In this document: positions 1-64,000 of the stretch, piece after piece
Numbering within the stretch: position 1 is the first letter of the stretch
Layout of the letters: each line of letters opens with the position of its first letter
Origin: an uncultured Candidatus Rokubacteria bacterium
GTDB taxonomy: Bacteria > Methylomirabilota > Methylomirabilia > Rokubacteriales > CSP1-6
Reading direction: 5' to 3'
Assembly (NCBI GenBank): GCA_963758635.1
Contig: CAVWWD010000003.1
Span: 928,001-992,000 of the forward strand
DNA length: 64,000 nt
Notes under the pieces: model-generated
What the model was told of the DNA's origin: nothing
The model's database searches: none
Seen by the model: the letters and a program-made list of their open reading frames with translations, nothing else
Translations under genes and position numbers: made by a program

Positions 1-758
1 TCGGCGCCGAGAAGTTCTTCGACATCAAGTGCCGGTTCGCGGGCCTCTCCCCCGACGCCGCGATGATCGTGGCCACCGCGCGCGCCCTCAAGTACCACGG
101 GGGCGTCGCGATCAAGGACCTCGGGCAGGAGGACGTGGAGGCGGTGCGCCGCGGCATCGACAACCTGGCCGCCCACGTCGAGTCGGTGCGGCAGTTCGGC
201 GTGCCGGTGATCGTGGGCATGAACCGCTACCCCACCGACACCGCCAAGGAGTACGCGGTGGTGAGCGAGGCCTGCGCCCGGCTCGGGGTGCGCGTGGGAT
301 TCGCGGACATCTTCGCGCGGGGCGGCGACGGGGGGCAGGAGCTCGCGCGCGAGGTCCTGGACCTGCTCGACCGCGAGCCGTCGGCCTACAAGCCGCTCTA
401 CCCGCTGGACGCCTCGATCAAGACCAAGCTCTCGACCATCGCCACCCGGGTGTACGGCGCCGACGGCGTCTCCTACTCGGCGCGCGCCGAGCGCCAGATC
501 GCCCAGGCGGAGGCGCTGGGCTACGGCGGCGTGCCCGTCTGCGTGGCCAAGACCCAGCGCTCGCTGAGCGACGACCCGTCGCGGCTGGGACGGCCGCGGG
601 GGTTCACGGTCGCGGTCAACGAGGTCTACATCTCGGCGGGCGCCGGCTTCCTGGTGGCCCTCACCGGCGACATCACCACCATGCCCGGCCTGCCGCGCCG
701 GCCGAACGCCGAGAACGTCGACGTCGCTCCCGACGGGGCCATCACTGGCCTTTTCTGA
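1..758 (+). CDS. fhs: Formate--tetrahydrofolate ligase, C-terminal part (5' truncated by window)
   Basis: GAEKFFDIKCR, VATARALKYHGG, CVAKTQRSLSDDP and ITTMPGLP motifs typical of FTHFS. Confidence 0.95.
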   Translation, partial: GAEKFFDIKCRFAGLSPDAAMIVATARALKYHGGVAIKDLGQEDVEAVRRGIDNLAAHVESVRQFGVPVIVGMNRYPTDTAKEYAVVSEACARLGVRVGFADIFARGGDGGQELAREVLDLLDREPSAYKPLYPLDASIKTKLSTIATRVYGADGVSYSARAERQIAQAEALGYGGVPVCVAKTQRSLSDDPSRLGRPRGFTVAVNEVYISAGAGFLVALTGDITTMPGLPRRPNAENVDVAPDGAITGLF

Positions 759-847
759 TCGCTGCCGCCGGTGAGCGCGCTCCGGCGCGTGTTATACTTA
801 CCGCCGCTCGCTGCTCCGCGCGAGCGTCGTCCCGTGCTTCCGCACTC

Positions 848-1838
848 ATGATCCACGTCGACCATCTGACGAAGCGCTACGGGCCGGTCACGGCCATCCG
901 CGACGTCTCCTTCACGGTCGACGAGGGGAAGGTCGTCGGCTTCCTCGGCCCCAACGGGGCGGGCAAGTCGACGACGATGAAGATCCTCTCGTGCTTCATG
1001 CCGGCCTCGGGGGGCACCGCGACGGTGGCGGGCTTCGACGTCTTCCGCCAGTCGATGGAGGTGCGGCGCCGGATCGGGTACCTCCCGGAGAACGCCCCCC
1101 TCTACCTCGACCTCTCGGTGGCCGCGTACCTGGACTTCGTCGCCGAGATCAAGGGCGTGTCCCGTGGCGCGCGGAAGGCGCGGGTGGCCGAGGTGATGGA
1201 CCGGTGCTTCATCGCCGACATGAAGCACCGGACTGATCGGCAAGCTGTCGAAGGGCTACCGCCAGCGCGTGGGCCTCGCCCAGGCGCTCCTCGGCGATCC
1301 CAAGGTCCTGATCCTCGACGAGCCCACCATCGGGCTGGACCCGCGGCAGATCACCGACATCCGCGCGCTCATCAAGTCGCTGGCCGGGCAGCACACGGTG
1401 ATCCTGTCGACCCACATCCTCCCCGAGGTGCAGATGGTGTGCGACGGCATCGTGATCATCAACCGCGGCCGCATCGTGGCCCAGGGCACCCAGGCGCAGC
1501 TCGTCGAGCAGGTGTTCCCCACCGCGCGCGTGGAGCTGGCCGTGGGCGGACCCGCCGACGCCGTCGCCGCCGCGCTGCGCGCGGTGCCCGGCGTGCTCCG
1601 CGTGGCGCCCATCGAGCCCGTTGGCGCGCAGAACGGCGTGGTCGGCTTCGCCGTCGAGTCGCCCCGCGAGCACGACCTGCGCGAGGAGCTGGGCCGGCTC
1701 GTGCTCGCCCGCGGCTGGCGTCTCATCGAGCTGCACCAGGCCGGCCTCAGCCTGGAGGACGTGTTCATCCGCGTGGTCGCGGGCGAGGAGGCGGCGGAGA
1801 CGGCCACGATCGAGATGACCGCCGCCGAGGGCGCCTGA
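848..1838 (+). CDS. ABC-2 ATP-binding protein (GldA-like); frameshift near 1230
   Basis: Walker A GPNGAGKST; after the frameshift, LSKGYRQRVGLAQAL and ILDEPTIGLD. Confidence 0.88.
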
Positions 1839-2605
1839 TGCGCTGGCTCCCCGTGTTCAAGAAGGAGATGCGGCTGTACTTCGGCTCGCCCGTGGCCTAC
1901 GTGGTGTGCACGTTCTTCCTGGTCATCTCCGGCTTCTTCTTCAGCCAGATCTTCTACTTCTACACGATGCAGTCCATGCAGGCCACGATGAACCCCATGG
2001 CCGGCTCGAACCTGACGCCGACCGAGGGGATCCTCCGGCCGCTCTTCAACAACATGAGCGTGGTGCTGCTGTTCTTCATGCCGATGCTCACGATGCGGCT
2101 CTTCGCCGAGGAGGCGAAGTCGGGGACGATGGAGCTGCTGCTGACCTATCCGGTGCGGGACGGCGAGATCCTGTTCGGCAAGTTCCTCGCCGCCGGCCTC
2201 CTGTACGCGCTCATGCTGGCCTTGACCCTGCTCTATCCGGGCCTGGTCGGGCGCTTCGCGCGGCTCGAGTGGGGCAGCGTCCTCACCGGGTACCTCGGCA
2301 TGCTCCTCCTCGGCGCGGCGTTCCTCAGCATCGGGATCTTCCTGTCCGCCCTCACCGAGAACCAGATCGTCGCCGGCTTCTCCACGTTCGGCGTGCTGCT
2401 GGGGCTCTGGGTCATCGGCTGGGGCGCGGAGTTCGCGAGCGGCACCCTGCGGAGCGTGCTTCAGTACCTCTCCCTGATCGAGCACATGGACGGCTTCGGC
2501 AAGGGCGTGCTCGACACCAAGGACATCGTCTACTACGTCTCGGTGAGCGCGTTCGCCCTGTTCCTGGCCCTGCGCGCCGTCGAGGCGAAGCGCTGGAAGG
2601 GATAG
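1838..2605 (+). CDS. ABC-2 permease (GldF-like)
   Basis: MRWLPVFKKEMRLYFGSPVAY, TMRLFAEEAKSGTMELLLTYP, multiple TM helices; start overlaps upstream stop. Confidence 0.9.
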   Translation: MRWLPVFKKEMRLYFGSPVAYVVCTFFLVISGFFFSQIFYFYTMQSMQATMNPMAGSNLTPTEGILRPLFNNMSVVLLFFMPMLTMRLFAEEAKSGTMELLLTYPVRDGEILFGKFLAAGLLYALMLALTLLYPGLVGRFARLEWGSVLTGYLGMLLLGAAFLSIGIFLSALTENQIVAGFSTFGVLLGLWVIGWGAEFASGTLRSVLQYLSLIEHMDGFGKGVLDTKDIVYYVSVSAFALFLALRAVEAKRWKG

Positions 2606-2609
2606 TGGC

Positions 2610-4250
2610 GTGAGCGCGCTGAAGGCGTGGATCGGCCCGCTCGGCGTGGCGTGTCTCGTGGGCGCCGGCGCCGTGTTCCTGTTCGTGCCCTGGCTGGAGC
2701 GCCTCCGCTGGGCGCTCCTGATCGCGGGCGTCCTGGCTCTCCTCGTCGCGGTGGCGCTCAACGCGCGCGAGCTGGGCGCCGTCCTCGGGCGCCGCTCCGC
2801 CCGCTACGGCCTCGGCCTCGGCGTGACCGCGCTCCTCGCCCTGGCCGTGCTCGTGTTCGCCAACGCGGTGTCGGTCCGGCACAGCGCGCGCTGGGACTTC
2901 ACCGAGAACCGGCGGCACAGCCTCTCGCCGCAAACCCTCAAGATCCTGAAGGGGCTCACGACGCCGGTGCAGGCCATCGCGTTCCCGCGCACCGACACCA
3001 CGAGCAAGCAGAAGACCGAGGACCTCCTCAAGCTCTACGCCGCGTACTCGAGCGGGAAGTTCACGTGGCGGGTGGAGGACCCGGATCGCTCTCCGGGCCT
3101 GGCGCGGCGCTACGGCATCGAGAGCTACGGGACGGTGGTGCTCGAGCGGGCGGGCAAGGGCGAGGCCCGGTCCGAGAAGATCCTCGACGCCGAAGAGGAG
3201 AAGGTGACCAACGGCCTCGTCAAGCTCACCCGGGACGGCAAGCGCGTGATCTACGTCCTCAAGGGGCACGGCGAGCTCGACCCCGCGAACGCGGAGCGGC
3301 CGGGCATGAGCCAGGCGAAGGAGCAGATGGAGAAGGTCAACTACGAGGTGCGGGAGCTCATCCTCGCCCGGGAGGCCAAGGTCCCGGCCGAGGCCGCCAT
3401 CGTGGTGGTGCCAGGGCCGAAGAACGATCTCCTCCCCCCCGAGCTGGAGGCGCTCGACGCGTACATCGCCCGGGGCGGCAAGGTCTTCTTCATGCTCGCG
3501 CCGTTCGAGGCCGATGGGCTTGCCAAGCACCTGGCCCGGTACGGGCTCGAGGTGGCCGACGACCTCGTCATCGAGACCAACCCGGTGGGCCGCCTCTTCA
3601 ACGTGGGGCCGGAGGTGCCCGTCGTCACCCAGTACGAGGGCCATCCGATCACCCGGGAGCTCGGGAACACGATGACGTTCTTCCCCCTCACGCGCTCGAT
3701 CGAGCCGGCCAAGACGCCACCGAAGGGGATCGTGGTGCAGGCCCTCGCCCGGACGAGCGCGCAGTCCTGGGGGGAGACCGACCGGGCGGCGCTCCGGCGC
3801 GGCGAGGTGCAGTTCGACGGTAAGGACCGCAAGGGCCCGCTGCCCGTGGCCGCGGTCGCCACGATCGAGGTCACCGCGGCGCCCGCGCCCGCCGGCAAGG
3901 CCGAGGGCGCCGGCAAGGGTGACGCGACCGGCAAGGGCGAGGCGGGCAAGGGGGACGGCGCCGAGCCGAAGCCCGCGCGCGCGCGGATCGTGGTCATCGG
4001 CACCGCGAACCTGGCCTCGAACCAGTTCCTCGCCGCCCAGGGCAACCGTGACTTCTTCCTGAACGTGATTTCCTGGCTCGCCGAGGAGGAAGACCTCCTC
4101 TCGATCCGACCCCGGGAGGCCACGGCCGCGCCGATCATCCTGACGGCCGCGCAGTCGCAGATGGTGTTCTGGCTGCCGGTCGTCGTGCTGCCGCTGGCGA
4201 TCGTCGCCTCCGGCATCGTGGTGAGGGTGCGCCGGCGGCGCGCCGGCTGA
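2610..4250 (+). CDS. GldG-like ABC auxiliary membrane protein
   Basis: N-terminal TMs, RWDFTENRRHSLS, GHGE, GNRDFFLNVISWL, C-terminal TM. Confidence 0.88.
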   Translation: MSALKAWIGPLGVACLVGAGAVFLFVPWLERLRWALLIAGVLALLVAVALNARELGAVLGRRSARYGLGLGVTALLALAVLVFANAVSVRHSARWDFTENRRHSLSPQTLKILKGLTTPVQAIAFPRTDTTSKQKTEDLLKLYAAYSSGKFTWRVEDPDRSPGLARRYGIESYGTVVLERAGKGEARSEKILDAEEEKVTNGLVKLTRDGKRVIYVLKGHGELDPANAERPGMSQAKEQMEKVNYEVRELILAREAKVPAEAAIVVVPGPKNDLLPPELEALDAYIARGGKVFFMLAPFEADGLAKHLARYGLEVADDLVIETNPVGRLFNVGPEVPVVTQYEGHPITRELGNTMTFFPLTRSIEPAKTPPKGIVVQALARTSAQSWGETDRAALRRGEVQFDGKDRKGPLPVAAVATIEVTAAPAPAGKAEGAGKGDATGKGEAGKGDGAEPKPARARIVVIGTANLASNQFLAAQGNRDFFLNVISWLAEEEDLLSIRPREATAAPIILTAAQSQMVFWLPVVVLPLAIVASGIVVRVRRRRAG

Positions 4251-4260
4251 CGCCCTCCGC

Positions 4261-6027
4261 ATGAGCTGGAAGACCTTCGCGGCGCTCGTCGTCCTCGCCG
4301 CCGGCTTCGGCGCCTTCTACGCCTACGACACGTACTGGCTCTTGCCCGCCCGCGACAAGGCGGAGACGGTCAAGGGCCGCCTCTGGCAGGTCGAGGCCAA
4401 GGACGTGGAGACGGTCACCATCAAGCGCAAGAGCGAGACGCTGAAGCTCGCCCGCGCCGGCGACGGCTGGGAGATGCTCGAGCCGGTCAAGGCGCGCGCC
4501 GATCGCGGCGCCGTCGACGGGCTCGTCACCAGCCTCACCACGGTGCGCGTCGATCGAGAGATCGATCCCTCGCCCGCGAAGCTCACCGACTTCGGCCTCG
4601 ACGCGCCGGACGCCGAGGTCACGATGCAGGTGAAGGGTCAGAAGGAGCCCCTCGCCCTGCTCCTCGGGGGCAAGAGCCCGACGGGCGCGTGGGTCTACGG
4701 CAAGGAGGCGGCCAAGCCCGCGGTGCTCGCGCTCTCGGACTCCGTCTCGCGCGAAGCGGCCCGTCCGGTGCCCGAGCTGCGCGACAAGACCGTGCTCGCC
4801 TTCGATCGCAAGAGCGTCACGGCCATGGACCTCGAGGTCGGCGGGGACCAGATCTCGCTCGAGGCGCAGGACGGCGGGAAGTGGCGGATCGTCAAGCCGC
4901 GGGACTTCGCCGGCGACCCCGACGTCGTGGCCGAGTTCCTCGACAAGCTCGGCGCGGCCAAGGCCGTCGAGTTCGTGGCCGGCGTCGACAAGCCCGCCCA
5001 GTACGGCCTCGACAAGCCGGCCAGGCTCACGCTGTGGACGGGGAAGGACAAGGACCGCGCCTCCAAGGCCCTCCTGTTCGGCCGGCCCGTGCCGGACAAG
5101 AAGGGCGTCTACGTGATGCGCCCCGGCGAGGCCGAGGCCATGCTGACCGGCGAGGAGGTCTGGACGGCCTTTCCGAAAACCGTCGCCGCGCTCCGCAACA
5201 AGGTCGTCGTCACCTACGCGTACGACAAGGTGAAGCGCCTCGACCTCGAGAGCTCGAAGGGCCCCGTGTCGATCGAGAAGGAGGCGTCGGGCTGGAAGCT
5301 CACCGGCCCCGAGACGCTCAAGGCGGACACGGGCGCGGTCACCTCGCTCCTCTGGCGCCTGCGCGACCTGCGCGCCTCCGGGTTCCTGGCCGAGGAGGCG
5401 GCCGACATCCCGCGCTACCTGGCCCGTCCCGAGGTCACGGTGCGCATCTGGGAGGAGGGAGCCAAGGAGCCCCGCACGGTGCTCCTCGGCGCCTCGAAGG
5501 AGGTCCGCGGCGGAGCGCCGGCGGCGGTGGCCGCGGTCGCTGGCCAGGGGCCGGTGATGCTCGTCGACGGCAAGGCGCTCCAGGACTTGGCCAAGACGAC
5601 CGACGACCTGCGCGACAAGTCGCTCGTCCCCGCGTTCGACCTGGGCGACCTGAAGGGCGCCCGGCTGTCCGCGGGCGGCAAGCGCATCGTGGTCGAGCGC
5701 GTCGGCGACCTCGACTGGAAGCTGGTCGAGCCCCGCGGCTCGCTCAAGGCGGGCAAGGTCACCGACGTCCTCCTGGCCGTGAAGGGCCTCGCCTGGAAGG
5801 CCATCGTCTCGCCGAAGGGCGACGACGCGGCGCGGTTCGGGCTCGACACACCCCAGGCCGAGGTGACGCTGATCAAGCGCGACGGGACGGAGCTCGCCAC
5901 GCTCCTCGTCGGCCGCGACGAGGGCGACGTGTCCTACGTCCGGCTGAAGTCCGGCCCGGCGATCTACTCGGTGGACGGCAAGGCGATCGGCGACATCAGG
6001 AAGGCGCCGGCCGAGATCCCCGGCTGA
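4261..6027 (+). CDS. DUF4340 repeat-domain protein
   Basis: N-terminal anchor; repeated FGLDAP/YGLDKP/FGLDTP and LRDK/LRNK units; follows GldG. Confidence 0.82.
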   Translation: MSWKTFAALVVLAAGFGAFYAYDTYWLLPARDKAETVKGRLWQVEAKDVETVTIKRKSETLKLARAGDGWEMLEPVKARADRGAVDGLVTSLTTVRVDREIDPSPAKLTDFGLDAPDAEVTMQVKGQKEPLALLLGGKSPTGAWVYGKEAAKPAVLALSDSVSREAARPVPELRDKTVLAFDRKSVTAMDLEVGGDQISLEAQDGGKWRIVKPRDFAGDPDVVAEFLDKLGAAKAVEFVAGVDKPAQYGLDKPARLTLWTGKDKDRASKALLFGRPVPDKKGVYVMRPGEAEAMLTGEEVWTAFPKTVAALRNKVVVTYAYDKVKRLDLESSKGPVSIEKEASGWKLTGPETLKADTGAVTSLLWRLRDLRASGFLAEEAADIPRYLARPEVTVRIWEEGAKEPRTVLLGASKEVRGGAPAAVAAVAGQGPVMLVDGKALQDLAKTTDDLRDKSLVPAFDLGDLKGARLSAGGKRIVVERVGDLDWKLVEPRGSLKAGKVTDVLLAVKGLAWKAIVSPKGDDAARFGLDTPQAEVTLIKRDGTELATLLVGRDEGDVSYVRLKSGPAIYSVDGKAIGDIRKAPAEIPG

Positions 6028-6140
6028 CCGGCCGGGCGGGGCTCCCAACCGCCCCGGGGAACCGCGCGCGGCTCTCGGCGGTTAGCCATGCGTCCGTGGG
6101 CGGACGCGCATCTTCCTCAAACCAACGGAAGGAGATCGGC

Positions 6141-6701
6141 ATGACCAGGAGACGGCACCTCACGTGCGCCGTCCTGGCGGGCATGATCGGGATCCTGGCC
6201 CTGGCCGGCGTCGCGCACGCGCAGACGCTCGAGGTCGGCCAGAAGGCCCCCGATTTCACGCTCGCCGGGCCGGGCAACAAGCCCGTGAAGCTCTCGGAGC
6301 TGCTCGGGAAGGGCCCCGTCGTCGTCTACACGTTCATCCAGGCCTTCACCGCGACCTGAATCAAGGAGATCGGCGACTTCGAGGCGAACCTCGCCCAGTT
6401 CGAAGCCGCCAACGCCCAGGTCGTGGGTGTGAGCGCCGATCACGTTGCGACCCTCGATGCCTTCCGCAAGGCCAACCCGACCAAGCACCTGCTGCTCTCC
6501 GACTTCCGGCGCACCATGCTGCCGGCATGGGGCGCGCTGAACACCGACGAGAAGAGCCCGATCTTCCGCTACGCCAAGCGGACGTGGTTCATCCTCGACC
6601 GCGAGGGCACCGTCCGGTGGAAGAAGATCAACGACAACGCGCTGGACCTCCTCAAGGCCGACGAGGTGCTCAAGGCGCTCAAGGACTCGGGCGCGTCATG
6701 A
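6141..6701 (+). CDS. Exported peroxiredoxin (AhpC/TSA family), predicted selenoprotein; Sec at TGA 6357-6359
   Basis: SD GGAG, signal peptide, VGQKAPDFTL, FIQAFTAT-TGA-IKEI continuing in-frame to VVGVSAD, LLSDF and KRTWFILDREG; hairpin 6372-6410. Confidence 0.88.
6372..6410 (+). promoter_or_regulatory. Candidate bacterial SECIS hairpin
   Basis: GGCG-A-CTTCGA-GGCGA-ACC-TCGCC-CAGT-TCGAAG-C-CGCC begins 12 nt after the in-frame TGA. Confidence 0.55.
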
Positions 6702-7225
6702 CACGGTCCGTCGCCGCCATGGCGCTGGCGCTCGTCGTGAGCGCCATGGCGGTGGCGTCCGCCGCCGCGCCCGCGTTCGAGCTCAACACGTACGCCCCGC
6801 GGAAGGCCGCGCCCGCGTTCTCCCTGCCCAACCTCGACGGGCGCGGGGTGTCCCTGGAGAGCCTCCGGGGAAAGGTCGTCCTCCTCTTCTTCTGGGCCAC
6901 CTGGTGACCGACCTGCCGGAAGGAGTTGCCTTCCGTCAATCGGCTGCACACGGAGTTGAAGGATCGGGGGCTCGAGGTCGTGCTGGTGACGTTCCGGGAG
7001 TCGCCCGAGGTCGTGGCGCGGGCGGTGCGCGAGCGCGGCTACGTCGCCCCCGTGCTGATCGACGCGAGCGGCGACGTCACGGGCAGGCTCTACGGTGTCT
7101 TCGGCCCCCCCACCGCGTACCTGATCGACCGTAAGGGACAGCTCGTCGCGCGGATCGTCGGCGAGCGCGACTGGTCGACCCCGGAGGCGCGGGCCACGCT
7201 CTCGCGCCTGCTCGAGGAAAGGTAA
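6698..7225 (+). CDS. Exported TlpA/ResA-type thiol-disulfide oxidoreductase, predicted selenoprotein; Sec at TGA 6905-6907
   Basis: Signal peptide, APAFSLPNLDG, RGKVVLLFFWATW-TGA-PTCRKELP (WCxxC equivalent), YGVFGPPTAYLIDRKG; ATGA overlap with the upstream gene. Confidence 0.9.
6917..6935 (+). promoter_or_regulatory. Candidate bacterial SECIS hairpin
   Basis: CGGAAGG-AGTTG-CCTTCCG, perfect 7-bp stem with loop 16 nt after the TGA. Confidence 0.65.
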
Positions 7226-7235
7226 ACTGACCGCC

Positions 7236-7919
7236 GTGACCGACACGCTCTACCTGAAGCAGATGGAGCTGGGCCCGATGCAGAACTTCGTCTACCTCAT
7301 CGGCGACCCGGAGACCCGCGACTGCGTGGCCGTCGACCCGGCGTGGGACATCGACGCCGTGCTCGACGAGGTCGCCGCCGACGGCATGCGCCTGACCGGC
7401 GTGCTCGTGACCCACACGCATCAGGATCACGTGGGCGGCCACCTCTTCGGTCACGACATCCCCGGCATCGCCGAGCTGATGCAGCGGAGCCCGGCGAAGG
7501 TCTACGTCCACAAGGCGGAGCGCGAGTTCCTCAAGGGCTACGGCGGGGACGTCGTCAAGGTGGACGGCGGCGACACGCTCTCCGTCGGCCGGATCCCCGT
7601 GACGTTCCTGCACACGCCCGGGCACACCCCGGGGTCGCAGTGCTTCCTGGTGGACGGCCGGCTCATTTCGGGCGACACGCTGTTCATCCGCTCGTGCGGC
7701 CGCACGGACCTGCCGGGCAGCGATCCGTCGGAGATGTACCGCTCGCTCACCCAGCGGCTCGGGGTGCTGCCGGACGACACCGTGGTCTTTCCCGGCCACA
7801 ACTACGGCGGCGCCGCGACGACCATCGGCGACGAGAAGCGCGAGAACCCGATGATGCGCTTTCCGTCGATGGGCGACTTCCTTCGCGTCATGGGCGGCGG
7901 GCGCATCGTCCGGCCGTAG
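7236..7919 (+). CDS. MBL-fold metallo-hydrolase (glyoxalase II-like)
   Basis: THTHQDH, HTPGHTPGS, SGDTLF, PGHNY motifs. Confidence 0.9.
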   Translation: MTDTLYLKQMELGPMQNFVYLIGDPETRDCVAVDPAWDIDAVLDEVAADGMRLTGVLVTHTHQDHVGGHLFGHDIPGIAELMQRSPAKVYVHKAEREFLKGYGGDVVKVDGGDTLSVGRIPVTFLHTPGHTPGSQCFLVDGRLISGDTLFIRSCGRTDLPGSDPSEMYRSLTQRLGVLPDDTVVFPGHNYGGAATTIGDEKRENPMMRFPSMGDFLRVMGGGRIVRP

Positions 7920-8042
7920 CTCGCTTCCGCCGCCGCGCCTCGATCCCACGCTCGCGCGTCCTCAGTGATCCTCGCAGGATACGGTAACCGCCACGGGCCT
8001 CTACAATCCCACCGCTCGGCACTAGTCTGATGCGCGGGGCTG

Positions 8043-8822
8043 TTAGAGCACGCTCGCGCCCCCGTCCACGTGGAGGACCTGTCCGGTGATGTAGTCCGGG
8101 CAGGTGGCGAAGAAGCAGACCGCCTCCGCCACGTCGTCCGGCCGGCCGTGACGGCCCATGGGCACGCGGGCGGCGAGCCGGCGCCCCATCCTCGAAGGGA
8201 AGCCCTCGGGCAGCAGCACGACCCCGGGCGCCACCGCGTTGACCTGGATCCGCGGCGCGAGCGCGGCGGCGAGGCCCCGCGTGAGCATCACCACGCCCGC
8301 CTTGGAGATGCCGTACGGGATGTAGCCCGGCCACGCGCGCGAGGCGCCCACGTCGGCGATGTTGACGATCCGCCCGCCGCGGCGCCGCATGATCCGGGCC
8401 GCGGCCTGGGCGCAGAAGAAGGCGCCGCGCACGTTCACCGCGATGGCGCGGTCGAACTGCGCCGGCGTCGTGGTGTCGAGCGGTGTGCGCTCGAACACCG
8501 CCGCGTTGTTGACGAGGAGGTCGAGGCGACCGAGGCGGCGCGCCGCCTCGGTCACCAGCCGGCGCGCCGCGGCGGCGTCGGCGAGGTCGGCGCGGAGCGC
8601 GAGCGCCCGCACGCCGAGGGCGGTGAGGTCGCGCACGGTGGCCCGCGCCGCTTTCGCCGAGGCGTGGTAGCCGATGGCGACGTCGCAGCCGTGGCGCGCG
8701 AGGCCGAGCGCGATGGCGCGGCCGACGCGCGCCGCGCCTCCCGTCACGAGCGCCGCCGTGCCGGTCAGCGCGCGCGCGCGCGGCCGCGCTCGGTTGACTT
8801 GCCCTGACCCCTGTGGTGTCAT
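8043..8822 (-). CDS. SDR oxidoreductase, pteridine reductase/FolM-like (start uncertain)
   Basis: TGGAARVG, NNAA, YGISK, APRIQVNAVAPG. Confidence 0.85.
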   Translation of the reverse strand: MTPQGSGQVNRARPRARALTGTAALVTGGAARVGRAIALGLARHGCDVAIGYHASAKAARATVRDLTALGVRALALRADLADAAAARRLVTEAARRLGRLDLLVNNAAVFERTPLDTTTPAQFDRAIAVNVRGAFFCAQAAARIMRRRGGRIVNIADVGASRAWPGYIPYGISKAGVVMLTRGLAAALAPRIQVNAVAPGVVLLPEGFPSRMGRRLAARVPMGRHGRPDDVAEAVCFFATCPDYITGQVLHVDGGASVL

Positions 8823-8831
8823 CGGGCCGAC

Positions 8832-9443
8832 ATGCCGGGCCCGGTGAGCAACTGGCTGAAAGTTCGGTTCATCACCGGCTTCTTCGTGACCGTCCCCGCC
8901 GTTGCCACGTCGTGGCTCCTCTACGTGTTCTGGGACAACATCGACGGGTTCTTCTCGCCGATGTACGAGCGCATCTTCGGGCGGCGGATCCCCGGCCTCG
9001 GCTTCCTCACCGCGATGGTGGTCATCTTCGTCATGGGCACGATCGCGACCAACGTGGTGGGCCGGCGCATCCTGTCCCGGGTCGAGCGCCTGTTCGAGCA
9101 CCTGCCCGTGTTCCGGAGCATCTATCCGTCGATCAAGCAGCTCTTCGAGTCGTTCTCGCCGCAGAAGCGCACGTCGTTCAAGGAGGTCGTGCTCGCCGAG
9201 CACCCGCGCAAGGGCGAGTTCGTGTTCGGCTTCGTGACCTCGGAGCTGCTCCTCGACGGGCCCGACGGCAAGCTCGACATGGTCACGGTATTCGTGCCCA
9301 CCAACAACCTCTACCTGGGCGACGTGATCGTGCTGCCCCGGGGGGAGACCGTGACCACGGGGCTGACCGTCGAGGAAGGCATCCGCGTCATCCTGTCCGC
9401 CGGCACCGCCACGCCGCGGCGGCTGCCGCGCCGGCGCGCCTGA
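8832..9443 (+). CDS. DUF502 family membrane protein
   Basis: FITGFFVTVP, LPVFRSIYPSIKQ, VFVPT motifs. Confidence 0.85.
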   Translation: MPGPVSNWLKVRFITGFFVTVPAVATSWLLYVFWDNIDGFFSPMYERIFGRRIPGLGFLTAMVVIFVMGTIATNVVGRRILSRVERLFEHLPVFRSIYPSIKQLFESFSPQKRTSFKEVVLAEHPRKGEFVFGFVTSELLLDGPDGKLDMVTVFVPTNNLYLGDVIVLPRGETVTTGLTVEEGIRVILSAGTATPRRLPRRRA

Positions 9444-9465
9444 CGCCGGCGGTCGTCCGCCTCCG

Positions 9466-10105
9466 TCACGCCACCGCGCCGATCACGTTCCGGCACCACG
9501 TCTCCACCGCCGCGCCCAGCGGGAACAGCTTGCCGAAGAAGAAGTGGTCGGCGCCCTCGATCACCGTGACGGTCGCGGCGGGCATGCGTCGGCCCAGGTC
9601 CTCGAGCGCGTCGACCGGACAGTACTGGTCTCGGGAGCCCGCCACGACGAGGGTGGGGTGGACGGCCGGCGCCGCGCTCACGTCGAGCATCGAGAGCGGC
9701 GGCGCGACCAGGCACAGCCCGGCCAGCGCGGCCGGGTCCTCGCCGGCGACCCGCGCGGAGATCCACGCCCCGAACGAGTAGCCGGCCAGCGCGATCCGAC
9801 GCTCCGCGCCGACCCGAGCGGCGAGGCCAGCGAGGGCCGCCCGGACGTCCGCCTGTTCCGCGCCCTTGCCGTCACGGGGTCCGGTCGATGCCCCGACCCC
9901 CCGGAAATTGAAGCGCAGCGTGGCCAGGCCCAGCCCCCAGGCTACCTCGGCGCACCGGATCACGACGGGGTTGTCCATGTCGCCCCCGTACAGCGGGTGC
10001 GGATGGCAGACCACGAGCCCGCCGGCGGGCGATGCGGGGAGCGCCGATCCTCGCCTCGAGGCGCGGCCCTCCGGGAACGTCCACGGTCAGGGGAGCTTCG
10101 TCCAC
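9466..10105 (-). CDS. Alpha/beta hydrolase; frameshift near 10030
   Basis: CHPHPLYGGDMDNPVV, LRFNFRGVGAS, GYSFG, GADHFF. Confidence 0.85.
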
Positions 10106-10191
10106 GGGTGGTCCGTCCTTGCTCGCTGCGGCGCGGCGGGAATAATCCCGTCCGGCTGGCCGTCAGAGGGTTCGGAGGTATACTTCACGCG

Positions 10192-10701
10192 ATGTTCGGG
10201 CTCGGCTGTTCCTGGTATCGATCCCGCCTCGAAGCGCAGGCCAGCGGACGACTCGAGGGCCGCGCCGCGGTCGGCCTCAGCCGCCATCTCGGTCGCTGCG
10301 AGGCCTGCCGGCGTACGGTCGAGGCGTTCGCCCGCATGCGCTCCCTGGTGCGAAGCGCGGCGGCGGCGCCCGGCCCGTCCGACTGGACCGGGTTCTGGCC
10401 GGCGGTGCGCGTCCGCATCGAGACCGAGGCGCCACGGCCCATCCGCGACTCGTGGTGGCTGCCCTTCTGGAAGCCGATCTGGGGGCACCCTCGGCTCGCC
10501 ACCTCGGCGGCGATGGCCGCCGCGCTCCTGATGGTGATCTCGCTGCAGCCCGTGGGCAACGACGGGTCGGCCATGCCGGTGACGGTCCACGACGTGACGG
10601 CCAGCGATCCGCGGGGCAGCGTCATGGTGTACTCCAGCCAGGACGCTACCGTGATCTGGATGTTCGCCGCCGATACCAGCGGCGCCGGCACCGACGACTG
10701 A
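10192..10701 (+). CDS. Zinc-finger (zf-HC2) anti-sigma-factor-like membrane protein
   Basis: HLGRCEACR (HxxxCxxC), a single TM helix and a short C-terminal domain. Confidence 0.7.
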   Translation: MFGLGCSWYRSRLEAQASGRLEGRAAVGLSRHLGRCEACRRTVEAFARMRSLVRSAAAAPGPSDWTGFWPAVRVRIETEAPRPIRDSWWLPFWKPIWGHPRLATSAAMAAALLMVISLQPVGNDGSAMPVTVHDVTASDPRGSVMVYSSQDATVIWMFAADTSGAGTDD

Positions 10702-10850
10702 TCGCCCCGCCTCCTCACGACCCTGACGGGTTCGCCAGCTTTTCCTTCGGCCTGGATGTTCGCCGCCGATACGAGCAGTGCGGCCGGCGACGGCTGATTG
10801 GCGTCCCGGCGTCCTCATGACCCTGACGGGTTCGCCAGCTTTTCTCTCGC
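10657..10850. repeat. Diverged ~95-bp tandem duplication spanning the 3' ends of two convergent genes
   Basis: CTGGATGTTCGCCGCCGATAC at 10657 and 10752; GACCCTGACGGGTTCGCCAGCTTTTC at 10719 and 10819. Confidence 0.85.
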
Positions 10851-11676
10851 CAGCGGCGCTTCCTGCGGACTGGGGGAAGTGCTCGATCAGGTATCGCAGC
10901 CGCGCCTCCGCGAGGCGCGGCTGCTTGAGCTCGATCAGAGCCAGGGCCTCCTTGTAGAGGGCCGTCGGCACCCGCTCACCTCTCGGATAGTTCACGACGA
11001 CACGCCGGAACTCCTGAACGGACTGCTCGAGGTGACGCGTCGCCTCGTCCCGGCGGCCAGCGTCGGAGCTGGCTCGCGCCATCCCGAAGTACGCCTCGCC
11101 CACCGAGTACTGGGCCTTGTCGGCGAGCGGGGAATCCGGGAACCTGCGCACGAACTCCCGGAAACCGGAGATGGCGAGCGGATAGTTGCCCTTGGTCAGG
11201 TCGAGCGACGCGGCCTGGAAGGCCTGCTCGGCGCTGGTTCCGTCCGCCGCCCCCCGCGGCGCGGCGGGGGCGATCGGGGGCGTGGGCGCCGTGGGCTGGC
11301 CGGCGGGCGCGCTTCCACGAGCGGCCACCTGACGGCTCAGCGCGTCCAGGCGCCCCGACACGTCCTCGAGCCGGGCCGACACCCGGCCGAGCTCGGCGGC
11401 GATGTTGTCGAGCCGGGTCGACAGCGCGTTGACCTGTCGCGCCGTCTCCGCCGACTCCGTCCGTGTGCGGCGATCGGTCTGGCCGACCGACGTCTCCGTC
11501 TCGGCCCGGCTCCGGTGCACCGCGAGCGTGAGGGCGTTCAGGTCCTTGCGGAGCTGGGCCACGTCCTGGGGCAGGCTCTCGTCGCCGGTGGCGCAGCCGC
11601 CGGCCATGGCCGCCGTCGCGAGGAGCCCGAAAACGACGAAGGGGAGCCCGAGGCTCCCCTTCGGGTGCTGCCGCAC
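10815..11676 (-). CDS. cpoB: Tol-Pal-associated CpoB/YbgF (coiled coil plus TPR); frameshift near 10865
   Basis: Lipobox-like GGC, coiled coil, FPDSPLADKAQY, YPRGERVPTALYK; lies downstream of pal. Confidence 0.8.
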
Positions 11677-11690
11677 CGCGGGCGCTCGAC

Positions 11691-12288
11691 TTAGCGTGCC
11701 TTCACCAGGAAGTGGGCGTGCCGGTTGCGCTGCCAGCAACTCTCGCTCTTCTCGGTGCACACCGGGCGCTCCTCGCCGTAGGAGATGATCGTGATGCGAT
11801 TGGCCTGGACGCCCTGGGTCACCAGGTAGTTCATCGTCGCCTTCGCCCGGCGCTCGCCGAGCGCCAGGTTGTACTCGTTCGTGCCGCGCTCGTCACAGTG
11901 TCCCTCGATCAGGACCAGCATGGTGCCGTTCGACTTGAGCCAGCTCGAGTTGTCGTCGAGGATCTTCGCGTCGCTCGGACGGATGTCGTACTTATCGAAG
12001 TCGAAGTACACGTCCTTGAGCGCCGTGTTCTCCGCGAACTCGCTGGGCGCGGGCGGCGTCGCGGGCGCGGCGGTCGCCGGCGCGGGCGGCGGGGGCCGGC
12101 GCGGGGGCGGAGGCCGACGGCGTCGACGGTGAGGCGGCCGCAGGGGCGCTCGGGGCCATCGCGGCGGGGGCCGCGGGAGCCGGTGCGGATGCCGCCGTCG
12201 TGGCGGGCCGCTTCGGGCACCCCACCAGGAACAGCGCGGCGATGAGCAGGGGCATCACCAGGAGCGAGCTACCGCGTCCGTGCCGCAT
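11691..12288 (-). CDS. pal: Peptidoglycan-associated lipoprotein; frameshift near 12080
   Basis: LVGC lipobox; VYFDFDK, IEGHCDERGTNEYNLALGERRA, ISYGEERP. Confidence 0.92.
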
Positions 12289-12396
12289 AGCCTCACATCC
12301 TCCTTGTGAACAACCGTTGGAGCCCGACCGGGCCATCGAAAGAGCGTCCCGCCGCGGGATCGCCGATGTCCTCGCTAACTTTTCGCCGAGAGTCTA

Positions 12397-13737
12397 TCAC
12401 GGAAGCCGCGGGGACCAAGCGGGACTTGCCGCGTCTCCCGCGCCGCGCGGCACCGCGTGCTGCTCGGAGCCGTCGGCGAGCATCGTGAAGAGCCCGATGC
12501 CGCGCCCGCGCGTGGACTGGAACACGAGGTGACGGCCGTTCGGCGACCAGGACGCGCTCTCGTTGTCGCCGGGCCCCGCGGTGAGCCGCCGCGCACCGCT
12601 GCCGTCCGGGCCCACCGCCCACAGGTCGTGATTGCCCTGCCGCGAGGTGTAGACGATCGCGTCGCCCTTGGGCGACCAGCGCGGCTGGGTGTTGAAGCCG
12701 CCCTGGGTGATGCGCCGGACGTTCGTGCCCTCCGCGTCCATCACGTAGACCTGTGCCGCGCCGCTGCGATCCGACACGAAGGCGATCTCGCGGCCCGTGG
12801 GCGACCACGACGGCTCGGTATCGATCCCCGGATGCGTGGTCACCCGGCGGAACGTACCGGCGGCCACGTTCAGGACGTAGACCTCCGGGTTGCCGTCCTT
12901 CGACAGGGTGAGGGCCACCGATCGCCCATCCGGGCTCCACGCGGGCGAGCTGTTGATGCCGAGGTGGCCGGCGAGGAGCTGCACGGGGCGGCGCTCGAAC
13001 GGGAACATGCGGTAGAGGTACGGATAGCCGCGCATGAACGACGTGAACGCGAGCGAGCGCGTGTCGGGGCTCCACGCCGGCGACATGTTGATCGACTGGT
13101 TCGCGGTGAGGGCGGCCACGCCCACCCCGTCGTAGTCCATGAGCTGGAGCTCGCGCACGCCGCGCTGCGGGGTGATGAACGCGATCTTGGTGTCGGCGAT
13201 GCCGGCCTCGCCCGTGAACTGGAGCACCACCTCGTCGGCGATGCGGTGGGCGAGCCGCCGGGACTCGGCCGGCGGCACCGCGAACGTCTTGGTCGCGATC
13301 TGGCGCTGCTCGGGCGACGTGAGGTCGTAGAGGCGCATCTCCGCCTCCGCGCGGTCCGCGCCCGCCCGCACCACCCCGTGGAGCGCGGCGTGCGCGCCCG
13401 CCGCGGCGGCGTCGGCCCACGCCTTGCGGAGCGCCTCGGCGTCGCCGGGCGGCGGCGCGGGGGCCCCCGCCACCACGTTGAAGAGCGCGGAGAACGTGAG
13501 GTCCTTGCCCGCGACCTCGGAGAGCCGGCGGCCCAGGGTGGGATCGGCGGCGGCGCCCGTGACCGCGAACTCCGGCACGAAGATGTTCAGCCGCTGGGCG
13601 CCGCTGCGCATCACGTTCAGGAACACGTCGGCGCCCTGCGATCGCGCGGGGGGCGCGCCGGTGAGGACGAGCCCCGCCGTCACCACGAGCACGGCGGCGA
13701 GCAGGGCCAGGAATCCGCGGAAGGGGCTCATCGGCAT
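12397..13737 (-). CDS. tolB: TolB beta-propeller protein
   Basis: PAWSPD/PSWSPT PD40 repeats, LAHRIADEV; tol operon context. Confidence 0.92.
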   Translation of the reverse strand: MPMSPFRGFLALLAAVLVVTAGLVLTGAPPARSQGADVFLNVMRSGAQRLNIFVPEFAVTGAAADPTLGRRLSEVAGKDLTFSALFNVVAGAPAPPPGDAEALRKAWADAAAAGAHAALHGVVRAGADRAEAEMRLYDLTSPEQRQIATKTFAVPPAESRRLAHRIADEVVLQFTGEAGIADTKIAFITPQRGVRELQLMDYDGVGVAALTANQSINMSPAWSPDTRSLAFTSFMRGYPYLYRMFPFERRPVQLLAGHLGINSSPAWSPDGRSVALTLSKDGNPEVYVLNVAAGTFRRVTTHPGIDTEPSWSPTGREIAFVSDRSGAAQVYVMDAEGTNVRRITQGGFNTQPRWSPKGDAIVYTSRQGNHDLWAVGPDGSGARRLTAGPGDNESASWSPNGRHLVFQSTRGRGIGLFTMLADGSEQHAVPRGAGDAASPAWSPRLP

Positions 13738-14532
13738 CAGCCTCGCTCGGGTCGGAGCTCGAAACGGAACATCACGCGCAGCGATGCGCGGCTCCAGTCC
13801 TGGGGAAGGGGCGGGAATGGGCTGGCGTCGGCGATGGCCCGCAGCGCGGCCTGATCGTAGAACGTGTTGCCCGACGTCTTCTCGATCCTCGGCGGCCGGA
13901 TCGACCCGTCCCGCTGGATCTCGACCATGATGAACGGCTTCTGGGCCGGCGCCTGCGTCGGCCCCTGGCGCTGCCACTGGTCCTCGACCTTCTGGAGCAC
14001 CTGCCGCAGGTACCACGCGTACGGGAAGTCCGAGACGTCGAGGGCGAGGGTCCCCACGCCGGTCACCGACCCCGTGGCCAGGCCGGCGGGCGGAGGCGGG
14101 GCGGGCCGCGCCTCCACCGGATCGCCTGCGCGCGAGGCGGTGGGAGGCGGCGCGGGCCGTGGTTGCCGATCGGCGGGGCTGGACAGCGGCGGCGCCTCCT
14201 TGTCCCCGGGCCGGGGCAGGGCCACCGGCCGCGACGGCAGCTGCGGGAGCGCCGGCGGGCTGTTCGGAAGCTGGACCGGCTCGCGCGCCCGCGCCTCGCG
14301 GGGCGCCGGCTCGGGAAGCTTGACCTCCCGCGTGGGCGGCACGACGGTCGGACGAGTCGGCAGGGGCGGACGCGACTCGCCCCGGGGCGTGCCGACGGCG
14401 GCCACCGCGGGCACGAGGTTCACCACGTAGGTCTTCGAGGTCTCCCAGCCGCTCCACACCACCAGCGCGGCGAGGCCGCCGAGCAGCGACGACGTGGCCG
14501 ATGGCCGAGATGGTCAGCGCGGCCACGGGCAC
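13737..14532 (-). CDS. tolA: TolA/TonB-family energy transducer; frameshift near 14490, start uncertain
   Basis: TM helix with SxxxH, Pro-rich linker, SGNTFYDQAALRAI and PFPPLP C-terminal domain. Confidence 0.75.
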
Positions 14533-14625
14533 GCGGGGGCGCGTGAGGGCGAGGCTCGGGCGCCGGGGCGACCACGAGAGGGAGCCCGCGCGCGGGCGCG
14601 GGATAGCTCTCCGCGCCGAGGGCGC

Positions 14626-15064
14626 TCAGCGTTCCCTCGTGGGCTCGGTGACCATGCCGAGCTTTTCCACGCCGGCCCTGCGGATCCGGTCCATGGTCTC
14701 GACCACGAACCCGTACTGGAGCGCCTGGTCGGCCTTCAAGTAGAGCGTCTTGTCGGTCCGGTCCTTCATGGTCTCGCGCAGCCGCCCGTCGAGCCCCGAC
14801 ATGGGCACCGGCTTGTCGTTCAGGAAGACGGTCTGGTCCTTCGTCAGGGTCAGCACCAGGCGCTCCTCGGTGGCGGTGGGGCGGCCGGTGCTCTTGCGGC
14901 AGGTTCACGTCGATCCCGCGATGCATCAGGGGCGCGGTCAGCATGAAGATCAGGAGGAGGACGAGGATCACGTCCACCAGCGGGATGATGTTGATCTCCG
15001 AGAGCGTGGGTCCGATCCGGTACGCCCCGCCGCTTCCCTCCGACGACTCGAGCCTAAACGCCAT
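14626..15064 (-). CDS. tolR: TolR/ExbD; frameshift near 14900
   Basis: SEINIIPLVDVILVLLLIFMLTAP, LKADQALQYGFVV. Confidence 0.88.
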
Positions 15065-15791
15065 CTTTCACCCGCGCGGCCTTCGGGGCCGGCCGCGCGA
15101 AGAGGTTGAGCAGGTCGAGGGCGAAGCCTTCCATCTCCGTGGCCCAGTGCTTCACGCGGTTGACGAAGAAGTTGTACGCCATGACGGCGGGAATGGCCGC
15201 GCCCAGGCCGGCCGCCGTCGCGATGAGCGCCTCCGAGATGCCCGGAGCCACCACGGCGAGGCTCGCCGAGCCCTGCTGCCCGATGCCGTGGAAGGCGGCC
15301 ATGACGCCCCACACCGTGCCGAAGAGGCCGATGAAGGGCGCGGCGCTGGCCGTGGTGGCGAGGAAGGGCAGGAACCGCTCCATGCGGGAGACCTCGCCCG
15401 CCGCGGCGCGTCGCATCGCGCGATTCACCGCGTCCACGCGCTCGGGCCCGAGGCCGTCCTCCGCCTCGTCGAGGGCGTGGTCGATCATGTCCGCGCCCCC
15501 GAGCGCGCCGCCCGCCTCCTGGCAGCCCGCGACGTAGAGCTGGGCGAGGGGACTGTCGCGGTACTTCTTGGCCGCGGCGAAAACGGCCGAGAACCGCCGG
15601 CCTTCGCGGAAGACCTTGAGGAACCGCACCGACTCCCGGCGGATCTTCCTGAACTGCCACCACTTCTCGACCATCAGCGCCCAGCAGACGACGGAGAGGA
15701 CGCAGAGCACCAACAGGACGACCTTCGCCATCGGGCCCGCGTTGAGGACGAGCTCGAACACGCTCGAGTCGAGGGATCCGCTGCCTTGCAC
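15054..15791 (-). CDS. tolQ: TolQ/ExbB proton channel
   Basis: LATTASAAPFIGLFGTVWG, PGISEALIATAAGL; SD AAGGAG before GTG. Confidence 0.92.
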   Translation of the reverse strand: MQGSGSLDSSVFELVLNAGPMAKVVLLVLCVLSVVCWALMVEKWWQFRKIRRESVRFLKVFREGRRFSAVFAAAKKYRDSPLAQLYVAGCQEAGGALGGADMIDHALDEAEDGLGPERVDAVNRAMRRAAAGEVSRMERFLPFLATTASAAPFIGLFGTVWGVMAAFHGIGQQGSASLAVVAPGISEALIATAAGLGAAIPAVMAYNFFVNRVKHWATEMEGFALDLLNLFARPAPKAARVKDGV

Positions 15792-15841
15792 TCGGAGCTC
15801 CTTATCGCGTGGCTCGGGGACGAACCGGGAATTGCTTCCGA

Positions 15842-15905
15842 ATGATACAGAAGGGTCCGGAAACGTGTCAATCAATTGACACCGAAAGCAGTCGCGCCGT
15901 ATAAG
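15842..15905. promoter_or_regulatory. Back-to-back sigma70 promoters for tolQ and lgt
   Basis: Palindrome GTGTCAAT-CA-ATTGACAC (15865-15882) gives TTGACA on both strands; TATCAT (-) and TATAAG (+) at 18-nt spacing. Confidence 0.6.
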
Positions 15906-16012
15906 CTGGCGAAGGGTTTTTCCATGCTCATCCCCGCGCACTCCCGTCGTTCGACGCGCCCCACGCCGCCCGTATTCCGCCCGGAGGCGGTGAAAGCGCG
16001 GCCGGCGCGCCC

Positions 16013-16798
16013 ATGATGTTCCGCTCGCCGGGCCCGATCGCCTTCCAGATCGGCCCGTTCAGCCTCCGCTGGTACGGAATCCTGATGGCCACCGCGATGG
16101 CGCTCGGCCTCTGGCTCGCGTACCGCGACGCGCAGCGCCGCCACCTGGATCCCGAGAGCCTCCTGAAGGCCGCGGAGCTCGCGCTCCTCGGCGGCCTCGT
16201 GGGCGCCCGCCTCTACTACGTGCTGTTCAACCTCGACCACTACCTCCCGAACCCGGCCAAGATCGTCGCGGTGTGGGAGGGGGGGCTCGCGATCCACGGC
16301 GGCGTGATCGGGGGCATCCTCGTCGGGGGCGGCTACGCGATGCGCCGGGGGCTCCCGGTGGCGAAGTACCTCGACATCGCGGCGCCGAGCCTGGCCCTCG
16401 GGCAGGCGATCGGGCGCTGGGGCAACTTCTTCAACGAGGAGGCCTTCGGCACCCCCACGGAGCTGCCGTGGAAGCTCTTCATCTCGCCCGCGCACCGGCC
16501 CCTGATCTACGCCCAGGACCAGTTCTTCCACCCCACGTTCCTGTACGAGTCGCTCTGGGACCTGGGCGTGTTCGCGATCGTCTACTGGGTCCTCCGCGAC
16601 CGGTTCGCCCGGGCGCCGGGGGCGCTGTTCCTCGCCTACGTCGGTCTCTACTCGCTAGGCCGCTTCGTGACCGAGGGGATCCGCACCGATCCCCTGATGC
16701 TCGGGCCGCTCCGCATCGCCCAGGTGGTGAGCGTGCTCGGCGTCGCCGCCGCGATCGTGGCCGTCCCGCTCCTGCTCCGGCGCGCCCGCCAGGCGTAA
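16013..16798 (+). CDS. lgt: Prolipoprotein diacylglyceryl transferase
   Basis: LRWYG, GARLYYV, GGLAIHGG, GRWGNFFNEEAFG, HPTFLYES. Confidence 0.95.
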   Translation: MMFRSPGPIAFQIGPFSLRWYGILMATAMALGLWLAYRDAQRRHLDPESLLKAAELALLGGLVGARLYYVLFNLDHYLPNPAKIVAVWEGGLAIHGGVIGGILVGGGYAMRRGLPVAKYLDIAAPSLALGQAIGRWGNFFNEEAFGTPTELPWKLFISPAHRPLIYAQDQFFHPTFLYESLWDLGVFAIVYWVLRDRFARAPGALFLAYVGLYSLGRFVTEGIRTDPLMLGPLRIAQVVSVLGVAAAIVAVPLLLRRARQA

Positions 16799-16812
16799 AC
16801 GCCGGCCGGACC

Positions 16813-17604
16813 GTGCACTTCGCGTTCCTCGGCACGTCCAGCGCGCTTCCGTCGCCCCGTCGCGACAACACCGCGATGGTGTTCGTGGGGCGGAGCGACT
16901 CCGTCCTCGTCGATTGCGGCGGCAGCCCGCTGCAGAAGCTGCTCCTCGCCGCGGTGGATCCCGCCACCCTGGCCCACGTGGTGATCACCCACCTCCACGT
17001 GGACCACGCCTACGGTCTCCCCGCGCTGGTGCAGAGCCTGATCCTGACGCGACGCGAGGCGCCCCTCACGGTGTCGTGCCGCGAGGAGCACGTCGAGCCG
17101 CTGCGGGCCGTCCTGGGCGCGTTCGGGCTTCTCGGCCGCCCGGGCGCGTTCCCGCTCGAGCTCGTCGGGGTGCCGGCGCGGCAGGGCGCGCCGGTGGCGG
17201 CCACCGCGTCGTTCAGGATCACCGCCGCGCCGAACGATCACGGGACCATGCCGAACCTCGCCGTCCGCGTCGAGGCGGCAGGCGGGGGCACGGTCGTGTA
17301 CTCCTCCGACACCGCGCCGTGCGACGCCGTCGTGGAGCTCGCGCGGGGCGCGGAGACGCTCGTCCACGAGGCCACGTTCACCGCCGCCCGCGAGTCGCCG
17401 CGGGTCGGCGCGCACTCCACGGCCGCCGAGGCGGGCGAGATCGCGGCGCGCGCGGGCGTCCGGCGGCTGATCCTGACCCACATCGACCCGGCCTTCCACG
17501 ACGACCCGGCATCGCTCGTCCGCGAGGCGGCCGCGCGCTTCCCGGGCGAGGTGGAGATCGCCGAGGAGCTCGTGCCGTATCCCATTCCGGCCCGCGCGTC
17601 ATGA
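16813..17604 (+). CDS. RNase Z/BN-like MBL-fold hydrolase
   Basis: FLGTSSALP, THLHVDH, YSSDT, HEAT, HST, LTH motifs. Confidence 0.85.
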   Translation: MHFAFLGTSSALPSPRRDNTAMVFVGRSDSVLVDCGGSPLQKLLLAAVDPATLAHVVITHLHVDHAYGLPALVQSLILTRREAPLTVSCREEHVEPLRAVLGAFGLLGRPGAFPLELVGVPARQGAPVAATASFRITAAPNDHGTMPNLAVRVEAAGGGTVVYSSDTAPCDAVVELARGAETLVHEATFTAARESPRVGAHSTAAEAGEIAARAGVRRLILTHIDPAFHDDPASLVREAAARFPGEVEIAEELVPYPIPARAS

Positions 17605-18410
17605 CCGGCCCGGCGGGGACGGGCGGCGGCGAGGAGCCTCGAAAAGGCATGAGCCGGCGGCCGTTTCTACTTCGATTTCCATGTGCGCTCGGCTCGCCTG
17701 CGGCTCACCTCGCGAGCGCTATACGCAGCCGGGACGGCCGCCACCGGCTCTACGCCCGCGACAGCCGGGACCTGTCTCCGATCGCCACCGGGAGCGTCGG
17801 CGTCATCGTGACCTCACCGCCCTACTGGCAGTCCGGACGCGGGGTTGCCGCGGCCGATCGCTACGCGAGGACGCTCGCCGAGCGGTTCAGCCCGGAGTGG
17901 CGCCGCGTGCTCTCGCCCGGGGGAGATCTCTGGATCGTCATCGGCGACCGTCACGACGGCCGCGAATGGGCGGGGATCGACGGCCTCCTCACGAGCTGGC
18001 TCAGGCAAGCGGGGTTCGGGCTTCAGGCCAAGGGGTGCTGGGCCCAGACACGCTCGCGCGAGCGGTGGTACGACCGCATCAACCACGTCCTTCGCTTCCG
18101 GAAGGCCCGCCGGCGCGCGCGGCCCACCTCCACGACGCTCGCCTGGATGCTGCCGCTCCCGCGCTCCCATCGCGAGAGCCAATGGGACGCCACGCCGGAC
18201 CCGATCATCCGGACGGCCATCTCGGAGAGCGCCCGGCGCGGCGCCGTCCTCGATCCGTTCGCGGGCGCGGGCACGGTGGGGCTCGTCGCCGCAGCCATGG
18301 GACGAGCCTGGATCGGCGTGGAGCGCGATCCGAAGATGGCTGCCCTGGCCGCCCGCCGGCTCGGCCTTCGTCCGATAACGGGCCCCGGAGCGCGTCCCGC
18401 CGGCGTGTAA
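17601..18410 (+). CDS. Orphan N4/N6 DNA methyltransferase, beta class (start 17601 or 17649)
   Basis: IVTSPPYW motif IV precedes VLDPFAGAGT motif I. Confidence 0.8.
   Translation: MTGPAGTGGGEEPRKGMSRRPFLLRFPCALGSPAAHLASAIRSRDGRHRLYARDSRDLSPIATGSVGVIVTSPPYWQSGRGVAAADRYARTLAERFSPEWRRVLSPGGDLWIVIGDRHDGREWAGIDGLLTSWLRQAGFGLQAKGCWAQTRSRERWYDRINHVLRFRKARRRARPTSTTLAWMLPLPRSHRESQWDATPDPIIRTAISESARRGAVLDPFAGAGTVGLVAAAMGRAWIGVERDPKMAALAARRLGLRPITGPGARPAGV
17687..17713 (-). repeat. GNA-triloop/tandem G.A hairpin repeat
   Basis: Minus strand GC-GA-GGT-GA-GCC-GCA-GGC-GA-GCC-GA-GC; near-identical to copies at 63340 and 63409. Confidence 0.8.
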
Positions 18411-18422
18411 GACTTGCCTGGG

Positions 18423-18533
18423 CCGTGCCACTTTGGCACGGCAACGCTGTTCCAAGTTCCTCGCGAGCAGCTTCCAAGGCATTGCCACATCTTGCCGATT
18501 CGGTGCGGCGGCCCTGCGTGGCATGGGCGTTGC
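18423..18533 (+). promoter_or_regulatory. Sigma54 promoter with upstream palindromic activator site
   Basis: TGGCATGGGCGTTGC (GG-N10-GC) at 18519-18533; CCGTGCCA-CTT-TGGCACGG at 18423-18441. Confidence 0.7.
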
Positions 18534-18609
18534 TCCTCCAGGGACCCACGGCACGCCGGCCTTGCTGGCGCGCCGGACGACCTTCACAGCTTCCAAGGAG
18601 GATGTACCG

Positions 18610-19336
18610 ATGAGAGGCACGCGGATCAGCTTGGCGTTGATCGGGGCCGTGACGTTCCTGTCCGTCGGATGCGCGACGAGGGCGTACGTGCGGGAGCAGG
18701 TGCAGCCTACCCAGGCGCAGCTGGCCCAGACCAACCAGCGGGTCGACGCGCAGGAGACTCAGCTGAAGCAGAACGTCGAGCCTCTCCGAGACCAGCCGCA
18801 TGCGGCTCGACACCCTCGACGGGCGCATGGGCGAGACGCAGACGACGGCGAACCGCGCGGCCGCTCGCGCCGAGGAAGCGGCGGGCAGCGCGGCCGAGGC
18901 CAACCGGAAGGTCGACTCCGTGTCGGAGCAGGTACGCGACCTCGACGGGCGGCTCACGGCGCGGATCGCCAACCGCAACAAGTTCAGCTCCCTCGACACC
19001 CGCAGCATCTTCTTCGACTCCGGCAGGTCTGACCTGAAGGACGAGGGCATGACGATGCTCCTCGAGGTGGCCAAGGCCCTGAAGGAAGACCCCAACGCGA
19101 TCGTTGAGCTGCGCGGGCACACCGATGGTGTGGGCAACGAGCGGCAGAACGTGCTCCTCTCCCGGGAGCGCGTGGACGCCGTCGTGCGCTATCTCGTGCA
19201 GAAGGAAGGCGTCGAGCTGCGGCGCATCCACTCGGTGGGACTGGGCAAGGCCGTGCCCGTGGCCGATAACAACACCCGCGAGGGTCGCGCCAAGAACCGG
19301 CGGGTCGACGTGACGTTGCTGTCTCCCCAGAGCTGA
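18610..19336 (+). CDS. OmpA-domain coiled-coil lipoprotein; frameshift near 18780
   Basis: SVGC lipobox, coiled coil, GHTDGVG, LSRERV, EGRAKNRRVD. Confidence 0.85.
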
Positions 19337-19364
19337 TCCGGGATCGGATCGGCGGAGCCCGCGG

Positions 19365-19970
19365 ATGAGGCGTGAGGGCGCCGTGCTCGCCCGGCGGATC
19401 GCGAGGCCGATGGTCGGGCTCGTGATCCTGCTCGGAACGGGCGCGTGCGTCCTCCCGCCGACCGCCGCGTTGCCGCCGGTGCAGCCGGTCAGCGCCGACG
19501 CGCGCGCGCTCCGCTACGGGGCCAGCGCGGCGGAGATCATGAATCATCCCGCGCTCCGCGACGGCGTCGTCGCGCTCTACCAGGCCGAGGGGATCCCGCG
19601 GAGCGGCCTCACCGCCCTCGGCGCCCCGCCCCCCGAGTTCTTCGCCCGGACCGAGTCGCTCCGGCTCCTGCGCGTCGGTGATCGCGTCTACATCGCCGCC
19701 GTCGGGTGCGCGCCCGCGGCCTGCGCGGCGCGCCGCGGCCTCCTGCTGGTGCGGGAGGACGGCGGGGAGCTCCTGTCGCGGCTGGACGAGGGGGGCTTCT
19801 CGCACTACTACGTCCACGGCGCCGGGGCCACTGCCGGCCCGGGCGTCCAGGCGCTTCTGGACGAGGCCTGGTACGTGTCGATGCGGGCCGCCGTCGTCGG
19901 CGTCGTCGTCGCCGGGCTCCGCTCGCTCGCCCTTCCGTCCCCCGCCGCTCGACCGTCCCCCGCCGGCTGA
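19365..19970 (+). CDS. Hypothetical lipoprotein
   Basis: TGAC lipobox-like signal and CxxxxC; no family recognised. Confidence 0.55.
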   Translation: MRREGAVLARRIARPMVGLVILLGTGACVLPPTAALPPVQPVSADARALRYGASAAEIMNHPALRDGVVALYQAEGIPRSGLTALGAPPPEFFARTESLRLLRVGDRVYIAAVGCAPAACAARRGLLLVREDGGELLSRLDEGGFSHYYVHGAGATAGPGVQALLDEAWYVSMRAAVVGVVVAGLRSLALPSPAARPSPAG

Positions 19971-19996
19971 GCGCCCCGGCGCGCCGGGGCGCCGGA

Positions 19997-20992
19997 TCAG
20001 TCCACGGAGCCGAAGCGCTCCTCGAGGACCGCCAGCATCTCCTCGATCCGGTGCCGGAGCGTGTGCTCGGCGAGGGCCCGCTTGTGTCCTGCCTGGCCGA
20101 TGGCGCGCGCCTCGTCGGGATGCGCGAGGTGGTAGTCGATCACGCGTCGCAGCTCCGCGGGGTCGCGGTAGGTGAGCACCTCGCGGCCCGGGGCGAAGAG
20201 GCTCGCCAGCTCCTCGCGGTAGTCGGCCACCTGGCACGCGCCGCTCGCCGCCAGCTCGAAGGCGCGGCTGTTGACCGCGGCGATGTCGTTCATCGGGTGG
20301 TGGTGGTTCAGGAGCAGCGTCGAGCCCGAGTACACCGCGAGCTTCGCCCGTCCCCACACCGGCCCGCCCGCCGCCATGGCGCGCACGGTGGCCGAGGCCG
20401 CCCGCTCCCACCCCGTGCCCCAGAGGCGCAGGGGGTAGCCGCAGAGTTCCTGCACGAACCGCTCCCGGAACGCGTAGTGGCTGCCCACGAACGCCACCGG
20501 CGACGCGAAGCGCCGGGCCTCCTCGTCGGTCAAGTCGAGGGGATGATGGAACTCGGGGACGCAGTAGAGCGGCAGGTAGTGGAGGTTCCGGAGCCCCACC
20601 GACTCGAGGGCGCGGAGGGCATAGCGCTCCTTGGTGAAGAAGAGGTCGTATGGCTCGATGCACTCGAACGGCATCATCCACAGGGGGTTGTCGGGGAACA
20701 GGTTCAGGAAGCGGGTGTCGATGCGGCGCTTGACTCGCCCGATGAGCCCCGGCGTGATGGGCCCGCCCTTGACCACGAGCACGATGTGGGGCTCCCAGCG
20801 GAGGCACACGCGCTCGAGCCGCCGCAGGATCCAGAGCTGGTAGGCCGCCTTCGTGCCCCGGTTCTTGTAGAGCAGGTTGTCGCGACGATAGGCGAAGGTC
20901 TGCGCCTCGTGCCCCATGGCCCGGAGCTCGTCGCGGAAGTCCATGCCCATGTGCTCGGGGCGGGCGGAGGGGAGCACGATCAGCCAGCGCAT
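19997..20992 (-). CDS. CgeB-like glycosyltransferase
   Basis: NSRAFELAASG, GHKRALAEHT motifs. Confidence 0.82.
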   Translation of the reverse strand: MRWLIVLPSARPEHMGMDFRDELRAMGHEAQTFAYRRDNLLYKNRGTKAAYQLWILRRLERVCLRWEPHIVLVVKGGPITPGLIGRVKRRIDTRFLNLFPDNPLWMMPFECIEPYDLFFTKERYALRALESVGLRNLHYLPLYCVPEFHHPLDLTDEEARRFASPVAFVGSHYAFRERFVQELCGYPLRLWGTGWERAASATVRAMAAGGPVWGRAKLAVYSGSTLLLNHHHPMNDIAAVNSRAFELAASGACQVADYREELASLFAPGREVLTYRDPAELRRVIDYHLAHPDEARAIGQAGHKRALAEHTLRHRIEEMLAVLEERFGSVD

Positions 20993-21041
20993 CGGGGGGA
21001 GCCTATCACACGGGTCGAGGGCGCAGCGGCCCGTGCCGCGC

Positions 21042-22157
21042 TCAGCGGGCGGCGCGGGCGCGGGCGGCGATGAGGGGATTAGCGAGGGCGGCCGTTCCCA
21101 CCAGGACGGCCTCGGCGCCCGTGGCAAGGGCGGCCCGCACGCGCTCCGGCGTGGTGAGCCCGCCCTCGGCGAAGACAACCCGGCTCCACGCGCCCGCGCG
21201 GCGCCACGCCAGGAGCTCGTCGACCTGGACCCGGGAATGCTCGTACACGTCCGCGCCGGAGATGGCGGCCACCTCGCGTCCCGGTCCCGGGAACGCCGGG
21301 GTCCCGTCGGGCTTGACCACGCGGCGCTCGAGGCTCGAGACGAGCGCGAAGCCGTCGACCCAGGGCGCGAGGCGCCCCGCGAGCTCGTGGAGCGCCCGCG
21401 GACTCTGGGCGCTGCCGAGCCGGGCGACCACGGGGCGCGTCCCCACGGCGCGCCGCACCTGCTGGGCAACGTGGGCGGCCAGCGGCGGCTGCTCGAACAC
21501 CATCGGGGCGCGGTCGACGGTCGACGCCGGGCAGGCGAGGTGCACCTCGATCACGTCCGCCCCCGCCTCGCCGGCCCAGCGCGCGCACTCGGCGTAGTCC
21601 AGGGCGAGGCGCTCGCCATCGCCATCTGGCACCGGGGTGCCGGCCACGCTGACGCTCAGGAGCTGCGTCGCGGAGAGCCGGCTCTTGGCCCGGCGCACGT
21701 CGGCACGCCACTCGTCGGGCGCCGCCGACGGCAGGCCGAAGGACCACGCGAGGGTCACGCTCCCGGGGTCGGCCCGGCGGGGCGCCCGCGGCTCGATCAC
21801 CGCGGGGTCGCCGAAGTGGCAGAAGGCGAGGTTGGGCGGCGAGAAGGCCGCGCGAGCCACGCTCCGGACGGTCGCGTACGTGAGGAGGCCGTAGCCGAGC
21901 CGCGCGTAGCCCTGGATCCACCGCGCGTTCGGCAAGGGCCCCGCCGCCACGCCCACCGGACACTCCACCGGCAGGTCGAAGAGGCGGGTGGGCATCGGAG
22001 GAACCTTCCGCGGCCGCGCCGGGAGCCGGGGCGGGTGGGCCGCGTTCCACGCGTGCGAGCGCCCGGTGCGGTACGCGATCAGGTGCCGACCCTCCCACAA
22101 GGCGGTCGCTTCCGGCTGCTCTCGCAGGGGGAGCGGTTGGTTCCACGGCATTACCAT
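21042..22157 (-). CDS. Dihydroorotate dehydrogenase-like FMN TIM-barrel protein (divergent)
   Basis: PVGVAAGPL, TYATVRS, EVHLACP, ISG, EGG, VGTAAL. Confidence 0.65.
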   Translation of the reverse strand: MVMPWNQPLPLREQPEATALWEGRHLIAYRTGRSHAWNAAHPPRLPARPRKVPPMPTRLFDLPVECPVGVAAGPLPNARWIQGYARLGYGLLTYATVRSVARAAFSPPNLAFCHFGDPAVIEPRAPRRADPGSVTLAWSFGLPSAAPDEWRADVRRAKSRLSATQLLSVSVAGTPVPDGDGERLALDYAECARWAGEAGADVIEVHLACPASTVDRAPMVFEQPPLAAHVAQQVRRAVGTRPVVARLGSAQSPRALHELAGRLAPWVDGFALVSSLERRVVKPDGTPAFPGPGREVAAISGADVYEHSRVQVDELLAWRRAGAWSRVVFAEGGLTTPERVRAALATGAEAVLVGTAALANPLIAARARAAR

Positions 22158-22205
22158 ATCCGCTCCTCTCGGCTCCAGGCGGTTGGTTCCACGGCATTGC
22201 CATAT
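22133..22205. repeat. 27-bp direct repeat (46-bp period) duplicating a gene start
   Basis: GCGGTTGGTTCCACGGCATTRCCATAT at 22133 and 22179. Confidence 0.85.
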
Positions 22206-22212
22206 TCGCTTC

Positions 22213-22255
22213 GCTCGCCTTCGGCTCGCTGCGCACTGCAAGTCGCCTCCGGCTC
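22213..22255 (-). repeat. Two GNA-triloop hairpin repeat cores
   Basis: Minus strand GA-GCC-GAA-GGC-GA and GA-GCC-GGA-GGC-GA, each followed by GCACTGC on the plus strand. Confidence 0.7.
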
Positions 22256-22288
22256 GCTTCGCACTGCGGGTGTCATGGTGGGCGGCGC

Positions 22289-23279
22289 TCAGGCGAACGC
22301 CGGCAGGACCTCCTTCGCGAGCAGCGTCAGCTCGCGCATGATGTGGCGGTGCGGCATGCCGGGGAAGAACAGCCGGCAGATCAGGTGCGTGGCGCCGTAG
22401 CGCTCGACGAACGGCTTGAGGTCGCGGATCACCTGGTCGGGCCCGCCGATCAGGAACCGGTCCTTCTTGATCGGTGTCGAGGTCGGTGGCGATGGACGCG
22501 TCGATGAACGGATGCTTCCACCCGCCCGCGTACTCGCGCCGGTACGAGATCATGATGTGCCGCTCGGCGAGCTCGCGGGCCTCGGCGTCGGTGTCGGCGA
22601 TGATCACGTCGCGCGTGAGCGGCCACTCCGTCACCGGCTCGGCGCGGCCGGCGGCCGCGCGGTTGGCGAGGAACTGTTGCTTGCCCTGGAGCAGCCGCGC
22701 CAGGTCGGCGGTGGGGCCGGGGATCCAGTTGTCGGCGAGCGTGGCGGCGCGGCGCAGCGTGATGTCACCCCACCCGCCGATCCACACCGGCGGGTGCGGC
22801 TTCTGGACGGGCTTGGGCTCGAGCCGGCCCGTCACCTGGTAGTAGCGCCCGGCGAACGAGAAGCTGTCCTGCGTCCACAGGCCGCGGAGGATGGCGAGCT
22901 GCTCCTCGAAGCGGGCCCCGCGCCTGTCCAGGTCCACGCCGTAGAGCGCGAACTCGTCGGGCTTGTAGCCGATGGCCGCGCCCAGCACCACCCGGCCCCC
23001 CGAGATCACGTCGAGCATGGCCACGTCCTCGGCGAGCCGGACCGGATGGTGGAAGGGGGCGACGACGATGTCCGTCCCGAGCGTCATCCGGGACGTGCGG
23101 GTGGCGAACCCGGCGAGCACGGTGAGGGGAGAGGGCCAGTAGTGATCGACCACCGAGTGGTGCTCCTCCATCCACACGGAGTCGAACCCGAGGTCCTCGG
23201 CGCGGACGACCTCCTCGATCGCGTCGGTGTAGAAGTGTCCTCCCTCGATGGGGATGAACCCGACCTTGAGCCTCGCCAT
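22289..23279 (-). CDS. LLM-class flavin-dependent oxidoreductase; frameshift near 22475
   Basis: GFDSVWMEEHH, HPVRLAEDVAMLDVISGGR, PKPVQKPHPPVWIGG, LAKEVLPAFA. Confidence 0.9.
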
Positions 23280-23296
23280 GCCGGCCTGCCTCGGGC

Positions 23297-24214
23297 CTAT
23301 AGCTCGCCGGCCTCCTCGAGCGCCTGCTTCAGCCGCTGCCGGTCCTCGGGCCCCACGGGCGTGAGCGGCGGGCGCATGTGGCCGTGCTCGAGGATGCCCT
23401 GCATCACCAGGACTTCCTTGCAGCGCGCCCGGTAGTCGCGGATCGGCGTGGCGAAGATCGCGTCGACCAGGCGCTGGATGCGATCGCCCCGCTCCCGCGC
23501 CGTCGCCCAGTCGCCCCGCATGGCCGCGGCGTGCACGGCGACGTGGCTGGCCGTGGTCACCGCGCACGCCCCCAGCAGCGCGCCCTCGGCGCCGAGGAGG
23601 TACGACTCCCAGATGAAGTTGTCGTTGCCAGTGAGGATGGTGATGCGGCGAGGCGCGGAGCGGATCACGTCGACGATCTCGCGGAAGCGCTTGGCGTCGA
23701 AGAGGGCCTCCTTGATCGCCACCACCTGGGGGATCTCGATGAGCCGCGCCAGCGTCTCGTCCGCGAAGTTGGTGCCGCCCAGCGCGGGCTGGAGCGTGAA
23801 GATGACCATGGGCAGGCCCGCGGCGTCCGCGATGGCCTTGTGGTACGCGTACGGAACCTCCGCGGGGAGCGGCTGGCCCAGGTACGCGGTGATCGGGAAG
23901 ACGAGGAAGGCGTCGGCCCCCGCCTCGCGATAGTCCTTCGCGTACTTCACGGCCTGGGCGGTGAACGAGGCGCCGAGGCCGGCCACGATCGGGATGCCGC
24001 GCCCGGCCAGCTCCTCGCGGTAGATGGCGAGGACGCGGAGCCGCTCCTCGTGCCAGAGGTGCGGGCCCTCGCCCGTGTCCACGTTGACCGCCACCGCCTT
24101 GATCCCCTGACCGGCGATCCAGCGGATGTAGCGGCGCAGCGCGGGCTCGTCGATCTGCGCGTCCGCCGTCATCGGGAGGACGGTGGCGGGGACGATGCCG
24201 GCGAGGTCGAGCAT
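23297..24214 (-). CDS. Dihydrodipicolinate synthase-family aldolase/dehydratase
   Basis: GIVPATVLP, NVDTGEG, VVAIKEA (Schiff-base Lys), TGND, RPPL. Confidence 0.88.
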   Translation of the reverse strand: MLDLAGIVPATVLPMTADAQIDEPALRRYIRWIAGQGIKAVAVNVDTGEGPHLWHEERLRVLAIYREELAGRGIPIVAGLGASFTAQAVKYAKDYREAGADAFLVFPITAYLGQPLPAEVPYAYHKAIADAAGLPMVIFTLQPALGGTNFADETLARLIEIPQVVAIKEALFDAKRFREIVDVIRSAPRRITILTGNDNFIWESYLLGAEGALLGACAVTTASHVAVHAAAMRGDWATARERGDRIQRLVDAIFATPIRDYRARCKEVLVMQGILEHGHMRPPLTPVGPEDRQRLKQALEEAGEL

Positions 24215-24219
24215 GGCGG

Positions 24220-24410
24220 GGCTCGCACGCGTCGCTGGCGAGCTTGCCGTTCACGCCCCAGTTCGACTTCTCCACGTCCTGGAAGACGATGTGGACCTGG
24301 TCGGCGGTGGTCTTGCCGATCTTGACCATCGCCTCGGTGATGGCGGCGGTGATCTCGCGCTTCTGCTGGTCGGTGCGGCCCGCGTACCACTGGACGGTGA
24401 TGTTCGGCAT
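24220..24410 (-). CDS. 4-oxalocrotonate tautomerase family; stop codon not seen (probable indel)
   Basis: Pro1; MPNITVQWYAGRTDQQKREI and SNWGVNG. Confidence 0.8.
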
Positions 24411-24586
24411 GTGCGCCCCCTTGTCTCGCGGCGACGGCGAGGTGGATGGACCGACGGCGCGCATTATCCCACGTGCGGCGGCGCGGCGCCGCGCGGCGAG
24501 TTCGTGCGGCCGCTTGACGCCTCGGGCGCGTTCCGCCTAGGGTGAACCAAGCGTTTTTCGATCGCCGTCCCGCGAGGAGGACAGCC

Positions 24587-24952
24587 ATGCCGGTTCCGGT
24601 CATGCACGGGTACGCGAGGCTCCGCGAGCTTCCGGAGGAGAAGATCGGCGACAAGATCACCCGCCGCATCGTGGTCGGCGAGAAGGGCATGATCGTGTTC
24701 TGGTCGATGAAGGCGGGCGCGCACGCCACGCGCCACCAGCATCCCCACGAGCAGATCTTCTGGATGATCTCCGGCCGCATGGAGTTCGACCTGGACGGCG
24801 ACAAGCGCACCTGCGTGGCCGGCGACTGCGGGGTCATCCCCGGCAACACGCCGCACGAGGCCTTCTTCCCGGAGGACACCGAGGTCATCGACGTGTTCTC
24901 GCCGCCGCGGGAGGACATGTTCACGGGGGACGACACCTACCTGCGGCGCTGA
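24587..24952 (+). CDS. Cupin domain protein
   Basis: HQHPHEQ, IPGNTPHE, DVFSPPREDM. Confidence 0.88.
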   Translation: MPVPVMHGYARLRELPEEKIGDKITRRIVVGEKGMIVFWSMKAGAHATRHQHPHEQIFWMISGRMEFDLDGDKRTCVAGDCGVIPGNTPHEAFFPEDTEVIDVFSPPREDMFTGDDTYLRR

Positions 24953-25131
24953 GGAATGGGGACAGCGTACCGGCGTCCGCGCGGCGGTCCGGGAGCGTTG
25001 GCGCTTGCGCTCGCCGGGCCTTCGGAGCCAGAGTGACGCGAGAAGGGACTCACCGGACGCTACCGACCTCCGGCGGGCGCCGCCCGCCGAGAGCGCAGCG
25101 AAGCGCTTGTCATCCACGAAGGAGAGGCGCG

Positions 25132-26248
25132 ATGCAGCCTGGATGGCTCAAGGAGTACTTCCAGCCCCGGCCGGACCGGGGTCCCCGAAGGCGCGACCGA
25201 CAGGCGCCGACAGTCGAGGAAACGCAGGACGGCGTGTCACGGCGCGACTTCGTGAAGAGCGGGTTCGTGGCCGGGATGACGGCCGGGCTCGCCGCCGGCG
25301 CCGTGGTGGCCCAGACGGGCTCGGCGCAGGCGCAGGCGACGCCGAATCCGCTCGCCCGGGCGCATGGTGGCCATCGCCCTGGGGCGCCCAGGACCAGCGC
25401 GGCGCCAACAACCGCATCACGCCCGCCAAGGTGCTGGAGGCCGCGCGCCTCATCAAGACCGGAAAGATCTACCCGCTGGGGCGCGTGCTCGAGAAGGGCA
25501 TCCCGCTGTTCGGCGAGCGGCTCGGCGCGCACGTGGTCATCCCGGGCACGCCGACCGGGGGCCCTTCGGCAAGCACAACCTCTACTACCACGACGAGCTG
25601 TTCGTGGGGGAGATCGGGCAGGCGGGCTCGCAGTTCGACGGCCTCGGCCACATCGGCATGGCCGCGAGCGACGGCAAGATCCGGTACTACAACGGCTTCA
25701 CGCAGGAGGAGGTCGGCTCCGCCTACGGTCTGAAGAAGCTCGGCATCGAGCATCTCCAGCCGTTCTTCACCCGCGGCATCCTGCTCGACGTGCTCGCGCT
25801 CAAGGGCGGCGATCGCCTGCCGATCAACTACGTCATCACGGTCGACGACATCCGGGCGACGCTGGCGCGCCAGAACATCCGCGAGCCCGGCGAGGGCGAC
25901 GCCGTCGATCTTCAACACCGGCCACGGCAAGCTCTGGAAGAAGGACAACGCCGAGTTCAACAAGGGCTGCCCCGGCCCCGGCATCACGGCGGGGCGGTGG
26001 CTCGCCGAGCGGAAGGTCGCGGTGGTCGGCGCCGACACGTGGCCGGTGGAGGCGGTGCCCGGCGAGAACCCGGACCTGCCGTTCGCCTGCCACGCCATCT
26101 GGCTCACGCTGAACGGCATCTACATCAACGAGAACCTCTTCACCGAGGACCTCGCGAAGGACCGGGTCTACGAGTTCGCGTGGTCGTTCAACCCCGTGCC
26201 CATCAAGGGCGCGACGGGCGCGCCGGGAACTCGGTCGCCATCGCGTAG
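25132..26248 (+). CDS. Tat-exported cyclase-family (kynurenine formamidase-like) metallohydrolase; several frameshifts
   Basis: SRRDFVK twin-Arg motif; WGAQDQRGANN, GSQFDGLGH, GADTWPVE, PVPIKGATG. Confidence 0.8.
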
Positions 26249-26359
26249 CCGCGGCGGCGGGGGCGCCGGCACCGCCTCCACCCGCTGTCCCGCGGGTGCG
26301 CTTACTCGTATGCCCCCGGTACGGCGAGCATTTTCGCGCAACACACGGCGCGTGCGCCG

Positions 26360-26389
26360 TTGACACGTCCCGGAGCCGGGCGCTATCCT
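26360..26389 (+). promoter_or_regulatory. Sigma70 promoter
   Basis: TTGACA-N18-TATCCT upstream of the lactonase gene. Confidence 0.55.
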
Positions 26390-26464
26390 GCGCCTGCTCG
26401 GCGCGCGTCACGAGACGCGTGGCGCTCCGCGAGGCCTCGGACCCCAACGTTGAGGAGAGGCGAC

Positions 26465-27332
26465 ATGAGAAAGTCAGCCGTCGCAGCGCTCGCTCTGACC
26501 CTGCTGTGTCTCCTTCCCGCGATCGCGTCCGCCCAGGTGAAAGGCGTGTACTGGACGGCGAGCGGCGTGTTCGGCCCGTTCCCCCTCAACGCGTTGATCC
26601 CGTCGCTTCCGGCGGACAAGTCCCGCGAGGTCACCCTGCCGGTCAACATGTGGATCATCGATCACCCCAAGGGGCTGGTCGTGTTCGACACCGGCAACAA
26701 CGTCGCCGATCTCGGACGGCAAGTGCAAGTCGTACTGGGCCGCGGGCCTGTGCGACCTCCTCAAGCCGAGCCAGAAGCGGGACGACGTGATCGACATGCA
26801 GCTCAAGAAGCTCGGGTTCTCGACGGATCAGGTGAAGGCCGTGATCTCCTCCCACGCGCATCTCGACCACATCGGCAACATCAAGCTGTTCCCGAAGGCC
26901 GTTCACGTGATCCAGAAGAAGGAGCTCTACCAGGCCTGGTGGCCCGAGAAGTTCCAGGGGCGCGAGGGCGGAGTCTTCGTGCTGGGCGACTTCGACGGTC
27001 CCGCGCGCGGCTTCAACTACCTCGAGCTCGAGGGCGACTACGACCTGTTCAGCGACGGCAGCATCATGATCATCACCACGCCGGGGCACACCCTGGGCCA
27101 CCAGTCGGTGAAGGTGAAGCTGCCCAGCGGCAAGACGATCGTGATGACGCAGGACGCGGTGTGGGTGAAGGAGAACCTCGAGGGGTTCCCCGCCGGCATC
27201 AACTACAGCGTCAAGGACTACGAGGCGTCGGTCCAGCGGCTCAAGATGATCCGCGACCTCGAGAACGCGGAGCTCTTGTTCGGCCACGATCCCGATCAGT
27301 TCAAGCAGGGCGGCAACAAGTGGCATAGGTAG
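26465..27332 (+). CDS. Exported N-acyl homoserine lactonase-family MBL hydrolase; frameshift near 26710
   Basis: Signal peptide, HPKGLVVFDTG, SHAHLDHIGN, TPGHTLGHQS, GHDP. Confidence 0.85.
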
Positions 27333-27393
27333 CTCGCGAACCTCCCCCGCCGGCCCGCTCTCGCGCGGCGCCGGCGGGGGCGTCTCCGCCGTC

Positions 27394-28368
27394 GTGACCT
27401 CCCGTCCCGCCGCCATCGTCCTCGAGTCCGTCACCAAGCGCTACGGCTCCACCGTCGCCGTCCAGGACCTGTCGTTCACCGTCGAGCCCGGCGAGATCGT
27501 CGGATTCCTCGGGCCGAACGGGGCGGGCAAGACGACGACGATGCGGATGATCGCCGGCTTCACCGCCGCCACCTCCGGACGCGTGACGGTGGGTGGTCAT
27601 GACATGGCCACCGACAACGTGCGGGCGGCGCGGCTGCTCGGCTACCTGCCCGAGCGGCCGCCCCTCTACGACGCGCTCGACGTGGCGGCCTACCTGCGGT
27701 TCGTCGCGCGGGCCAAGGGGGTGTCCCGCTCGGAGATGCGGGCCGAGCTCGAGCGCGTCACCTCGGCCTGCCGGCTGGAGGCGGTGTTCCGGAGCGAGAT
27801 CTACAAGATCTCGCGCGGCTACCGGCAGCGGGTCGGGCTCGCCCAGGCCTTGCTCGGTCGGCCCCAGGTGCTCCTGCTCGACGAGCCGACCGCCGGGCTC
27901 GATCCCGGGCAGATCCACGAGACCCGCGAGGTCATCCGGTCCTTCGGGGAAGCGCACGCGGTGCTGCTGAGCACCCACATCCTGGCCGAGGCCACGCTCA
28001 TCTGCCGCCGGGTGGCCATCATCGACCACGGGCGCCTGCTCGCCATCGACTCGCCCGCCGGGCTGCAGCGGGCCGCGGAGCAGACCAACGTCGTGACCCT
28101 CCAGGTGGCCGGCCCGGCGCCGGACGTGCGCGAGGCGCTCGCCTCGATCCAGGGCGTGGTCGGCGTCGAGGTCCGCGGGCCCGCCGGTGACCGAGGCCTC
28201 CTGACGTGCTCGTGTCGGGTCGAGCCCATCGAGGGGGTGGAGGCGGCCATCGCGCGCGTCGTCTCCGGCCGTTTCCACCTCCACCGGCTGGAGCGGCAGC
28301 AGCCCACGCTCGAGAACGTCTTCCTCCGGTACGTGAACGAGGCGACCCGGCCCGGGGATGCGGGATGA
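27394..28368 (+). CDS. ABC-2 ATP-binding protein (GldA-like, second paralog)
   Basis: GPNGAGKTT, ISRGYRQRVGLAQAL, LLDEPTAGLD. Confidence 0.92.
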   Translation: MTSRPAAIVLESVTKRYGSTVAVQDLSFTVEPGEIVGFLGPNGAGKTTTMRMIAGFTAATSGRVTVGGHDMATDNVRAARLLGYLPERPPLYDALDVAAYLRFVARAKGVSRSEMRAELERVTSACRLEAVFRSEIYKISRGYRQRVGLAQALLGRPQVLLLDEPTAGLDPGQIHETREVIRSFGEAHAVLLSTHILAEATLICRRVAIIDHGRLLAIDSPAGLQRAAEQTNVVTLQVAGPAPDVREALASIQGVVGVEVRGPAGDRGLLTCSCRVEPIEGVEAAIARVVSGRFHLHRLERQQPTLENVFLRYVNEATRPGDAG

Positions 28369-29072
28369 CCGGCCTGGGCGCCGTCTATCGCAAGGAGATC
28401 GCGACGTACTTCAGATCGCCGATCGCCTACTTCGTGGTCGCGGTCTTCCTGCTCGGCACCGGCTACTTCTTCCTCTACAACATCTTCCTGACCGGCGACG
28501 CCACGATGGCGAGCACGTTCCTGAACATGGGCCTGCTCCTGCTCACGCTGACCCCGCTCCTGTCCATGCGCCTGTTCGCCGCGGAGCACGGCGCGGGCAC
28601 GATGGAGCTGCTCATGACGCTGCCGCTCACGCCCTGGCAGATCGTGCTCGGCAAGTACCTGGGCGCGGTCACGATCCTGGTCGCGATCGCCGTCGGCACC
28701 GGCATCGACCTGGTGCCGCTCTACCTGTTCGGCAACCCCGAGACGATGACGATCGTCTCCGGCTACGTCGGCTTCCTGCTGCTCGGCATGGCGTGTCTCG
28801 CCGTCGGCCAGCTCGCCTCCGCGCTCACGGAGAACCAGATCGTGGCCGCGCTCCTGACCGCGGCCATCCTGCTCGCGTTCTGGCTGGTCGGACACCTCCA
28901 GGGCTTCCAGACGTCGCCGGCCCTGCGCGCGCTCATCGCGTACCTCTCGTTCGCGCTCCACTTCGCCGATTTCATCCACGGGCTCGTGCGCACGGAGGCG
29001 ATCGCCTTCTTCCTGATCGTCTCCGCGGTCGCCCTGACGTTGAACGCCAGCTATCTCCAGTGGCGGCGCTGA
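28365..29072 (+). CDS. ABC-2 permease (GldF-like)
   Basis: KEIATYFRSPIAY, MRLFAAEHGAGTMELL, LTENQIVA. Confidence 0.9.
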   Translation: MTGLGAVYRKEIATYFRSPIAYFVVAVFLLGTGYFFLYNIFLTGDATMASTFLNMGLLLLTLTPLLSMRLFAAEHGAGTMELLMTLPLTPWQIVLGKYLGAVTILVAIAVGTGIDLVPLYLFGNPETMTIVSGYVGFLLLGMACLAVGQLASALTENQIVAALLTAAILLAFWLVGHLQGFQTSPALRALIAYLSFALHFADFIHGLVRTEAIAFFLIVSAVALTLNASYLQWRR

Positions 29073-30634
29073 CGTGGACGGGCGCGTTCCGGGCGGGCCT
29101 GATCCTCCTCGCCGGCCTCGTCCTCCTGGGCGTGGCCGCGAGCCTCTCGATGCTCCTCGTCGAAACGCCCTGGTGGACGCTCGCCGTGGCCGGGGCCGGC
29201 GCCCTGCTCGCGGCGGCGGGGGGCTGGGGGCTCCGCGCCGATCTCCGGGAGTGGGGACGCGGCCGGCGGGGCGAGATCGCGCTCTACACCGCGGGGGCGA
29301 TCGGCGTGCTCCTGGTGCTGGCCCACCTCTCCGTGCGGTACCCCGCCCGCTTCGACCTGACCGAGTCGCGACGCTACTCGCTGTCGGCGGCCACCGTCAC
29401 GATGCTGGAGAAGCTCGACCGGCCCGTGCACGTCGTGTTCTTCCACGATCCGATGATGCGGGAGACGGTGGAGCTCTATGAGCTCATCGCGAAGCGCACG
29501 CCGCGCGTCACCGTGGAGTTCTACGATCCCGTGATCAATCCGGCCCAGGCCCGGATGATGGGCGTGCAGTTCGCGGGCAGCGCGGTGCTGGAGAGCGAGG
29601 GCCGCCGGCTCCAGGTGCACGGCCCGAGCGAGACCGACATCGCCAACGGCATCCTCCGTGTCTCGCGCAGCGCCACACAGCGTGTCTGCTTCCTCGACGG
29701 CCACGGCGAGCCCGATCCGTTCAGCCTCGAGTCGCACGATCACCTCGAGGGCGCGGTCGGACACAGCCACGGGCTGGGGGTGAACTACGTGCTGCACGAG
29801 CGGCACGGGATGGCCAAGGCGCGCCACGCCCTCGAGACGCTCAACTACCGGGTGGAGAAGGTCTCGCTGCTGCAGGGCGGCGACGGGCTGGCCGGCTGCG
29901 GCGTCCTCGTGGTGGCGGGGCCGAAGACCGCGCTGCTCGCCGTGGAGGTCACCGCGGTCCGCGCCTACCTGGCCGCGGGCGGGAACGCGTTCCTGATGCT
30001 CGACCCGTTCCTCGTGAGCGGCCTCGAGCCCATCGCCCGCGAGTACGGGATCGTCGTCGACGACGACCTCGTGATCGACGAGGCGAGCCACTTCTGGGCC
30101 GATGCGTCGTCGCCCGCGGTGACGGACTACAACCGGCATCAGGTCACCCGCGAGCTTCCGCTGACGTTCTTCCCCGGCGTGCGTTCCCTGTCGCCCACCC
30201 GGGAGCGCGTGCCCGGCACCGCGGTGCTGCCCCTCGTGAACTCCTCCAAGCGGAGCTGGGGGCAGAAGAATCGCGAGCGCGTCGAGTTCACCCCGGGCCG
30301 CGACGAGCTGGGCCCGCAGACGCTGATGGTCCTGGCCTTGAGCGGCGGCGGGGAGGGCGGGGCGACCCGGCGCTCGCGCCTGGCCGTGGTGGGGGATTCG
30401 GACTTCGCGACGAACTCGTTCTTCCACGTCATGGGCAACGGCACGCTGTTCGTGAACACGATCAACTACCTCGCGGCCCAGGAGAGCCTCATCGGCATCC
30501 CGCCGCGCACGCACGACCTCCCGCGCGTGAACCTCACGAATCGCCAGATGAAGGGCACCTTCCTGCTGTCCGTGGTCCTCGTGCCCGCCGTCCTCGCCAT
30601 CGTCGGGACCGCGGTCTGGTGGAAGCAGCGGTGA
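29060..30634 (+). CDS. GldG-like auxiliary protein with His-rich insert
   Basis: FDLTESRRYSLS, GHGE, GDSDF, GNGTLFVNTINYL; insert ESHDHLEGAVGHSHG...HERHG. Confidence 0.85.
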   Translation: MAALTWTGAFRAGLILLAGLVLLGVAASLSMLLVETPWWTLAVAGAGALLAAAGGWGLRADLREWGRGRRGEIALYTAGAIGVLLVLAHLSVRYPARFDLTESRRYSLSAATVTMLEKLDRPVHVVFFHDPMMRETVELYELIAKRTPRVTVEFYDPVINPAQARMMGVQFAGSAVLESEGRRLQVHGPSETDIANGILRVSRSATQRVCFLDGHGEPDPFSLESHDHLEGAVGHSHGLGVNYVLHERHGMAKARHALETLNYRVEKVSLLQGGDGLAGCGVLVVAGPKTALLAVEVTAVRAYLAAGGNAFLMLDPFLVSGLEPIAREYGIVVDDDLVIDEASHFWADASSPAVTDYNRHQVTRELPLTFFPGVRSLSPTRERVPGTAVLPLVNSSKRSWGQKNRERVEFTPGRDELGPQTLMVLALSGGGEGGATRRSRLAVVGDSDFATNSFFHVMGNGTLFVNTINYLAAQESLIGIPPRTHDLPRVNLTNRQMKGTFLLSVVLVPAVLAIVGTAVWWKQR

Positions 30635-31251
30635 CGGGGACGCCGCGCCCCTCGGTGGACGCCCCGCCGCGGCGCCGGCGCGTGCTCGTCGTCTGGTCGA
30701 TCCTCGCCGTGCTGGCCGGAGCCGCGGGGGTGATCGAGCTGCGGGACGTGATGGCCTCGCGCGCGGGGCGCGGCCCGACCATCGATGCCCGCCTCCTCGT
30801 CCCGGCGCCCGCGGCGGAGCTCGGCGCGCTCGAGATCGCCGCGGCGGGCACGCTCCACCGGTTCGAGCGCGACGAGGCCGGCGCGTGGTTCTCCCACGGC
30901 GTCCACACCGGCTCCGAGGGCGCTCACGCCCACGCCGCCGACGCCGGGACGGCGGCCCGGATCGAGCAGGTGGTGCAGGCGTTCGCGCGCACGCGCGTGG
31001 AACGACGGCTGCCTCCGGGCACCGACGCGCGCGCGCTGGGCCTGGCGAGCCCGCGCGTCCTCGTCCTGGTCTATCGCCGGGGCGAGCGGCAGCCGCTCGC
31101 GCAGTACGCGGTCGGCGACCTCGCGGCCGACACGCTCAGCCGCTACGTCGACGTGGTCGGAGGCGCGGGGATCGTCACGATTCCCGGCTACCAGATCGAC
31201 AACCTCATGACCCTCCTGGACGCCGCCCGGAGCGCTCCTGGCTCGCGATGA
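30631..31251 (+). CDS. Single DUF4340-like domain protein with His-rich loop
   Basis: N-terminal TM, HGVHTGSEGAHAH, ALGLASP, VGDLAADTLSRYV; same operon position as 4261-6027. Confidence 0.6.
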   Translation: MTGTPRPSVDAPPRRRRVLVVWSILAVLAGAAGVIELRDVMASRAGRGPTIDARLLVPAPAAELGALEIAAAGTLHRFERDEAGAWFSHGVHTGSEGAHAHAADAGTAARIEQVVQAFARTRVERRLPPGTDARALGLASPRVLVLVYRRGERQPLAQYAVGDLAADTLSRYVDVVGGAGIVTIPGYQIDNLMTLLDAARSAPGSR

Positions 31252-31341
31252 CCTGGCGCCAGAGGCGGTGCGCGAGCCTCGGGGTCTTCTGCCGATGACC
31301 TGGCGCCAGAGGCGGTGCGCGGCCCTCGTCGTCCTGGCCGT
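31248..31341. repeat. 47-bp tandem duplication of the HupE/UreJ gene start
   Basis: ATGACCTGGCGCCAGAGGCGGTGCGCG at 31248 and 31295. Confidence 0.88.
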
Positions 31342-32344
31342 GGCCGGCGGCGTGGCGCCGGCGCTCGCCCACGTGGGCGGCAGCACCGGCCACGCCGCGT
31401 TCGCCATCGACGGCGCCACGATTCGCTACACCCTCACGCTGTGGCCCGCCACCTTGCCGGCCCCGATCGCCGCCGACCTCCGGCGCGTCGTCCCGGGGGA
31501 GGCCCCGCCGGGGATCCTCGCCGCGTTGCCCGAGAAGGTGATTCTCGTCGCCGGGGGTGGGCGGTGCGGCGCGGGGACGGCGGCGGTGGAGAGCGGAGCG
31601 GGGGAGAGCGTGATCGTGCGGGTGGCCTTCACGTGCCCCGGCCCGGTGCGCGATCTCCTGGTCCGTGACGACCTGTTCGACGTCCTCGGCGCGGACCATC
31701 ACACGCTGGCCCGGATCGACGCTCACGGCCGCACCTGGCAGTTCGTGTTCTCGCCCGAGGCGCGCGAGGCGCGCGTGAGCGTCGACGCGGCCGGGTTCCG
31801 CGGCGTGGTGGGCTTCGTCGGCCTGGGCGTCGAGCACATCTTGACGGGGTACGATCACCTGCTGTTCCTGCTCTGCTTGCTGCTTCCCGGCGGGGGCATC
31901 GTGGCGCTGGCCAAGATCATCACCGCCTTCACCGTCGCCCATAGCGTCACGCTCTCGCTCGCCGTGCTCGACGTGGTGACGCTGCCCGAGCGGCTCATCG
32001 AGGCGGTGATCGCGCTGTCGATCGCCGCCGTGGCGGCCGAGAACCTCTTCCGCCGAGCCACCGTCACGCGGCGGTGGATCGTCAGCTTCGGCTTCGGGCT
32101 CGTCCACGGGTTCGGCTTTTCCTCGGCGCTCCGGGAGCTGGGTCTGCCCGCCCAGGGCTTGCTCCTGTCGCTCTTCGGGTTCAACGCCGGCGTCGAGCTG
32201 GGGCAGGCGCTCGTGGTCGCCGTCGCCCTGCCTGCCCTCGTGGCGCTGCGACGCACGAGCTACGAGCGGCGGGTCATCTGGAGCTCGTCGATGGCCATCC
32301 TGCTCGTCGGTCTCGCCCTCTTCGTCGAGCGCATGTTCCTCTGA
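31295..32344 (+). CDS. HupE/UreJ-family (HupE_UreJ_2) putative metal transporter
   Basis: Signal peptide ending ALA-H; GVEHILTGYDHLLFL, TAFTVAHSVTL, FGLVHGFGF, FNAGVELGQ. Confidence 0.88.
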   Translation: MTWRQRRCAALVVLAVAGGVAPALAHVGGSTGHAAFAIDGATIRYTLTLWPATLPAPIAADLRRVVPGEAPPGILAALPEKVILVAGGGRCGAGTAAVESGAGESVIVRVAFTCPGPVRDLLVRDDLFDVLGADHHTLARIDAHGRTWQFVFSPEAREARVSVDAAGFRGVVGFVGLGVEHILTGYDHLLFLLCLLLPGGGIVALAKIITAFTVAHSVTLSLAVLDVVTLPERLIEAVIALSIAAVAAENLFRRATVTRRWIVSFGFGLVHGFGFSSALRELGLPAQGLLLSLFGFNAGVELGQALVVAVALPALVALRRTSYERRVIWSSSMAILLVGLALFVERMFL

Positions 32345-32426
32345 CGCGAACGCGCGCCGCCGCCCGGGCCACGCGCGGGCGGCCGGGCGCCGGAGGGCCG
32401 CGGAGCGGCGTGCTAGGATGCAGCAC

Positions 32427-34029
<1,603 letters not shown>

Positions 34030-34110
34030 CCGACCCCGACCGCGCCCGCCCACCGCGGACGCGTCTTCCTTCGGTCGTCCGCTCCGCCCCGGTCGCCCCG
34101 TCCGATTTTA

Positions 34111-34128
34111 ATTGGTTGACTGACCAAT
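34111..34128. promoter_or_regulatory. Palindromic operator upstream of the TetR gene
   Basis: ATTGGT-N6-ACCAAT overlapping TTGACT in a locally AT-rich patch. Confidence 0.6.
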
Positions 34129-34177
34129 CAAGATAAGCGAGCGTACGGGGGTGGCGACCGGAGTGCTTGGGCCACCG

Positions 34178-34212
34178 CCCCTCACCCTACCCTCTCCCCG
34201 GAGGGGAGAGGG
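34178..34212. repeat. BoxC-like extragenic palindromic element
   Basis: CCCCTCACCCTACCCTCTCCCCGGAGGGGAGAGGG: pyrimidine tail plus CCCTCTCCCC/GGGGAGAGGG hairpin. Confidence 0.65.
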
Positions 34213-34254
34213 TCATGAGGAGCCGGCCTTCGGCCGGGCTGTGGTCGGGGCCGC

Positions 34255-34869
34255 ATGAGTCCGAAGCGAGGGGTGGCGCCGGCGCGCCGCGCGGCCATCG
34301 TGGCCGCGACCATCCGGTGCCTCGCGCGGGACGGCTACGCGGGCCTGACGATGAAACGCGTGGCCGCCGAGGCCGGGCTCAGCCAGGGCATCCTCCACTA
34401 CTACTTCGCGGACAAGCGGGCCATCCTCGCCGCCGCCGCGCTGGCCGTCACCGACGACCTCGACCGCCGCGTGGCCGAGGCGGCGCGCGGCGCGCGAGGG
34501 GCCCGGGCCCGGCTTCGCGCCCTCGTCCGCGCGTGCCTGGTGGTGGCGGCGAAGGACCGCGACGCGTGGACAGTGTTCATCGAGTTCTGGGGCGAGACGC
34601 TCCACGATCCCGAGCTCGCCGCGCTGAACGCGCGGACCTACGCGCGGACGCGCCGCCTCATCGGGCGCCTCGTCGCCGCGGGCATCGCCGAGGGGGTCTT
34701 CCGGCGCGCGCGCGTCGAGGAGGCCTCGGCGGTCGTCCTGGCCCTGCTGGACGGGATGTCGCTCCAGCTCACGTTCGACGCGGAGGTCATGACGGTGGCG
34801 CGGGCCGCCCGCATCACCGAGGAGGCGCTCTCCGCGTGCCTTGGACCTCGAGCATCACGAAGGATGTGA
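34255..34869 (+). CDS. TetR family regulator (BetI-like)
   Basis: GYAGLTMKRVAAEAGLSQGILHYYFADK helix-turn-helix. Confidence 0.92.
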   Translation: MSPKRGVAPARRAAIVAATIRCLARDGYAGLTMKRVAAEAGLSQGILHYYFADKRAILAAAALAVTDDLDRRVAEAARGARGARARLRALVRACLVVAAKDRDAWTVFIEFWGETLHDPELAALNARTYARTRRLIGRLVAAGIAEGVFRRARVEEASAVVLALLDGMSLQLTFDAEVMTVARAARITEEALSACLGPRASRRM

Positions 34870-34904
34870 AGCCATTGCTTCACCACTCTGACGAGGAGAT
34901 CACG

Positions 34905-35486
34905 ATGACGCTCAGACCGGAGCAGATCAGGGCACGGCAGTACTTCGAGGAGAAGGGCAGCCGCCTGCCCGTGGCGGAGATCCGGACCCGGCTCGCCGCC
35001 GCCTTCCGGACTCTGGAGGATCTCCTCGCCACGGTCGACGAGGCGACGGCGCGCCGGCGAACGATCCCGGCCGCGTGGACCGTGCACGAGGTGGTGGACC
35101 ATCTGGTCGAGACCCATCGCCCGAGCGTCGCCGAGCTGCGCGAGCTCCTCGCCGGGCGGCGCCCGTCCGGGGCGCCCATCCCCGCCGGGCTCCAGTCGCG
35201 CGCGCCGATGGAGCGGCGCTGGGCGGACCTCGTGGGCGAGCTCGGCGCCCTGCACGCGGAGACCCTGGCCGCGCTGGCCGGCGCCACCGACGCGACCCCC
35301 ACCGCGGCGCGCGCGCCGATCGTCATGGTGGTCAACGTCCGGGAACCGGACGGACGGGAAGCGCCACTGCACTGGATCGAGGAGCTCGACTGGAAGGCGT
35401 ACGCGGCGGTGGCGTTCCGACTGCACGTGCTGGACCACCTGAGCCAGGTGCGGAAGACCCTCGCCGCGGGGCGAAGCGCGGCATGA
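34905..35486 (+). CDS. DinB family protein
   Basis: WTVHEVVDHL and HVLDH motifs; SD GAGGAG. Confidence 0.8.
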   Translation: MTLRPEQIRARQYFEEKGSRLPVAEIRTRLAAAFRTLEDLLATVDEATARRRTIPAAWTVHEVVDHLVETHRPSVAELRELLAGRRPSGAPIPAGLQSRAPMERRWADLVGELGALHAETLAALAGATDATPTAARAPIVMVVNVREPDGREAPLHWIEELDWKAYAAVAFRLHVLDHLSQVRKTLAAGRSAA

Positions 35487-35574
35487 GCGCTCCTCCCGCC
35501 GACCTGGTCGCGCTGCTGGACGGGCCACCACACCGTGACGTACTTCCGGCCGGACGCAGCGACCGCGGAGGCGG

Positions 35575-37116
35575 CTACCCCTCGATGAAGGCGTCCCACC
35601 AGCGGCGCTCCGGCTCGCCTGGCGCCTCGAGGATCTGCGGCTTCTCGCCGAGCTCGAGCGTGGCGCGCCGCGGCGGCGCGTAGGGCGGCCACTCGGGAAG
35701 CCCCGGGCTCACCGGGCGCCCGGAGCGCGCGAACGCCAGCCAGGCGTCCTGCATCTTCCCGGACAGCTCGCGGGCTGCCGCCGTGCGCCCGGCGATGGCC
35801 CCGACCTCCGACCGGTCGAGCGTGCCGAACACGAACGGCAGCTCGAGCGCGTGGACCGCGCCCTGCGGCTTGCCCGGCGTCGCCGCTCGCCACGCAAACT
35901 GGTACACGAACACCTCCGGCGTGTGGGCGGCGTGGAGCTCGGCCAGCTTGAGCGCTCCCGCGCGGAAGGTGTGGTCGGTGGACATGGCGAGCCACGTCTC
36001 CACCGGAGATGCGTCGTCTCCGCGCTCGGCCCGCGCCTGGCGATAGACCTCGGCCGCGCGCTCGGCGTGCGGCCGGCCGTCCGCGTCCGCGCCGGGGAAG
36101 AGCGCGCGGCAGCGCTCGACCAGCGCCGCGCCGTCCAGCGTCTCGAGGGACGGATCGAGGAAGCGGTAGAGCTTCATCTCCTCGAGGTTCGTGCCCACGA
36201 TCAACGGCACGCCGCGGGCCGAGCCGGACCGGATCGCGTCGAACGGGCGCGCGGAAATGACGTCGCCGTCGACGACGGGCGAGAACGGCGGGATGACCAT
36301 GCGTCCCGCGACCGCGTTCTGCGCCGCGACCAGGTCGGTGGCGGGCACGTCCCGGAGCCGGCCGGCCTGCTCGGCGGGAATCCCGAGGTGCTCGAGGATG
36401 CGCCGCGTCGTGGCGAGCGCCGTCTCCGGCGGCCGCGTCAGGTTCAGCGACCCGCTCTCGAGCACCGCCCTGTGGAAGAGGCCGCGCGCCCGGGGCATCG
36501 TGAGGAGGCAGGCGATGTTGACCGATCCCGCGGACTCGCCGAACACCGTGACGTTGCCGGGATCGCCCCCGAAGGCCGCGATCTCGTCCCGCACCCACGC
36601 GAGCGCGGCGAGCTGGTCCAGCATCGCCTCGTTGCCCGTGCAGTCGAGGCCGGCCCCGAGCTCCCGGCCGCGCAGGAAGCCGAACGGCCCGAGCCGGTAG
36701 TTGATCGTCACGATCACGGCGTCGCCGCGCTCGGCGAGGCTCGCGCCGTCGTAGGTCGGCTCGGAGCCGGCGCCGATGATCCAGGCGCCCCCGTGGATCC
36801 ACACCAGGACGGGACGCCGCCGCCCGTCGCCCGGCCCCGGCGTCCAGACGTTCAGGGTGAGGCAGTCCTCGCTCTGCTCGGGAACGATGATGCCGAGGAT
36901 CGGCGCCAGCGGCCGGTTGGCCTGGTACGAGCCCGGGCCGAATCGCGTCGCGTCGCGGACGCCCTCCCAGGACGCGGCGCGCTCGGGCGGGCGGAAGCGC
37001 AGCGGGCCCACCGGCGGCGCCGCGAATGGGATGCCGCGGAATGCGGCGATGCCGCCCTCCGCCGTGCCCCGGAGCTTGCCGTAGCTCGTCGATGCCACCG
37101 GGCTGGACGCGGCCAT
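35575..37116 (-). CDS. Type-B carboxylesterase
   Basis: FRGIPFAAPP, SEDCLTLNVW, WIHGG, FGESAG, HALELPFVF. Confidence 0.95.
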   Translation of the reverse strand: MAASSPVASTSYGKLRGTAEGGIAAFRGIPFAAPPVGPLRFRPPERAASWEGVRDATRFGPGSYQANRPLAPILGIIVPEQSEDCLTLNVWTPGPGDGRRRPVLVWIHGGAWIIGAGSEPTYDGASLAERGDAVIVTINYRLGPFGFLRGRELGAGLDCTGNEAMLDQLAALAWVRDEIAAFGGDPGNVTVFGESAGSVNIACLLTMPRARGLFHRAVLESGSLNLTRPPETALATTRRILEHLGIPAEQAGRLRDVPATDLVAAQNAVAGRMVIPPFSPVVDGDVISARPFDAIRSGSARGVPLIVGTNLEEMKLYRFLDPSLETLDGAALVERCRALFPGADADGRPHAERAAEVYRQARAERGDDASPVETWLAMSTDHTFRAGALKLAELHAAHTPEVFVYQFAWRAATPGKPQGAVHALELPFVFGTLDRSEVGAIAGRTAAARELSGKMQDAWLAFARSGRPVSPGLPEWPPYAPPRRATLELGEKPQILEAPGEPERRWWDAFIEG

Positions 37117-37142
37117 GACGATCGTCGTCGGGCGCGTCGTGC

Positions 37143-37562
37143 TCAGGCGTGAGCGCCGTGACCGGCGGGCAGCTGGGCCAGCTCGATCAGGACGTTGCCC
37201 GTCGCGGCGGGGTCGATGAAGGCGATGCGCGAGCCTCCGTGGCCGATGCGCGGCGTCTCGTCGCGGAGCTTCACGCCCTTGGCCTTGAGCTCGGCGAGCG
37301 CGGCGTCGATGTCCTCCACCTCGAAGCAGATGTGGAAGAGCCCGGGTCCCTTCTCCTCGATCCAGCGCGTCACGCCGGACTCCGGACCCTGGCCCTCGAG
37401 CAGCTCGATGTAGGTCTCGCCCACCGGCAGCATGGCGAGGCGGGTCTGTCCGATCTGCTCCTCGTACTCGAGGGGCAGGCCGAAGGTGTCCCGCAAGAGG
37501 TCGATCGACTGGCGGAGCGAGTTGACGGCGATGGCGACGTGCTCGACGCGCTTGATCTTCAT
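37143..37562 (-). CDS. Methylmalonyl-CoA epimerase-like VOC protein
   Basis: EHVAIAV, IELL, GPGLFHICFEV, GNVLIEL. Confidence 0.85.
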   Translation of the reverse strand: MKIKRVEHVAIAVNSLRQSIDLLRDTFGLPLEYEEQIGQTRLAMLPVGETYIELLEGQGPESGVTRWIEEKGPGLFHICFEVEDIDAALAELKAKGVKLRDETPRIGHGGSRIAFIDPAATGNVLIELAQLPAGHGAHA

Positions 37563-37665
37563 GGAATCTCTCCGGCGCGCCCCCATGGCCTCGGGAGCGT
37601 CGGCCCGAGGCGATGCTGTCACGGCAGTCGGCGGAGGGTCAAGGCCGCTCCGACGACCCGCCGAG

Positions 37666-38406
37666 CTACCGGACGAGGATTCCCAGGGCGTCGCCGCGCA
37701 GCATCGCGACCAGGCTCGCGGCCACGGTGTGAATGTCCTCGGAGGGGACCACGCGCGGCCGCGAGGTGAGCTCGAACACGCCGGCGCGCGAGCGCACCGT
37801 GAAGCCCATGGTGCGGCCCGTGCTGCCCCGCGGCGGGCGGGTCACGCGGACGCGCGTGGCGTCGAGCCCCGGCCCCGCGAGCGCGGCGGCTACCGCCACG
37901 TTGACGCCCTCGGAAAAGCGGAGCGCGACCTCGCGCGCCGTGCCCTCGAAGAGCAGCTCGCGCTCGGGCTGATCGCCGGGCCCGAGGTCCACGAAGACCG
38001 CAAGATCCTCGAGGCCGCCGGCCATCGCGGCGGCGATGCCGTCGAACCCCGCGAAGGCGCCCGGCGCAATGCGGAGCGCGTGGCCGGTCGCCGCCGAGAC
38101 GCGGCGCACCTCGCGCTCGAGCGCGGCGTCGCCCAGGGGAATGGGGCTCACCGCCCAGACCTCCGCGCGCTCGAGCGCGGCCGGCACGAGGGCGCGAAAC
38201 GCCGCGGGTCCCGCGGCCTCGACGATCAGGTCGTGCCGCGCGGCGAGGAAGGCGGCGGGATCGGCGCCCACGGGGAACCCGTCGAGGTCGCGCGTCGATC
38301 GTGCCAGCACCGCGGTCAGTACGTGTGGTCCTGCGGCGCCCGCGCGGAGAGCCCGGGCCACGGGACGGCCGATCGCCCCGCACCCGATCACGCCGACGGC
38401 GCTCAC
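37666..38406 (-). CDS. Aspartate dehydrogenase (NadX)-like protein
   Basis: IGCGAIG, IVEAAG, PGAFAGFD, FEGTAREVA, NVAVAAALAG. Confidence 0.7.
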   Translation of the reverse strand: MSAVGVIGCGAIGRPVARALRAGAAGPHVLTAVLARSTRDLDGFPVGADPAAFLAARHDLIVEAAGPAAFRALVPAALERAEVWAVSPIPLGDAALEREVRRVSAATGHALRIAPGAFAGFDGIAAAMAGGLEDLAVFVDLGPGDQPERELLFEGTAREVALRFSEGVNVAVAAALAGPGLDATRVRVTRPPRGSTGRTMGFTVRSRAGVFELTSRPRVVPSEDIHTVAASLVAMLRGDALGILVR

Positions 38407-38519
38407 CGATCCGGCCGCTCAGAGGTTGGGAAGCAATGCGGATTTCGACTTCGCCATGCGGGCCAACACCGCGATTCCGCGTACACACGCGGCGCCCCGT
38501 CACCACTCATCACAAGCTC

Positions 38520-39134
38520 TCAGCCGAGCATCGCCAGCGTCTGATCCAGCGTGCGGATGCGCGCGTACATCTTCATCGACGTGTCGAGGCTGTAGGCGTG
38601 GGCGGCGGCGTCGCCGCCCCAGCAGCACTCGCGCACCACCACGGTGTCGAGGTCCATGCTGAAGGCCTCGCGCACGCTCGTCTCCACGCCGCGGTTCGTC
38701 GCGCCTCCGCCGATGACGAGCGCGGTCCGGCGCAGCAGCCGTAGTATCTCGGCGACGCCGGTGCCGTAGAACGCGCTCGGCCGCCGCTTGAGGAAGACGT
38801 AGTCCTCGGGCCGAGGGGCGATCTCGTCGGGGAAGCCCGCCTCCGGCGTGCCCTCGACGCAGTTGGTGAGCGACGGCACGCCGGTCGCGACGCTCAGGTC
38901 GGTGGGCAGGAGCACCACGTCGGCGCCGTCCGCCCGGCTGACCGGCGTGGTGTAGACGATCGGCATCCCGCGGGCCCGGCAGGCGCCGATCAGGCTCACC
39001 CAGGCGTCCAGCACCGGGCGCATCGCCGCGCGGCGCGCGGGATCCGACGGGGTGAGGGCGCGGCGGCACGCGTCGTAGACGATGAGCGCGGCGCGAGCGG
39101 TGTCGATGCGGTCGGCGGCGGCGGGGCGGCTCAT
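38520..39134 (-). CDS. Isochorismatase-family hydrolase
   Basis: ALIVYD, KRRPSAFYGT, GGATNRGVETSVREA. Confidence 0.85.
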   Translation of the reverse strand: MSRPAAADRIDTARAALIVYDACRRALTPSDPARRAAMRPVLDAWVSLIGACRARGMPIVYTTPVSRADGADVVLLPTDLSVATGVPSLTNCVEGTPEAGFPDEIAPRPEDYVFLKRRPSAFYGTGVAEILRLLRRTALVIGGGATNRGVETSVREAFSMDLDTVVVRECCWGGDAAAHAYSLDTSMKMYARIRTLDQTLAMLG

Positions 39135-39281
39135 GGGCCGATTGTACGGCACCGGGCCGGGTGATCGGCGCCTTGACCGGTCGGTCTCGAGCGCGGCAGT
39201 ATCTCCACCATGGCCGGCGCCGTCGGATCGCGCGCCGCCATCGCTCAGCCGTCAACGTCGCCCACACCAAGGAGCTTGAGC

Positions 39282-39478
39282 ATGGAGAGGAAGCGCGTGT
39301 TCGGGACGGGGGAGAGCTGCTCGTCCACCAGCTCGTGGCGCAGGGGGTCAATTACGCGTTCACCAACACGGGGAGCGCCGAGGCCGGCTTCTTCAACGGT
39401 CTCCTCACCGTCCCCGGCGTGCAGCCGATCCTCCTCCTCGCCGAGTCGCTGGTGCTGTCCGCCTCGGACGGCCAATGA
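39282..39478 (+). pseudogene. Truncated N-terminus of a TPP-binding enzyme
   Basis: SD AAGGAG; GGELLVHQLVAQGVNYAFTNTGSAE and ESLVLSASDG, then a stop with no continuation. Confidence 0.7.
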
Positions 39479-39551
39479 ACGTTGACCCTGAACAGCCCGT
39501 TTGTCCGCTGAGCCCGTTCAGCCCTGGGCTCGGATAGGCCGCGCCCCGATC

Positions 39552-40952
39552 ATGGCGTCGCTGAGCCGGCAGCTCGCGCGGTGGGTGGCCGGCCTCCGGT
39601 TCGAGGACCTTCCCGCGGAGGTCGTCGATCGCGCGAAGGGCGTGACGCTCCAGGCGCTCGCCTCGGCCCTCCTGGGCTCCCGCACGGCCGCCGGCCAGCA
39701 GGCCATCGCCTTCGCCGCCGAGGAGGACGCGGGCGTGCGGGCGGGCGCCACCATCCTGGTGGACGGCCGCACGGTGACCCGCGGCAGCGCCGGCTTCGCC
39801 AACTCCGAGCTGGTCTTCGCGGGCGGCAAGTGGGACACGTTCCGGATGCTGACCCATCCAGGCACCAGCATCGTGCCGAGCGCGCTGGTCGCCGCCGAGA
39901 CGGCCGGCGCGTCGGGGCGGGACTTCCTCGCCGGCATCGCCGCGGGCTACGAGGTCATGGAGCGCATGGCCGCGGAGTTCATCCCCACCGTGATGGCACG
40001 GGGCTTCCACGCCGGGCCGGTGTTCGGCATCTTCGGCGCGACGGTGGCGGCGGCGAAGATCCTCGGGCTCACCGAGGATCAGGTGCAGAGCGCGATCGCG
40101 CTCTGCGCGAGCCTGGCCGGCGGCAACCTCGAGGGGCCGCGGGGCGGGGGCCGCGCGCTCCGCGAGGGCGCGGCGGTGCGGAACGCCATGCTCGCGATCG
40201 CCCTCGCGCGCCAGGGCCACGTCGCGGGCGAGACCGTCCTCGAGGGCGACGCCGGGTTCTATCACGCGTACGCGGGGAGCAACACCGGCGCGCTGACCTA
40301 CAGCTTCGTCGGCGACACGCGGGCGCGCCTCGACGGGATCGCCGCCGGGCTCGGGCAGGAGTGGCTGTTCCTCGAGACCCTCTATCGCATCTACTCGACG
40401 GCCGGGTACAACATCGCCCACGTCGACGTGACGGCCCGGCTCTGCGAGGAGCACGACATCCGGCCCGCCGACGTGGAGCGGATCGAGGCGGTGGTCAACT
40501 GGCTCGAGACCCAGTATCCGAGCCCGGCCTTCCCGAGCCGCCGGGAGGACCTCGAGACGCGGGTGGGCGGCACGACCTACTACACCGCCTACGGCTGCGT
40601 GAAGCGCGGCTTCCCGGTGCTGCGCGGCCACGCCGGCGACCCCGAGGCCGGCGACGATCCGCCCGAGGTGCTCGACCTCATGAGGCGCGTCACGCTGGTC
40701 CCGTCGCACCACATGACGCTCTTCGGGCCGTGCATCACCATCCACACGCGGGACGGCAAGAGCTACACCCGGCAGGGGACGGGGCGCGAGTTCATGTGGG
40801 ACTTCGACGAGGAGGCCCGGCGGATCCGCGCCGTGATTCCCGGCCTTCCCATCCCGGCCGCGCGGTTCGAGGAGATCGTCGCGGCCTGCCGCGACCTCGA
40901 CCGTGAGGACCGGGCCGACCGCCTCGTCCGCCTCACGCTGGCCTCGCCCTGA
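39552..40952 (+). CDS. MmgE/PrpD family protein
   Basis: LRFEDLPAEVVDRAK, THPG, RGFH, VLEGDAGFY. Confidence 0.88.
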   Translation: MASLSRQLARWVAGLRFEDLPAEVVDRAKGVTLQALASALLGSRTAAGQQAIAFAAEEDAGVRAGATILVDGRTVTRGSAGFANSELVFAGGKWDTFRMLTHPGTSIVPSALVAAETAGASGRDFLAGIAAGYEVMERMAAEFIPTVMARGFHAGPVFGIFGATVAAAKILGLTEDQVQSAIALCASLAGGNLEGPRGGGRALREGAAVRNAMLAIALARQGHVAGETVLEGDAGFYHAYAGSNTGALTYSFVGDTRARLDGIAAGLGQEWLFLETLYRIYSTAGYNIAHVDVTARLCEEHDIRPADVERIEAVVNWLETQYPSPAFPSRREDLETRVGGTTYYTAYGCVKRGFPVLRGHAGDPEAGDDPPEVLDLMRRVTLVPSHHMTLFGPCITIHTRDGKSYTRQGTGREFMWDFDEEARRIRAVIPGLPIPAARFEEIVAACRDLDREDRADRLVRLTLASP

Positions 40953-40968
40953 AGGCCGGCGTCGTCAG

Positions 40969-43900
40969 CTAGACTCGCGCGCTCCAGAACGTCATCCCGA
41001 GCTCATCGAAGATCCGGCGCGCCGACGCGGCGTGCTCAGGCGAGACGCCGAGCGAGCACCCGGTGGCAGTGACCGATCTCGGGTGGCGCGCCCAGCTCGA
41101 GCGCGGCGGCCAGCGCCTCCTCGGCGCGTGGCTGCGCCGCCGCGGTGTCGCCGTCAGCGAGCAGGATCTCCGCTTCCAGGCGCAGGAGCGGCGCGCAATA
41201 GCCCTGCGCCCCGCGCTCGGCCGCCGCGGCCGTGCCGGCGGCGACGACGCGCCGCGCGTCGGAGGTTCGCCCGCCCGCAAGGTAGGCCGCCGCCGTCACC
41301 GTCCCGAACCGCGTCCACTGCATGAGCGCTGGCGGCGTGCCGCTCGAAGGCGCGGTCGAGGTATTCGAGGCCGCGTGCCCGGTCGCCGGCGAGGCATCGG
41401 GCCCATGCCAGGTAGACGCCGTTGGCGAAGATGCCGTGCAGGACGTCGTGCTCCTCGGCGATGGCCAGGCCCCGCTCGAGGACGGGAATGGCCGCCGGCA
41501 GGTCGCCGCGGAGCAGGTGCGTGTAGCCGAGGAACGCGTTGGCGAGCGCGAGGCTGGACGAGTGACGGATCTCCGCGGCCACGCGCAGCGCCTCGCCGCC
41601 TGTGGCGAGCGCGGCGTCAAAGCGGCCGAGCGCGGCCTCGACTTCCGATCGCCACCCGCACAGGCTGACGAAGATCGGGTAGACGAGCCCGGGCTCGTGG
41701 CCGGCCGCCTCCGTGGCGAAGAGCCGGGCGCCCGCGTCGTGCTCGCGGATGGCCTCCTCGAGGCGGCCCATGTCGCGGTACGCGACGCCCATGACGAAGC
41801 GCGCGTAGCTGCGGGTCCGGAGGTCGGCGGTGTCGGCACCGGCGGCCGCCTCGCCTGCGAGCTGCAACGCGCTCGCCAGCGTCCCCGGGATCGCGTCCGC
41901 GAAGGCGATGGCCTGCGCCTGTCGGACCTGCACCTGCGCGAGCCGCGGTCCGGCCTCGAGACGGCGGGCCAGCGCCTCGACGCGTGCGCCCAGCTCGCCG
42001 AGGCCGTCCACGCGGTTCGTGGAGATCCGCGTGGACCAGAGCTCCAGGCACACGTCGAGCTCCAGCCGCGGGTCGGCGGCCTCACCGAGGCGCTGCAGAG
42101 CGTCCATCGCCGCCTCGTAGAAGTCCACCGCCGGGCCGTGCCGCGCCTCCGCCTGCGCCTTGGCACCGGCGCGGTAGAGATACGAGGCCGCAGGCTCCCA
42201 CAATTCGCCGCGCAGGGCATGATGGGCGAGGACCTCCACGCTGATCGGGCCCTGTTCGCGGCTGCGAGCCTCGAGCGCGGCCAGCACGCCCGCGTGCAGC
42301 ATGCGCCGCCGCTCGCGCAGCAGGCTCTGGTACGCGACCTCGAGGGTCAGCGCGTGCTTGAACGTGTACTCGAGCTCCGGGAACAGGCTGGTCTCGTAGA
42401 GGAACTCGGCGGCCTGCAGCTGAGCGAGCCCGCGCCGCAGCTCGAGCGCCGCCATCTCGGCGACCGTCTCCAGGAGCGTGAGGGCGACCGTCTTGCCGAT
42501 GACGGCCGCGGACTGGAGCAGGTGCTTGACGGGCGGCGGCAGCCGATCGATGCGCGCGGCGAGCACGGCCTGGACGGTCGCGGGAACGTGTGTCGTGTCG
42601 AGCGCCCTGGCGAGACGGAAGGAGCCGCGCTCGCCGACGAGGACACCGCTCTCGACCAGCGTGCGCACCGACTCCTCGAGGAAGAAGGGATTGCCCTCGG
42701 TCCGGTCGAGGAGCAGCCGCTTGAGCGGCTCGAGCGACCGGCTGGCGCCGAGGAGGCCGTCCAGCAGCTCCGCCGCGCTCGCCGTGCCCAGCGGATCGAT
42801 GCGGAGCTGCGTGTAGTAGCTCTTGCCGCCCCAGGCGTGCCGGTACTCGGGCCGGTAGTTGACGAGCAGCAGCACGCGCGCGGTCGGCAGGCTCTCGACC
42901 AGGGTGTCGAGCAGCCCCTGCGTCTCGTCGTCGATCCAGTGCAGGTCCTCGAACAGGAGGGCGACGGGCTGGACGCGGCTCTCGCGCAGCACGAGGTGCT
43001 TGATGGCGTCGAAGGTCCGGTGCCGTCGCTCGACGGCCCCGAGCCCCTCCCATGACGGGTCGCCGCCGGGCGCGCCCAGCAGTACCAGGAGCGGCACCAG
43101 GGCGGGCCGGAGGTTCTCGTCCAGCGTGAGCAGCTTGCCCGTGACCTTCTCCCGAACGACGCGCGCCTCGTCTCGCTCCCCGATCTTGAAGTACGCCCGC
43201 AGCAGGTCGATGACGGGCAGGTACGCCGTGGCCTTGCCGTAGGAGACGGACGTGGACTCGAGCACGAGCCAGCCCTCGGTGAGGTGCGAGCGGGTGAACT
43301 CCCAGTACAGCCGGGACTTCCCGACGCCCGGCTCGCCCACCACCGCCACGAGCTGTCCGGAGCCGGCGCGCGCCCGGTCGCGCGCGCTCGAGAGCTGGGC
43401 GATCTCCGAGTCGCGCCCGACGAAGCGCGTGAGTCCGCGCGCGGCCGCGGCGTGCAGGCGCGAGCGGATGGGAGCGGCGCCGATCAGCTCGTATACCTCG
43501 AGCGGCGCGTCCAGGCCCTTCACCGGCCGCGGGCCGAGCGCGCGCGTCAGGACGTAGCCCTCGACGAGGCCGAGCGTCTCCGACGGCAACAGGATCGTCC
43601 CCGGCATCGCCATCTGCTCCATGCGGGCGGCGAGGTGCGTCGTCTGTCCGATCGCGGTGTAGTCCATGTGAGAGGTCGCTGCCGATCGAGCGCACCACCA
43701 CCTCGCCGGAGTTGAGGCCGACGCGGATGTGCACGGGCACGCCGAGCGTGCGGTGCACCTCCTGCGCGTACTCGCCGACGCGCTGCTGCATCCGCAGCGC
43801 GGCGTAGCACGCGCGCACGGCGTGCTCCTCGTGGGCGATCGGCGCGCCGAAGAGCGCCATGATGCCGTCGCCCATCACCTGGTTGACGGTGCCCTCGTAG

Positions 43901-44280
43901 TGGTGCACGGCCTCGATCATGCGCTCCAGCACCGCGTCGAGCAGGCGCCGCGCGTCCTCGGGATCACGATCGGCCAGGAGCTCCATCGAGCCCTTGAGGT
44001 CCGCGAACAGGACGGTCACGTGCTTGCGCTCGCCTTCCAGCGCGTCCTTGGACGTGCGGATGCGCTCGGCAAGATGCGTCGGCGTGTACGAGACCGGGGA
44101 GGCGAAGCGCGGCGCGGCGTCGGGCGAGGCGCCCACGGGCGCGGCGCACTGCGGGCAGAACTTGGCGGCGACCGGCAACTCGCTCTCGCACTTGGCGCAA
44201 CGCGCGGGCAGCGGGGTGGCGCACTCGGGGCAGAACTTGGCCCGCGGCGGCGCCTCGTGCTGGCAGCGGGGGCACTGCAT
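40969..44280 (-). CDS. Double zinc ribbon, class III adenylate/guanylate cyclase, AAA ATPase and TPR protein; frameshifts near 43675, 41330 and 41040
   Basis: CPRC/CPEC, ERKHVTVLFADLKGS, GDGIMALFGAP, GEPGVGKSRL, EDLHWID, GNPFFLEE, FKHALT. Confidence 0.88.
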
Positions 44281-44370
44281 GGTCCCTACTGATAGCACAC
44301 CGCCGACGCGCAACGTGCTTGACAAGGCCGGCGTGCGATCCGAGAGTCGGTGCCACAGGAGGTGATTCCC

Positions 44371-44775
44371 ATGGCGGATTCCATCCCGACCGGTGGCGTT
44401 CACCACTTCCGGCTCACTGTCACCGACGTCGATCGGACGGTGAAGTTCTACACGGGCTTGCTCGGGTTCAAGAAGCTGATGGACCTTGATCCTGGCGCCT
44501 TCCTCAGCAACGGCTCCGTAGGCCTGGGCATCGGCCCCTTCCCGGATCCCGCGCGCGCCATCAAGGGCGACCGGTTCAGCGAGAACCGCGTGGGGCTCGA
44601 CCACATGAGCTTCGCCGTGCCGTCCCGCAAGGTGCTCGAGGACGCCGTCCGCCTGCTGGACGCGCACGGCGTGCCGCACAGCGAGGTGCGCGACCTCGGC
44701 GAAGCGTTCGGCATAGCGATCCTGATCTTCCGCGATCCCGACAACATCCAGCTCGAGCTCAGCGCCCCGCGCTGA
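44371..44775 (+). CDS. VOC/glyoxalase family protein
   Basis: HHFRLTVTD, GLDHMSF, FRDPDNIQLEL; SD GGAGG. Confidence 0.9.
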   Translation: MADSIPTGGVHHFRLTVTDVDRTVKFYTGLLGFKKLMDLDPGAFLSNGSVGLGIGPFPDPARAIKGDRFSENRVGLDHMSFAVPSRKVLEDAVRLLDAHGVPHSEVRDLGEAFGIAILIFRDPDNIQLELSAPR

Positions 44776-44859
44776 GCGGCTCCGTTTTGGTTCAGCTACA
44801 AGCGGTACGGCTCTCGCGTACTTCCGGAATCTGGTAGGTCGGTAGTGGGTAACCGCGGG

Positions 44860-45564
44860 TCACCCGGTGAGGAGCTCTTCCGCCCGGGCCAGCACCGGGC
44901 TCGCGAGCAGCGCGGGCTGGTGGGCCGGGAGGTCCACCCACAGCGGGAACTCGCGCCCCGTGATCTTCCGGATCTTGGTGACGCCGCCGAGGGACATCAT
45001 GGTCGGCCACGGCGCGGCGAGGGCGGGATGGGCGAGCAGGAGCAGGCCACGCCCGAGATAGGTGTCGGCCACGCCCGGGGAGATCGCGCGCGACCGGGCC
45101 CAGGGTCTCGCACGCCCTCCGTCGCCGACACGAACCGGCGCTCCGGGCCGGCCTGCCAGGCGATCAGGGGATAGAGGCCGGGGCCCGCCTGCCCGAGGGC
45201 GGCCAGCCACGTCCGGCGGGCCTCGGCGAGGAACCGGTCGTAGCAGCCGCCGAGCCCGTCGGGGCGCGTCCTGGTGCTCCCGCTGGAGGACGGACGGGAA
45301 CGGGTTGTCGGGCATGGTGTACGCGCGGATGAGGGACCCGGGCACGGGGCAGCCGAAGGGCGCCACGCCGTCCAGGAAGCCGGTCAGGGCGTCGCCGTCG
45401 AGGACGGCATCGGGCAGGGCGAGCACGTACCGGGTGGTTCCCGCCTCCGTGGAGGATGCGAGCACGACCTCGCCCTCGGGCCAGGGGCGAGCGCCATCCG
45501 CGGGGCCGTAGAGCTCCCCGGCGAGGCAGCGGCGCTCGCGAGTCCGGGCGACGGTCGGCGTCAT
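44860..45564 (-). CDS. Hypothetical protein, probably with two compensating frameshifts
   Basis: Protein-like N- and C-terminal thirds; the middle reads better in another frame (GCYDRFLAEARRTWLAALG). Confidence 0.5.
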   Translation of the reverse strand: MTPTVARTRERRCLAGELYGPADGARPWPEGEVVLASSTEAGTTRYVLALPDAVLDGDALTGFLDGVAPFGCPVPGSLIRAYTMPDNPFPSVLQREHQDAPRRARRLLRPVPRRGPPDVAGRPRAGGPRPLSPDRLAGRPGAPVRVGDGGRARPWARSRAISPGVADTYLGRGLLLLAHPALAAPWPTMMSLGGVTKIRKITGREFPLWVDLPAHQPALLASPVLARAEELLTG

Positions 45565-45718
45565 GCGGGGTGGGTGCGCTCCCGGCCGGCACCGGCCCTT
45601 CGCGTTGCCAGGCGCGGGCGCCCGGGCTTCGCCCCGCACCCTCCCATAGGTCGTGCCGATTGTTCTTGCACCGCATTATTCGATAACATGCAGGGCATCA
45701 AACTCCAAGGAGGCCCAC

Positions 45719-46009
45719 ATGGCCGAAGGCAAGTGTCACGTCGAGATCGTCTACTGCGTCGTCTGAGGGTACCTGCCCGTGGCCGTCAGTGTGGCGGCCG
45801 AGCTGTCCTCGATCAACTACCGCGAGACCGCGATCACGCTGACGCCGTCGGACAGCGGTAGGTTCGAGGTGTACCTCGATGGCAAGAAGCTCTACGACCG
45901 GAAGGAGCCCGGCGCCGTGGACTTCCTTCCGCGCTCTAAGGAGATCCACAAGATCAGGGACGCGATCAAGGGGATCTTCGGCGTGGCGACCGCGCCGGCC
46001 GCGCACTAG
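45719..46009 (+). CDS. SelW/SelT/Rdx-family selenoprotein; Sec at TGA 45764-45766
   Basis: SD AAGGAGG; VEIVYCVV-TGA-GYLP (CxxU), then in-frame GRFEVYLDGKKLYDRK and FLP. Confidence 0.92.
45781..45799 (+). promoter_or_regulatory. Candidate bacterial SECIS hairpin
   Basis: GGCCGTC-AGTGT-GGCGGCC, 7-bp stem with one G-U pair; loop 21 nt after the TGA. Confidence 0.6.
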
Positions 46010-46120
46010 GACACACGGAGGCGCATTCAGCTCCCGCCGGATCTCCCGCCCGCACCCGGCCCCGAGAGGTGGCGCAGGGTGCGGGCGGGCGTAGCCCACA
46101 CCCGGCGACGCGCGTCCGTC

Positions 46121-47308
46121 TCACCCGCGCCGCGCGAACTCCTCCTTCGCCGCCTTCACCCGCGCCGGCTCCGCGAGCAGGTCGAAGGTGGTCATGGCCA
46201 TGGCCTTCGCGGCGGCGAGCATGCCCTGTCGCGCCAGCGGTTGCACCGCGGCGTCCGCGAACTCCCTCGTGTGGATCGCCATCCCCGCCGGCGCGATGCC
46301 GATCATCGGCTGGATGGTCGGGATCACCTGGCTCACGTTGCCGACGTCCGATGAGCCCAGCCGGTCCGGGATCGGCTCGCCCTCGGTGAGGCCGGCCGCC
46401 GCCATGTTGCCGGCGAACGTGTCCAGCAGCGGCTGGTTCCGCTTCATCGGCTCGTAGATCGTGTCGGAGTGCTCGGTCACCTTGACGGACGCGCCGGCGG
46501 AGCGGGCCGCGCCCTCCGCGCACGCGACCACGCGGCGATACGTGTCCCACATGAGGTCGATCCGCGGGGCGCGCACGTAGAAGACCGCGGAGGCGTACTC
46601 GGGGATGATGTTCGCGGCGGCGCCCCCGTTGGTGATGATGCCGTGGATGCGGCACTCCGGGCGCACCTGCTGCCGCAGCATCGCCACCGCGTTGAACGTC
46701 TGGATGCACGCGTCCAGCGCGTTGACGCCGGCCCACGGATCCGCGGCGGCGTGCGAGGCCTTGCCCGTGAACTCGAACGTGGCGCGCACGATGCCGAGCA
46801 GGTCCTGGTGCAGCAGCGTGCGGTCGAAGCCGTGGATCATCATGGCGCAGTCCACGTCGGCGAACACGCCGGCGCGGATCAGGCGCACCTTGCCCGCGCC
46901 GCCCTCCTCGGCGGGCGTGCCGATGACCTGCACGCGACCCTTCGGCAGGCGGTCGCCGATCGCGGCCAGGGCCGCGCCCGCCCCCGCGCCCGCGGTGGCG
47001 ATCACGTTGTGCCCGCACGCGTGGCCGATGCCGGGCAGGGCGTCGTACTCGCACAGGATGGCCACCGTGGGGCCCACCCCGGTCTCGATGGTGGCGCGGA
47101 ACGCGGTGTCCACCGCGCCCACGCCCTTTTCCACCTTGAAGCCCTTGGCCGCGAGGAACTCGCTGAGCCAGCCGCAGGCCTGCGTCTCCTGGTAGCCGAG
47201 CTCGGGATGGTCGTGGATGCGGCGCGAGAGCGCCTCGAGCTGGTCCCCCATCTGGTCAACGGCCTGGGCGATGGCGTCTTTCGGTGTCGTCATGATGGTC
47301 TCCGGCAT
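46121..47308 (-). CDS. M20 family amidohydrolase
   Basis: HPELGYQE, EYDALPGIGHACGHN, GTPAEEGG, GSSDVGNVS. Confidence 0.93.
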   Translation of the reverse strand: MPETIMTTPKDAIAQAVDQMGDQLEALSRRIHDHPELGYQETQACGWLSEFLAAKGFKVEKGVGAVDTAFRATIETGVGPTVAILCEYDALPGIGHACGHNVIATAGAGAGAALAAIGDRLPKGRVQVIGTPAEEGGAGKVRLIRAGVFADVDCAMMIHGFDRTLLHQDLLGIVRATFEFTGKASHAAADPWAGVNALDACIQTFNAVAMLRQQVRPECRIHGIITNGGAAANIIPEYASAVFYVRAPRIDLMWDTYRRVVACAEGAARSAGASVKVTEHSDTIYEPMKRNQPLLDTFAGNMAAAGLTEGEPIPDRLGSSDVGNVSQVIPTIQPMIGIAPAGMAIHTREFADAAVQPLARQGMLAAAKAMAMTTFDLLAEPARVKAAKEEFARRG

Positions 47309-47388
47309 GCGGTTTCACGGCGGCGGCGCCGCCGCCGTGTCGCGCGGCAGCGCGCAACGCGGCGCGGCCGAGCGTGGCGCCGAGGATA

Positions 47389-47580
47389 TCACGCGGCGCG
47401 GCGCCGGGCTCGGGCCCGGCGGAAGGACCTCAGGCGGAGAGCTTCGCTGGCGCGGAGCCCCAGCGGCAGCTCGACGATGAAGCGGGCGCCGCCGCTGGGG
47501 GAGTTCTCGGCCCAGAGACGGCCGCCATGCTCGCGCACGATGCCGTGGGCCACCGAGAGGCCGAGGCCGCCGTGAGCCAT
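47389..47580 (-). pseudogene. Isolated C-terminal fragment of a histidine kinase ATPase domain
   Basis: GLGLSVAHGIVREHGGRLWAENSPSGGARFIVELP with no upstream kinase body. Confidence 0.75.
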
Positions 47581-47703
47581 CGAGGCGATGGGGAGCAAGT
47601 GCCGGTGCCAGGGGTGGGGCGCGCGGAGCTTCTGCGTGACGCGCACTCCGGGAGCGTCGGCCCGCCGTCTCGTCAGCGAGCCAACGAACGTCCGGAGACA
47701 CTG

Positions 47704-48819
47704 TCAGGGACCGGACCGCCCCGCCCGCTCCCTGGCCCTGGCGACCCGCCGGCCGATCGACGGATGCGAGTAGAGCAGGAACTCCTCGACCGGGTGCGGG
47801 TCGCGGCGCGCCAGGTTCAGGTCGGCCAGCCGCTCCATGGCGCCGATGAACGGCTCCGGGTCGGAGATGGCGTCGAGCGCGAAGTCGTCGGCCTGGCGCT
47901 CCACCCGGCGTGACCATCCGTTGACGGCGGGCAGCGCGACGAGCCCGGCGCCCATCACGATGAGGCCGAAGAGCGGGAGGCCGGCCACGTCGGCGGGACC
48001 GGCGAGGTGAAGCGCGGCCGCCCCCGCCCCGAGCAGGCGATCGGCGACCCAGAGGGTGGCGAGCGTGACGCCGGTCTGGACGGCCAGCCCGCGCCAGATG
48101 TCTCCGTGGACGTGGTGGGCCAGCTCGTGAGCGAGCACGGCCTCGACCTCGTCCGCGGTGAAGCCCTGGACCAGGGTGTCGAACAGGATGATCCGCCGGG
48201 TCCGGCCGAGGCCGGTGACGGCGGCGTTGGCCGTCCGGCTCTTGCGCGACTGGTCGGTGACCCACACCCCGAGAACCGGCGCCCCGACACGGCGGGCGAG
48301 GCGCACGAGCCGCTCGCCGAGCGCCGCGTCGCCGAGAGGCGTCAGGTCGTAGAACATCGGGACCAGCCAGATCGGCGCCACCAGCGTGAGCAGGGCCGAC
48401 CCGACCAGCAGCACCCCGGCGCCAGCGAGCCACCACCAGGGGGTCGCGCGCATCAACGCGTAGATCGCCTCGACCGCGACCAGGCCGATCACGCCCCCCA
48501 GCGCGGCGGCCTTGACGCCGTCCCAGAGCCACTGACCGAACGGTTGGTGGGAGAGACCGTAGCGCCGGGGGAGCCAGAAGCCCGACAGCCAGCGCAGCGG
48601 CGAAGTCAGGAGCGCGTGCACGCCGCCGATGACGCCGACGGCGATGGCGAGCTGGACCCACCAGCGCGGCGTCAGCTCGGCCGCTGCGCGAGCGAGCGCG
48701 GCGGCTGCGCCCGTGGCCAGGAGCCCGGCGAGCAGGGCCGCCGACACGACCAGGGACAGGCCGGAGAGCCCGAGCTGGAGCCGGTGGTAGCGACGGGTGC
48801 GCGCGTCGTCGAGACGCAT
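47704..48819 (-). CDS. M48 (Ste24-like) membrane zinc peptidase
   Basis: ANAAVTGLG, AVLAHELAH, ERQADDFA, YSHP. Confidence 0.92.
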   Translation of the reverse strand: MRLDDARTRRYHRLQLGLSGLSLVVSAALLAGLLATGAAAALARAAAELTPRWWVQLAIAVGVIGGVHALLTSPLRWLSGFWLPRRYGLSHQPFGQWLWDGVKAAALGGVIGLVAVEAIYALMRATPWWWLAGAGVLLVGSALLTLVAPIWLVPMFYDLTPLGDAALGERLVRLARRVGAPVLGVWVTDQSRKSRTANAAVTGLGRTRRIILFDTLVQGFTADEVEAVLAHELAHHVHGDIWRGLAVQTGVTLATLWVADRLLGAGAAALHLAGPADVAGLPLFGLIVMGAGLVALPAVNGWSRRVERQADDFALDAISDPEPFIGAMERLADLNLARRDPHPVEEFLLYSHPSIGRRVARARERAGRSGP

Positions 48820-48828
48820 GCGTCCACC

Positions 48829-49248
48829 TCAGGAGAGGCCCACCACCATCAGCCCGCACGCGCGAGCCGCCGTTGCCAGCGCGGCGTCGTGCGTGGCCAT
48901 GACGAGGTCTCCCCGGGTGTGCTCGCGCCACAGGGTCGCGGTGGCGAGGTGGATGGCGTCGAGCGTGCCGAGCTCCGTCGGCAGCGGCTGCGCGGCCCGG
49001 GCCAGGACGGGCCCCGTCACCTCGACGAGCTGGATGCTCTCGAGGAGCCGGAAGACGGCCTCGCGCCGGCGGGCAAGCTCCGCGTCGGACAGGCCGGCGC
49101 GCAGGCGGAGGCGGTCGAGCGTGCGCAGGCACTCGGTCTCCGCGAGGGCGCTCGCGACACCCGTGCGAATGGCCGCCCACTCCCTCAACGAGCCGGGCTG
49201 CCCCAGCACCTTGCGGAGGAGCACGGACGAGTCCAGGTAGGCGATCAC
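48829..49248 (-). CDS. vapC: PIN-domain (VapC-like) toxin
   Basis: YLDSS, ETEC, LGTLDAIHLATA, THD. Confidence 0.88.
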   Translation of the reverse strand: MIAYLDSSVLLRKVLGQPGSLREWAAIRTGVASALAETECLRTLDRLRLRAGLSDAELARRREAVFRLLESIQLVEVTGPVLARAAQPLPTELGTLDAIHLATATLWREHTRGDLVMATHDAALATAARACGLMVVGLS

Positions 49249-49508
49249 CGCTCGGCCTGGCGCTCCTCGGCGAGCAGCGCCAGGATATCCACCTTCGCGC
49301 GCAGCGGCGGCGGCAGCGGCACGCGCGCGAGGGCGGGGGCGCCGGGCCGGGGCGCCCGGACCACGAGGGGGCGCGCCTCGCCCTCGTACGGCACGATGCG
49401 GGCGATCGGGCGGTCCCGGTCGAGCACGGTCAGCGTCCGCCCGCGGCGGACGGCGCGGAGATGCTCGCTCAGGTGGGCCTTGAGATCGGCGATTCGCACC
49501 GTGTCCAT
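49245..49508 (-). CDS. Phd/YefM-type antitoxin
   Basis: VRIADLKAHLSEHLRAVRRGRTLTVLDRDRPIARIVP; overlaps the toxin start. Confidence 0.88.
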   Translation of the reverse strand: MDTVRIADLKAHLSEHLRAVRRGRTLTVLDRDRPIARIVPYEGEARPLVVRAPRPGAPALARVPLPPPLRAKVDILALLAEERQAER

Positions 49509-49543
49509 GGTCATAAGATAGTCACGACTGGTCATCTCGTCAA
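49509..49543 (-). promoter_or_regulatory. Toxin-antitoxin promoter with operator repeats
   Basis: TTGACG-N17-TATCTT-N6-ATG, overlapped by ATGACC/GTGACT/ATGACC repeats. Confidence 0.75.
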
Positions 49544-49640
49544 CCTGGGACCAATGGATGCGACTCTCCACTTTGCCCGCCTGAGACGGCGCCAAGTTTG
49601 CTATGCTGAACGCCAATTCATTCTTTCGACAGGAGCCGCC

Positions 49641-50561
49641 ATGTTCGCGACCGTCGAGGACGTCCAGCAGCAGTTCAAGAACGCCCGCTACATCGCCAAC
49701 CGGCGCATCTGCACGGTCATCTACCTGGCCGAGCGCATGGGCCGCCCGGTCCTGATCGAAGGGCCGGCGGGGGTTGGCAAGACCGAGCTGGCCAAGACCC
49801 TGGCCGACGTGACGGAGCGTCCGCTGATCCGTCTGCAGTGCTACGAGGGCCTCGACGAGGGCAAGGCGCTCTACGAGTGGAAGTACGCCAAGCAGCTCCT
49901 CTACACCCAGCTGCTCCGCGAGCGCATCGGCGAGCTGATCGCCGACGCCCCCTCGCTGCCCGACGCGGTGGCGCGCATCGCCGGGCAGGACGACGCGTTC
50001 TTCTCCCACCGGTTCCTGTCGCCCCGGCCGCTGCTCCAGGCCATCGAGTCGCCCCAGCCCGTGGTGCTGCTGGTCGACGAGATCGACAAGGCCGAGCCCG
50101 AGTTCGAGGCGTTCCTGCTCGAGGTGCTCTCCGACTTCCAGGTGTCGGTGCCCGAGCTGGGGACGATCAAGGCCGTGAACATCCCGCTGGTCGTGCTCAC
50201 GTCCAACAACGCGCGCGAGCTCTCGGACGGGCTCAAGCGGCGCTGCCTGCACCTGTTCATCGACTTCCCGCCGCCCGACGAGGAGCTGGCCATCATCCGG
50301 CTCAAGGTGCCGGAGATCCCCGAGCGGCTGGCGCGGTCGGTGGTGGCGGTGGTGAACAAGATCCGCGGCCTCGAGCTGCGCAAGGCGCCGTCGGTCTCGG
50401 AGAGCCTGGACTGGGCGCGGTCGCTCGTCATCCTGAATGCCGACGCGCTCGACCGCGAGCTGGTGGAGTCCACGCTGACGATGCTCGTGAAGCACGAGAA
50501 GGACCTCGAGCGCGTCAAGGGCACGCTGGACAAGGTCCTCGCCAACGTCCCCCAGGCCTGA
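49641..50561 (+). CDS. MoxR/CoxD-type AAA+ ATPase
   Basis: EGPAGVGKTELAK, RLQCYEGLD, DEIDKA, LSDGLKRRCL. Confidence 0.92.
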   Translation: MFATVEDVQQQFKNARYIANRRICTVIYLAERMGRPVLIEGPAGVGKTELAKTLADVTERPLIRLQCYEGLDEGKALYEWKYAKQLLYTQLLRERIGELIADAPSLPDAVARIAGQDDAFFSHRFLSPRPLLQAIESPQPVVLLVDEIDKAEPEFEAFLLEVLSDFQVSVPELGTIKAVNIPLVVLTSNNARELSDGLKRRCLHLFIDFPPPDEELAIIRLKVPEIPERLARSVVAVVNKIRGLELRKAPSVSESLDWARSLVILNADALDRELVESTLTMLVKHEKDLERVKGTLDKVLANVPQA

Positions 50562-50582
50562 CGCGGGCGGCCGCGGGAGCGG

Positions 50583-51140
50583 GTGGTGGACTGGGGGGAG
50601 CTGAGCGAGTTCCGGGAGCTGTGGTTCCCGTGCCCGCGCATCCGGCTGCCCGAGCTGGGGCCGTCGGGCCCGGTGTTCATCGAGGGCGGCCGCTGCATCT
50701 CGGGCGCGCTGGGGGAGTACACCAAGCTCTGGGTCCACGCCGCCGGCCGCTGGCATTTCTACTACGTTCACCCGACGCCCCGTGACTTCTTCGCCGCCAC
50801 CATGCCCGAGGCGGTGCCGCACCTGCTGCACCCCGGCGAGATGACGGTCGAGACGTTCCGCGAGGGGCTCGCCTACAAGGTCGTGCTGGGGCTCCGGTGC
50901 GCGGAGGGCCCGGTCCGGGTGCTCCACCTCGTGGGCAACGTCCCCGACGTGACGCGGGCGGTGGAGGCGGACGAGGACCTGCCGGCGGGGTCGCTTGGCT
51001 GGAAGCTTCGCGTCACCAACATCATCGGCCGGGGCTCGTTCCACGGGCTGCTCCGCCTGGAGGACGGGCGCCTGCATCCGATCACCCGAGATGGCAACGA
51101 GGACGTGTTCAAGTCCTCGTGGGTCACCTTCTCCCGATGA
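50583..51140 (+). CDS. Hypothetical protein
   Basis: 185-aa ORF with protein-like composition filling the gap between the MoxR and VWA genes. Confidence 0.6.
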   Translation: MVDWGELSEFRELWFPCPRIRLPELGPSGPVFIEGGRCISGALGEYTKLWVHAAGRWHFYYVHPTPRDFFAATMPEAVPHLLHPGEMTVETFREGLAYKVVLGLRCAEGPVRVLHLVGNVPDVTRAVEADEDLPAGSLGWKLRVTNIIGRGSFHGLLRLEDGRLHPITRDGNEDVFKSSWVTFSR

Positions 51141-51378
51141 GCACGACGCCGAACGGCACGAATGGCCGCACGAAACAACCACGCCGTACCAGATCACCCC
51201 GCGGCACAGCCCGTGGCGGTGGGGGGCGTGGGCGCAGGAGCGGCGCCGCCTCCCGATGAGCACGACGCCGAACGGCACGAATGGCCGCACGAAACAACCA
51301 CGCCGTACCAGATCACCCCGCGGCACAGCCCGTGGCGGTGGGGGGCGTGGGGGAGGAGCGGCGCCGCTCCCCCCCACA
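51131..51378. repeat. 119-bp tandem duplication ending in a GC hairpin
   Basis: CTCCCGATGAGCACGACGCC...GGGGGGCGTGGG identical at 51131 and 51250; the second copy ends GTGGGGG-A-GGAGCGGCGCCGCTCC-CCCCCAC. Confidence 0.9.
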
Positions 51379-51383
51379 GATAA

Positions 51384-52793
51384 ATGGACCAGCGCATCCT
51401 CGAATTCATCGGCGACCTGAGACGGGCGGAGCTGCGCATCTCGCCCAGCGAGGCCCTCGACGCCCTCGCCGCCTCCACCGAGATCGGGCTGGAGGACCGC
51501 GACACGTTCAAGACCGCGCTGTCCAGCACGCTCGTGAAGGAGTCGCGCGACCTGCCGACGTTCGACCGGCTGTTCGACCTCTACTTCCTCGACCTCGAGG
51601 CGCTCGGCGCCGGGCTCCAGAAGGCCCTCGGCCCCGAGGACCCGCGGATGCGCGACATGCTCGACAAGCTCGCCTCCGAGGACGGGCTCGAGCTGGACGA
51701 TCTGACCGACCTCATGCTGCGCGGCGAGGGCGCGGACATGGAGATGGCCATCCGCGGCCAGGGGCAGTCGGCCGGGCTCGAGCGCCTGATGTACTTCCTG
51801 CAGATCGGCTACTTCTCGCGGCGCATCTACGACCGCTTCGACTGGGAGTCCATCGAGCGCGACCTCGCCCGCATCATGAAGATGCTCGAGGCCAAGGGGC
51901 TCGATCCCGGCCAGCTCGCCCGCATCCGGAACTACCTGGACCTGCGGCTCGAGGCCTTCCGGCGCATGATCCGCCAGCACGTCGAGCGGGAGCTGGAACG
52001 CCGGGCCTATCGCGAGGGCGAGAAGCTCACCCGCGAGGTGCTCTCGGACAAGCCGCTCTTCGCGCTGTCCCCCGACGAGGTGGCGCAGATGAAGGCGGTG
52101 GTGGCCCGGCTCGCCCGCAAGATCAAGGACGCCCTCGCCCTCCGCCAGCGCCAGGAGGAGAAGGGCCGCCTCGACTCGCGCCGGACGATCCGCCAGAGCC
52201 TGCAGTACGGCGGGATCCCCATGGAGGTGCGCTTCCGCCGCCGCCACCGCGAGAAGCCGAAGCTCGTGACGATGTGCGACGTGTCGGACTCGGTGCGGAA
52301 CGCCTCCCGCTTCATGCTCCAGCTCGTGTGGAGCCTGCAGGACTGCTTCTCGAAGGTCCGCTCCTATGTGTTCGTGTCGGAGATCGCCGAGGTTACCCAG
52401 GCCTTCGCCACCTACCCGGTGGACAAGGCGATCGACTGGGCGCTCAAGTCCTCTCCCGTGGACTACCACTGCCGCTCGGACTTCGGCTACGCGTTCAGCC
52501 GCTACGCGCGAACCGAGCTCGACAGCCTCGACCGGCGGACCACCGTCCTCATCCTGGGGGACGCCCGCAACAACTACAACGACCCGCAAGCGTGGGCGCT
52601 CCGGCAGATCCGGGAGCGCGTGAAGGGCATCATCTGGCTCAACCCCGAGGGGCAGTGGGGCTGGGGCATCGGCGACAGCGTGATGCCGCTCTACACGCCC
52701 GCCTGCGACATCGTGAAGGAGTGCCGCACGGTCGGCCAGCTCGTGCAGGTGGTCGACCAGCTCGTCCACCACTGGTGGCGCCGCGGGCGGTGA
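51384..52793 (+). CDS. CoxE-like VWA domain protein
   Basis: GRLDSRRTIR, CDVSDSV, SDFG, LGDARNN, WLNPE. Confidence 0.9.
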   Translation: MDQRILEFIGDLRRAELRISPSEALDALAASTEIGLEDRDTFKTALSSTLVKESRDLPTFDRLFDLYFLDLEALGAGLQKALGPEDPRMRDMLDKLASEDGLELDDLTDLMLRGEGADMEMAIRGQGQSAGLERLMYFLQIGYFSRRIYDRFDWESIERDLARIMKMLEAKGLDPGQLARIRNYLDLRLEAFRRMIRQHVERELERRAYREGEKLTREVLSDKPLFALSPDEVAQMKAVVARLARKIKDALALRQRQEEKGRLDSRRTIRQSLQYGGIPMEVRFRRRHREKPKLVTMCDVSDSVRNASRFMLQLVWSLQDCFSKVRSYVFVSEIAEVTQAFATYPVDKAIDWALKSSPVDYHCRSDFGYAFSRYARTELDSLDRRTTVLILGDARNNYNDPQAWALRQIRERVKGIIWLNPEGQWGWGIGDSVMPLYTPACDIVKECRTVGQLVQVVDQLVHHWWRRGR

Positions 52794-52942
52794 GGGCGTC
52801 GCTCCGGGGCGCGTCCCCCGCGTAGGGCCGCCGAGGATGCGAACGACGAGACGGCACTCCGCGCGGACGCTGAGTCGCGGTATTGGCCCGCTCGCCGGCG
52901 TCAAAGACCGCATGTCTTGACAACATGGTCGAGGAGGCGCGC

Positions 52943-54329
52943 GTGAGCGAGGAAGCGGCGGCGCGGCGTCTCGCCCGGTTCGTGCTGGACCTTCGTCTGG
53001 CCGCGCTGCCCGGCGAGGTCGTCGAGCAGGCCCAGCGCCTCGTGCTGGACATCCTCGGGAGCTGCCTCGCGTCCTCCACCATGGACTTCGGCGAGGCGGC
53101 CATCCGGGTGGCCCAGGCCCTCGGGGGGCCGCCGGTCAGCTCGGTCATCGGCACGGCCACGCGCGTGGCGCCGGCCAACGCCGTGCTCGCCAACGGCACC
53201 CTCGCCCACGGCCTCGACTTCGACGACACCCGCGAGGACGCGATCGTCCACACCGGCTGCGCCGCGGTGACCTCGGCCCTCGCCGTGGCGGAAGCGACGA
53301 GCGCGACGGGCGCCGCGCTCCTCGAGGCGACGGTGGCCGCCGTCGAGGTGATGTGCCGGGTCGGGCTCACCGTTCCCGGCCGATTCCACGCGCGCCACTT
53401 CCATCCGACGAGCCTCACCGCCGGCTTCGCCGCGGCCGCGGCCGCGGGCCGGCTCCTCGGCCTGTCCGAGGACGAGCTGACGCGGGCCTTCGGGATCTGC
53501 GGGAGCCAGGCCGGCGGCATCATCGAGTACCTCGGCGACGGCTCGTGGACCAAGCGCCTCCATCCGGGCTGGACCGGACATGGGGGCGTCATCGCCGCGC
53601 AGCTCGCGCAGGCCGGCTTCACCGGGCCCGAGCGCGTCCTCGAGGGCGAGCACGGCTTCTTCGCGGCCTTCGCGGGGGGCCACGACGGGGGCCGCCTCGC
53701 CGCGCCAGCTCGACAGCCTCGGCCGCGTGTGGGAGATCCTCGAGCTCACCTACAAGCCGTACCCGTGCGGGTCGATCGCGCACCCGTACATGGACTGCGC
53801 GCTCCGGCTGCGCGAGCGCCACGGCGTCCGCGCCGCCGACGTGGCCGCCATCGAGTGCGAGACCGCGGCGGGCCCGGTGCCGCGCCTCTGGGAGCCGCTC
53901 GCCGCCAAGCACCGCCCGCCGAACGGTTACGCCGCGAAGTTCAGCCTGCCGTACCTGCTCGCGGTGATCATCGCGAAGGGACGGGCCGGCTTCGCGGAGT
54001 TCACCGACGAGGCCTGCCGCGACGAGGCCGTGCTCGCCCTCGCCGCGCGCGTCCGCTACACCATCGACCCGTCCATCGACTACCCGCGGCAGTTCGTCGG
54101 CCGTGTGCGCGTCACGCTCGCCGACGGCCGCGTTCTCGAGGAGCGCCAGGACCGGCCGCGCGGCGGCCCGGACCTGCCGATGACCCGTGACGACCTCGTG
54201 CGGAAGTTCCGCGGCAACGCCGAGCTCCGTCTGCCCGCCGACGCCGTCGAGCGTGTGATCGAGCGCGTGGGCGCGCTGGCCCGCGCGCCCGGGCTCGGAC
54301 CGCTCGCCGAGGCCCTCGCGCCTCGATGA
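52943..54329 (+). CDS. MmgE/PrpD family protein; frameshift near 53700
   Basis: NGTLAHGLDFDD, TKRLHPG, YKPYPCG, AKFSLPY. Confidence 0.88.
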
Positions 54330-54366
54330 TCGCGCGCCCCCGCGGGCGCGCAGGAGGAGACGTTCC

Positions 54367-55422
54367 ATGTGTGCGTTCGCCTCGCCTTCGGCTCGGCTCA
54401 CACTGCCACGTTGGGCACGCGCCCTCGTCACGTTCGTGCTCGTCGCGCTCGCCGCGCCGCCCGTCCTCGCGCAGGACGCGCGGCTCGAGGCGGCGAAGAA
54501 GGAAGGCAAGGTCGTCTGGTACACGTCGCTCGCCCTGACCAGCGCGGAGAAGGTGGCCAAGCTCTTCGAGGCCGCCTACCCGGGGGTCAAGGTCGAGGTG
54601 CACCGCACCGGCTCGCAGCGCGTCCTGCAGCGGGTGATGCAGGAGGTCCAGGCCAACATCAAGAACGCGGACGTGATCCACACGTCCGACGCCGGGCACT
54701 TCGTGCTCCTCAAGGAGAAGAAGCTCCTCATGAAGTACACGCCGGCCGGGGTGGATCCGTTCCCGGCGAGCTTCAAGGACAAGGACGGCTTCCACTACGG
54801 CCTCCGCGCCACCGTGAACGTGATCGCCTACAACACCAAGGCGGTCTCCGCCGCGGAGGCGCCGAAGACGTGGAAGGACCTCCTCGACCCGCGGTGGAAG
54901 GGCAAGCTCGTCACCGCGCATCCGGGCTACAGCGGCGTCATCGCCACCCACGTCCTCGCCCTGGTGCACTTGCACGGCTGGGACTACTTCAAGCAGCTCG
55001 CCTCGCAGCGGCTGATGCTGGTGCAGTCGGCGGTGGATCCCGCCGGCGTGGTGGCCTCGGGCGAGCGCGTGGTCGCGGTGAACGGCGGCGACTACAACTT
55101 CTACCAGGTGAAGAAGAAGGGGAACCCGGTCGAGATGGTGTACCCGAAGGAAGGCGTGCCCCTGGTCATCTCGCCGAGCGCGATCACGGCGTTCGCGCCG
55201 CACCCGAACGCGGCCAGGCTCTTCACCGACTTCACGTTCTCGCGCGAGATCCAGCAGGTGATGGCGGACAGCGAGGGGCTCTACACCGGACATCCGGACG
55301 TGAAGTACCCGGCGGACAAGCCGAAGCTCTCCGAGCTCAAGCTCCTATCCGTGGACCCCGAGGAGCTGGAGAAGCGCAGCGAGGAGATCAAGAAGCGCTT
55401 CGTGGAGCTCTTCGGCGCCTGA
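54367..55422 (+). CDS. ABC substrate-binding protein (Fe3+/thiamine/spermidine-like class)
   Basis: Signal peptide, AAKKEGKVVWYTS, PKTWKDLLDPRWKGK, APHPNAARLF. Confidence 0.9.
   Translation: MCAFASPSARLTLPRWARALVTFVLVALAAPPVLAQDARLEAAKKEGKVVWYTSLALTSAEKVAKLFEAAYPGVKVEVHRTGSQRVLQRVMQEVQANIKNADVIHTSDAGHFVLLKEKKLLMKYTPAGVDPFPASFKDKDGFHYGLRATVNVIAYNTKAVSAAEAPKTWKDLLDPRWKGKLVTAHPGYSGVIATHVLALVHLHGWDYFKQLASQRLMLVQSAVDPAGVVASGERVVAVNGGDYNFYQVKKKGNPVEMVYPKEGVPLVISPSAITAFAPHPNAARLFTDFTFSREIQQVMADSEGLYTGHPDVKYPADKPKLSELKLLSVDPEELEKRSEEIKKRFVELFGA
54373..54403 (-). repeat. GNA-triloop/tandem G.A hairpin repeat inside the SBP N-terminus
   Basis: Minus strand GTGT-GA-GCC-GA-GCC-GAA-GGC-GA-GGC-GA-ACGC. 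Confidence 0.75.
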
Positions 55423-55432
55423 GGCGCCTGCG

Positions 55433-57181
55433 ATGGTGAGCGAGACGCAGGGGACCGCCGCGCCGCCGCGCGGCCGCGGCCGTTCGCTGATGCCGGGCGT
55501 CCGCGGCGTCGGCTCGACCATGGACCGGTCGGTGCCGGTCTGGATCATCGCGGCGGCCACGCTGGTGCTCCTGATCGCGCTGCCGCTGGGCTGGCTCGTC
55601 GCGGTGAGCCTCGCGGGCGCCGACGGCCGGACCACCCTGGCGCACTACGTCACGGCGTTCGGCGACCCCGCGCTCCGCGTCGCCCTCTGGAACACCGTGG
55701 TGCTCTCGTTCTGGGTGGGGCTCGCGTCCCTCGCCGTCGGGGCGCCGCTCGCGTGGTTGGTCGCGCGCACGGACCTGCCCGCGCGCCGGCTCATCCGGAG
55801 CCTCATCATGGCCTCCTTCGTCACGCCGCCGTTCCTGGGCGCGGTGGCGTGGGTCATGCTGGCCGGGCCCAACGCGGGCGCGCTCAACAAGCTCTACCGC
55901 GGGTGGACGGGGAGCGACGAGCCGCTCGTGAACATCTTCACCATGTCGGGGCTGGTCTTCGTCGTCGCGCTCTACACGTTCCCGTACGTGTTCATCATGA
56001 TCGTCAACACCCTCGAGCTGATCGCGTCCGACCTCGAGGAGGCCGCGGCCATCCTGGGCGCGCCGCGCTGGCACGTGGCGCTCACCGTGACGCTCCCCAT
56101 GGTGGGGCCGGCCATCGTGAGCGGCTTCGTCCTCGCCGTCCTCCAGGCCCTCGCCCTCTTCGGGTCGCCGGCGATCCTCGCGCTGCCCGCGGGCTTCCAC
56201 ACCATCACTACGCAGATTTGGTCGCTCTTCCAGTACCCGCCGAAGGTGGAGATGGCGGCGGCCTTCTCGATGCCGCTCCTCCTCGCCACCGCGCTCCTGC
56301 TCGCGCTCCAGAAGCGCCTGCTCGGCCGCCGCGGGTACGCGTCGGTGGGAGGCAAGGGCGCGCAGCGGCGGCGCATCCCGCTCGGCCCATGGCGGATCCC
56401 CGCGCTCGCCGGCTGCCTCGCCGTGGCAGCGTGCGCGATCGGGCTGCCCTACGGCATCCTCGCCAAGGCCGCGCTGTCCGCCGCGTGGGCCCAGCCCCTC
56501 ACGTGGGACAACTTCACGCTGGATAACTTCACCTTCACCTTCGGCTACAGCGCGACCCAGTCGGCCATCGTCAACACGCTCGAGCTGGGCGCGCTCACCG
56601 CGTGCGTGGGGGCGGGCCTCGCCGCGCTCCTCGCCTACGTCACGACCCGGAAGCTGGTGATGGGCCACCAGCTCCTCGGCTTCCTCGCCCTCGCCCCGGT
56701 GGTGATCCCGGGCGTCGTCCTCGCCGTGGGGCTGTTCATCGCCTACACGCGGCCCCCGCTGCTGCTCTACGGGAGCATCTGGCTCCTCTTCGTCGCGTAC
56801 CTCACCAAGGAGATGCCGGTCGGCTACTCGCAGTCCGAGGCGACCTTTCGCGGGATCCATCCCGAGCTCGAGGAAGCGGGGCGCATCCTCGGCGCGGGAC
56901 GCCTCACCGTGCTGCGCGAAATCACGGCTCCGCTCGCGCGGAGCGGTATCATTGCCGCATGGTGCTTCATCTTCATCGGCGTGATCCGGGAGCTGTCGGC
57001 CTCGATCCTGCTGTTCACGCCGAGCACCAAGGTCATCTCGGTGCTGATCTTCGACCTGAAGGAGGAAGGGCAGTTCAGCGCCATCGCCGTCCTCGGCCTG
57101 TTCATGCTCGCGATCACGTTCGCCATCGTCGCCCTCATGCAGAGCGTCCTCGGCCGCGACGTGATGGGCGCGAAGGAGTAG
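55433..57181 (+). CDS. FbpB-like ABC permease (start may be 55520)
   Basis: Two EAA loops (LEEAAAILGA, LEEAGRILGA) and about 12 TM helices. Confidence 0.9.
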   Translation: MVSETQGTAAPPRGRGRSLMPGVRGVGSTMDRSVPVWIIAAATLVLLIALPLGWLVAVSLAGADGRTTLAHYVTAFGDPALRVALWNTVVLSFWVGLASLAVGAPLAWLVARTDLPARRLIRSLIMASFVTPPFLGAVAWVMLAGPNAGALNKLYRGWTGSDEPLVNIFTMSGLVFVVALYTFPYVFIMIVNTLELIASDLEEAAAILGAPRWHVALTVTLPMVGPAIVSGFVLAVLQALALFGSPAILALPAGFHTITTQIWSLFQYPPKVEMAAAFSMPLLLATALLLALQKRLLGRRGYASVGGKGAQRRRIPLGPWRIPALAGCLAVAACAIGLPYGILAKAALSAAWAQPLTWDNFTLDNFTFTFGYSATQSAIVNTLELGALTACVGAGLAALLAYVTTRKLVMGHQLLGFLALAPVVIPGVVLAVGLFIAYTRPPLLLYGSIWLLFVAYLTKEMPVGYSQSEATFRGIHPELEEAGRILGAGRLTVLREITAPLARSGIIAAWCFIFIGVIRELSASILLFTPSTKVISVLIFDLKEEGQFSAIAVLGLFMLAITFAIVALMQSVLGRDVMGAKE

Positions 57182-57189
57182 CGGCGGCG

Positions 57190-58267
57190 ATGCCGGGCGT
57201 GACGCTCCGGGGCCTCACGCGGCGGTACGGCGACGTGGCGGCCGTCGAGGGGCTGGACCTCGACGTCAAGCCGGGCGAGCTGATCTCGCTCCTCGGTCCC
57301 TCCGGGTGTGGCAAGACCACCACGCTCCGGCTCGTCGCGGGGTTCCTCGCCCCCGACGCCGGCGAGATCTGGGTGGGCGATCGCTGCCTGTCGTCGTCGC
57401 GCGGCGTCGTGCCGCCGGAGCACCGGCGCATGGCCATGATCTTCCAGAGCTACGCGCTCTGGCCGCACATGACGGTGGCGCGGAACGTCGGCTACGGACT
57501 CCGCTTCAAGGGCGTGGCGCGCGCCGGACCGCGACGCGCGCGTGCGCGAGATGCTGCGGGTGGTGCAGCTCGCCGACCTCGGCGCGCGCTACCCCGGCGA
57601 GCTCTCGGGCGGGCAGCAGCAGCGCGTGGCGCTGGCCCGCGCCCTCGTGGTGGAGCCGGAGATCCTCCTCCTGGACGAGCCGCTGTCGAACCTCGACGCC
57701 AACCTGCGCGAGGAGATGCGCTTCGAGATCCGGCGGCTGCACGAGGCCTTCGGCATCACCACGCTCTACGTCACCCACGACCAGGCCGAGGCCATGGTGA
57801 TCTCGGATCGCGTCGCCGTGCTCGAGCGCGGACGGATCGCGCAGATCGGCCCGCCCGCCGACTTGTTCCAGCAGCCGCGCACGCGCTTCGTGGCCGAGTT
57901 CATCGGCAAGACCAACCTCGTCGAGGCGGTGGGCGAGGGCGGCGCGGTCGTGCGCCACGGCGGCCTTCGGCTGCGCGTGGGCGCGGAGGTGCGCGCGGGC
58001 GAGGCGGTGGCCGTGTCCATCCGTCCGCACGCCATCGCGCTCGTCCGCCCGGGCGAGCCGGCGGCGCCGGCGGAGAACCTCCTGCCGGGGGCGGTCGAGC
58101 GCGTCACGTACCTGGGCGAGACCTTCGACTACCAGGTACGGATCGACGGCGCCGACCTCCTTCTTCGCGTCGCAGCACCGCCGCCGCGCCGGGCGGAGCC
58201 GGGGGATCGCGTGAGCCTCTCCGTGCCCGCCGCGGCGTGCGTGATCCTGGCGCCGGAGGCCGCGTGA
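57190..58267 (+). CDS. ABC ATP-binding protein with TOBE domain; frameshift near 57530
   Basis: GPSGCGKTT, FQSYALWPHM, LSGGQQQRVALAR, DEPLSNLDA. Confidence 0.9.
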
Positions 58268-58926
58268 GACCGGTGGCCGTCGCCGCCCTCCTGGGGCTCG
58301 CCGCGCTCGCCGCCCTGAGCGGCCGGGCGGCCGCCGACCAGTGCATCCCGCTCTCCGACTTCTCCAAGGACGCGCCCGGGAGCTTCCCCAAGGACTGGCG
58401 CCCGCTGCGTGAGGACGCGCGCCAGGTCTACCGGGTGATGGCGGAGGGCGGCCGGCGCTTCCTCCGCGGCCTCTCCCGCGGCGTGGGCACGCAGGCGCTC
58501 CTCGATCGCCCGTGGGATCTCCGCGAGCATCCGGTGCTCGCCTGGAAGTGGCGGCCGCGCGTGTTCCCCGAGGGCTCCGACGAGCGCCGCGGGGGCGCCA
58601 ACGACAGCGCGCTCGGCGTCTACGTGGGCTTCCCGCAGAGCCGGTTCACCGTGAAGGCGCTCAAGTACGTGTGGAGCCGCGTGGCGCCGGAAGGCACGGA
58701 GACGAGCGCCAGCGCGGGCATGACGAAGATGCGGATCCTGCGGCGGGGCCCGGCCGAGAAGGACGCCTGGACGTCGGAGCGGGTGAACGTGATCGAGGAT
58801 TACCGCCGGCTCTTCGGGGGCGATCCCGACAAGCCCCTGCGCGGGATCGGCGTGCTGACCGATTCCGACGACACGAAGAGCACAGCGGAAGGGGACTACG
58901 CGGACTTCCGCGCTTGCCGGCCCTGA
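58264..58926 (+). CDS. DUF3047 family exported protein
   Basis: Signal peptide, LAWKW, LKYVWS, DYRRLFG, LTDSDDT. Confidence 0.8.
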   Translation: MRPVAVAALLGLAALAALSGRAAADQCIPLSDFSKDAPGSFPKDWRPLREDARQVYRVMAEGGRRFLRGLSRGVGTQALLDRPWDLREHPVLAWKWRPRVFPEGSDERRGGANDSALGVYVGFPQSRFTVKALKYVWSRVAPEGTETSASAGMTKMRILRRGPAEKDAWTSERVNVIEDYRRLFGGDPDKPLRGIGVLTDSDDTKSTAEGDYADFRACRP

Positions 58927-59165
58927 CCAGCCGCCTTCTTCCCGGTCGTCCGGGCCCCCAGATTGTCGGCTGGACCTTTCCCGGGCGCTCTCGTACCCTC
59001 ATCGGAGGATCCAGGTCGTCCGGTGCTGACGCGTCGAGTCTTGGACCTTAGTCCAGTATCGGCGGACGCGCGCTCGACCTAGCCTTCAGGAACGCACGGC
59101 GCCGGGCGTCGTAAAGAGCCAAATGGGAGGGCCACGCCCCGGGACGCCCTGGGGACGCGACGGTC

Positions 59166-59588
59166 ATGGGACTCAGGGCATACGCACTCGGGCTTGCGCT
59201 GCCGGCGCTGATGGGGCTGTCCGGCTGCGCGTTCACCGCCAGCACCTCGGCCGTCCTCGACAGCAGCCTCGCGTCGAGCGCGAGCCCCTCGCGCGAGGTG
59301 CGTGCCGCCGCCTACCACGACGACATCCGTGACCTGACCGCCGCCCACGTGGCCACCGGCGGCTCGTTCCCGGCCTTCCAGCGCCACCTCGGCGACCTCG
59401 CGCGCAAGCACGGCATCAGCGACTGGGAGGAGGAGCCGGCGACGTACGCGGCCATCGGGCATGGGCTCGCCAAGGCGGGCGCCGACGGCGCGGCGCTCGA
59501 CGCCTACACCGGGGAGCTCGTGGGGTCCGACGCCGACCGGGCGCGCGTCATCCGCGCCGCGTACGCGGACGAGAGGCTCACGCGATGA
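59166..59588 (+). CDS. Putative lipoprotein with Ser-rich N-terminus
   Basis: LSGC lipobox, then AFTASTSAVLDSSLASSASPS; ARKHGISDWE. Confidence 0.75.
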   Translation: MGLRAYALGLALPALMGLSGCAFTASTSAVLDSSLASSASPSREVRAAAYHDDIRDLTAAHVATGGSFPAFQRHLGDLARKHGISDWEEEPATYAAIGHGLAKAGADGAALDAYTGELVGSDADRARVIRAAYADERLTR

Positions 59589-61609
59589 CCGGCCACCGGA
59601 TCACCGTCAGCGCGCTCCGCGCCGGGGTCGCCGGCGTGGCCCTGGCGCTCGCCGCGAGCGCGACGGCCTGGGCGGACCCCGGGCCCTCCATCGTGTACGT
59701 GTCGATGGGGTCGAACGAGGGCGTCGCCTCCGGGGGGCACTCCGGCATCCGCCTCGGCGGCCTGGTCTTCCACTTCGAGCGCCAGACCGGCGGGCTCCTC
59801 CGCATGAGGCGCGAGGACTTCGAGTCCGTCCGTCACCGCTACAGCGCGCTCGAGAACCGGACCATGGTGGTGCGGAGCGTCTCGGTCAGCCCGGACACGT
59901 ACCGGCTCATCCACGAGGAGTTCACGCTCCGCTACGCGGTGCAGGAGCAGCACGTCCGCGCCCACGACCTCCTGCGCGCCGACCGGCACCTGCTCGAGGC
60001 CACGCTCGCCGCGCGCACCGGAGCGCGTTCGCCCGGTCCCGTCGTCCTCGAGGGCGTGGGCCTCTTCTTCGACCAGGTGGAGCTGCCGGGGATCGCCGCC
60101 GGCGGCGCGGACCGGGCCGGCGCGGACCTCGTGAGCCCGGCTCTCGACGGCTTCCGGCGGCGCGTGGCCGCCGCGCTCGGCGAGGGTTTCCTCGCCGGCG
60201 CGCGGACACGGATCGCCCGCGATCTGGACGCCCTGCGTCCCGACCCCGACGACGCCCCGCTCCGGCCCATCGCCGCGGACCGGCCGCCCGCCGCGTCGTA
60301 TGCGCTGTCGCAGCGCTACCGCGACGGCGTCACCTTGCTCGCGGCGCTCGCCGTGGTGGAGGGCGCGCGGCCGCTCCGTGACGGAAGCCTGGTGGGCGCG
60401 GGCGGGATGGGGCCGCGTCTGGACGGCGGGGACCTCGAGCTGATCGACCGGCTGGCCGTCGCGCAGGAGGCGAGCCTCCTCCGGCTCCTGCGCTCCGCCC
60501 GGCCCGATCGCGGCTTCCCGCTGCTGGTGGGGATGGCGCGGCTCGTGGCCCTCGACGAGAGCCGCCGGTCCGGCCGGTGGCAGTTCGTGGACAGCCTCCC
60601 GGCCAACGTCACGGTGATCCGCGGCGCGCGCCTCGCGCGGTACCCCGACCTCGCGCATGGGCTCCTCGCGGAGGCGCGCGACGACTTCGAGGCGGCGCGC
60701 GCCACGCTCCGCGCCCCCGGGGACGCGGGCGGACGCTTCCCGGAGGGGGACTGGGCCGCGCTCGAGGCGGCAGGGGGCCACTTCCAGCGGGTGCTCGGCT
60801 CCGTGCACGAGCGTCGTGACCTCCCGTTCGCGGGGGCGGCTCCGCTGCCGTCCCGGAGCGCGGTGCTCCGGCAGCCCCGGCTGGCCGCCCTCGGCACCGA
60901 CGAGCTCCGCGCGAGCCTCGGCGCGGCGCGCCGGCGCGAGGAGTGGCACGCCGAGGCCCTCGAGCGCCTCTACGGCTACGAGGTGTTCACGAAGAACTGC
61001 GTCACCGAGATCTTCGACACGATCGACGCCGCGTTCGCCCGCGCCGTCACCGAGGCGGCGACCCGCGACGGCGTGAGCCTCTCCCGTGCCGAGCTCGAGG
61101 AGCGGGTGGCGGAGGAGTCGGTGCGGCGCCTCGGCGGCCACGTGGAGGGCGCGCCGAACTTCCTGCCCGCCGCCGCGGCGATCGCGGTGGAGCGGGCCTG
61201 GCGCGTGGACGAGCGCGTGGAGATCCCGTCGCACCGGCGCTCGATGCTGGCCCGCATGTACGAGCAGCAGAACTTCCTGCGCGTGTTCCTGCGCGAGTCG
61301 AACACGCTGACCTCCACCCTCTACCGGTGGACGCAGGACGACTCGACCTTCCTGTTCTTCACCGACGACGCCCTCGTGCCGCGTCCGCTCTTCGGCGCGC
61401 TGAACCTCGTCACCGGCCTCATCGCCGCCGCCGCGGGGCTCGTCCGCATCCCCATCGACGGCGGCGACCTCACGGTGTCCGGCCTCAAGGGCGCGTTCTT
61501 CAGCTTGCCCGAGCTCGCCTTCCTGAACATCCGCAAGGGCTCGTTCGAGCACGTCGGGCGGTCACGGCCGGCGGCCATCGCGGCGCGCCGCCACGCGGCC
61601 CAGCCGTAA
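59585..61609 (+). CDS. Large exported/membrane protein with GHS...NC motifs (papain/NlpC-like candidate)
   Basis: Signal peptide, SGGHSGIRLG, YEVFTKNCVTEI, C-terminal hydrophobic helices; ATGA overlap with the lipoprotein gene. Confidence 0.65.
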   Translation: MTGHRITVSALRAGVAGVALALAASATAWADPGPSIVYVSMGSNEGVASGGHSGIRLGGLVFHFERQTGGLLRMRREDFESVRHRYSALENRTMVVRSVSVSPDTYRLIHEEFTLRYAVQEQHVRAHDLLRADRHLLEATLAARTGARSPGPVVLEGVGLFFDQVELPGIAAGGADRAGADLVSPALDGFRRRVAAALGEGFLAGARTRIARDLDALRPDPDDAPLRPIAADRPPAASYALSQRYRDGVTLLAALAVVEGARPLRDGSLVGAGGMGPRLDGGDLELIDRLAVAQEASLLRLLRSARPDRGFPLLVGMARLVALDESRRSGRWQFVDSLPANVTVIRGARLARYPDLAHGLLAEARDDFEAARATLRAPGDAGGRFPEGDWAALEAAGGHFQRVLGSVHERRDLPFAGAAPLPSRSAVLRQPRLAALGTDELRASLGAARRREEWHAEALERLYGYEVFTKNCVTEIFDTIDAAFARAVTEAATRDGVSLSRAELEERVAEESVRRLGGHVEGAPNFLPAAAAIAVERAWRVDERVEIPSHRRSMLARMYEQQNFLRVFLRESNTLTSTLYRWTQDDSTFLFFTDDALVPRPLFGALNLVTGLIAAAAGLVRIPIDGGDLTVSGLKGAFFSLPELAFLNIRKGSFEHVGRSRPAAIAARRHAAQP

Positions 61610-61640
61610 GCGCGCGCGGCCCCGCGGTGACGACGGCCCG

Positions 61641-62786
61641 ATGCGGGGCGTGACGCGCGCGCTCGCCGTCGTCCTCGTCTGCGCCGTGGCGTGCGTGGGC
61701 GCAGGGGCGCGCGCCGCCGCGCCCGAGCCGGACGCGCACCTCGCCGGGCTGCCCGCAGGACGGTGGACCGAGATCCACCGGCAAGCCTCGTCCGACGAGG
61801 TCACGTTCACGCGCCAGGCCCACGCGGGCAGCGCCTTCGACACGCGGCGCGGCCGTATCGTGGTGTTCGGCTCCGACACGCACGGCCGGGACTGGACCAA
61901 CAGCCCGCTCTACTTCGACGTGGCGCGGCGCCAGTGGCGGCGCGCCTATCCGGACGATGCGCCGCAGACCTACCGCGTCGCCACCGGCGGCCATCCCGTG
62001 GCCGGCGAGGACGGCGATCACCCGTGGGCCATGCATACGTTCGGCGCCGTCACCTACGACCCCGTCCACGACCGGCTGGTGGTCGCGAGCTCTCCCGCGC
62101 ACCTGGCGCCGGGCCGGTTCACGGACGCGATGGCGTCGGTCTGGCCGGGGATCCGGCGCCACCCCACGTGGACCTTCGACCTCGCGACCGAGCGCTGGCG
62201 CCCTCTGGCCGGGCAGGCGGTGAGCTTCTTCCCCTACGCCACGGCGTACGACTCGCACCGCGCCGTCGTGATCGGATATCGGCCCGACGGCGTCTACGAG
62301 CTGCCCATCCGCGACCGCGACCCCTCGTGGCGGCGGGTGGCGAACGCGACGCGCCAGGGGTTCCACACGACCGCGGTGTACGACACCCGCCAGCGCGTGG
62401 TGGTGGTCCTGGGCGACCACCGGCTGACCAACGAGGTGATCGTGTACGATCCGTCCGCGCGCCGGGACCGCGTGATGCCCACGCCGGGCCGGCGGCCGCC
62501 CCCCTTCCAATGTGCGCCGACCGCCTGGGACGAGCCGCGGGGCGTGGTGGTGGCGCTGGTGGACGAGGCGACGGAGGAGAGCGCGGGCCGGCAGGTGCAG
62601 GCGGGGACCTGGCTCTACGACCCGCGCGGCGACGCGTGGACCCGCCTCCCGGGCGGTGACCTGCCGTTCCGCCTCGGGATGAACTACAACCTCCACCACG
62701 ACCCGCGCCACGACGTGCTGCTGCTCGTGGCGGGCCGGCCCACGTCGGTGTGGGCGCTCAGGCTTCGAGCGCAGGCGTTGCCCTAG
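61641..62786 (+). CDS. Exported Kelch-like beta-propeller protein
   Basis: Signal peptide; repeated YD-x4-W blades (TWTFDLATERW, TWLYDPRGDAW). Confidence 0.65.
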   Translation: MRGVTRALAVVLVCAVACVGAGARAAAPEPDAHLAGLPAGRWTEIHRQASSDEVTFTRQAHAGSAFDTRRGRIVVFGSDTHGRDWTNSPLYFDVARRQWRRAYPDDAPQTYRVATGGHPVAGEDGDHPWAMHTFGAVTYDPVHDRLVVASSPAHLAPGRFTDAMASVWPGIRRHPTWTFDLATERWRPLAGQAVSFFPYATAYDSHRAVVIGYRPDGVYELPIRDRDPSWRRVANATRQGFHTTAVYDTRQRVVVVLGDHRLTNEVIVYDPSARRDRVMPTPGRRPPPFQCAPTAWDEPRGVVVALVDEATEESAGRQVQAGTWLYDPRGDAWTRLPGGDLPFRLGMNYNLHHDPRHDVLLLVAGRPTSVWALRLRAQALP

Positions 62787-62790
62787 CCTG

Positions 62791-63297
62791 TCACCCCGGG
62801 AAGCTCCACACCCGGCCCTCGGGGGGCTCGCCGCTCAGCGTGAACTGGGGCAGGGCGAAGTCCTCGCTCAGGTCGTTGAAGACCGCGCGCACCCGCTTGC
62901 CGATGGCCACGTTGGCCTCCGGCTCCGGCCGGCCGTCCGCGGTCACGAGATTGGCGATGATGCGCAGCGCCTCGTCGGCGGTGGGCTTGCCGCGCTGCTC
63001 GTCCAGCTCCACCAGCACCACGGGGTAGGGCGTCCAGTCCTTGAAGCCGGGCTGGATGGCGTGGGCCACGATCTCGTAGGAGTGGATCGTGCCCTTGCCG
63101 CTCACCTCCTGCCAGCGCCACTCGAGGGACTGGCACCACGGGCAGCCGTGGCTCGGCGGGTAGCGCATGAGCCCGCAGCCGGCGCACGCGCGGAGCGAGA
63201 TGGCGTGGCGCTCGCGCGCGAGCTTGAAGTGCTCCCGCCACTCCGAGTCGTTTTCGGGGATCACCAGGTTCATCCCGCGATACTCGACGTTGGGCAT
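62791..63297 (-). CDS. Zn-ribbon OB-fold (DUF35/ChsH2-like) thiolase partner
   Basis: CAGC and CPWC, SGKGTIHSY, PYPVVLVELDE. Confidence 0.88.
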   Translation of the reverse strand: MPNVEYRGMNLVIPENDSEWREHFKLARERHAISLRACAGCGLMRYPPSHGCPWCQSLEWRWQEVSGKGTIHSYEIVAHAIQPGFKDWTPYPVVLVELDEQRGKPTADEALRIIANLVTADGRPEPEANVAIGKRVRAVFNDLSEDFALPQFTLSGEPPEGRVWSFPG

Positions 63298-63304
63298 CTC
63301 TCAA

Positions 63305-63456
63305 GTCTCCTGTCCTGGTTCTACTGCGCTTCCATGTGCGCTCGGCTCGCTTACGGCTCACCTCGCAAGACGGGTCTCCTGTCCTGGTTTCACTGCATTT
63401 CCATGTGACCTCGGCTCGCCTACGGCTCACCTCGCAAAGCAAGCGGCTCACCTCGC
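63305..63456 (-). repeat. 69-bp tandem units, each containing a GNA-triloop hairpin repeat
   Basis: GTCTCCTGTCCTGGTT...CGGCTCACCTCGCAA at 63305 and 63374, partial third copy at 63443. Confidence 0.88.
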
Positions 63457-63459
63457 CAC

Positions 63460-64000
63460 CTAATTTCGCATGATGAGGGCGGAGCCGGTGGCCGGCATGG
63501 CCCAGCCGAGGTTCATGGTGATGTGCGGGTCCTTGACCTGCCGGCACTTCCCCGGGGAGTAGTCGTAGGAGTGCACGCCGTCGGCCGCGCCCGGGCAGTA
63601 GTCGTCGACGGTGCCGCGGAGCTGGCGGACGTTCTCGATGACCATGTTCATGCCGTGCGTGTACGCCTCGCAGAGGTGCCCGCCCGCGGTGTTGTTCGGG
63701 CGCTTGCCGCCCAGCTCGATGATGCCGCTCGACACGTAGGCCCCGCCCTCGCCCTTCTTGCAGAAGCCGTACTCCTCGAGCTGGAGCATGGTCGTGAACG
63801 TGAACGCGTCGTAGGAGCCGGTGATGTCCACGTCCTCGGGCGTGATGCCGGCCTGGCCGAACACGATGTCCTTGGCGTAGTAGCCGGCGACGCGGCTGAT
63901 GGGGCCGTGCGACCAGTGGTACTCCACCCGCGGCTTGCTGACACGGCCGGCCACGCCCATGATGTACGCGGGCTTCCGGCGCAGGTCGCGCGCGAGCGAA
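63460..64000 (-). CDS. SCP-x-type thiolase, C-terminal part (5' end outside window)
   Basis: YDAFTFT, LEEYGFCKKGEG, NTAGGHLCEAYTHG, VRQLRG. Confidence 0.88.
   Translation of the reverse strand, partial: SLARDLRRKPAYIMGVAGRVSKPRVEYHWSHGPISRVAGYYAKDIVFGQAGITPEDVDITGSYDAFTFTTMLQLEEYGFCKKGEGGAYVSSGIIELGGKRPNNTAGGHLCEAYTHGMNMVIENVRQLRGTVDDYCPGAADGVHSYDYSPGKCRQVKDPHITMNLGWAMPATGSALIMRN

Follow-up and report, generated by a model that had tools for sequence, protein, structure and literature searches.

Two coupled genes of a Rokubacteria genome encode a predicted exported Sec peroxiredoxin-fold protein and a Sec TlpA-like partner

Peroxide reduction in the bacterial cell envelope has a Cys-based prototype in Caulobacter crescentus, where electrons flow from ScsB through TlpA to the peroxiredoxin PprX; in the same account, the PxxxTxxC motif of peroxiredoxins is described as absolutely conserved (PMC3322552). 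Bacterial peroxiredoxins with selenocysteine (Sec) in place of the peroxidatic Cys (PF00578, TxxU), such as PrxU of Eubacterium acidaminophilum, are catalogued (Table 1 of PMC13188914; PMC2398784), as are UxxC redoxin, peroxiredoxin-like and thiol-disulfide isomerase-like selenoprotein families (PMC13188914). Neighbouring selenoprotein genes are known for peroxiredoxin/SelW and, in one case, for peroxiredoxin/peroxiredoxin-like 2 (PMC2398784; PMC13188914), and as many as 63 selenoproteins have been predicted in one Methylomirabilota MAG (Deng et al. 2026 Cell Rep, via PMC13188914). A Sec enzyme that is served by a Sec reductant is represented by the Cys-free 1-Sec MsrA of Clostridium (Alkaliphilus) oremlandii, for which the Sec glutaredoxin Grx1 serves as reductant (PMC4479559). 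Both protein families, the Cys-type envelope pathway and the Sec-enzyme/Sec-reductant precedent are already published. No description of an exported Pro-less Sec peroxiredoxin coupled to TlpA was found in the literature searched; these genes may be listed in the supplementary data of Deng et al. (2026), and the deep-Sep paper contains none of the terms searched for on the pair (PMC12013277).

The pair lies in a window of 64,000 nucleotides from a soil Rokubacteria-type genome (G000), and all of its features are on the + strand. Gene 1 (6141–6701; 186 aa), preceded by a Shine-Dalgarno-like AGGAG (6130–6134) 6 nt 5' of its ATG, would encode a single-Sec peroxiredoxin-fold protein of BCP/PrxQ-AhpE-like type with the motif IxxxTxxU. 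Its in-frame TGA (6357–6359; context FIQAFTAT-U-IKE) corresponds to the predicted Sec73. The gene 1 stop TGA (6699–6701) shares an ATGA (6698–6701) with the ATG of gene 2 at 6698, and this translational coupling, noted in an earlier sequence-only reading of the locus, extends to the orthologs, gene 2 starting at an overlapping RTGA in 22 of the 24 loci. Gene 2 (6698–7225, ending in TAA at 7223–7225; 175 aa) would encode a TlpA/ResA-like thioredoxin-fold protein with the active site WATW-U-PTC and cis-Pro138. Its in-frame TGA (6905–6907) corresponds to the predicted Sec70, the attacking residue of UxxC, and the resolving Cys73 (6914–6916) is invariant in 29/29 aligned sequences. That reading had also held that each gene is interrupted by the TGA and that the fold resumes in frame; consistently, the read-through products form complete AhpC/TSA-Redoxin domains (Pfam E 4e-26 for gene 1 and 1e-26 for gene 2). 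The two codons fall where it had placed them, U73 aligning with the peroxidatic Cys of BCP/PrxQ structures and the TGA of gene 2 occupying the attacking-Cys column.

Both proteins are predicted to be exported, as judged by n-, h- and c-region features, in agreement with the signal peptides proposed earlier. The predicted signal peptide of gene 1 (6141–6221) has an RRR n-region, a hydrophobic h-region and a cleavage site between AHA and Q, and that of gene 2 (6698–6763) would be cleaved near ASA before A, an approximate position. In 24/24 gene 1 orthologs, a basic n-region, a hydrophobic h-region and a small-residue cleavage motif precede LEVG, and the A-x-A-type end lies directly before it.

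The pair resembles the Caulobacter PprX pathway in combining an exported BCP/PrxQ-type peroxiredoxin fold with an exported TlpA (export here being predicted from sequence features) and in having a DsbD/ScsB-type conduit in the genome, beside a PrxL-like gene (PMC3322552). PprX, however, is a Cys enzyme with an intact PxxxTxxC motif and a resolving Cys, whereas gene 1 has Sec, has lost the Pro and has no resolving Cys; Sec at both active sites and translational coupling also set the present pair apart. With the catalogued Sec-peroxiredoxin and UxxC families it shares Sec in place of the peroxidatic or the attacking Cys and, for gene 2, a downstream bSECIS, but a conserved PxxxTxxU is described for the catalogued Sec peroxiredoxins, whereas in the gene 1 clade the motif is IxxxTxxU, signal peptides are predicted and the TlpA partner is fixed (PMC13188914; PMC2398784). 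Like MsrA and Grx1 of C. oremlandii, the pair combines a Cys-free single-Sec enzyme with a UxxC thioredoxin-fold selenoprotein; that system, as described, is cytoplasmic, glutathione-linked and directed at methionine sulfoxide, whereas the enzyme considered here would be exported and linked to DsbD/CcdA, and has a peroxiredoxin fold (PMC4479559). Gene 1 is also similar in sequence, fold and AFT-x-x-C/U motif to the 1-Cys AhpE of Mycobacterium tuberculosis (1xvw, E 1e-7) and to archaeal PrxQ/Bcp4, but these are cytoplasmic Cys enzymes that keep the Pro, and their identity to gene 1 is only about 28–37%.

The fold of gene 1 is that of a peroxiredoxin. BCP/PrxQ structures are the best sequence matches (2cx3, E 2e-24, with 2ywn and 3hjp also among the best), and an AlphaFold model (pLDDT 90) is structurally closest to Bcp4 (3hjp; TM 0.77/0.90) and PrxQ. 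Arg147 (6579–6581), the peroxiredoxin active-site Arg, is invariant in 28/28 aligned sequences. Scores against NCBIfam models are all below their cut-offs (PrxU NF040737, 28.5/270; Prx-SUH NF045827, 38.7/298; BCP, 51.7/140). The replacement of the Pro of PxxxTxxC by Ile, pointed out in the sequence-only reading, is borne out by Ile66 (6336–6338), and Pro is present at this position (-7) in none of 24 orthologs, 23 having Ile and one Val. At position -3, Thr70 is retained as Thr in 17/24, with Asn in 5/24 and Ala in 2/24. The mature chain has no Cys in 24/24 orthologs, as had been noticed for gene 1 itself, whose sole Cys is residue 9, within the predicted signal peptide. In the absence of the Pro at -7, gene 1 is classed as a non-canonical protein of peroxiredoxin fold rather than as a canonical peroxiredoxin. 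Thus, it lacks one of the features that define canonical peroxiredoxins, yet most likely works like one, and a hydroperoxide is its presumed substrate, a qualification that the non-canonical motif calls for.

The Pro is also missing in Sec forms outside the gene 1 clade. Among the best matches of 80 loci, 36 have Sec without Pro, 3 Sec with Pro (e.g., FYPLDWTPGU in L178), 34 Cys with Pro and 7 Cys without Pro; the Pro is therefore missing in 36/39 Sec loci versus 7/41 Cys loci, counts that include non-independent kin. Pro-less Sec forms occur in several parts of the tree (FastTree), including the gene 1 clade, Acidobacteriota and Anaeromyxobacteraceae, and this loss in separate Sec lineages would fit a relaxation of the motif by Sec. 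Four natural Cys forms of gene 1, Cys forms nested in the gene 1 clade and archaeal Cys groups lack the Pro as well, so that its loss does not depend strictly on Sec. In Acidobacteriota, Pro-less Sec-peroxiredoxin genes also occur in tandem (L092, L095, L096, L098, L099, L115 and L119), FYVLAFTGGU being combined with FYIKAFTPGU or FYIRASTPGU, and an Hsp20 gene adjoins in three of these loci.

Gene 2 combines WxxWUxxC, the cis-Pro, an N-terminal export signal and an AhpC-TSA/Redoxin domain. ResA is its best NCBIfam match (101 bits against a cut-off of 170), and WAxxUGC_long scores 76 against 300; as every score is below cut-off, the protein is described as ResA/TlpA-like and not as a named ortholog. 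A second exported Sec-TlpA (WAGW-U-PHC) is present at G000:C8:466122 (+) with a SECIS of the same kind (GAGGG-AGUUU-CCCUC), and no peroxiredoxin match adjoins it in the locus examined.

Both UGAs are very likely read as selenocysteine, given the decoding machinery, the conservation of the TGAs, the interchange of Sec and Cys, and the SECIS of gene 2. All four genes whose presence was to be checked are located in the source genome: tRNA-Sec (selC) at C10:238999, an intact selB, selA (G000:C10:236142–237487; L001/L002), which is broken at a G run, and selD (C3:51092–52010; L011/L014), which is frameshifted. Further frameshifts occur in the window, in an ABC ATPase gene (991–1838) and a pal-like gene (11691–12336), and all four look like indel errors of the assembly. 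The G000 assembly alone is therefore insufficient, and its relatives settle the TGA question. SelD of this genome is itself a Cys form (CGGCAAK). Of 41 draft genomes, 33 contain a selB match that scores above the cut-off. In these 41 genomes, 26/26 near-full-length gene 1 orthologs (at least 55% identity; 24 genomes) have one TGA, which occupies the same column in 24/24 extracted orthologs, and 28 of 29 gene 2 matches with E<1e-55 have one TGA. The remaining match is a TGC paralog (L066; G037:C110:17920) on the same contig as a Sec pair. In a search of 251 genomes of the phylum, 183 genomes match the gene 1 alignment, which includes four paralogs, at E<=1e-45; the best 150 matches, beyond which lie 147 weaker ones, all have one TGA, a count of the presence of one TGA per match and not of its column. 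The named relatives belong to Methylomirabilota/Rokubacteria. In one ortholog locus (L040; G027:C38), the N-terminal half of gene 1, including the Sec codon, is replaced by an unrelated frame and the Sec-TlpA gene is intact.

Contigs from independent runs also keep both codons: a DNA run (X1) covers 6321–6571 with one difference (6526) and an RNA run (X17) covers 6832–6945 with none. Sequencing error or a chance TGA is ruled out by these contigs together with the ortholog conservation. Contigs from RNA runs span both genes and bridge their junction, and they are silent on the level of transcription and on whether the transcript is single. The expected TGA/Cys interchange is found for both genes, the natural Cys forms of gene 1 being P0003, P0004 and P0183–P0185.

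The hairpins that had been reported just after each TGA differ in strength: that of gene 2 is strong, whereas that of gene 1 is weak and non-canonical. In the published bSECIS model used for comparison (PMC13188914), the loop lies 16–37 nt after the UGA, with G in the first two loop positions and a stem of at least 4 bp. The gene 2 element CGGAAGG-[AGUUG]-CCUUCCG (6917–6935), whose loop lies 16 nt past the UGA with G at loop position 2, agrees with this model. Across orthologs, 96% of alignment cells are paired and 4/7 pairs show compensatory change; none of 500 shuffles reaches this pairing, a figure inflated by close kin. At most 2.5% of synonymous variants are as good, in 23/23 orthologs. 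The hairpin contains Leu TTG/TTA in 25/25 and Pro CCT in 25/25, codons with genome-wide frequencies of 1.9% and 4.0%, respectively, so that these rare codons appear to maintain the hairpin; in the Cys paralog L066, both the SECIS and the rare codons are lost. Re-initiation at TTG 6926 after a true stop was rejected, as the GGAG there lacks spacing, TTA replaces TTG in 6/25 orthologs, and the SECIS loop accounts for the codon. For gene 1, a candidate non-canonical stem-loop lies at 6372–6410. The folding of each of the 23 distinct orthologs is more stable than that of synonymous variants (mean z -1.6), but only 4/23, all of one genus, have a hairpin of canonical form that beats 99% of variants, and in 6 of the 23 no such hairpin was detected; the hairpin of G000 is equalled by 21.5% of variants. 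A conserved canonical SECIS was thus not found for gene 1 across these 23 orthologs.

The unit of conservation is a two-gene cassette, given that flanking genes change between lineages and that no third conserved gene lies beside the pair. The downstream MBL-fold hydrolase gene (7236–7919) and the upstream ABC permease, GldG-like and DUF4340 genes (1838–6027) were considered as parts of the system and rejected, being beside the pair only in G000 among 30 loci. The orthologs are apart in two genomes (L032/L056 and L038/L062), and at one locus (L208) gene 2 is present with no gene 1 within 2.8 kb upstream. Besides the pair and its orthologs, in which the peroxiredoxin gene comes before the TlpA gene (type A), two related arrangements combine a Pro-less peroxiredoxin with a TlpA, both with predicted export. 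In type B (10 loci, in records labelled Planctomycetota, Acidobacteriota, Betaproteobacteria, Entotheonella and Rokubacteria), TlpA precedes the peroxiredoxin; TlpA has Sec in 6 and Cys in 4, and the peroxiredoxin has Sec in all 10. In type C (9 loci, chosen for adjacent matches and hence yielding no frequency), a peroxiredoxin with FYGxxFxPxU (Sec in 8, Cys in 1) precedes a Cys-TlpA; Gly is at -7 in 9/9, and Thr/Ser is absent in 7/9, including the all-Cys version. In the peroxiredoxin tree (FastTree), A and B form one group (support 97), as do A, B and C (93), so that the cassette types are not independent origins. In the TlpA tree, the partners group by cassette type, a pattern that inheritance and transfer of the pair as one unit would produce. 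These cassette data support a functional partnership of the two genes.

Membrane conduits that could supply electrons to the envelope are encoded in the source genome. A 693-aa DsbD_N/DsbD_TM/thioredoxin protein adjoins a PrxL-like gene (EWTNHDCPYV), the DsbD/ScsB-type gene directly preceding it (L177; G000:C8:58596–62231), which is the arrangement described for ScsB systems. A CcdA gene adjoins a Cys-TlpA gene, and VKOR and DsbA-like genes are present; DsbB was not found in this genome, which is 87% complete. The genome has 19 AhpC/TSA matches, several of them predicted to be exported, including further TlpA-like and peroxiredoxin-like proteins, so that other partners are possible.

The pair probably encodes a secreted enzyme that removes peroxides, together with the partner that recycles it. 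The reading preferred here, to which we assign a probability of about 0.6, is an envelope reductive relay from DsbD/CcdA through TlpA(U) to the 1-Sec peroxiredoxin and on to hydroperoxides. In this relay, SelB would decode both UGAs and both proteins would be exported, after which Sec73 of gene 1 would react with ROOH to give a selenenic acid. As the peroxiredoxin lacks a resolving Cys, Sec70 of TlpA would attack the selenenic acid and form a mixed diselenide; alternatively, the route might pass through a diselenide between two peroxiredoxin molecules, as in 1-Sec MsrA. Cys73 of TlpA would then resolve the mixed diselenide, leaving a selenenyl-sulfide on TlpA, which CcdA or DsbD/ScsB would re-reduce with electrons from cytoplasmic thioredoxin. 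The low pKa of Sec would probably explain how the Pro of PxxxTxxC, and in some members also the Thr, could be lost. The relay is supported by the peroxiredoxin fold, the invariant Arg, the Thr at -3 in 17/24, the conduits, the cassette and the precedents, and weakened by the loss of Pro in 24/24, the change of Thr in 7/24, the split orthologs and the weak gene 1 SECIS. The Sec-to-Sec form of the relay proposed in the sequence-only reading stands in that both partners have Sec codons, but it is not obligatory: 12 related cassettes combine a Sec peroxiredoxin with a Cys-TlpA, so that Sec on TlpA is not required alongside a Sec peroxiredoxin. A more far-reaching and only tentative possibility is a so far unrecognised exported single-Sec subfamily of the peroxiredoxin fold that is always fed by a dedicated TlpA, with Sec chemistry replacing PxxxT, possibly another substrate, and inter-protein diselenide turnover in the oxidising envelope of bacteria that are among the most common in soil.

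The loss of the motif residues also bears on the substrate. The pair might be a TlpA-fed exported selenoenzyme that does not act on hydroperoxides, its peroxiredoxin fold being retooled for another envelope electrophile, such as protein sulfenic or persulfide groups, reactive chlorine species, S- or N-oxides, or selenium or sulfur species. Pro is lost in all TlpA-paired members and Thr in many, even in Cys forms (FYGAAFVPTC in L134), and Caulobacter PrxL, an ScsB client without the motif residues, is reported to have shown no detectable peroxidase activity (PMC3322552). The invariance of Arg147 and the Thr retained in 17/24 type A orthologs argue the other way, and Pro is also lost in unrelated Sec-peroxiredoxin lineages that have no TlpA gene beside them, a pattern more in keeping with a motif relaxed by Sec than with a new substrate; a retooled substrate is considered somewhat improbable. 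That the two exported selenoproteins are merely co-expressed in one redox-stress unit and do not react with each other is unlikely: each could have its own reductant or client, for example with a small thiol or a different TlpA reducing the peroxiredoxin and with cytochrome c maturation or Msr served by the TlpA, and the several exported proteins among the 19 AhpC/TSA matches of G000 and the split orthologs in 2/24 genomes would agree with this, but the RTGA coupling is kept despite changing flanks, and both gene orders recur with mirrored TlpA groups.

The relay could also run in the oxidising direction, the Sec peroxiredoxin using peroxide to oxidise TlpA and, through it, envelope proteins or a sensor, for peroxide signalling or disulfide formation. 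A 1-Sec peroxiredoxin/thioredoxin-fold pair would be a chemically identical relay viewed from the other side, and no DsbB was detected in the 87% of the genome available. TlpA/ResA proteins, however, are reductases that receive electrons from CcdA/DsbD, both conduits are encoded in G000, and VKOR and DsbA-like genes are present for the oxidative branch, which makes an oxidising role very unlikely. Least credible, and by a wide measure improbable, is that the TGAs really end translation or result from errors, the genes being pseudogenes or split genes. The frameshifts elsewhere in the assembly (selA, selD) and the weak gene 1 SECIS might suggest it, but in many genera the TGA stays fixed at the catalytic column, with conservation both before and after it, natural homologs have Cys at that column, rare codons (TTG/TTA in 25/25, CCT in 25/25) uphold the gene 2 hairpin, selB exceeds its cut-off in 33/41 genomes, and the codons are intact in independent runs. 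That the two selenoprotein genes and their cassette are real is well supported, and their function is what we infer.

Standard annotation was expected to present such genes as fragments, and it does: among 120 listed database matches to the gene 1 family, 108 are C-terminal pieces, which are catalytically dead, 4 are Cys forms and 5 have Trp at the site. No U-containing entry is among these 120, and entries with U may not be retained in the collection. The entries with Trp at the Sec site (P0188–P0192), some of which read on past the TGA stop, come from gene callers that used a code with TGA as Trp.

The pair forms part of a large selenoproteome, as 8/19 AhpC/TSA matches in G000 contain a TGA. 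A heuristic scan of this genome yielded further selenoprotein candidates, putatively UGSC-type, AhpD-like, DsbA-like, rhodanese-like and PrdB/GrdB-like proteins. At G000:C8:410450 (-), a long ORF has an in-frame TGA within a segment rich in Cys (YRCPLRLTYP-U-CGIAC); this TGA may reflect either an error or a selenoprotein that is not yet listed.

If the preferred relay is correct, envelope peroxide defence by peroxiredoxins, shown for the Caulobacter Cys enzyme, would gain a Sec form in Rokubacteria and several other phyla, represented by a protein family that is hidden from databases, mostly as C-terminal fragments. The natural U/U, U/C and C/C pairs would provide a test of what Sec gives to an enzyme and to its reductant. 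Together with these Sec/Cys combinations, the recurrent loss of the 'invariant' peroxiredoxin Pro in Sec lineages would make the question of why Sec is used instead of Cys testable in one pair.
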